Of a DNA stretch of 64,000 nucleotides, positions 1 to 64,000 are shown in pieces (the first letter of the stretch is position 1; each line of letters starts with the position of its first letter). A model generated the notes under the pieces. The model did no database searches. It saw nothing but the letters and a program-made list of their open reading frames with translations, and was not told the DNA's origin. This DNA is from Eledone cirrhosa (taxonomy: Eukaryota). A program made the position numbers and the translations under genes. The stretch covers positions 62,001 through 126,000 of the forward strand of contig CAXHJY010001693.1 of assembly GCA_964016885.1 (NCBI GenBank). Reading direction: 5' to 3'.

Positions 1-440
1 CTGTCATGGTGGAATGTTAATTAATGTGAAGATTTGTTAATTGAGTAGCATATCCATATTTGGTACGTTTGGTGAAGAAGTGGAGGTTTTATAATTGGTT
101 GGTTGGACAGCGTTCACTTCGTTGACTATTGTTTGCATTGAACAAGGAACGTTTACTCCACACTGTTTCTCCTCGATTGATTCTGACATTGAATAAAAAG
201 GAAGAAAATTAATATATATCTAAACTATAATAAAGTAAGGAGTGAAGGACTGCGTACGGTTTATAGTTTTTTATCCCGTTAGTAAAATAAGTTGGATTAC
301 TTTGAATAAATAATTAATGAATATTACATAATTTATCTACTAAATTTCGTGGCTGTTCATTAAATATATTTTATTACTTATTTTAAGATTCACTTCTTTA
401 AAATTTTCAAATGTCAACACTTCCGGTTGGCCATCGCTTA
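1..440 (-). promoter_or_regulatory. Possible promoter and 5' leader of a third gene leaving the window on the left
   Basis: ETS-type CACTTCCGG at 418-426; CCACCATG Kozak context with ATG at 5-7; 50-codon upstream ORF at 37-189. Confidence 0.35.
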
Positions 441-565
441 AATAAACATTCATATATTTCCATCACTAATTTTCTCCTAATGCAGTTTATATTTAATATC
501 GTCTTTTTTTAATGTATCATGGATTATGTTACTGATTACAGAAGACAGTGTAACACAGTCTTTGT

Positions 566-14224
<13,659 letters not shown>

Positions 14225-15115
14225 TTTTAGAACACTGCTTCTCTCTCTTTAGTCTGGAATATAGAATATAATATATATATTCACACATATATATATATAT
14301 ATATATACACATACATACACATATATAGAGATAGGGAGTGTAACGTGCAGTTTTACTATATATGTAGAGAGAGAGAGTTTCACAAATTATCAAATTGTGT
14401 AATATATTATCTAGGACACCTGTCGTTGATAATATATTACACAACTCCGTCATTTCAAATCAGTGTTCAACCATGCATATCGTTGACACACACACATATA
14501 TATATAATTTACTTCTGGTGTATCCTTATTTCTGGCACAATAGAAGTTTGTATACAGACCGTTTATGGAAAATTCTGTCAGAAGGGTTGACACATCCTTT
14601 TGTTTTGCTTATTAGGATAAATTACTCTTTTTTGAGCTGTATTTAACCTCTCCAGCCATGGCTTTCACTGTTTACATTGTTTTTGTGAAACGCGATATAT
14701 ACATTTCACATCTATATAATATATAATATGACGAAGGAAGTGTGGTAAGGAACAAGGTGGACCCGAACGCACCAGAGTATTCGATAATATGGGTAGTAGA
14801 GTGGGTGATAGGAAAAGAGTCAGGACCCCGACGGCTGAGCTCCGGTCGTTTCCACAGCTAGATACGAACTGTTGGGAGTTGAGTGAGATACAGAGATTGG
14901 TTTCCATATTTCGCTGAGTCAAACCTTTAGATAGAGTCTCATATCTATCTATATATATATATATATAGACAACATAATATATTACTTAACATTGATGACA
15001 AAGGCATATTATTTTATGAACGAGTTAAGTAAAATAATTTGCCTTTGTTATCATTGTTAAATAATATATTGTTTTATATATATATATAACTTTTTGTACA
15101 CGTTAAAAAGTTCCC

Positions 15116-15156
<41 letters not shown>

Positions 15157-16718
15157 AGGTGCGTTATTTTATCTTTTTCCTTATATACGTATATATATAT
15201 ATATATATATAAAATAAATAAGTCAAATGTTTAAAATTTGGCTTCGTTTATTACTGCTATATATATTTCAGTGACAGCCATCTTTGGCTGTGACCTCTTC
15301 AGGCAGTCCGAATTAGTGTGGTATAGACAAGTACATATGTTGTTGAGGTGTATAACTTTGTCAATACTCTGATATGCCCAGTTCCTGGTTGGGTTGTTAT
15401 TTCACTGAGGAACTGGAATGCTCCAATCTGCATACTGAGGTGTTGGTATACAACCAACATATACTCAAAATATATATATATAAACTAAACAAAAATGTCA
15501 AGCACTCAACGGTCTATCCAGAGTTTTATTATAATAATAAACAAGACGGTTACATTAGTCGACTCCTATTTTATTTTATACGTGTGGCCTCAGTAAAACC
15601 TCTGCCTACTTGTTTATCTTCAGATAAAATGACTTTCGGAAACATTTTTTTACGCTCAGAGTTGCTGAAGCATGGAACAAACTACCTGCATCAGTTGTGA
15701 GCTGTCGAGACACTGCATCCTTTAAGGCCTCCATGCTTCCCGAGATCCACCAACACTACACCTAATGTTCCCCCTCCATACACACATGTATACCATGACT
15801 CATACACTATTCACTTCCCTGACATTTGTGTATTATTCTATATCCCGCCGAGGTTAACTTTGCCTTTCATCCTTACGGGGTCGATAAAATAAAGTACCAG
15901 TAATGTACTGGGTAATTGCTGGCCTTGTGCCAATAGTAGAAACAATTATTCTATGTACTATACATACACCTTTGACGAGTTGTAGTGCGCCTGAGCACTT
16001 TACACAATCATTTCATTATTATTTTAAAATCCATCTCAGTTGATATGGAGACAGTCACCTGAGTTAATAACTCGTCTGACAGGCTGCGTGTCAACGGATA
16101 TAATATATATATATAGACAAAGGTGTGGTAAGATACTAGGTGGACCCTAACGCACCAGGGTACTCGATACTTTAACGTACCACGGTACGTTAGGGTCCAC
16201 CTAGCATCTTACCACACCCTCTTTGTTTATATATATATTTATTTATTAGGAAAAAGATACTAAAACAACGCACCTTGTATATTTATATATATATAATCTA
16301 TATATGCCAATATATACAATATAAAAACCCAAATTATCTGCATATACACCAATATATACAATATACGCACCATATACAGACAAACAAAGCAATATATACA
16401 CTAACAAATCCGTGTATATATATATATATATATAAACCAACAGTTCAGTATATACAATATACACCAATAAATCAGTTTATATACAATATAATATACATCA
16501 TTAAACACCATATATACATCGTTATACACACCATTTAGTCACCAGTTTATATATGATGAAATATTTGGGTGTTTCCTGGAAGACATTGTTTATTGATTTT
16601 AACAAAAATTCCTCCGTTTTCCTTCATTTTCTCTTCCTTTCATCAGAAGACGATATTAAACAGTATTAATTAACATACATTAACATCAATTAAATATTTA
16701 AATTAAGGTTTTCCTTAC

Positions 16719-16895
16719 CTTTTAATGTTGAAACTTTTAACAAAAACAAGAATTAAACTTTAAGTAAGTTCTGACGTCACAGCCTGCACCACTGATCTGA
16801 TTGGTTGACTGCCTATTTTTCACTCCTTTACTTCCTTGTTTCTCTACCCCCCCCCCCTCCGCGTTATTCATAAAAAAACAATGGCCGCCCGGATG
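16719..16895 (-). promoter_or_regulatory. Probable kinase promoter and non-coding exon 1
   Basis: AAG|gtaagg donor at 16718; perfect CRE TGACGTCA at 16772-16779; CCAAT on the minus strand at 16800-16804; YY1-like ATGGCCGCC near 16881; local CpG enrichment. Confidence 0.55.
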
Positions 16896-17759
16896 TGTCT
16901 GTAGTGGACTCTCCAGCCCAGACCGATCTCGGATAAGACGCACTTTTCTAGGGGTCTACCCGCCCCCCATCATTCAAGGATAAGACACTTTTTAGGGGTT
17001 TACCCCCCCCCCCGACCATTTAGGGATAAAACACTTTTCTGAGGTCGGGTTCACTCCCCAGCCCAGACGATTCTGGGATAAGACACGCTTTTCTAGGGGT
17101 CTCGTCCCCCCGCCCACTCTGGGATAAGACACTTTTCTAGGGGTCTCCTCCTGGGATGAAATATAGAAGTTTTCTATGAGCTCTATTAAGATCCTTTATC
17201 CAAACATCTTGCTCAGGGTGGGTCCCCTGCCAGTTGGTTTTGCTCGTAAAATCTGTCTAGGGATTCTTTCCTGAGACATTCTAACCACATGCCCATATCA
17301 GAGCTGTGATCTCTCAATTCCACCCTACCCTCCCTATTGAGCACATCCCTTCACCCCATATACTAACCAGACACCCGTACCTATATATCCATTATGCCCC
17401 CCCCCCATTCTGACATAACCCATCTCCCTCCCCACAGCTGAGAATCTATGACCAACACCCTCTCAGGTGATGGTGCTACAAATACACCCAGTACACTCTG
17501 TAAAGGTGGTTGGTGACAGGAAGGGCTCCCCATTGTAGAAATCATGCCTAATAGGGTTGGGAGGACCCTTTAGTTCTGTCAAAGACACAACAACCTCTTG
17601 TGGTGGTGATCTAGATGCTAAATACACCCAGTACATGCTGTAATGTGGTTGGTGTTAGCAAGGGCAACTAGCCATAGAAGGCTTGCCAAACAAGGGGTCA
17701 GGAAGACCCTTCAGTTGTGTCAAGAACCACGACAACCTCACCTATGCACTCGATATGAC

Positions 17760-18410
17760 CATATGCTCAGTTTTACTCTCAATTCATTTACATTTTGCCG
17801 TTCATGCACACTAGTTACACATCCATTGCATCATGCCACCTTCATTTCTTTCCAATCTCTCTCGATCCTCATCATGCAGTGCCCATGTAGCATTGTTGTG
17901 CACACACAGCTTGTCTTTTATTTTGAGTGAGAGATCTTTTTTAGATAGCAACAACAGGAGCTCCCTGAAATTTTTCAATCCCATTCTTACTCTAGCAACT
18001 GTTTTTTCCCTCACACTTCTGCATACAGAGCAGAGCCATGTTGACTCTAAGGCCTTTTATTTCCAAGTTATATCTCCATGTTTGAAATTTCTCTAATTCT
18101 GTCATAAATTCAGCTGTGAGTGTCAGGTCGTCGGCATATAATATATCATCATCCTTTTACATCCACTGTTCCCCGTTTGCAAGGGTGGGACAGGTCCTCT
18201 TCAGAACAGCATCTCTCCACTCGTCATGGTCCTTCATCATCTCCTGTGTGAGCTTCAGCGATCTGAGGTCAGCTCTCACCATCTCCACTCATGGTTTTCG
18301 TGGTCTTCCTCTCCTGTATCTTCCTTCCACTGGGATTATTTGGCACTTCTTCACCCGTCGGTCATCATCCATGCGCATCACATGTCCGTACCAAAATAGT
18401 CTTCTCTCCT
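17760..18410 (-). mobile_element. RTE LINE C-terminal relic
   Basis: W.K.FRELL..LSLKIK; LFWYGHVMRMDDD..GRPRKPW-like peptides. Confidence 0.65.
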
Positions 18411-19477
18411 ACACAGAAGACTACTATATATATTATAAACAACAGGAGGTAAAAATGTAAGTAATTAGGATATTGATAAAAATTAATAATCATTGATTTG
18501 GCTTTAGTTTATCTCATCGGTTGAAGTTTAATGATCATAGGGTTATAAGTTTGATCCCTGTGACCTTGAGCAAGACCCTTTATTTCACAGTTCTTGTCTA
18601 CACAGCTGAAAAAAAAAAAGAAGAGCTATACCTGTAATTAAAAGGGCCAAGATATGTCACACTGAATCTCTATGAGATCTACCTCTGTGGAATGCTCAGT
18701 CACAAGAGGCTGTTCTTCGCCCATTTATTCCCGAGAGGGTTGTGGGGGAAAAGTCCTCAAACACTCTCTCCAGCAGGTCCTGTCAAAAACAGCTGTCACC
18801 AACTAATCTGGCTGGATCCCTAAGCGAGATCAGCCAAACTCATGGATGTTATCCAACTATCTTGCTTGGGGTCTACCCCTGGGTCTCCTGCTGGTTGGTT
18901 TTGTCCATAAAATCTGTCCAGTGACTCTTTCCCGAGATATTCTAACCACATGTCCATAGTATTAGAGCTGTGATCTCTCAACTCGGAGTAGCAGCTCTAC
19001 CTGGAGTGACTCTCTGACCTCCGAGCTACACACTTTATCAAGTAATGTTACCCCAAAGACCCTTCGGAGGAACCCCATTTTGGCCGGTTGTATTTGCAAT
19101 TGTATTCTCTCGGTCATTACCCAAGTTTCATGACCATCGGTTCCATTGTTCAGTTCTTCAAAAACCTGAAGTAGTTATGTTGCTGGAACCAACAACAACA
19201 ACAGCAACAACAACACAATCTCATAGATTAAATTTATTTTTGAAATCGAGTTTTAGAAAAATGACACATGTTTTTTTATTTAAAGTCTTTCAAATCCCAT
19301 GAATGCAAAAAAAAATGTAAAACTTTTGCTACAACAGAATAATTATTATTATTTTTTTCCTTTTGTATGAAAAAGTGACAAACACGAGTGTTTCCACTTT
19401 TACCAAAGTTTTTCTTCACATACACAATACATACATATATACACACGTGTGTGCATATATACATGAACATATACATC

Positions 19478-19530
<53 letters not shown>

Positions 19531-19572
19531 CAGTTTTGAAAGGTGCATTAAGCATGACACTCACGGTCACTC

Positions 19573-19618
<46 letters not shown>

Positions 19619-19779
19619 TACACATATATATATATATATAAATGATATCTTTATACACACACAGAGTTGTTAAGCAAGACTGCACCAACGTGTATATAAA
19701 TATACACATATCTAATATGTAGGCATGTAAACACGCCAGAGTATGCATGTATATTTGTATATATATATATGTATGTATG

Positions 19780-19842
<63 letters not shown>

Positions 19843-20057
19843 GTGTGTATATATGTATATACATACAGTGTGTATATGTGATGGTGTCTGTTTCAGTGTC
19901 ATTTCATTATTATTATTATTATTGTTATTTATATTTTAGTGTTTTTTGTCCTTTTTTTGTCTTTTTTTTCTTTTGCTTCTCTTTTTTTCTCAGAAATAAA
20001 CAGAAAAAATGGAGAAAAATGGTAAAATACAATGAATAAAGGATGTTTGTTATAAAA

Positions 20058-20697
20058 TGTGGTGTAGTGGTGGTGGTGGTGTGATGTAGTGGTGGTGGTG
20101 TGTTGTAGTGGTTGTGGTGGTGTGATGTAGTGGTGGTGGTGTGTTGTAGTGGTAGTGTGTTGTAGTGGTGATAGTGTGATGGTAGTAGTGTGTTAATGGT
20201 GGTGGTTGTGTATGTGTTATGATGTAGTAGTAGTGGTAATGGTGTAATGTAGTTGCTGTAGTAGTAGTAGTATGTTAGTGGTGGTGGTTGTGTATGTGTT
20301 ATGATGTAGTAGTGGCAATGGTGTAATGTAGTTGCTGTAGTAGTAGTAGTGTGGTGGTGGTTGTGTATGTGTTATGCTGTAATAGTAGTGGCAATGGTGT
20401 AATGTAGTTGCTGTAGTAGTAGTAGTGTGTTAGTGGTGGTGGTTGTGTATGTGGTATGATGTAGTGGTAGTGGTGGTGTTATGATGCTTCTCTTTAAACA
20501 GATGTAGTAGTAGTAGTAACAGTAGTACTGGTGGTGTTAATAGTGGTGATGTGGTGTTGGTTGTGGTGTTAGTTGTAGTGGTGTTGTGTTAGTTGTAGTG
20601 GCGTTGTGTTAGTTGTAGTGGCGTGGTGTTAGTTGTGGTGGCGTGGTGTTAGTTGTGGTGGTGTCGTGTTAGTTGTGGTGGTGGTGTTGGCGGGTGA
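20058..20697. repeat. (GTA/GTG)n compound microsatellite in the presumed ARID2 3' UTR
   Basis: Direct inspection. Confidence 0.9.
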
Positions 20698-21049
20698 TGT
20701 CTAAAAAACTAAGGAGATGTGACATTTTTTTTTTATTATACAAAATACTGACGTGAAGAGTCCGCCTGCCGCCAAAAAATAGTAATTATGAAGTAGATCC
20801 GTATGGTGTGGCATGGAGAGATTGGCTGGGAGGGGGGCGGGGGAGATAGAGGGGGTGATGGAGCCCTTAAATGACTCACTAATAGGTGGAACACACACAC
20901 ACACACACATACATATACATACAGAACTAAAAATAAAGATGAAGATATTTCACACAAATTCATTTTTCTTTGGCTGGGGGAGGGGAGGGGGGGGATAATA
21001 AACAAATTATGAAAATTGTTGGTCAAGTTATGCCATATACACATACATG

Positions 21050-21095
<46 letters not shown>

Positions 21096-21394
21096 CACAC
21101 ACATTATATATGTATATATACACATGCATATATATAAATATATACATATGTATATATATATATAATATATGAATATATATATTATACACATATATATACA
21201 TATATGCATACACGTGTATATATAAATATATATATACACACACACAGAGTGATGAGATGATGTAAGAGAGAAAGAGAGAGAGAGATTAAACCAGCAGAGG
21301 TGGTGTAAAGAGGGTGGGGGTGAGAAGATAGAGATGTTCAGAGCGAGAAAGCAGGTAAGGTTAGGCCAAAGGTTTGGTGACGGCCCATAGCCTG

Positions 21395-21500
21395 CTAATG
21401 ATGCTCAAGGATTTCCCAAAGGCAGTTAGCTAATGCATTGGAGGACTCGACTGCGCTCATGGCAGTGTAGCCCAGGTAGGTCTCGTGCTTCTTCATCAAT
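21395..21500 (-). CDS. ARID2: ARID2 last coding exon (LMKKHE...[13 protein letters not shown])
   Basis: ccag acceptor; TAG stop at 21395-21397. Confidence 0.92.
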
Positions 21501-22980
21501 CTGGAACAAAAACGGAGAAAAAAATAGATTAGATAGCTACAAAATATTATACACGTGTTTGTATATATATATATACAGAATGGAAGCACATGGCTTAGTG
21601 GTTAGCGCATTGGCCTTGCAATCGAAAGGTTGTGAGTTCAATTCTCAGACCGGGTGAGGTGTTGTTTCCTTGAGCAAGACACTTTATTTCACATTGCTCC
21701 AGTTTACTCAGCTGTAGAAATGAGATGATAGGACTGGGGTTCCTATCATTCCACTGCAAAGTAGTCGTGGAGGCGCCACGGAAAAAAGCACCCAGCACTC
21801 ACTGTAAATGAGGTTGGTGTTAGGAAGGGCATCCAGCTGTAGAAATCAGGCCAGAATCAGTTCCCGTCCCACCCTTGCAAGCAGGGAAAAGCGGACGTAA
21901 AATGATGATGATGATGAATACAATTGCAAATACAAGTGGCCAAAATGGGATTCCTCCAAAGGGTCTTTGGAGTAACGTTACTCGATAAAGTGCATAGCTT
22001 GGAGATCACAGCTCCGATACTATGGACATGTGGTTAGAATGTCTCAGGCAAGAATTGCTGGACAGATTTTACGGACAAAACCAACCGGCAGGAGACCCAG
22101 CAAGATGGTTGGATAACATCCATGAGTTTGGCTGATCTCGCTGAGAGATCCAGCCAGATTAGTTGGAGACGGTTGCTTCTGACAGGACCAGGAGTGTTTG
22201 AGGACTCTGCTCCTACGACCTTCTCAGGAATAACTGGACGAAGAAGAAGAGAACCAAGGGGGTTTTAGGCAGTTTGGTTTGGTATGAAAAGGATCAAAGA
22301 CAGCTACCAACCTTCGACCAAGTGTTGAGTATCGTGATAAATTCCTTAGAATCAACGCTGCAGTTAATCTGATGTGTTTTGTAACTGGTCCTTCACGAGC
22401 TTCCTGGAGAGAAAAGTAACAGAAATTCGAATTAGAAATGAAAATATATATATATGTGTGTATATATATATATAGAGAGAGAGAGAATATAGTAGTGATC
22501 AGATTCAGTTAGGGGAAATCGAAGACTGTGTCAACATGCAATGGTTTTAACTCGACAAGTGAAAGGTTTATCCTAGTGTTTCCGTGGTGGTTAACCGTGG
22601 GTACAATGAAGGTAATTCCAGGAGTGTTTATATATAAGAAGTAACATGAATACGACAACATCGCAGTTAGAGAACTAACATTTATTTATTATGTAATTAT
22701 ATAATAAATGTTGATCCTCTAACTGTGATGTTGTCATATCCATGTTACTTTATATATATATAATGTAAATAAAGAAAGAAAAAAAGGAAAAGCCGACATG
22801 TTATCAACATCGAGTTAGGTTGATGTGATTTTGAAAAATTTATTTTACTCTTTGTCTTATTAATCTCAGTAAAATAAACACATGTTCAGCTCAACTTACA
22901 CACATATATAAACACACATGAATATAGGCTCTTAGACACACAGCAGAAATATTTATACATACATATATACATAAACATGT

Positions 22981-23023
<43 letters not shown>

Positions 23024-24565
23024 AAAAAAGGAAGCTGATCATCAGACTGGACCGAGGAAACAGTGTTTCCATTGGTCTGTCGCAACTCCTGGCAGAAGGA
23101 GGTAAGATTTGAACCCAGAAGACACAGGAGGGCACTGGAACAAATACCAAAGTATTTGATGTGACACTTTAACCACAACAACCAGCATGACATCACCACT
23201 ACACTACCACCACTCCAACAACCATCAAAACAGTTACCACAATCACAATTGCGACCACCATCTCCATCACAACCCCCACTAAAGTAACCACCATCACAGC
23301 ACCACACCACTATAACAACAACCACCACCACCTCTACAACAACAACAACCACCACTACTACTATAACCACCACAGCACCACACCACTACAACAACAACCA
23401 CCACTACTATAACCACCACAAGCACCACCACTTCATATAATCTGTTATAATTAAGTCAGGTGAAAATATGGAGAACATTTTTCATCTCGATAAAAAAAAA
23501 CAAAATAACGAAGAAGATAAAAGATAAAAAAAGATGAAAGACAAAATTAAAAATTATAAAAAAAAAAAATCATTCAAAATTATAGAATTTTTAAAAATTA
23601 ATGAATCAAACAACAAAAATATTAATGTCAACAACAACAACATGAGGAACATTTAGACATTAAAAAATACACAAAACATGGACAAGCAATCGCAAAATAT
23701 GAGGAAATAAGAGGTAGGTAGGGATGTAAACATGCAAGGGTTGAGGTAGAAGCAAAGCAAGGGTAATAAAGATGCAGCAAAGATGATTGTTGAAAAGCTC
23801 TAAAAATGGCCATGCACAAATTATCATTATTGTTGTCATTATTATCAATATTTCATTGTGCTTGCCTTGTTCTGTACAGCATCTCCTTCCTGTCGACAGG
23901 TAAAAGGTTAATATGTAGCTTTTAAAGATATTATCACCAACAACCAAGGCTCTCCTTCCCCTCGTTTGTCAACAAAGATTAGGGATTTCAACTCCCAACC
24001 AGCCCCCAAACCCACTTCATAACACACCTCACAACAACATAATCCCACCATCACATACTAGAAGAGATTTAAATACAGTAAGTCCCCCACATTATGAACA
24101 AACTTCCGCAGATAGGAACAGTCCCACGAGGAAAACAAATTAACTGTCGATAACTTTGTTGTCTGTTTTAAACTCCAGATGAACCGAGGATTGCACTGTG
24201 CATAGAGCTTCTCTCACCTTACCAAAGACAATAGTGAAGTGTTCCACTATAATTATATATATATATGAAAAGATTTAGCACCTCGACGGCTGAGCTCTGG
24301 CCAAGTATCGAGTACTCTGGTGGGTTATAGTCTAGCTGGGTTTTACCACACCCTATCTGATATATATATATAAAAAATTTCAGGATCCCGACGGCTGTAT
24401 GTATGTATACCAAGACGGTAGGAAATGGTTTTCCATAGTCTTAGCTGCTCACAGTTACTCATTCACAAAGGATGCTTAGAAGGCAGATAGGATCAAAACA
24501 CTCGGAGTGCTAACCAAATGTATATTTGTAACGGAGCTGTAGCACTAAGAATAAGTCCTGGACCC

Positions 24566-24607
<42 letters not shown>

Positions 24608-26037
24608 TAATTCCACAATTACCAAACCATACTTCAGCACATGCATTTCAAGTTTGGTAATTGCTGTGGAACTAAATCTATACCCAACTTGTCATTTCGA
24701 CTGGGCGCTCTACGAACTTTGGATATAACCTCCAGATATTTCACTACACTATTTTTATTTATTTTTTTTTTTCATCATTTTACGTCAGCTTTTCCCTGCT
24801 TGCAAGGGTGGGACGGGAACTGGTTCTGGCTCGATTTCTACAGCTGGATGCCCTTCCTAACACCAACCTCATTTACACTGAGTCCTGGGTGCTTTTTGCT
24901 GTGGCACCTACACGACCACTTTGCAGTGGAATGATATGGACCCCTGTCCTATCATCTCATTTCTACAGCTGAGTAAACTGGAGCAATGTGAAATAAAGTG
25001 TCTTGCTCAAGGAAACAACACATCACCCAGTCTGAGAATTGAACTCACAACCTTTCGATTGCAAGGCCAATGCTCTAACCACTAAGCCATGTGCCTCCAC
25101 ATATATATATATATATTAGTTCAGATTAAGAGTTTAAGCAATAAATTTCCGCCTTCACCCTAAGCAGGATCATCTGAAACTGAGAAAAATCAATCTGTAG
25201 ACGCAGAAGTAAATATTTAAAAAAGTTACGACCAAATACTGACTTTAGAAAACAGGAAGACATAATGGTGGTGTGAAGATGTTCTCTTGAGACAGGCGAA
25301 ATGTACGCAAGGAGAATAACGTAATTATGTGGAGCAGGAAGAACAAATTCTTGATATGGAAAAATCAGGAGACTAATACACACACACACATATATTATAT
25401 ATATATATATATATATATCAGCTTGAAAAGTTTTTACATATTTCAAAGCTTTGGTCAGTTCATAAGGAACTTCTGGACAGCGTCTGTTCCTAAGACTGAT
25501 TAATGGTGCATTGTGAAGGACCAAGTGCTGCAGACAATGTACGAGTGTTTGACTGTTGTTCAACCATTTCAAGCAAGGCCTCATCTTCCACAACCGAATG
25601 TCACCTTCACTTTGAAACTTCTGAGCCAGTTTTGTGCTACAGATTCGTTGACACTTCCTGGGCCTTCCACATCATTAATTTCTTTTGCCGCTACCCTTGC
25701 ACATAGTTGTTCTTCCACAGGTAGAGTAAAATGGCTCTAATTACAATGTTTTCACCACTCATTATTAAAATAAAGATCAAACAATTCAAAAATGATTGGA
25801 CAACAAGTTGTATCAAACTAATTATATAACATGGAGGTACAAGTTGCCAAATGGGATCAGTGAAAATCCCCCAAAACATTTGAGTCAATAAGGAAATGCC
25901 AAGAAATCGCAGTAGAGGACGACCAAGAAAGACCTGGGCAGAGATGGTGAGAGAAGCCGTGGTGTGAAAGACTCGTCAAACTCATGCAAGTGTTGAAAAA
26001 TGGACGTAAAAAGATGATGATATATATACAGATACAT

Positions 26038-26068
<31 letters not shown>

Positions 26069-29000
26069 CACACACACACATATATCCTCCACCAACACCA
26101 CCCTCATTTATTCCCCTCCCTTCCACCCATGACCATATAGTGTTAGAGTGATTATCTCAGGTGCAGGTTAGACAGGCAAGGTGAAGTAGGGAGGGGGGGT
26201 CAAACTTGTGTGGGGAGGGGGAGAGAGAAGTAGCTGGAAAGAGAGGGAAGGAAAGAGAGAGGAGAGATCCTGTTGAGATGAGAGCTGGCAAGAGAAATAG
26301 CTAGAGTGAGTTAGATACATATAGAGAGTGAGATAGATAGATAGAGAGTGACCAAGAGATAAATAGAAGGAGCGAGATATAGCAAGAGATAGATAGAGAG
26401 TGAGCAAGAGATAGACAGAGGGAGAGAAAGAGAGAGATAGCGATAGATAGATGGAGGGAGAGGGGGAGAGAGAGAGAGAGAGACTCACCTGAAACATCGG
26501 TTTAACACCGAATGGCATCGTAGGGAAAACATAATCGGCGTTTCTCGGTTTGTAATCATATCGCGGGTAATGGTGGACTGAGTGTGGCACAAAGTTTGTG
26601 GGCTACAAGAGAAGATCCAGCTAGGAGTGAGACACGGATGCTCAAGTCATCAACACTAACGAGGTGAGGCTAACGAGCTGAGAAAGGGATGCAGAGTGTT
26701 TGCAGAAATGGATGAGTGCCTGCTGCAAACCCACAAGAGGGGTTTTTAAAAGACAAGACCCGACTGACTGACATAGAAACTTCACCTTTGGAATGATTGA
26801 CTGCAGCAAAACTCAGAGAAAAATAATAACAAAACCCTGATCCACAAAGTGATAAAAACTGGGATTAACCATAAAAATGTTTGCAAAAAAATGGAATTGA
26901 ACCCACAACCTTAAGTTTAAATCCCTAACCACTGGGCCATACGCTTTCATTATATAATAATTATTTCTGATTTAGGCACAGAGCCAACAATTTGGGGGAA
27001 TGGGAAAGTCAAATCGACCCCAGTACATTACTGGTAATTTATTTTATTGACCCCTGTAAGGATGAAAGGCAAAGCTAACCTTGGCAGGTTTTGAACTCAG
27101 AACTTAATGACAAAGATTGACCACAAAAATGTTTAAAAAAAAAGAAAACCTTTGAACACGAACTGCAAATTATGGAAGATCCACCCACTTTTTAAACTGG
27201 GTTTTTCTTTTTTCGGTGATGGATCTAACTCATTGCACCTCAATCACATTTATGAGGGTACCTTCAACAGAGACCCACTCTGTTAAAGATAAGATGACAA
27301 GGGACAATGGTTACAGGACTAAGGACTACAGCAAACAGGAGGGTTTTTATTAAGTCCTGATCAACACAATCGCTGTTACATCTCACACCTATGTAGGTTT
27401 AGCTGGCCTCCTACGATGTTGTATTTCATAGGAGGTTTCTTGGGTGTTTTAATAATAGAGATCCCAGTCCTATCATGTTGTTGTTACATCTCACACCTAT
27501 ATAGGTTTAGCTGGCTTCCTACGAGGTTGTATCTCACAGGAAGTTTCTCGTGTTTTAACGACCCCCCTCCATATCATTAAGATTCTACCCTCCCCAGCTG
27601 AAGGACACAACCCACTGCTCTGCCCAGGGGCAAGAGTTAAAAAGAGGCTTGACCAAGATAATAACACTGGAGATATTAACCAGAGAAATGTTTTAAAGAA
27701 AGAAAAATGGTGACCAAGAGATTACAAACTGTAAGGTACGAAAATTTAAGCCTGAATCAAAGATCAAGCCTGAAGCTAGAGTCAAACCTGAACCGAGAAT
27801 CAAAGATCAAGCCTGAAATAAGAGTTAAGTTGAACCAGGATCAAGCCTGAACCATGACTTAAAACTTGAACTTTGAGTCAAGAGTCAAGTCGACATTTTG
27901 AAACCATACAATGGAAAAAAAAAAAAATTTTTTTTTCTTTGTTTATGTTTAGAAATTTCAACATTGAGGGGGAAAGTTGGGAAGAAGAAATAAAAAAAAA
28001 TATAGAAAACTCGAATAAAAGTTTCAAAACATGCAAACATACAAATAAACAAACAAATCTCTTTTGCAAAAGAGATTAGGGTAGAAGGAGAAAAAAAAAA
28101 AAAAAAAAAGACATTATTATGCAAGATTTGGATTAAAATAATAAAACAATACTTTGGTTAAGTCATGTCAATATTTTCACAAACAAAAATCAATTGAAAA
28201 AAGGACACAAGAAAGATTACCATGCCAACACATCACTAGCTGCCAGAATATCACAAAGAAACAAACAATATATATGTGTATGTATGTGTGTATATATATA
28301 TATATATATAAAATAATGTTGTCTCTGATCGAGACGAAACAAGAGTCTATTTGAATACATATGAAAGTGAGAAAACTCATTGCTCTTCGATCAGCTGACA
28401 GAGGACAGAGACCAGCGGCCAGAGAGACAATAGGTGGGTGGGTGATAGGCAGCTTTCCTACATTTCATCTGACTGTCACCCACCTTGTGTATTGTCTCTG
28501 TTGACCACTGGTCTGTCCTTTCAGGCAGTGTTTTGCTCATCGTTGATCTCATCATCATCATCATCGTTTTACGTCCGTTCTTCCATGCTAGCATGGGTTA
28601 GACGGGTTGTCCTGTTGTGGGCAGTGTCTGGTTGGCTGACCATGCCTTGCTCATACAGGAACTGATTCTGGCTTGGTTTCTACAGCTGGATGCCCTTCCT
28701 AACACCAACCTCATTTACAGTGCGTGCTAGGTGCTTTTTTTCCGTGGCACCTACACGTCAACTTTACAGTGTGGGCTGGGTGCTTTTTTGCCGTGGCACC
28801 TCCACGACCACCTTGCAGTGGGAGGGTGTGGGGGCATATTGTCTATATGCTTCAGCTTGTACCCATGGGAGGTCGGGTACTATGTATTACTGTGTGACGC
28901 CAGAGGTCACGGTCGTGTGTCATCACCTTTGAGAGGTGTAATTGGGTAAGGTCGGCTTTTATCACCTCATCTCAAGTCTTCTTGGGTCTCCCCACTCATC

Positions 29001-29222
29001 TAGCGATGAATTTTCTCATTTTTATATGTATTCAAATACAGTCACACTTCATCTCTATCAGAGACAACATTGTGTATATGTATATATATTGATATATAGT
29101 CTTGGGTGTTAAAAAAAACTATGAGAGAGAAATTAAAACATGCTTCAATAAGTTTTCAAATCTGTTAATAATAATAATGATAATATCAAACAGGAACTTA
29201 TAAACCAGACAAACATAGGTAC

Positions 29223-29264
<42 letters not shown>

Positions 29265-29327
29265 ACACGTGTGTGTGTATATTAAACAAGAGCATCTGAA
29301 CAAATGAACATATGTATGCGTGTGTGT

Positions 29328-29410
<83 letters not shown>

Positions 29411-29877
29411 TATATATATATATATACACACATATATATATACACATACACACATATATATATATATATATTAGACAACAATAAGCAACTAACTAAAAGC
29501 GTTAATTATGTTTCTGAAGTTTCTACCTTTGACATCCACAAATGCAAATATACAGACACAAACACTCCAACATCCGACACACAGACAGAAAAATATTTGG
29601 CTTTCATTCTTTGTGCCAATACATATATATTTATATTGGGTGTATACACATGTAAACATGTTATATATATATATATATATATCTGTACATTGGGTATATA
29701 CACATCTATACATGTCAGAACACAGGTTAACTGAGACTGCAAAAATGTGTGTGTCTGTGTGTATATATATCAGAATGGATTCAGTTAGACCATTACTCTC
29801 CAGAGTACTCAATACTTAGAGTAGCAGAGCATTGTTATATGAATGAGTCAGAACTCCCACATTCATATAATATATAT

Positions 29878-29916
<39 letters not shown>

Positions 29917-31034
29917 CTGACACATTGAGCATATTAGACAGTAAACATGTCAAATTTACGTATTTCCCCATAAAATGAAAAAATGACAAATATCCCTAAT
30001 CGACTGACAACCCTTAATGGGGGTGGTGGTCATCAGAGGATATGTACATAAAACAAGCACAAAGAAATACGTAAGTGAAGGCCTTATATTTATGTATGTT
30101 TTTTTTTGTTGGTCATGATCAAACAGTTAGGGTTGCCCTATAGAAGGGCTCCCTAAATACATACATACACTCCCCTCCGCCCTCTATATCAGTTGATCTG
30201 ATATACCTCCTTCCAATCACTGACATCCAAGACCACATTCAGAATAACTAAATGCCATCCACCGGTCTAATAAACCCCTAATGGTTATATTGTGTCCATT
30301 GTTCTGTCTATCCTATTCCAACTGTAGATGGGACCTGATGCCCTCATCCACAGTCTATATTAACCCTTTACCATCTACATTACTCTATATTTACTATTGT
30401 ATTTTCACAGTAAAGGCTTTACCTCACATAAATATCAAATCTATGAGATTTTGATATTTATTTTGAGAACGATAGCTTAACATTGGTATGAATGGCTGGT
30501 TACAGCCGGTTTGAACAGAAATAGGTGAGAGAGTTCTGACCATCCACAATGTTTCTGTGTATGATGATATTTAGAAAGGCTTAACCCTTTAGTATTTACA
30601 TTACTCTATATTTACTGTCGTATTTTCATGGTAAAAACTATATCTCACATAATATTGAATCTATGAGATTTTGATATTATTTATTTTGAGAAGAGGTGAG
30701 GGAATTCTGGCCAGATTCGGCCGGTTTAAATGCTAAAGGGTTAAAGAAAAACTACTTATAACTGCCTACACACTTCACCACGACAGAATCTTATCTCGTC
30801 CACTTCTTTATCAGATTTTTTACACCTATTCTCATTTTCTTTCTATCCCCCATCCACAAGCCTCTGGACCCTTATATTATATATAAAATATTATTTCTAT
30901 AAGAAGTGACTTCTACAGGTTTAGTTCTGTTTCATATGATGATGGAACACAACTAGTCCTGAAGAAGTCACTTCTCTGGTGATCATTATTTCTATATTTA
31001 TAAGGAAAATAAGTGGGGTTCAAAAAGCGTGCCT

Positions 31035-31083
<49 letters not shown>

Positions 31084-31201
31084 ACCCTTTTTTATTTATA
31101 TACATACCAGGCGCGTTTTCCGAATCCCCCTTTTTTTCATTATCATTTTGCTTATATATTGTGATCTGTAAAGAATTTTTTCTAACCTCCACACTTTTTT
31201 T

Positions 31202-31248
<47 letters not shown>

Positions 31249-31653
31249 AGATCAAAAGATGGTTAAAGGAGTTCCATATATTTTATTATGCGCATTTCAA
31301 AAACAAACATCATCATCCAATAATATTTGTGTTTTCATCAGATAAAACAGGAGAACATGATATGAAGGCTAAAAAACACTTGTGGATAGTGCAGTTTTAA
31401 ATCAACATATAAAACTGCACTATCCACAAGTGTTTTTTAGCCTTCATATCATGTTCTCCTGTTTTATCTGATTAAAACACAAATATTATTGCATGATGAT
31501 GTTTGTTTTTGAAATGCGCATAATAAAATATATGGAACTCCTTTAACCATCTTTTGATCTTATATATTATGCATACTCCAGTCCTACAAACTGTAGAGTG
31601 CTTCTTATCCGATATCTGCATTGCTTTATTGTACTACAATAAAACTCACCTCC

Positions 31654-31707
<54 letters not shown>

Positions 31708-32090
31708 CACACACATATATATATATAAATAATTTACCCTAGCAATTAATATCCTGGTTCATTTCTATTTAATCCATGCATTTTTATATTTTAATCTAAT
31801 TATCTAATTATTATTTTTAGCTAGTGCTGCCAAAATACTATGTTTGATGTGGTTAAAATGTAGTAGTAGTAGTAGTAATAGTAGTAGTAGCAGTAGTAGT
31901 AGTAGTAGTAGTAGTAGTAGCAGTAGTAGTAGTAGTAGCCTTAGGTGAATGATGTTCTCAATAACCGCACGTCATCAGCAGTGATTGAAAACTCACCATT
32001 AACTCAGGGAAAGGTGGCCTTGCTGAAAACCGTCTAATAGCTTGGATGGCAGCGTCCGGAGGATAGACGAGATTAGCAGATCCAGGGGCA

Positions 32091-32122
<32 letters not shown>

Positions 32123-35100
32123 CGACAAGCCGCTGCTTCCAACGACAACACCACCACCACCACCACCACCACTCACACCACTGCCTGCAGTAGAAACACA
32201 GGGTGCACTGATGACAGAAGCAGCTGCAGCGGGGCTCACCTGAAGAGGGGGAAGTAGAGGAGGTTGCGATTGGCTAGGTGGCGCTGCGTGTGCTACTGCA
32301 CCTGGCAAATTCATCTGAGCCGACTGGATGCGCCGCTGGGCTGCGGCTCGTAGAACTGCTTCAGAGCAATGCTGATCCTGCAAAATAAAGAAGAAAAAAG
32401 GGTTGAGTATATTTAGTAAATAAAACAGAGCTGAGAAAAGGGCTCCCAGATTAAATAAAAACCCACCATTTTTATAATAAAGCCTGCCCTTCATCAATCT
32501 CCCTTGTGGCAAATTAAAAGCAAACATTGTATGCTATATGTAGATGTATGTTCTTTAAAGTAGCTTATGAACGAGGATGAAAACCCTTAACTCTTTACAT
32601 TACTTTATATATACTATTGCAATTTCACAATAAAGGCTTTACCTCACATAATATTGGATCTATAAGATTTTGAATCGGCCGATTTCAAATGATAATGAAA
32701 ATTATTGTGTACAGTGCTCAGGTGTACTACAACTCATCAAAAGTGCATGTATAGTACATATAACAATGTACAAATGTCAGGAAAGTGAACAGTATATGAG
32801 TTATGATATACACACAGACACTTGTGTGTGTGTGTGTGTGTATGGAGGGGGACCTTGAAAATATTGGTACCATCATCATTAAAACAAAACTACTGACCAG
32901 AGTGTGTGATTTTAAAGATGGTAGTACCACCACCAAGAGCTACTGACCTGTGTATGTGTGTGACCTTAAAAAGGAGGGAGGTGGTATCACCAAAAAAAAA
33001 CTGACCTGTATGTGTGTGACCAAAGACCATTTCTTCCTTTCCAATTTTTCACAGCCTTCCCATTTACAAACTCCATCAGACTCTGCCATAACATGTGCAC
33101 TGTAAACATGACTGTATACACCCTTGCTGGTCTCAAAACAGCTGAAAAAGAGAGGAAAGAGAATCTCAGTGGAAGATTATGGAGAAGAAAGGAGTCACAT
33201 TTCAGAAGAAGTCTTTAAATTCTTTTGTTGCGAAACTGCCTGATACAAAACTACTCATTTTAAAATGTTTATTTCATTTTTTTTTCATTCATCATTTTAC
33301 GTCCGCTTTTCCCTGCTTGCAAGGGTGGGACGGGAACTGATTCTGGCTTGATTTCTACAGCTGGATGCCCTTCCTAACACCAACCTCATTTACAGTGAGT
33401 GCTGGGTGCTTTTTTTTTTTTGCCGTGGCACCTCCACGACCACTTTGCAGTGGAATGATAGGGACCCCAGTCCCTATCATCTCATTTCTACAGCTGAGTA
33501 AACTGGAGCAATGTGAAATAAAATGTCTTGCTCAAGGAAACAACACATCACCCGGTCTGAGAATTGAACTCACAACCTTTCAATTGCAAGCCCAATGCTC
33601 TAACCACTAAGCCATGTGCCTCCATATCTTTATATTAAAAGTTTCTACTGCAATTTTATTTAAGAAACTAATGTTAAGTATTGTTAAAAATTTCAGCCTG
33701 CTAATGAAAAACTTATTTTATTAAATTCTTCTAATGTTTTGGTTATTTTCAAAATTTATTTATTTAAACTGCATTTTATTAGAAATACGGTAATGAAAGG
33801 GTTAATAACTAAGTATTACAGACCAAAGGGCATGCCTACTGGGAACAGCAGGGACCTTCCAATACATCCAGAATATCTGAGGCTGAAGGTAGTGGCTTGA
33901 TGTTCATTTAGGCAAATTTTCCGGTTAAATAACAACAATGACGGATGTCAAAGTAATAATTGTTTCTACTTTAGGCACAAGGCCAGCAATTACTCAGTAC
34001 ATTACTGGTACTTTATTTTATCGACCCCGTAAGGATGAAAGGCAAAGTTAACCTCAGCGGGATTTGAACTCAGACTGTAAAGGGACGTAACTATGCTAGA
34101 AAACATGGCGTCCAACCCTCTACCGATACTGCCAATTCACCGCCCTATGTCAAAGTAATAATGATAATTGTTTCTAGTATAGGCACAAGGCCAGCAATTG
34201 TGGGGAAGGGGAAAGTCGATTAAATCGACCCCAGTATATTACTGGTACTTTATTCTATCGATCTCATAAGGACGAAAGGCAAAGTTAACCTCAACGGGAT
34301 TTGAACTTAGACTGTAAAGAGCTGTAACTATGCCACAAAGCATGTCCGACGCTCTACCGATTCTGCCAATCCACCGCCCTAATAATAATGACAATAATAA
34401 TAACAACAACAAAGAAGACTTACCGTTTACAGCTGGCCCACTCACAGACAAATTCCGAACCAACAGATGGCGAACATCTCGAGTCTGCACTACCAGTATT
34501 GTTCCGAATTCGCTTCCGAGCCTTAACCAACTTATCAGCACCTGAGCCTGGAACACCTTTCGGAGATATGGACTGAGCAGGACGTAGGGCAGTGTCTTTA
34601 CTATCTTTACTATACAACAGAGTACCGCCCGACAAAAGGGTACCCTGATTAAAGTTGGAATGCTGTTTTTCAAAAGCGTCCTGCACTGAAGAAACACTAG
34701 AGCTGTCGCAACTGATGTCCCCATCACCAGAATCTGATGCTGGGACCAGCCGTGACTCACAAGTCCTATTTACATGGCTACATAACACAGTTGAATTGGG
34801 TTTGTCAGATTTTTTGTTCTTCAAACAATTGCTACCGGAACATTCTGTCTGCCGCTGTTTCTTGGCACCGCAACTCAAGTGCGTGGCACTCACCTTTTGC
34901 TCAATGTTATTATTGTCTATTAAAAATTTACAATCGCCTACCGTCTCCTGTAGTCCGTTCACGACGACAACACAACCATTTTCCGGAACCCTACCGACAA
35001 CAACAGAAGATGAAGAATTTGATGATGATGATGATGACAAAGATGACACACTTGCTTTCCGCTTTCTCTCTTTTTGATTCTCTGCCGAGAGCTGTAGTTT

Positions 35101-38100
35101 GGTATCAAGCGAGCTTTTGTTACACTCACTGCTGCCTAGATGGTTTAAAATTCCGTTCACTTTGCTGCCAAACTTTTCGACAGGTTTGCTTAACAGAATC
35201 TTTTCACCGACGACACCCAAGTCTTCCGACTTGATGTCAAAGTTAAGTTTGACATCAACAACATTTGAAGCGGACGTCACACCATTGTGGAGTAGTTCAC
35301 CGCCGCCACCTACCTTTGTGTCCACTAATGCTTCATTGTTATTATTGTTGTTATTAGTATTATTATTACTGTGCGGACACAGACATTGAGTTGTTGTGAC
35401 CGCAGTGCTGCCGTTCACTTGGGTCACCGACGTTCGGTTCGGCTTTGGTGATTCACATGTAGTAGTAGTAGTAGTATTGCTGCTGCTAGGAACTGACAGT
35501 TTGAGGTCCCCTAAAGTCTTGCCGCCATCCACAGGGACTTCAGGCTCAATTAGAACCCCTTTCTCCTGTTTCGCACAAACTGTATTAGAATTTGAAACCT
35601 CTCTCTTGCCAACCACGCCATCATCGCCGAGCTGGGGCTTCTCTTCGTCTTCTCCCAACTCCTCTTTAATGGCGTCTGTCGGTAGAGGCTTATGTGAATG
35701 ATATGTCGATGACGATGATAATGATGATGATGATGATGACTGCTGGTTACTATGACAACCGTTGCTGCCGCCCAAAGCATCGACATTCTTCTTTGACTCG
35801 TTACTCATCGAGTACACGAAAGCTACAGAAGGTTCGGCTACTTTGAAATCCATATTAACGTCCATATTTGCCGGAATGCTGTCTGTGTGGTTAAGTAAGA
35901 GGTTTTTCCCATCAGAGGAGCCCGAGCCCGTCAGCAGGATGTTCGGGAAAGCTGTGCTCGGTGGAAGCTCCTTAGCAATGCTTACAACATCGGACTTGTC
36001 TAAACTGGACGGCTCAGGAGCAGCAGCAGCAGTAGTAGAAGTAGTAGTAGTAGTAGCAGGGGCGGTACCCCCTTCTAACAGCTTCAGGCATTTGTTCTCA
36101 ACACGCTCAATTCTTGCCTCAGAGCCTACTTTCACGATATCTTTAGCGCACTCCACCTCTCCACATACCTCCAACTCAAAATTTTGTGCTGTTTGCGGTG
36201 AAGAAGCATTAGACAGCGCAGGGTCGGTGTCTAAAGACTTACAATTCGATGTGACCAACTTGGGCGTCGACACATGACCAGGAAGGGAGGTGAAGTTTTT
36301 CACGGGGCTCACCCTACCTTTCTTCATCTTTTGTGAATTCTCCAGCAGCATGTTCTGACTAGGAGGGAACAAGGGTCCCTGAGATTGGAAAACACATTTT
36401 GTGAGGGTTTGTGGAGAGAGGTTGCTGTCTAAAGAAGTTTCCCCAGGGGAGACTGGAGAAACTTTAGAAAAGATTGTACTGGTAGTTGCTGCAGTAGTAG
36501 TAGTAGTAGTAGTGTTGGTACCAGTAATATCAGTGGTGGTAGTAGAAGCTGTTGTCAACACTTGACTTACTGGTCTGTACTGAATAATTACTTCATTCTG
36601 CTGCAAACTACCATCATTGATCTGTGACAAAGTATTGAGTGGTAGTGAACTTGGGGCAGTGGGATTGCTGTTGACTGGGGCCGCAGGATCGCTTAAACTA
36701 CAGCTGCTCCCGAATATTTGACTCGTCTCTAAACTCAAAGTCTGCTGGTTGTTAGCAAGGTTACTCTCAGGTAAATCACGAATGACAATTTGTTGAGATT
36801 GCAGAGTGGACTGTTGTTGTTGAGCTTGTATCACAAATTGCTGCTGTTGTGGTTGTTGTAGTTGTTGTTGTTGTGGCACCTGAATGACTAGCTGTTGGGT
36901 TTGCAGGGTAGCTGGTGATGTCTGAATGACGAGCTGTTGGGGAGCCTGAACAGGCTGGCCCGGCTGTGAGGGTGGCATTTGAATCACCAACTGCTGCTGT
37001 GCTGCTGCTGATGGTTGCTGCTGTCCCTGGGCAGGCTGCTGCTGTAGTAAGATCTGCGATCCTTGAATGACAAACGGTTCTCCGGGGCGAGGAGAAGAAA
37101 TTGCTTGCATCACGTCCTGTTGGTCGTGGAGTTTAGCTTGAACAACTAACGCCTCCTGGTTGTTTAACTGCCCCGGGATGGGCTGAACAATGACTTCCTG
37201 CTGCTGAAGACTCGCTCCAGAGTTGAGTTGGATCACCAAGTCGGTGCTGTCCTGCTTGACACCATTGTTGCTATCTTGAGTGCCAGGTAGGGCTGCTTTG
37301 CTGGCGGTTTGCAACAGGACAGGGTTAGGCGCTTGGCCAGCCTGTTGCATGTTTTGTGCACCTTGTACAACAGCTGCACCAACAGCGACTGCTGCCTGCA
37401 TCGTAGCAGGAGTTGAAGATAGTTCCATATTCTTAGATTCTTGCTGGGTGGTTTGTTGGAAAAATGGTTGCTCCACGGGACGAACGGTATCGGGTTTCTC
37501 TAGTTGACTGTCCAGAGATTGCGCCAGATCTAATTGCTGGACGTTAGATGTGGTCATTAGGTTCCCAGTCAAAGACTGACTGTTTAAGTCATCCTGAAGA
37601 TCATCTTGGCCAATGTCTGGCTCTGTCTGTTGGCTATCAGTCTCCATGTTTTCCTCCTGTCGTAAGGTACTATCACAAGTGGTCTGCTGAGAGAGGGCCT
37701 CCTTCAGCGTGCTCTCCTGGTTGCTCACCAGCATACTCTGCTGTGACTGGTCTTCGGTTGTGTAGCACGAGTCTTGACTGATTGATGTTTGAGATTCCAT
37801 CGTGTCCGACGGCGCGGGGGAGTCAATAGACGGAGGGTGCCACTCCATGACAGGAACTGTTACCGCCCTCACCACATTCTGTTTGTTGGGTTTCGTCGTC
37901 TCAAGGCTTGGGAAACCATCCTGAGACATGGCGGCATCAGAGCGAGCTGGTGAGGGAGGAGCATTAGAGACTGAAGAAATAGTTAAAGGAGTTTCTGGCA
38001 ACTGGGGAGAGGGACTTTGAGCCCCTCGGTTCTGGTTAAGCTTCTTGGCGAGGAGAGTCTTAATTAGGTTTGTATCTGATGGTAGACGATTTCCAGGAGC

Positions 38101-41100
38101 CCCAACATTGTCTTGGAACAGGCTAGTTTTACTCTGTAGGTTCTGTTGTTTAGTTTGTTGCCTCAACGGGGTGATGCCAGGGCTTTGATTCTGGTCAGAC
38201 TCTACGTGTAAAGCGTGCTGAATGCAAGGATACGAAGGGTTCTGAGCAGTAAGAGGTGTCTGCGGATTGAGAGGGGAATCCTGTAACTTTAGCGACTGTT
38301 GAGCAATAGGCGACCGTAGCTGTTGTTGGAGAACAGAAACAGTTTTACATTGTAGGTTGGGTGTTGAGGTTGACACAGCCGACACGACGATGGTGCGACT
38401 GAGAGGTGTTGAGGGCGTTGGTGGTAAAGGATTGGCTAAGTTTCTCGAAGGCGTTCCGGGAGACTGTAGTATTTTCGCGCAATGTTTCTGTTGGTTCGAC
38501 TGGCCGTGGTGACCCTTTGGGTTGTGTGGCGTAGTCGCTGGAGTTAGGCTTGTCGGGTGTTGACCTCCGGGAAGCTGACTCGAGTGAGAACTGCTGCTAC
38601 CTATAGGGAAAGTTGGGGAAGAATCCGGTTGAAGATGGAGAAGAGGTGGTTCCAATAGTCGTTGTCTTAATGTTGGGGTGTGTGGGGACTGAGAACAGTT
38701 AGCTACTTTCTGAAAGCCATGCGACGAGTGAATGCTAGTTTTATCAACTGAAAGCAAGAAACAAAAAAGAAAAAAAAAACCATAGCAGAACACTACAGCA
38801 CAACAACAACAGCAACAACAACTAAAGGCAATTTATACAAAAAAAAAAAAATCAAAATTTCATTCTAACAAAAGTAATAGCAATAACAATAGTGTGTAAT
38901 TTATGGACAGGGCCAGCAATATGGGCGAAGGAGGGATAAGCCAAGATTTCCCAAACTTTTTCAAAAGTGGAACCCTTCTTAACTTCAGGAACTGTTGGGG
39001 GAACCCCAAAGTCTTATAATTATTTCTACTATAGGCACAAGGCCAACAATTTCAGGGGAGGGGAAAAGTCGATTATATCGACCCCAGTGCATTACTGGTA
39101 CTTTATTTTATCGACCCCGTTAGGATGAAAGGCAAAGCTATGCTCAGTGGGATTTGAACTCAGAATACAAAGGGCTGTAACTCTATGCCACGAAGCATGT
39201 TGGCTGATGCTCTACCGATCTCTTATTTAGGTACAACTTCGTGGGAGGGGTGGGGGGAGAGATCAATTATCTCAACCCCCAGTACATGACTGATACAAGG
39301 ATGGCAGGCAAAGTTGGCTTCAACCGGATTTTAACATTTTTACATTCAGAGGTCAAATCCAGGCAAGGTCATCTTTGTTTTATCCATCAGACATCAATAA
39401 TAAAGTACCAGTCACATACTGGGGTCAGTGCCAGATTTACCCTTGTGCCTAGGTGTGCTTAAACACAGGAGCGTGTTGGCCAGGGGAACCCATCTTGCCA
39501 AAAAAACTTTTTTAACCTCCTTCAGGGCCTAAGTAAGGGGCCTCATTTGGCCTAAATCTGGCACTGACTGGGGTCAATTTAATCAACTTTCCCTTTGCCT
39601 TAAAATTGCTGGCCTTGTGCCTAAATTCGAAACAACAATAATAATAAAATAAGCACAACAATAATAATAATAAAAATAAAATAAGCACAACAATGCTATA
39701 GGCTCTCTCTAGACATAGAAATAAAAGGTAAGAGTATTTCGAGTTAAGGGTTTTAGTGTTTGACACTTTTGATATCAAACCCCAGGAAACTGACCCCTGG
39801 TTAAAAAAGAACCAAGGCTGTTTATTTTAACCCAGCCAGAATTCTTTCACCTCTTTCTGTTCAAACTGGCCACTCATACTGATGTTAAGGTATTGTTCTC
39901 AACATAAATAACATCAAAATCTCATAGATTCGATATTATGTGAGGTAAAGCCTTTACCATGAAAATATAATAGTATATATAGAGTAATGTAAATGGTAAA
40001 GGGTTACAAATAGAGGAGCTGGCAAGCGAGAAACCTTAATATATACACTATATATATATATATATATACTAGGTACACTTAGTACAGATGTATATATAAG
40101 GATGGGCTGATAACTTCATAGGCTGACTATGAAGGAGTGATGCTAGAGCTGCGAAATCTTGCATGCATTAATTTCAACTATTCTTATTTATAACTGCATT
40201 GTTTCTTTCCAGGTAAACTGGCATCTAAATGTTCAAAGACTTCAAAAGTAACTAGTAGTGACTTCTCTTGAAAATGGACAAAATTTGGCATCATGGTGTT
40301 ATCAAGTGCCTGCAGAAAAAGGGGTTTAGTCCCCAAGGACATTCATGCTGACAGGGTTGCTACATTAAGGGATGACACTCCAGCTTTATCAACAGTGCAA
40401 AAATGGGCAGCTGAATTTAGAAGGGGAAGGAAGAGTCTTGAAGATAGGCCAAGGCCTGGACATCCTGCAACTGGCACCACTGACGAAAACATTGATCGTG
40501 TTCACCAAATGGTGATAGATGACAGGTGATTGATTATAAATCAAATAGCCAATGCTATTAAGACATCCTGTGAGAGAGTTGAGAATATTCTGCACAACGA
40601 ACTGGGAATGATGAAGGTTTCTTTCTGTGTGTGATTGCTTGTATAGATATCTGGCTTAATGATTGTTTAAACGTATGTATAAAGTCTAGAGAGGGTACAG
40701 GATTGTATTAAATAAAACACAACAAATATTTAGATAGGCCAAGGCCTGGACATCCTGCAACTAGCACCACTGACGAAAACATTGATCGTGTTCACCAAAT
40801 GGTGATAGATGACAGGTGATTGATTATAAATCAAATAGCCAATGCTATTAAGACATCCTGTGAGAGAGTTGAGAATATTCTGCACAACGAACTGGGAATG
40901 ATGAAGGTTTCTTTCTGTGTGATTGCTTGTATAGATATCTGGCTTAATGATTGTTTAAACGTATGTATAAAGTCTAGAGAGGGTACAGGATTGTATTAAA
41001 TAAAACACAACAAATATTTAGTAAGACCCCCCCCCATAAGGAACAACTAAGACATATGTGATATAAAACATGCAGAATTTAGAAATTATATAATTATAAA

Positions 41101-44100
41101 CATTTCAATAGATAATCAGAGAGGAATTTAGTGAAAAATGGCAAGAATAACTATTTTATATGAGAACCTTAGTGAAATATTTAGTAAATCTCTCAAAATT
41201 CTTCACTAACACTTTTGATTCTTATACTATTTTCACCCACATCAAACTAAATCTACCATCATACCAGTTACCTTCAATAAATCTAGCATGTCATCAGCAC
41301 TATAACTTTACAGAGTGTACAGGGTGTAATTTTAGCATGCCACCAGCACTACAAGTTTACAGTGTACAGGGTGCATTTTATCATGACACCAGTACTACCA
41401 CTTCACAGAGTGGACTGGGTGTATTTTAGCATGACACCAGTACTACCACTTCACAGAGTGGACTGGGTGTATTTTAGCATGTCACCAGTACTACAACTTT
41501 ACAGAGTGTACAGGGTGTATTTTAGCATGCCACCAGCACTACAAGTTTACAGAGTGTACAGGGTGCATTTTATCATGACACCAGTACTACCACTTCACAG
41601 AGTGGACTGGGTGTATTTTAGCATGTCACCAGTACTACCACTTCACAGAGTGGACTGGGTGTATTTTAGCACGCCACCAGTACTACCACATTACAGAGTG
41701 GACTGGGTGTATTTTAGCACGTCACCAGTATCAGTGCATTCCTCGACCAGGGTGAGATGCAAGGCCCCTATAATTATACCAGTTTTTAAATTTATTACTA
41801 GAAATAGCTGGCACAAACATGCAACACTGCAATATGGAAGGGGAAAAGCCAACACTAAACAACAACAAAAGGAGAAGAAAGAAGAAAAGAGAGGAGGGGG
41901 GAATATATTTAATCCTTTAGCATTTAAACTGGCCATAGCTGGCCAGAATTCTCTCACCTATTTCTGTTCAAACCGGCTGTAATTGGCCACTCATACTGAT
42001 GTTAAGGTATTGTTGTCAAAATAAATAATACCAAAATCTCATAGATTCGATATTATGTGAGGTAAAGCCTTTACCATGAAAATGGTATATATAGTATATA
42101 CAGAATAATGCAAATGCTAAATGTTAAAGTATTGCTCTCAAAATAAATATCAAAATCTCATAGATTCGATATTATGTGAGATATGTAAAATAAAGCCTTT
42201 ACTGTGAAAATACAAGAGTATATATAGAGTAATGTAAATGTTATGTGAGATATTATGTGGGGTAAAGCCTTTACTGTGAAAATACAGTAGTATATATAGA
42301 GTAATGTAAATGTTATGTGAGGTAAAGCCTTTACTGTGAAAATACAGTAGTATATATAGAGTAATGTAAATGTTATGTGAGGTAAAGCCTTTACTGTGAA
42401 AATACAGTAGTATATATAGAGTAATGTAAATGGTATGTGAGGTAAAGCCTTTACTGTGAAAATACAAGAGTAATGTAAATGCTAAAGGGTTAAAACAATA
42501 TTAGATGAAAGTGAAGAAAAAATATCGTTGACTGACGTGCAATAAACAGCAGTTAACTACACACCAAACATATATATAGCTTGAGTAGTAAAAAAACACA
42601 AAAAACACCCAGTTTAATTAGATGAAGTAGAAGAAGAATCTAGAATTGAACGACAACCAATACGATTGTAAAATACGGACAAGGGGAGATAACAACGTTT
42701 TTAACTGCCACTCAAACAGTGAGATAACAGAAATTTGATCTTAGGTTGGCCATAACTTTAGCTTTAAAACTTACAACTGAATGCTCATATAACACACAGG
42801 TTTATTTCATTTAGAAATGGCTCCTACAAAGTTAGTACCGTTTCATTCAGAGGAAGATAGGCCACCTCCTGACCAACGGAAGGAGGGAGGCCCGGTGCTT
42901 GAACATACCTAAGCACAATGGTAAATCCAACACTGTCGTGAAGACAATGGTCAATGCAAGGCTACCTACAGTAGAAGATAAGCACCACTTGCATGAGAGG
43001 TACCATCACACAGAAGGTCTGAATCCAGAAACCACATTGTGTGAGGTAAACAAACTCCCTAACAACAACCATTTCATCATCATCTCTTCCATTCATCAAC
43101 TGCTAAGCATTTATACAGACAGTGAAAAAAATATTCACCCCCACGAAAAAACAAAACAAAATAAACTGTCCAACCTACCTTGCCAAGTGATTGCAAATGG
43201 TAGAGGTGACGACCTCTTGGAAAATCCACTGAATTGGATGTCTTTATTGCCATCTTTTCTCTCTATAATTTTCTCTTCAACATTAGGAAATACCGCCCTA
43301 AATAAATGAAGTAGAGACAGAAATGTTTTTTAAAATCTTTACATCAGCAGCAACAACAAAATATTAATTTTTCATCGTAAAAATAGAAAAAAAAAAGAAC
43401 TATTTTACAGCTCTTCAACAATTTTGAACTAGGCTCATGAACAGCCTGTTCTACCTTTGCAGATCCTTGGTTGGGATCAGCTGCTTTTAAGAGATCACCA
43501 ATTAATCAGAAAGGCAAATGTAAAGTAAAAAAAAGAAAGAATGAGAGATGAGGTACTTACTTAACACATGTGTGCAGTACGGAGCTGTTCAATGGATTTG
43601 GTAAGGAGAACTTTTTACAAAAAGATAAATAATCTGTGTACAATGAGAGGTGGGACATGTAGCAGCCATCTCTTAACTCTAGATTTGCTCTCAGCCTGAC
43701 AGGAAACAGAACAGTAAAGAAATTAGTGGACATAGAAAAAATATAATGAATGTAGACATTAAAAAAAAAATATATTATATATATATATACACATACACAC
43801 CAAACCTGCCAACCCCAAATGGAGTGTAAGTGCACCCAAACGGGGAGAAATGAGGCAAAATGGGGAGATTTTACATAACGAATGCTATATCTGTTTTCAC
43901 AAGAGAAGACATCTCTCACCCACCCCAAAGTGGATGGAAGATCTCCCCATTGGATGAGGAGAGTTGACAGGTCTGCTATATATACACACACACATTATAT
44001 ATGTGTGTGTAATTATAGAAAATACAATGTCATATGAGAGAGAGAGAGAAACAACTACTCACCAATTACATGTAGTTTCTATCTCAGAGGTAGGAATAGA

Positions 44101-44138
44101 ATTTGGTTGGGGTACTGTCTCTGGAAAATAAATAAATA

Positions 44139-44170
<32 letters not shown>

Positions 44171-47100
44171 TTATGTTCATACACAGAAAAAAAGTGCTAC
44201 CTAAGGTTTCAAGGTCCGAGATGGACCATATCTCCAGATTCTAAGAGGGATCAAAATTGTGATCCAATCTCCAGGTGCTTAGACAAGTTTTACATATATA
44301 TATATAAAAAACTTTGATTCTGCGTCATCTCCTTTGTGAGGTTCAATTGAGCAAGGTCACCCTTTATCACTTAATCCCAAGTTTTCCTAGGTTTTCCTCT
44401 TCCATAGTTTACCTTCGACTTCAGAGTACTCTGCACCTTTTTATGCAGCTGTCATCCTTCATACACATCACATGTCCAAACTACTGCAATCTCCTTTACG
44501 GCACACTGCATCTGACCCCCTCTTATGCCAAGTTTCTTTTTCAGTTCACTGATGCTTTGACATTCATGCACACCACTGTTACCCTTCCATCAGAACATAT
44601 GGGCTTCATTTAGTCACAAGTGCATTACCAGCCGAAATGTATGATAAAGTTATATCTGTATAGAGATTGTGCTAGAGTTAAAGCCATGCCCTTATGTTTG
44701 TGAGTACAACCCTTAATCATTAGGCCATGTGACTTGAGAGAGAGAGAGAGAGAGAGTACTTACTACAATTCATGGTGATGGGTGGTGGAGGTTGTGGAGG
44801 CACTGGAGGTCCAATGGCTGTGAAACCTGTCTGCTGGTGGGGAACAAACTCTACAACTTTGATACCAATCAGAGAATTTGGGCCATAAGACTGGGCCTCT
44901 ACAGTGACCAACTGGACCAAGATATCTGGAGGAGGAGGAGAAAAATTAATAACAATTTAATAACATAACTTTTTCATTATTAAGCTGATATTTGGAGTAT
45001 TACTTAACCAAAATTTCTTATATAAAATTATGATAGAAGGTTTTTAAATATAAGTATCAATATACTTATACTCATTTTTAACCCTTTAACATTTACATTA
45101 CTCTATATATACTATTGTATTTTCACAGTAAAGGCTTTACCTCACATAATATCTCACATAACATTTACATTACTCTATATATACTATTCTATTTTCACAG
45201 TAAAGGCTTTACCTCACATAATATCTCACATAACATTTACATTACTCTATATATACTATTGTATTTTCACAGTAAAGGCTTTACCTCACATAATATCTCA
45301 CATAACATTTACATTACTCTATATATACTATTCTATTTTCACAGTAAAGGCTTTACCTCACATAATATCGAAAATATGAAATGTTGATATTATTTTAAGA
45401 ACAATACCTTAACTAAAGTATGAGCAGCTAGTTACGGCTGGTTTAAATGCTAAAGAAGTAATAATACAACTTTTTCATTATTAAGCTGAATTTCTTAAAC
45501 AAAATTATGATGGAAGGTTTTTAATATAAGTATGTAGATTTTTTAAACAATTTTGTATCATAAAACCAAGGCAATTTTGAGTGTGTTGTTATGAAAGGAT
45601 TAACATGGTTCAATAAATATTAGAAAAAAGAGTAAAAAAAAAGGCCCTACGTACCGACAGCATGTTTGACAGACGAGATAGCACCTGACGTAGCTTCCCC
45701 TAGTTCCGACAACTGATAAAGTGTTTCAAGGGTATAAATAATCAGCTGTATATCATGAATTGTCAACAGTTTACAGATGTCCTCATAGGCCTTACTTTCC
45801 AGATGTTCAGACAACAGGCTTTCATTCTCTTCTACTTGGCACAACTTGCTGAGGATTTCAAGTCCTAATAGATAGATAGTTAAATAAACAGATAGATATA
45901 TAGATAGGTAGGTAGGTAGATAAATAAAGGACAGATAGATATAGAGACAGACTGATAAAATAAGTACCAGACTTGAAAAAAAACAAGTACTAGGACTGAT
46001 ACCATTCGCTAAATGCCATCAAGGCAATGCCCCAGCATGGCCACAATCTAATGGCTGAATAAAAGAAAAGTGAAAATATGTTTCCTTACCTCGAACAACT
46101 TCACATTTATCACTGGAACATAGACACTTTGATATCAACCTAAGGATGAGCTGTGTATCTGGGTGGTCAACACTCTCTAATATCATCTGAAAACAGAAAT
46201 AGCAGGGGTCAAATGTTAATACAAAGAGAAAAGAGGATATTTTCATGACACACAGTCCACCCTGTAAGCTGGCAGTTCTGGTGCTCTGAGTCAATGCAAC
46301 ACAACACACCATACATTCAACACCACACCACACCACAGAACACACACCATACAACAAGGAGGCCAAAATGAGAACAACTTTACCTGGAGGGCAGAATTGC
46401 CGAGAGTATCGAGTCCTATCTGCCGCAGTGATCCATATTTACTGTAGGCACAAAGTAATAGAAACCTGAAATGAGGAAAACAGAGAGGTGGTTATTGATA
46501 AGTATGGAGTTGATTGATTTGTGTAGGGGAGAAATAATTTACTGGAACGGAGAGTGGGGGATGAATTGGTGGACAGAGTAAAGTAAAGATTAAGTATTTC
46601 ATTGTAACAGCAATTTACCTGGTAAATCAGGGTAATTACTCATCAAAGATGATTGTGGTGATGACGATGATGATGATGATGACAATATTTATGAGAGGAA
46701 TTATGATTAAAAAGTCTGAGACAGAAGAGAAGTTGATGAAACAGTTTTTACCTGAAAACACTTCTGTTGTTGGCCAAAATTTGTAGATTTTCTTCATCAA
46801 AAGACAAATTCCTGACAATAATTGCCATCTGGAAGAATGGAATGGGAAAAAAAGTGAAAGGAACTGTGGTGAGAAAGAAGAAAGGTGAGTAAATTACAGG
46901 TAAAGTTTGGGCAGGTGATGGGAGATGATAGGGGCTCTAGTTTTATCATACACTAACATATATGTTGTTGCTGTTACAGCTCACACCTCTGTAGGTCTAG
47001 CTGGCCTCCCACAAGGTTGTATCTCATAGGAGGTTTCTCAGGTGTTTTAATGATAGGAACCCCAGTTCTATGATGTTGTTATTGTTATTGTTCACAGGAG

Positions 47101-50100
47101 GTTTCTTGAGTGTTTTAATAAGGACCTCCCCAACAACATAAAATGAAACATCATGCTCCAGAATACATGTTCCCCACTCCAGGGATTTAATCAATGACCT
47201 TATGATTATGAAGGCAATACCCTCTCAGTACTAGAACATAAAAACCTTACCTGTGTAACTCTCTGACCCTCAACGTCAGTGACCCCGAGACTTCGGCCAA
47301 GATTCAGAACTTCTTCACCAACCCACTCTCCTAGAAAATGAAATAAAATTATATATTACTTTATTTTTATAGAGAGAGAGTCTGTTTCTGACATACACAC
47401 AAGACTCACTCATTGGAATTTAAACATCAACTTGGTAGATATGCATGTGTGCATGTATGGATGTTATTTTATGTGTACATGTAGTTATTAGATGCTGAAT
47501 ATTTGGAATGCTTTACTGTTTCATTAATGGATTGTACTTGGGATTTTCTAACTAGTCATGTTCTTTCTGTTTCTGTGAAGCCCAGCTTCTCAAGATTTGT
47601 ACTGAGGCAGTTACTAACATATGTATGTGTGTTTGTGTATGTTTGTATATATATATATATATATGTATATCTATAGTCTATTGTACAACAGATAATATCA
47701 AGAGATATTTACGTATCAACGATGCATCCCTCGTGTCTGAGATCATTTCACGAACTTCTTTATCATTCACTGTATCATACCAGAACTGAAAAAAATAACA
47801 CAAAATATAAGACCCAGCATCACAAAAAAACATCATCATATGTAATATAGTGCCCCAGCATGGCTACAGTCTAATTACTAAAATCAGTTACAGACTAAGG
47901 GAAACAAAAAAAAAAATTAAATTTCACAGCTCAGATATATGTAGGGTTTAGCTGGTCGCCTACTAGATTGCACTCCATGGGAGGTTTCTCAGGTGTTTTA
48001 ACGACAAGGACCTCAGTCCTATCATGTTACAGCTCACACCTATGTAGGTTTTGGAGTTGCGACCAGTAGATAGTATCAGCAATAGAAAGACCAATGGAAA
48101 TATTATTTCCTTGGTCCGATTTGACGAGGTCCACCCCACTCAGCAAGCGAATGAGTTCTGGGATCTTGTCAATCGATCAGAGCAATATATAGGAAGTAAA
48201 ATGAGAAAATATCTACATTTAGGGGGCTGAGTATATTTACATGAATATACAGGGTGTCCTCCAAAAAATGTATACACATATTTACTAGAATGCTGTTGCA
48301 GTGTGTATACATTTTAGGGACACCCTGTATATAAGTAGCAAAATGAGAAAAACATGAAACCAAGTTACCTTCACAAAGTTTCTTTTAGAAAACGGCCGCC
48401 AACCATTTTCGTAGAGTTCTTCTAGGGAACTGTCCCCTGCAAGAGAAATACGTGGAAGATAGACGTTAAACGATGATGATGATGATGCATAACGAGTGTT
48501 TTAAGGACTAGAATGTTTTTCAACACACTGACGCATATGTGTATATGTGCATATGCATACATTTATATGCATGGGTATATAAATATAAATGCGCAAACAC
48601 AGACACACAAAAATACACTCACAGACATACATTCACACAAACACATTGTGTGACGGACGGAAGTTGGTCAAATTTATATTTATATATATATATTATAGAT
48701 TATGATTAGCAAAGTGAGAGAGAGGAGACAAAGGGAGTATGATGTTACGGGAAAGGATTACACATCTCTCTCAAGCGACCACTCTACTCTAGAGTACCAG
48801 TAATTATAAATGGGCTTACCAAGTGAAAAAATTCCTATATGTGCTAAAAGAAGATCCAGTAGGTGCTTGGATTTATCCAGGCGTAATGAGCGCTTGCCAT
48901 CGTTGGAGAGCAGGGTGCAAACGTTGACCACAAAATCTACCTCATTTGGTAATCCTGACATCAAAGCCATCTCCAATTTGTCATAGTCACTGAAGGTAAC
49001 AAACTGGCAGGACAAACCAGCATTTTGTCGGGCTGACTCTGGAAAATAACAGAAACAACAGCAATATTAATATATGTACAATATCATCATTGCAATTATA
49101 TTAGTAGCCCTCTGCCCCTTGTTCTAGAATACCAAACTGGTGGTTTTTTAAAAATGTTTATATTTATCTAAACATCTCTCATAATTTTATGTAAGAAACT
49201 TTTGTTAAGTTATGTTCCAAACTGCAGATAATGTGAAATTGAATTATATAACTAAATCGTTCCAAATTCTCGACTATTTTCAAAAAGTGGTTAAAGACAT
49301 AGACAGTGTGTTTCATTAGAAATATGGTAATGAAAGGGTTAATGACATAGACAGTGTCTTTCATTAGAAATATGGTAATGAAAGGGTTAATGACATAGAC
49401 AGTGTCTTTCATTAGAAATATGGTAATGAAAGGGTTAATGACATAGACAGTGTCTTTCATTAGAAATATGGTAATGAAAGGGTTAATGACATAGACAGTG
49501 TCTTTCATTAGAAATATGGTAATGAAAGGGTTAATGACATAGACAGTGTCTTTCATTAGAAATATGGTAATGACAGGGTTAATGACATAGACAGCGTCTT
49601 TCATTAGAAATATGGTAATGAAAGGGTTAATGACATAGACAGCGTCTTTCATTAGAAATATGGTAATGAAAGGGTTAAAGACATAGACAGCGTCTTTCAT
49701 TAGAAATATGGTAATGAAAGGGTTAAAGACATAGACAGTGTCTTTCATTAGAAATATGGTAATGAAAGGGTTAAAGACATAGACAGTGTCTTTCATTAGA
49801 AATATGGTAATGAAAGGGTTAAAGACATAGACAGTGTCTTTCATTAGAAATATGGTAATGAAAGGGTTAAAGACATAGACAGTGTATTTCATTAGAAATA
49901 TGGTAATGGAAGGGTTAAAACACAAACAGCAACAAAAAAACAGACCCTAACAGTGAAATAGAAACTCACCTGATACTTTATGCTGATTATATTTATATGT
50001 TAGGGGTACACTGTGTAAAGGGGTGGAAGACTTTTTACGTGAGGGTCCATCTTCGTCATCATCCATGATCTCATGATCAGGATCTTCTCCGAGAAAATTG

Positions 50101-53100
50101 ACTTTCTCATATTCATTTAAAAATCTGAAATACACAAAAACATCAAAGACGTGTTATAGGGGTTAAATCAACTGAAACAATTAACGAAGAATATGGAGGG
50201 ATTTATTAAAATTATTAATTATATTTTATTAAAATGCAACACTTACCTGATGTAAATCTGTTTAATTGCCTGAATCCCATTTGTACATCCTTTGGGGATG
50301 TTGAATTCTTCAAACAACTCATCCCAGTTTTGTTCTTCATTGACCTAGAAGACAGAAACAACACTGTTAATGTTGTTGTAGTGGTTGTTGTGGTGGTGGT
50401 GTTTGTTGTTATTGTGGTGGGTGTTTGTTGTAGTGGTGGCTTTTGTAGTTATTGTTTAATGTACGAGGTACATTCAACAAGTTTTGAGACTTTTTCTTTT
50501 TAAACACTTTTAATCAACCTACATCTTTGATAAGGTTATAATAAGCTGACATGCCAAATATTGCATTGCAAGGCACTGTGTTACTGTAAATTGAGATGTT
50601 GTTGGGGGGAAAATGTGTTAGAAATGATGCTGGTACACGTAGCACTACTGATTCCAAAAAGAAAGAGGCCTGGAAATGTTACTATGAGAGATTGATGAAT
50701 GGGAGGAAGAGAAACTACCAGCTATTGAAGTTGACATTTACAGGGTCAAAGAAGCAATCAAAGAAATGAAGAATGGTAAAGCTGTGGGACCATCAGAGAT
50801 AGTTGCTGTGATGCTAACAGCATTGGGAGATGTAGGAGTTGAACTAGTAACCCACATAATTAATCAGGTAATACAGGAGGGAATCATAACCAATGACTGG
50901 TGCAGCAGTACAATCATAAATTGCTAGAAGGGCAAAGGTGATGCTCTAGAAAGGAGCAACTACAGAAGAATAAAACTAATGGACCAAATTATGAAAATTA
51001 TAGAATGAGATATAGCACAGCTAATTAGGGAAAGAGTCAAAATAGATGAGATACAGTTTGGTTTCATGCCAGGGAAAAGCACCACAGATGCCTTCTTTTT
51101 AGTGAGGCAACTAAAAGAAATGTTCCTAGCTAAGAATAAACCACTATGTTTAACTTTTGTTGATCCAGAAAAGGCTTTTGACAGAGTACCTCAATCCAAC
51201 TGATCCGGCTGGATCCCCAAGTCAGACCAGCCAAGCTCATCATCATCATTTAACGTCCATCTTCCACGCTAGCATGGGTCTGGGCGGGAATTGTCCCACT
51301 TGAGGCAAGATTGATTGTCTTGCTCAGGGCTGTCTGGCGGGTTTTCTATGGCTGGATGCCGTTCCTAACACCAACCACGTTTACAGTGTGGACTGGGAGG
51401 TTTTTACTGTTACCTACATGGCCACATTACAGAGTGGACTGTGTGTTTTTTTGTCGTGACACCTACACAACCTCATTTATTTAGGACTGGATGTTGTGGT
51501 ACCAACAAGCTCATGGATGTTATCCAACCATCTTGCTTGGAGTCTACCCCCTGGGTCTCTCGTCTCTCACCGTGAGGGTAAATCATTGTAGTTTGACCAG
51601 TTAGACATTTAGATAGGCTAAAGTTTGGTGGTGGGGAGTTGTCAATATGACCATCTGTTATACAACAGATTTGTTTTTGGATTCGGATAGGCAGTGTCAG
51701 ATTTAGGACAAATGGGGTTCTATGCTAGTTAAGTTATGAGGCCCCTTGGGCCCTGAAGGAGGTAAAAACATTTGGAGACAGGAAGATGCCCCCTTCCTCC
51801 TACTTGGCCAACGGGGGCCCTGAGCTTAAAGCACACCTAGGCACAATGGTAAACCCAGCACTGCCTGTTGGCGTTTCTGGTTGCTTATTTCTCTCTTGCA
51901 TTTCATGTTTGTAAAAATATATTGCATCAATACACACACACATTATATTGGCAGTATCGGTAGAGGGTTGGAAGCCATGCTTTGCAGCAAAGAGTTACGG
52001 CGCTTTATGGTCTGAGTTCAAATCCCGCCGAGGTTAACTTTGCCTTTCATCCTTACAGGGTCGATAAAATAAAGTACCAGTAATGTACTGGGTTATTGCT
52101 GGCCTTGTGCCAAAAGTAGAAACAATTATATATATATTCATGTATACATGCATACATACATATATATATACATGCATACATACATACACATATATATATA
52201 TGTATATATACATGCATACATACATACACATATATATATGTATATATACATGCATACATACACATATATATATATATATATACATGCATACATACACATA
52301 TATATATATATATATACATGCATACATACACATATATATATACATATATACATGCATACATACATATATATACATATATACATGCATACATACATATATA
52401 TACATATATACATGCATACATACATATATATACATATATACATGCATACATACATATATATACATATATACATGCATACATACATATATATACATATATA
52501 CATGCATACATATATATATATACATGCATACATACATATATATACATGCATACACACACACACTATATATATATACACACGCATACATACACATATATAT
52601 ACATGCATACACACACATATATGTGTGTATATGGATGTGAAGAAAAAAACGGGATGGTCACGGAAGGAACTATTTAGTTCCTATATCTAGTTAAGAGGGA
52701 AAGACTAAACAACATTTAAGTACAAATCTCTTCAAACACGACCATCGACTACAACAGTAGTGAGAGATAGTGTGTGTGTGTGTGTGTGTGTGTGAGAGTG
52801 CATGTGTTTGTGTATGTGTGTGTTAAACATATTTCTATTGCTGCTATGTTGTTCTCTTTATTATAATCACAAGAGCAGCAAAATGAAAATTTTTAAGCAG
52901 AGAAAAATCGCGCTTCCTTCATTGGTGAGGAGTTCTCTGCCTGCTCCCCTTCCTCTCTGTAACAATGGAGTGTGTGTGTATAGCTTTGAATGGAGAGGGT
53001 GTGTGTCTGTGTGTGTATATACAGCCTTGAATAGAATGTGTGTGTGTCTGTATATATCGCTTTGATGAAGAGGGTGTGTGTGTCTGTGTGCGTTTATATA

Positions 53101-54062
53101 TATATATATATATATAATGGTTTCTATATATAATTTTGAATGAAGAGGGTGTGTTTGTATATATCATTTTGTGCATGAGAAGTGTGTGTAATGTGTCGAT
53201 TTGTTTTATATATCAGTTTATGTGTGAAAGATGTGTGTAATTAGATGAACCAAAAAGTGTGTGTGTCCTTTGTATGAGAGTGAATCACGGTGTGTGTGTC
53301 AGAGTTGGTATGTGTGAACTGAGTCAGTGTGTGTGTGTAGGAGAGAGAGGAAGAGAGTGTGTGTGTGTGTGTGTGTGTGGTAGAGAGAGAGAGTGTGTGT
53401 ACCTTTATGGCTATATGAAAGGAAGCAGGCATCTCTAAGTGAGGGAGGAGGAGAATGTGTGATGATTAATGAGAGGTGGTGGAGGAGAAATATGGATGAC
53501 TACATTATATAAAAAGAAAAATATAAATAATAACGACGATCTCTTTCTTTATACACACATTGACTGGGTGTATATCTATATTATATATACACGCACTGGC
53601 AGGGTATATATATATATATATTAATTAAAGGTTAATTAGTCACTAATACTCATATGAAACGCGGTAGGGGGAGGATCTATATATTTTGTTTATACTCCCA
53701 GAAATTAGAGTCTTTTTCTCATTAAATATATACATATAATATATACATATATTATATATATATAACTCTAGAAAGTAAACTATCTCATACATACAGACTG
53801 CTTACACATATACATATAAATACGCATACACACACATATATATATATATACCTTAATTTACAACCTTATAAATATACACACACACACACAGATGTCCCCC
53901 AAAAATGTATACACACTTCAACAGCAAAAAAAAAAAGATGCATTAAAATGAAATGTTTTCTATGCATTATTTGAATTATGTCTGGAGATGATTTTATTGT
54001 ATATTCTGATAAATATTGTCTGTACAGGTAATGGAAGTGTGGATACATTTTTGGGGGACACC

Positions 54063-54099
<37 letters not shown>

Positions 54100-55284
54100 C
54101 ACTCATGAGCTCATAAAGTACCGTAGTAACGAGAACGAGACTTCGCCATTAAAATACCACCTTAGTGCTCTCACTACTACTACAGTGATGACACCACCAC
54201 TACTATTACTACAACAGGACTACTACTACTACCACTACTACTACAGTGATGACACCACCACTACTACAATGCCACCAAGTACCACCACAACCACTACTAC
54301 AATCATAACCCGACCGCCACTACTACAGTTATAATACAGCCACCACATACTACTACTACCACTACCACAGTTATAATACAGCCACCACATACTACTACTA
54401 CTACTACCACTACCACAGTTATAATGCAGCCACCACATACTACTACTACTACTACTACTACCACAGTTATAATGCAGCCACCACCACACACTACAACTAC
54501 TACCAGTTACGAACACAGCCACTACCACCACCGCCACATACTACTACTACCACGACTACCAGTTATAATGCAGCCACCACCACATACTACTACTACCACT
54601 GTTAAGAACACAACCACTACCACCACCACCACTAAAACTACTACAATACGACCATAATTAATTTCACTAATTACTACTACTACTACTACTACCACGTTAT
54701 ATATATATAAACCCCTCCCCGCTCTCCCTGTCTATGGTATTGTCCCCTAAATGTTCGGCCCTTGTGGCCAATAAATGAAACCATAATTATTATAATCAAT
54801 ATATATATATACACATATATATATACACACACATATATATATATATTATATATAAAATACAGCAGATGAAAATATTTCTAAAAACCAACCCAGATATATG
54901 TGCACGCGTGTATATAGAGAAAATAGCATAATATATAGCCGTCGAAACGGCTTGAGCTCTGCCGTCGGGGTCATACTTTTAGCTATTTCTCACTCTACTA
55001 CTCTAAGTATTGAGTACTCTAGTGCGTTATGGTCCATCTGGTTCCTTACCACAATTCCTTTGTTATATATATATATATATATATATATTCCTTCGAATGA
55101 AACAGTTCTAGTCCTGTAGAAGCCATTTCTATATTATATATATGTAAAATTAATATTATTCATACAAATAACGAAACAGATCTAGTCCTGTAGAAGCCAT
55201 TTTTTATATAAAATAAAGGGGCCAACGTACTGAGAGCCTTTTAAAATTGTAGTTCCCTCCCGATACCCGTTGGGAACCCACCCG

Positions 55285-55329
<45 letters not shown>

Positions 55330-55557
55330 AGAGAGTGTAACGCGGAGTTACTGTATATATATATATATACACACGCATAGTGTTTCTGAAGAAGACGACC
55401 AATTGAACAGGGATTTCGAGACTAGTAATAGGTAGTAGCTTAACCACTACCATGCTAGTCGATATATTGATCTGCTACTATCAACCGACCCTCTGAAACT
55501 ATCGTAAAACAATGAACTAATTACCTACGTCCTCTTTATTGTTCTACACACACACAC

Positions 55558-55615
<58 letters not shown>

Positions 55616-58109
55616 CACTGACAACATAACAGACGATTTTATCATTTGTTATCTAATAAAATATCAACCATATTTAATACTGTTTGATATTGTTTCTACA
55701 TGCATAATATTTATGGTTATATAATGGTTCATATGATCTGGAAAGACGCATACAATATACACCACAATATATATACACACACACCACATACCAAAGAAAA
55801 ATTAAATATATTTTTCCATGTATAAGATGTCTAAGATTTCTTAGATAAGATTTCTACTCAGAAATTTAGCGTCGAAATCTTACAGCTTCCTATACACTAA
55901 TAACAATAATAAATTATATAATGCTTGACCAGCCAAGCTGATGGAAGTCATCCAACCATCTTGCTTGGGGTCTACCCCTGGGTCTCCTGCCAGTTGCTTT
56001 TGCCTGCAAAATCTGTCCAGTGATTCTTTCCTGAGACATTCTAACCACATGTCAATAGTATCGGAACTGTGATCTCTCAATTCAGAGAAGTAGCAGCTCT
56101 ACTTGGAGTGACTCTCTGATCTCCGAGCTACAAATCTGACCAGTGATTCTTTCCTGAGATATTCTAACCACATGTCCATAGTATCAGAGCTGTGATCTCT
56201 TGATTTGGAGAAGTAGTGGCTCTACCTGGAGTGACTCTCTGATCTCCAAGCTACACACCCTATTGAGTAATGTTACTGTAAAGACCCTTCGGAGGAAACC
56301 CATTTTGGCCGCTTGTATTCATGATCGAATTCTTTCAGTCATTACCCAAGATTCATGGCATGAATACCGAATTGAAGACAGCAAGTTTGGCTTTTACACC
56401 TACCCCTCTTTTGATTACTGAATATATATCCCTATCTAATATATCCTCTGTGTAGATATAACCTGTCCCATTCTGACCAGTTTATACCCCTACACACACC
56501 ACCACCATCACCAGCCATAGAAAACTTGCCAAACCGAGAGCCGAAACGTGTTTTCAGTTGTGTCAAGAGCATAACAATTTCCCCGAGTGCTGGTGCCATA
56601 ATAAAACACATCCAGAATATTTTATAAAGGGGTTAGTGTCATCACGAATGGGATCCAGCTGTAGAAAACTGGGTCGAAAGGACTCTGGTGTCAATAAAAT
56701 GCAACCACTAGACTATAAAATGTGGTTGGCATTAGGAAGGGCACCTGCAGCAAAATCTCGTAGATTCAATATTATGTGAGTTAATTATGTAAATTAAAGC
56801 CTTTAACACAAAAATAAAATAGTATATATAGGGTAATGTAAATTCTAAAGGGTTAAACCATGTTTGTATCATAGAACCAGTTGCAGTTATAATAAGGTAT
56901 CATTATGTGAAGTCACGTAGTTTTCGTGGTTTAAGTGTTGAACTCAATCACTGGGTAGTGGGTTCGATTCCTGTGCTGGGCAGCACATTGTGTTATTCAG
57001 CAAGATACTTTATTTTCCATTGTTTTTCATTAGTTCCTTATCATTAAAACACCTTAGAAACCTCCTATGAGATACAACCTTGTAGGAGGTCAGCTAAATC
57101 TACATACGTGTAAGCAGTAAATTAATCCGAAGGTCATGTGTTCAATTCCTGGAACAGGTGGTGGTGTGTCCTTGAGCATAATTTTCTTTCTAAAACAGCT
57201 TTTGCTTCATTTAACCCTTTAGCATTTACATTACTCTATATATACTATTATATTTTCAAGGTAAAGGCTTTACCTCACATAATATCAAATCTATGAGATT
57301 CTGATGTTATTATACCTTAATATCAGTATTAGTGGCCAGTTCCGGCTGGTTTGAACAGAAAGAGGTGCGAGAATTCTGGCCAGATACAGCTAGTTTAAAT
57401 GCTAAAGGGTTAATGTCTTATTAAAATCAGGGTGGTGAAGGTTGTCCATAGAATATAGGCGTGTGGTGTGTCTCTTTGAAAAATCTTACAAAGATTGTGG
57501 AAATCACTGCTGTAAACAATGAGTTTTATAAATCTAACCATCATCATTTAACATGTTTTCCCTATTAGCAAGGGTTGAACATGTTGTCACTCACTGGTCA
57601 GTCCTCAAGCAAAGTCACTGACCTCCAGGTGGACGAAAGCATGATAACATCAATGAGCTTGACTGGTCTCGCTTGATACAGCTGGATCAGTTGGAGATGG
57701 CTGCTTCTGACAGGGCCTGCTGGAAGGAGTGTTTGAGGACTCAGCTCCCAACGACCCTCCTAGGATTAAGTGGGCGAAGATATATATATATATATTTACA
57801 GTAGTAATAGTTTGGTAGAAATATCCAAGGGTAAGAGCCCTTAGTTCACAGGACGAGTTAAGTATGATTAGTTACAACAGTGACATATACAGGTGGTTAA
57901 GTTTTATTGGGTTATACACCCCAACTCATTCAGCCTAAATGAGTTGGAATGTATAACCCAACAAAACTTAAGTAACTGTATATGTCATTATATCATTATA
58001 TATACATCCCGCCGAAGTTAACTTTGCCTTTCATCCTTACAGGGTCGATAAAATAAAGTACCAGTAATACACTAGGATAATTGCTGGCCTTCTGCCAAAA
58101 AGTAGAAAC

Positions 58110-58143
<34 letters not shown>

Positions 58144-61100
58144 AGGGAGTGTAACTTTGAGTTACTGCAGGTTCACCCGAGTGAGCACTCGATGTTTAGG
58201 TTCACTTCTGTGTCGAGGTGTGGAGCGAAACAGAGTGTATTATAGTAAAATAAAGCAAAGACAAGTGGTTACTCCTTCATTACATTTATTGGTTGGTGAC
58301 GCGCATTTCGCCACTGATCAGACCCCTTAAAAGGGGTCTGACGAGCTGTGGATTACAGAGTCGGGCTAGATCGAACCTTGAGCTGATCAGTGGCGAAACG
58401 CGCATCACCAACCAATAAACGTAATGAAGGAGATTCACTCGTCCTTGTTTTATTTTACTATATATATATGTATAAGAACAAAGTGGAGGTGCTACATAGG
58501 AGATTTATTGCTCAATCCTGGTTATAAATGTTTCTCAAGCAACCGGCTCGTGATCTGGGTTGGCATTCCAGACCAGACTCCAAGTCTGCCTGATCCTCAG
58601 ACCAGCGTTAACACAACAAAAATCACATCAAACCTATATGTATATATTGAATAATTTGCTTTATGCGTAACTATTATTTTTAATACAATAGGATTTTGTA
58701 CACAATGTTTGAAAAAATCTTTCAAGGAATTATGAAACAACCTTTTGTACTGTTTATTATAATAAATTACTGTATTTTGAGCTGTTTTAACTTCTACAAC
58801 TATGTTTCAAATTTTTTAATGTTTTTGTAAAAAAGATATCTATCTATATATATATATATGCATATTTTTTTTAATGATTGATTGATTTATATATATAAAA
58901 ATCAGCAATTCAGAATAAACATGCAGCTCTGAAAAAACAGATATTTCTAGTGAGAGTCAATGAGAGAGAGAGAGAGAAATATTGGTAAAAGGTGAGTGGT
59001 GGTGGTGGTGGTGGTTTGTTGTTAAAGAGCAGAAAGGCAGCAGTGTGTGATGAAATCAAACACTACAGCTACATGTGGTCTGTTGTAATTTAGTAAACAA
59101 TGTGAAGAGAAAGAGAATGAGGGTGACAGGACAGAGGAAGAATGGGGGGAGAGATATCAAGGAAGTAGCATGAAAAGGTAGGTGTGTATGTGTGTATATA
59201 TATATATATATGTGTCAAAGGTTCCTTAGCTTAATGGTTAAAGAGTCTAGCCAGTATCTGGCATTCAATTTCACATAGCAGCAAATGACAAATTCTTTTT
59301 CGTGTAGGTGTCACGATAAAAAGCCCCCAGTCCACACTGTAAAGTGGTCGTGTAGATATCACGACAAAAAACACCCAGTCCACACTGTAAAGTGGTCGTG
59401 TAGATATCACGACAAAAAACACCCAGTCCACACTGTAAAGTGGTTATGTAGGTGTCACGACAAAAAGCACCCAGTCCACACTGTAAAGTGGTTATGTAGG
59501 TGTCACGACAAAAAGCACCCAGTCTACTCTAAAGTGGTTATGTAGGTGTCAAGACAAAAAGCACCCAGTCTACTCTAAAGTGGTTATGTAGGTGTCACGA
59601 CAAAAAGCACCCAGTCTACTCTAAAGTGGTTATGTAGGTGTCATGACAAAAAGCACCCAGTCTACTCTAAAGTGGTTATGTAGGTGTCAAGACAAAAAGC
59701 ACCCAGTCTACTCTAAAGTGGTTATGTAGGTGTCAAGACAAAAAGCACCCAGTCTACTCTAAAGTGGTTATGTAGGTGTCAAGACAAAAAGCACCCAGTC
59801 TACTCTAAAGTGGTTATGTAGGTGTCAAGACAAAAAGCACCCAGTCTACTCTAAAGTGGTTATGTAGGTGTCACGACAAAAAGCACCCAGTCCACACTGT
59901 AAAGTGGTTATGTAGGTGTCACAACAAAAATCACCCAGTCCATACTGTAAAGTGGTTGGTGTAAGGAAGGGCGTCAAGCTGTAGAAACCAAACCAAAAGA
60001 AGTCCCGTGTGAGCAAGATATGGTCACCTGACCTGCCATTTCTCACAACAGGACAACTCATCTAACCTATGTTAGCGTGGAAAACTGGACGTTAAACGGT
60101 GATGATGATGGTTATATATATATAGTTAGTTGGGTGAAACACATGTCCTCAAAGATGGTTTGCTAATATGTTGTGGAACTAACTTTATACCAAACTTGTC
60201 ATATGGACTGAATGCTCTACTTAGTACGGATATAACCTACCAGTGTTCTACCTTTGTATACATATATGGACAATCATAAAATCTAGAAAATTTGTGTTTT
60301 GATAAATTTATGGTTTGCATAGAAGAAACCCTATAGTTTATATTGGTTACTGACATGTGGAAGTAATTAAAGATGATATTTAAATTTATTTCTAAGATAT
60401 AATTACATAAGTGTTCAGCATGAATATACAAATGAGATTGAGGATTAAATGTATGAGTTACTTTGGTGAAATAACTATTTACAGGGGCTAATGTAAGGTT
60501 AGAATCCTGGACCTTGTGTTACTTTGGTGAAATAACTATTTACAGGGACAAATGTAGGGTTAGAACCGAAGACCTTGCGTTACTTTGGTGAAATAACTAT
60601 TTACAGGGACAAATGTAGAGTTAGAGTCGAGGGCCTTGTGTTACTTTGGTGAAATAACTATTGACAGGGACAAATGTAGAGTTAGAGTCGAGGGCCTTGT
60701 GTTACTTTGGTGAAATAACTATTTACAGGGACAAATGTAGAGTTAGAGTCGAGGGCCTTGTGTTACTTTGGTGAAATAACTATTTACAGGGACAAATGTA
60801 GAGTTAGAGTCGAGGGCCTTGTGTTACTTTGGTGAAATAACTATTTACAGGGACAAATGTAGAGTTAGGAACCAGGAACTTTTACAGACAACTTCAGGTA
60901 CTGATGAAAGATACCTCATCATCTTGGCAGGTGACTTCAATGGACATATGGGACAGTACCAGGTTGGATTCAGTGGAGTTCACAGCAGCTATGGTTATGT
61001 CTCAAGAAATGAAGAGGGATTGAGGCACTTGGAATTCTCTGATGCAAATGAACTAACCATTTGTACTACAAATTTCAGGGACTCAGCCAACAATCTGATT

Positions 61101-61903
61101 ACATACCAATACACAAGCCAAATTAATTTCTTACTTGTAAGACAAGATAAAGGGACTGTAATAAATACCAAGGTTTTCTCCAGGGAAGAATGTGCAGCCC
61201 AACACAAGTTTGTTATTGTTGACATCAGAATAAACACAAGAGAGGACAAGATACACAGAAAAAGTGTGTTAGAAATGACACAGGTGCACTTAGTACCATT
61301 GATGCTTAAAAGAAAGAGGCCTGGAAATGTTATTTTGAGATGCTGAAGAATGTAGAGAATGAATGGGAAGAGGGGAGACTACCCCACCTTACCCAACTGA
61401 GAGACCAGCTGTAGAATTTGACAGTTACAAGGTTAAAGAAGCAATGAAGGAGATGAAGAATGGTAAATCTGTGGGACCATCAGAGGTAGTTGCTGTGATG
61501 CTAACAGCATTGGAAGAAGTAGGGGTTGAACTAGTAACCCACATAATTAATCAGGTAATACAGGATAGAGTCAGACTCAATACTTTGCTACAGGGGCAAA
61601 GGCGATGCTCTAGAAAGGAGCACTACAGAGGAATAATACTAATGGATAAGTTATGAAAGTTGCTGATATGCTAAAAGTATCAGAGGAAGTAGTAACCCAC
61701 CTAGTGAATCAGGTCATTACAGGACTGGCGCAGTAGTACAATCATAGATTGCTACAGGGGTGATGTTCTAGAAAGGAACCACTACAAAGACACAATTGTG
61801 TCAACTTACCTTTTGCCAGCCGCCATATGAGATGACACGGCGATACAACAGGTATAGGTCAACATCACGACCAGCAATCTGTGGGATTTTCCGGAATGGG
61901 GTC
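21395..61903 (-). CDS. ARID2: ARID2/BAF200 (PBAF SWI/SNF subunit), multi-exon and 5'-incomplete. Exons: 61810-61903, 50247-50344, 49970-50124, 48820-49038, 48369-48436, 47713-47785, 47251-47330, 46752-46828, 46384-46465, 46090-46186, 45655-45864, 44764-44925, 44063-44120, 43561-43695, 43179-43297, 34424-38747, 33006-33141, 31997-32377, 22312-22403, 21395-21500
   Basis: All exons have GT..AG boundaries and join in one frame (6766 nt, ~2254 aa without exon 1). Translation gives the ARID domain, the '[21 protein letters not shown]' motif, an RFX-like winged helix, C2H2 fingers and the C-terminal '[18 protein letters not shown]' motif typical of ARID2. Confidence 0.95.
21581..21916 (+). mobile_element. 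Young tRNA-derived SINE (~335 bp) with (GAT)n tail
   Basis: A box tggcttagtgg, B box gagttcaattc, cttgagcaagacactt central domain. Near-identical copies at 7965-8301(-), 12866-13215(+), 24773-25099(-), 33291-33624(-). Confidence 0.85.
21920..22250 (+). mobile_element. LINE 3'-end fragment
   Basis: Recurrent repeat encoding [18 protein letters not shown]; also at ~18720-19085, 55930-56320, 57660-57780. Confidence 0.6.
22312..22403 (-). CDS. ARID2: ARID2 exon ([26 protein letters not shown])
   Basis: Hallmark ARID2 C-terminal motif; 92 nt; cag/gttggt. Confidence 0.94.
25420..25765 (-). mobile_element. Mariner transposase relic (N-terminal HTH)
   Basis: [17 protein letters not shown]../..[27 protein letters not shown], with frameshifts. 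Confidence 0.65.
26489..26602 (-). CDS. Candidate alternative ARID2 cassette exon ([38 protein letters not shown])
   Basis: tcttctcttgtag acceptor, CAG|gtgagt donor, 114 nt, phase 0-0, no stop, unique non-repetitive sequence. Confidence 0.55.
31281..31347 (-). ncRNA. Hammerhead motif in the left arm of a 322-bp palindrome (ARID2 intron, sense strand)
   Basis: ttttat-CTGATGA-long stem II-GAAAT-gcgc-ATA-ataaaa; palindromic stem III ATGCGCAT; the mirror copy at 31462-31528 has CTGATTA. Confidence 0.75.
31997..32377 (-). CDS. ARID2: ARID2 exon ([10 protein letters not shown]...AAIQAIRRF...PFPELM)
   Basis: Within ORF 31958..32527; cag/gtgagt. Confidence 0.92.
33006..33141 (-). CDS. ARID2: ARID2 exon, zinc fingers ([16 protein letters not shown]...CKWEGC...SLVTHIQ)
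   Basis: C2H2 spacing; cag/gtcagt. Confidence 0.92.
33291..33624 (-). mobile_element. Copy of the ~335-bp tRNA SINE
   Basis: Near-identical to 21581-21916. Confidence 0.85.
34424..38747 (-). CDS. ARID2: ARID2 giant exon (4324 nt): Q/S/P/T-rich low-complexity region ending in the first zinc finger ([10 protein letters not shown])
   Basis: Within the 1457-aa ORF 34420..38793; ttcag acceptor at 38748-49, gtaagt donor. Confidence 0.93.
40095..41022 (+). mobile_element. Mariner transposase relic with a ~290-bp tandem duplication of its broken end
   Basis: [37 protein letters not shown] motif; 40442-40731 repeated at 40732-41022. Confidence 0.8.
41295..41730. repeat. ~45-bp tandem repeat derived from a SINE-associated segment
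   Basis: acagagtggactgggtgtattttagcatgacaccagtactaccacttc. Confidence 0.85.
41913..42489 (-). mobile_element. TTAA MITE with internal 60-bp tandem array
   Basis: Same family; internal duplications. Confidence 0.75.
43179..43297 (-). CDS. ARID2: ARID2 exon (AVFPNVEEK...KRSSPLP)
   Basis: tag/gtaggt; end of the RFX-like domain. Confidence 0.9.
43561..43695 (-). CDS. ARID2: ARID2 exon, RFX-like winged helix (LRANLE...LYTDYLSFC)
   Basis: 135 nt, cag/gtaagt. Confidence 0.9.
44063..44120 (-). CDS. ARID2: ARID2 short exon ([19 protein letters not shown])
   Basis: ttttccag/gtgagt; supplies the phase 1-to-2 link and the Trp that starts the RFX-like domain. Confidence 0.85.
44764..44925 (-). CDS. 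ARID2: ARID2 exon ([16 protein letters not shown])
   Basis: cag/gtaagt; overlaps ORF 44720..44920. Confidence 0.9.
45655..45864 (-). CDS. ARID2: ARID2 exon ([14 protein letters not shown]...[12 protein letters not shown])
   Basis: 210 nt, tag/gtacgt; overlaps ORF 45647..45844. Confidence 0.92.
46090..46186 (-). CDS. ARID2: ARID2 exon ([32 protein letters not shown])
   Basis: 97 nt, cag/gtaagg. Confidence 0.9.
46384..46465 (-). CDS. ARID2: ARID2 exon ([23 protein letters not shown])
   Basis: LRQ.GLDTLGN motif; cag/gtaaag. Confidence 0.9.
46752..46828 (-). CDS. ARID2: ARID2 exon ([21 protein letters not shown])
   Basis: RNLSF motif; cag/gtaaaa. Confidence 0.9.
47251..47330 (-). CDS. ARID2: ARID2 exon ([17 protein letters not shown])
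   Basis: tag/gtaagg; conserved D.EGQRV.Q motif. Confidence 0.9.
47713..47785 (-). CDS. ARID2: ARID2 exon ([17 protein letters not shown])
   Basis: cag/gtaaat, phase-consistent. Confidence 0.9.
48248..48326. mobile_element. Tc1/mariner-type MITE (TA TSD, CAGGGTGTCC TIR)
   Basis: ta-cagggtgtcc...ggacaccctg-ta; a longer relative lies at ~53888-54063. Confidence 0.7.
48369..48436 (-). CDS. ARID2: ARID2 exon ([22 protein letters not shown])
   Basis: 68 nt, cag/gtaact, phase-consistent. Confidence 0.9.
48820..49038 (-). CDS. ARID2: ARID2 exon ([29 protein letters not shown])
   Basis: Conserved ARID2 motif; cag/gtaagc; 219 nt. Confidence 0.94.
49285..49918. repeat. 48-bp tandem repeat (~13 copies)
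   Basis: Unit gacatagacagtgtctttcattagaaatatggtaatgaaagggttaa(t/a); 16-aa periodic ORF 49179..49925. Confidence 0.95.
49970..50124 (-). CDS. ARID2: ARID2 exon ([14 protein letters not shown]...YNQHKVS)
   Basis: Within ORF 49947..50135; cag/gtgagt boundaries. Confidence 0.92.
50247..50344 (-). CDS. ARID2: ARID2 exon, ARID domain ([33 protein letters not shown])
   Basis: ag/gtaagt boundaries, 98 nt, in phase with both neighbours. Confidence 0.93.
50610..51196 (+). mobile_element. RTE-type LINE reverse transcriptase fragment (decayed)
   Basis: [49 protein letters not shown], with stops. Confidence 0.85.
51949..52128 (+). mobile_element. Second tRNA-derived SINE family (ttaactttgcctttcatcc...gtcgataaaataaagtaccag)
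   Basis: A/B-box head. Copies at ~3822-4005, 11560-11675, 15842-15948, 26960-27103, 33958-34380 (two), 39020-39220, 58007-58113. Confidence 0.8.
52135..52630. repeat. (TA/CA/CATG) compound microsatellite with a 30-bp period
   Basis: Direct inspection. Confidence 0.9.
55381..55511 (+). ncRNA. Hammerhead motif with large stem II domain
   Basis: tgttt-CTGAAGA-aga...tct-GAAAC-tatc-GTA-aaaca; lies between (TA)n tracts. Confidence 0.6.
57215..57409 (+). mobile_element. TTAA MITE, unit-length copy (~195 bp)
   Basis: Perfect TIR ccctttagcattta/taaatgctaaaggg with TTAA on both sides. Confidence 0.82.
58335..58409 (+). ncRNA. Decayed hammerhead motif in fold-back element 58241-58462
   Basis: ggt-CTGACGA-gc...gc-GAAAC-gcgc-ATC-acc followed by AATAAA; mirror arm reads GAAAT-gcgc-GTC. 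Confidence 0.5.
59300..59955. repeat. 45-bp tandem repeat expanded inside a SINE-like element
   Basis: Unit gtaggtgtcaagacaaaaagcacccagtctactctaaagtggttat; continues into the SINE tail at 59955-60110. Confidence 0.92.
60455..60868. repeat. 61-bp tandem repeat at the 5' end of the LINE relic
   Basis: Unit tgttactttggtgaaataactatttacagggacaaatgtagagttagagtcgagggccttg. Confidence 0.92.
60870..61790 (+). mobile_element. RTE-type LINE relic (APE endonuclease and RT start)
   Basis: [20 protein letters not shown] motif; MKNGKSVGP motif. Confidence 0.85.
61810..61903 (-). CDS. ARID2: ARID2 exon, ARID domain N-half ([31 protein letters not shown])
   Basis: ctacag acceptor, gtaagt donor, 94 nt; ARID helix signature. 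Confidence 0.93.
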
Positions 61904-62026
61904 CTGTAGAAATAATAATAATAATACATAGAGATGATAAACGAAAAAATATATATATACATATATATATAATAACGAAGAAGGCAGTATGTTAGAGTTT
62001 GACATCATTTTATTAATTACATCATT

Positions 62027-62083
62027 GCTGTTATAAGCATTTCAATGGTATCAATTACACAAGATACAACCTCATCAGACAGC
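62027..62083 (-). ncRNA. Hammerhead motif in the ARID2 intron upstream of exon 61810-61903 (sense strand)
   Basis: gctgt-CTGATGA-ggttgtatc...gataccatt-GAAAT-gctt-ATA-acagc; AATAAA ~13 nt downstream, then (TA)n. Confidence 0.72.
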
Positions 62084-63877
62084 TATTATGTACATAAGCC
62101 GGTGTGTGTAAGTCTATATAAGTGATGCTTTCCCGCCGATACTCCAAGCTTGTTGCCAGCATGCGTATTTGGTATTTGACACACCGTTCATGAACCAAGA
62201 CGGTGATATTAAAACAAAATATTACAGAGAGTTCTTTCAATGATAGTTTAGTGGTACTCATGCCTTTCTCTATTTTTTCTGTCCAACCAAGATCAGTATT
62301 TTTGAAATTCTTTTAATCTTTTAGGCGGTTTTAGTCATTAAACTGCAGTCCTGCTTCAGTGACACCTTAACCCTTTAGCATTTAAACCGGGCATATCCAG
62401 CCAGAATTCTCTCACCTCTTTCTGTTCAAACTGGCCATTAAACGGCTGCTCATACTTAGGTTAAGGCATGGTTCTCAAAATAAATATCAAAATCTTGTAG
62501 ATTCGATATTATGTGAGGTAAAGCCTTTACTGTGAAAATATAATAGTATATATAGAGTAATGTAAATGTTATGTGAGGTAAAGCCTTTACTATGAAAATA
62601 CAATAGTATATATAGAGTAATGTAAATGGTAATGGGTTAAGCTGCTGTCATGCTTCTGTGACACCTTAAAGGGATCTGTGGTTGATCAAACCTCATATAT
62701 TACCAATCTCTCTCAAACAGCTAAGTTATGTAACACAAACAGACAAAGACATAAAGAGATACATATCACTCTGCATCCACCAGATTACATTTGTTTGTTT
62801 ATAAACTAGTGTAATGCAACCAGTGGTTACCTACCAGCTTACAGTCCAACCACTGTAGTCACCAACCAGTGTGGTTACCAACCAGTGTAGTTACCAACCA
62901 GTGTGGTCACCAATTAGTGCTTATCAACCAGCTTATAGTTCAACCAGTGGTTACCAACCAGCTTTTGCCCAACTAGTGGTTACCAACCAGTGAGGTTACC
63001 AACCTATATAGTTACCTACCAGTGGTTACAAACCAGCTTGTAATGTTCTATCTATCATCACCATTTTACGTCCATTTTTCCCTACTTGTAAGAGGGGGAT
63101 GGGTCCTCTTCAGCACAGCATCTCTCCACTCGTCACGGTCCTTCATCATTTCCTCTGTGAGCTTCAGTGATCTGAGGTCAGCTCTCACCACCTCTGCCCA
63201 TGTTTTCTGTGGTCTTCCTTCCACCGGGATTACTTCTTCACTATCTATCTATATCTAATATTCTAATGTGTGCGTATATGTATATATCAGATATACATAT
63301 ATATGTATGTGATCCTTGGTGATTACTTACTGCTTGAAGCACCAAAAGGCATGGAAGAACCATAGACTAAGATACATATACATATATCTCATCTCATCTG
63401 TCCCATAGTCTGGTGGGGCACCACGGATGACCTGGCAACCAGCTCATTCCATTCCTCTCACCTCCTAATGGTTGCACCCAACCTCATGCCTGTCCATTCC
63501 GGGATGTTGTCTGCCCATCTATTTCTCTGTCAGCCTTTCTTCCTTCCTCCAAGTCCTGAAGATCTTGTCATGTGCCTGTACCAGCTTAATTTGCGTTGTT
63601 TTACAATGGTCAACAGGTCTTCATAGGGCTTTGCCAAATTCTGTTTTGCACCTCCTCACTGTAGGTGATGCCAAGGAGCTTTCTGAAGCATCTCATCTCC
63701 ATAACCTGAATTCTTCTTTCCAGATCTGCAGTTATTGTCCAAGACTCAGACATACAAGAATATGGACATGACCAGAGAACGCACCAGTACCATCTTTGAG
63801 CTGAGGGCTATGTTTTTGCTATTTCAGATGGTCTTATTTATACATATATATATATATACACACACATATATATACAT

Positions 63878-63924
<47 letters not shown>

Positions 63925-64000
63925 AACGCACACACATATATATAGACATAATTATTATTGCATCCCTGTTTTTCTTGTTTCCTATTCTCTGTAAATATAT

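Follow-up and report, generated by a model that had tools for sequence, protein, structure and literature searches.

The window, a 64,000-nucleotide stretch of Eledone cirrhosa DNA (contig CAXHJY010001693.1 of assembly GCA_964016885.1), carries part of the ARID2 gene on its minus strand. The exons flanking the feature described here match human ARID2 with E values of 1.5e-18 and 2.5e-9, and Pfam returned nothing above cut-off on the ARID2 pieces. By frame and homology, the next ARID2 exon begins at 22403. The donor GT of the upstream exon occupies 31996-31995, 431 nt from the near end of a long palindrome at 31565, which agrees with the roughly 430 nt claimed in an earlier note on this DNA. 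Two arms of 156 nt each, at 31244-31399 and 31410-31565, enclose a 10-nt loop and differ at exactly two mismatched pairs, 31317/31492 and 31336/31473; recomputed from the assembly, these figures are those of the earlier note. The note's outer limits (31244-31565) are correct for the arms, but the insert as a whole spans 31244-31657 and thus runs about 90 nt further, with a short arm on the left, a long arm on the right, and a tail on the right arm only. The loop itself is element sequence, the left copy extending 11 nt further 5' than the right copy. Neither a second ARID2 allele nor an empty site was found in the assembly, where the exon is single-copy. The features of the locus are listed in Table 1.

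Table 1. Features of the ARID2 intron insertion, in window coordinates
Feature	Position	Strand	Basis and remarks
Host ARID2 intron, ~9.6 kb	22404..31996	-	Exon join deduced by frame and homology rather than RNA
(TA)n target microsatellite, left part	31206..31243	.	Sequence
Short pLTR copy, Penelope-like element	31244..31410	-	Family's short 3' end; preferred 5' end near -11 reached
Type I minimal hammerhead, core intact, ARID2-sense	31281..31347	-	Motif reading and folding; predicted cut 31287/31286
Head-to-head junction (loop)	31400..31410	.	Identical 32-nt junction at 16 loci
Long pLTR copy including tail	31411..31657	+	Comparison with family copies
Second hammerhead motif, rare core change G8>U at 31473	31462..31528	+	Motif reading
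One-sided tail, ~90 nt	31566..31657	+	Comparison with family copies
(TA)n target microsatellite, right part	31658..31703	.	Sequence
ARID2 exon upstream of insert, 381 nt	31997..32377	-	Boundaries inferred from AG/GT and frame

The arm belongs to an abundant repeat family. It matched 56 places among 40 scored candidates. For a 29-mer covering the hammerhead core and stem II, the genome contains 10,865 exact matches with C at the loop position of stem II, 23 when that base is G, and none for the reversed 29-mer. At other loci the arm is a 3' repeat adjoining one open reading frame (ORF) that encodes a reverse transcriptase (RT; YRDD), a CxCx5C linker, and, C-terminally, a GIY-YIG-type nuclease. 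Arm and ORF were joined in 19 of the 20 loci L031-L050, which had been found by a query containing both. In L043, tandem repeats lie 3,579 nt apart, giving a unit of 3.6 kb; the pLTRs are tandem in L043 and L045 and inverted in L034, L040, and L041. Pfam detected no RT or GIY-YIG family above cut-off in the element ORFs, and among Atlas neighbors, scoring 0.95-0.98, several carry RVT_1 and GIY-YIG. DKT stands in place of DKG in L043, L045, and L050, CxxC and CxH surround the E and N residues, CCHH is absent, and the RWK position reads RWI or RWT.

This set of motifs, rather than a tree, makes it likely that the element belongs to the Hydra clade of endonuclease-bearing Penelope-like elements. 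As published, that clade is defined by the presence of DKT, CxCx5C, CxxC, and CxH, by the lack of CCHH, by a hammerhead, and by insertion into (TA)n; the supplement of that work lists an octopus member, Hydra-1_Obim of Octopus bimaculoides (PMC8557442). The C-terminal nuclease, the location of the hammerhead in the 3' repeat, the inverted truncated copy, and the one-sided tail described for the clade, which includes Hydra-1_Obim, are likewise found here. Judged by eye, Hydra-1_Obim is a separate family, and the one described here has another hammerhead sequence with a 16-bp stem II. Further differences from the published description are the unit length (under 3 kb versus 3.6 kb here), the tail (30-40 nt versus about 90 nt here), RWI or RWT in place of RWK, and the more than 10,000 copies found here. 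Naiad elements are recognized by an N-terminal nuclease and the lack of a canonical hammerhead, unlike this family, whose nuclease lies at the C terminus and which does carry a hammerhead. Non-LTR retrozymes, considered as another candidate, consist of head-to-tail tandem hammerhead units and were rejected, the arrangement being head to head with one sense copy per strand. The family is a new one of a known kind of element, and the palindrome has the form in which inverted pLTRs of Penelope-like elements ordinarily appear, a point the earlier note had missed. Our literature searches, to which bioRxiv supplements did not belong, yielded no account of this family, nor of an editing-released hammerhead, although the latter was not squarely targeted. 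In run X5, from another organism, nothing aligned to the family, which does not prove that it is absent there. At L008/L009 and L029, copies of the family have other Penelope-like ORFs as neighbors, which suggests shared (TA)n targets.

Read from 31347 to 31281 on the minus strand, the left arm contains a stem I of 6 bp, all A-U, followed by CUGAUGA, stem II, GAAA, the palindromic stem III (A-UGCGCA-U), and a UA at which cleavage is predicted. The intact core, stem I, and stem III are as the earlier note described them; its stem II of about 16 bp comprises 15 pairs over 16 positions, with one C-U mismatch and four G-U pairs. The pair closing stem II is A-U, where active hammerheads usually have G10.1-C11.1. 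The note also placed one of the two mismatches in the core of the opposite copy, and CTGATTA is indeed read at 31468-31474. Exact matches to this right-arm G8>U form number 14 genome-wide, and the position is G in essentially all contigs and reads aligned in the family pile-up. The other mismatch, at 31317, is a private C>G change within the left arm's stem II loop, and a rare one, since the C form so greatly outnumbers the G form among the 29-mer matches. Common variants (at least 5% in run X1) occupy 3 of 67 positions inside the hammerhead and 11 of 89 beside it (Fisher p 0.10), which is only suggestive of a hammerhead less variable than the adjoining arm sequence; all three inside it keep the fold.

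The minimal hammerheads described for Penelope-like elements are also of type I, with a long stem II, a short stem I, and a palindromic stem III; the present motif differs in having A10.1-U11.1 for G-C and a stem II roughly double the 7-8 bp that is usual (PMC4209133). Opposite-strand hammerhead pairs 100-700 bp apart were already noted in Schistosoma in that 2014 report. Single minimal hammerheads of this kind are described as giving no cleavage in vitro, and the hammerhead of Poseidon from Anolis carolinensis is reported to have required the element's protein (PMC11167929). Nearest-neighbor models give the full palindrome a folding energy of -248 kcal/mol and put the cost of forcing the hammerhead at 90 kcal/mol; the isolated arm adopts the monomer hammerhead fold with a probability of about 1e-4. 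Motifs of this type depend on a dimer, and with one sense hammerhead copy per strand none can arise in cis. The folding prediction supports the earlier claim that the antisense arm, transcribed first in ARID2 pre-mRNA, sequesters the motif; the hammerhead is predicted to be locked in the hairpin and inert at this locus, and the hairpin to be removed with the intron.

Head-to-head pairs are frequent in the family. Among the first 100 matches listed, which represent 55.7 Mb of one contig, 17 such pairs lie within 300 nt and 14 more within 6 kb, around a longer body, and none is tail to tail. Extrapolation gives between about 900 (by length) and about 1,900 (by match count) close palindromes genome-wide. 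We compared arm ends at 79 loci with 128 arms, a set gathered by several searches rather than at random, after removal of 16 duplicate loci. The 3' ends fall into two classes, short (65 arms) and long (60), with three others. Short was paired with long in 42 of 46 head-to-head pairs; one was long+long, and in three an end was intermediate, in one case through an alignment effect. Forty-two of the 43 classed pairs follow this rule (p 5e-12 against free choice), and the tail is at one end only in 42 of the 46. The 5' ends of close pairs cluster at -15 to -7 (54 of 80, 32 of the 80 coming from 16 loci chosen for the junction of the ARID2-intron palindrome).

Taken together, the locus very probably consists of two pLTRs, both truncated at their 5' ends, which come from an abundant retrotransposon of the Penelope-like kind (likely a member of the Hydra clade) and stand head to head within a (TA)n run of the ARID2 intron. 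The hammerhead is the element's own and is predicted to be inert here. The element's protein would have nicked the (TA)n tract through its nuclease, and both arms would stem from one insertion event and one source. Most likely, the RT primed at two fixed sites, about +165 and about +252, one per strand, and both copies were extended as far as the 5' end of the RNA, near -11, before being joined head to head. Each arm would have gained one change after insertion, and the resulting 156-bp duplex in ARID2 pre-mRNA, perhaps A-to-I edited, is predicted to be spliced out with the intron.

Two related systems bear on this sequence of steps. Penelope elements of Adineta vaga, as described, share the inverted pLTR, the junction palindrome, the single-pLTR tail, and the usual head-to-head orientation (PMC3846280); here, by contrast, there is often no body between the arms, and any target duplication is hidden by (TA)n. 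Self-priming was proposed for the inverted structures of A. vaga in the same work, and fold-back self-priming with later flipping of the center is an alternative to two primings. The arm reaching further 5' at the 16 same-junction loci is the short one in 12 and the long one in 4 (p 0.08 against 50:50), and these orientations do not distinguish the two. For Poseidon, the published in vitro results include two internal RT start sites that set the tail, an AT-rich target, and cutting and extension of both target strands (PMC11167929). That element is of another clade, and the results described for it include no start-site difference between strands, whereas short+long pairs prevail here. Priming at two sites, one per strand, would extend the two-start-site result. 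It is tempting, if rather doubtful as a complete scheme, to envisage a dimeric complex that primes the strands at different sites (+165 and +252) and never at the same one, copies to about -11, at times repeating the final 7-10 nt as a telomerase does (L027), and joins the cDNAs; at least about a thousand palindromes would also constitute genome-wide intronic ADAR substrates. The value of the locus lies in what it can tell about a step of Penelope-like transposition that is still open, namely, the origin of inverted structures and of the one-sided tail; the near-strict short+long rule and the fixed 5' end are predictions that can be checked by counting in the in vitro system already available. 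In L027 the junction between the arms contains the terminal 7-10 nt of the 5' end recopied in tandem about six times, a pattern resembling template-end slippage.

The identical junction shared with the ARID2-intron locus at 16 loci and the stereotyped ends might point to a mobile palindrome, a MITE-like or retrozyme-like non-autonomous unit copied whole from a master palindrome. We consider this very improbable: among the 16 loci, four or more variant haplotypes are represented, a locus has one and the same haplotype in its two arms, and the junction occurs in both orientations. Arms differ by 0.97% within loci and by 4.8% between them, and together with the haplotypes this implies that the palindromes are made anew at each insertion, from one source. 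Loops in other palindromes range from 4 to over 60 nt, and insertions that retain up to kilobases of element body are bounded by the same ends. A flip/flop hairpin signature, usually with G in one arm and C in the other at the stem II loop in the first 30 loci, was rejected; the genome-wide counts of the two forms show that this pattern arose because the query was the rare G arm.

That the feature is an insertion, as the earlier note had it, is supported, and TA runs flank both sides in all 16 same-junction copies. "Very young" goes too far: arm differences at these loci range from 0 to 8 columns with a median of 2, the value at the ARID2 locus, and three loci have none; seven palindromes sampled without G bias show 0-3 events. 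From these comparisons, the palindrome is typical of a recently active family rather than unusually young, and conversion between arms could hide age. An assembly or long-read fold-back artifact at this locus is very improbable. The contig that carries it (C1720) is small, and the core-mutant letter is nearly absent from aligned contigs (4.4 of 602,944 depth) and could be a consensus error at one base; however, the fold-back is limited to the element, with unique flanks on both sides and an asymmetric tail, whereas an artifactual one would be expected to mirror the flanks too, and the same junction is found at 15 other loci.

The earlier note had called the duplex an ideal ADAR substrate and proposed that editing could free the ribozyme. 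In the family pile-up, run X4 shows T>C at 4.7% at 31521 and 3.3% at 31544, compared with at most 0.14% in X1 and X21. Run X4 is probably RNA, its word share fitting exon-only cover, and X1 and X21 are DNA-like. Both sites have a 5' U neighbor on the antisense strand, the context that ADARs are reported to prefer, and young repeats are described as the main editing targets in animals (PMC9989829). This family-level, not locus-specific, pile-up is a hint that the family is A-to-I edited on antisense arms, and the duplex is a plausible ADAR substrate. We also simulated editing of 10-75% of non-core adenosines (12 draws each), with inosine approximated as G or as unpairable. The cost of the hammerhead never fell below 59 kcal/mol (as G) or 27 kcal/mol (unpairable), and all five core adenosines escape 75% editing with a probability of 0.001. 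Release of the ribozyme by editing is thereby not supported, since the gap persists at 75% editing and core adenosines would be edited as well. An editing-gated switch, in which ADAR melts the duplex, frees the sense hammerhead, and leads to cutting of ARID2 pre-mRNA, would tie RNA editing in cephalopods to the control of a chromatin gene by a ribozyme, and the intact sense core, the antisense arm transcribed first, and the two X4 sites in their 5' U context are in its favor; yet it is highly improbable given these energetics, the exclusion of a cis dimer, the family-level nature of the editing hint, and the recurrence of the same layout at the extrapolated 900-1,900 loci, and an ordinary insertion is most likely. 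In X4, depth halves at the family's predicted cut site (31522-31539), and in X1 it does not; contigs cannot show ends.

A special link of the palindrome to ARID2 is not supported for an element of such copy number, and the insertion, one of many alike, matters little to its host. On the minus strand, in ARID2 sense, the tail contains a donor-like GAG/GTGAGT at 31644-31657, with its GT at 31649-31648, 347 nt into the intron, and an AATAAA at 31630-31625. Use of this candidate donor would add 347 nt, in which a stop codon would be met in frame after 12 codons, and it seems a likelier path to a host effect than the ribozyme.

Rfam, at gathering score, found no hammerhead in the window and only a weak tRNA match at 25028-25091; the latter lies in a repeated element with similar copies near 8000, 13000, 21700, and 33400, and is probably a SINE head. 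A loose motif scan gave three further hammerhead-like motifs on the minus strand, at 62078, 15302, and 7915, that at 62078 laid out like the left-arm hammerhead. A second head-to-head palindrome in the window, at 9689-9874, has 77-nt arms, adjoins (TA)n, and is unrelated in sequence to the ARID2-intron palindrome; it is probably the stub of another Penelope-like family.
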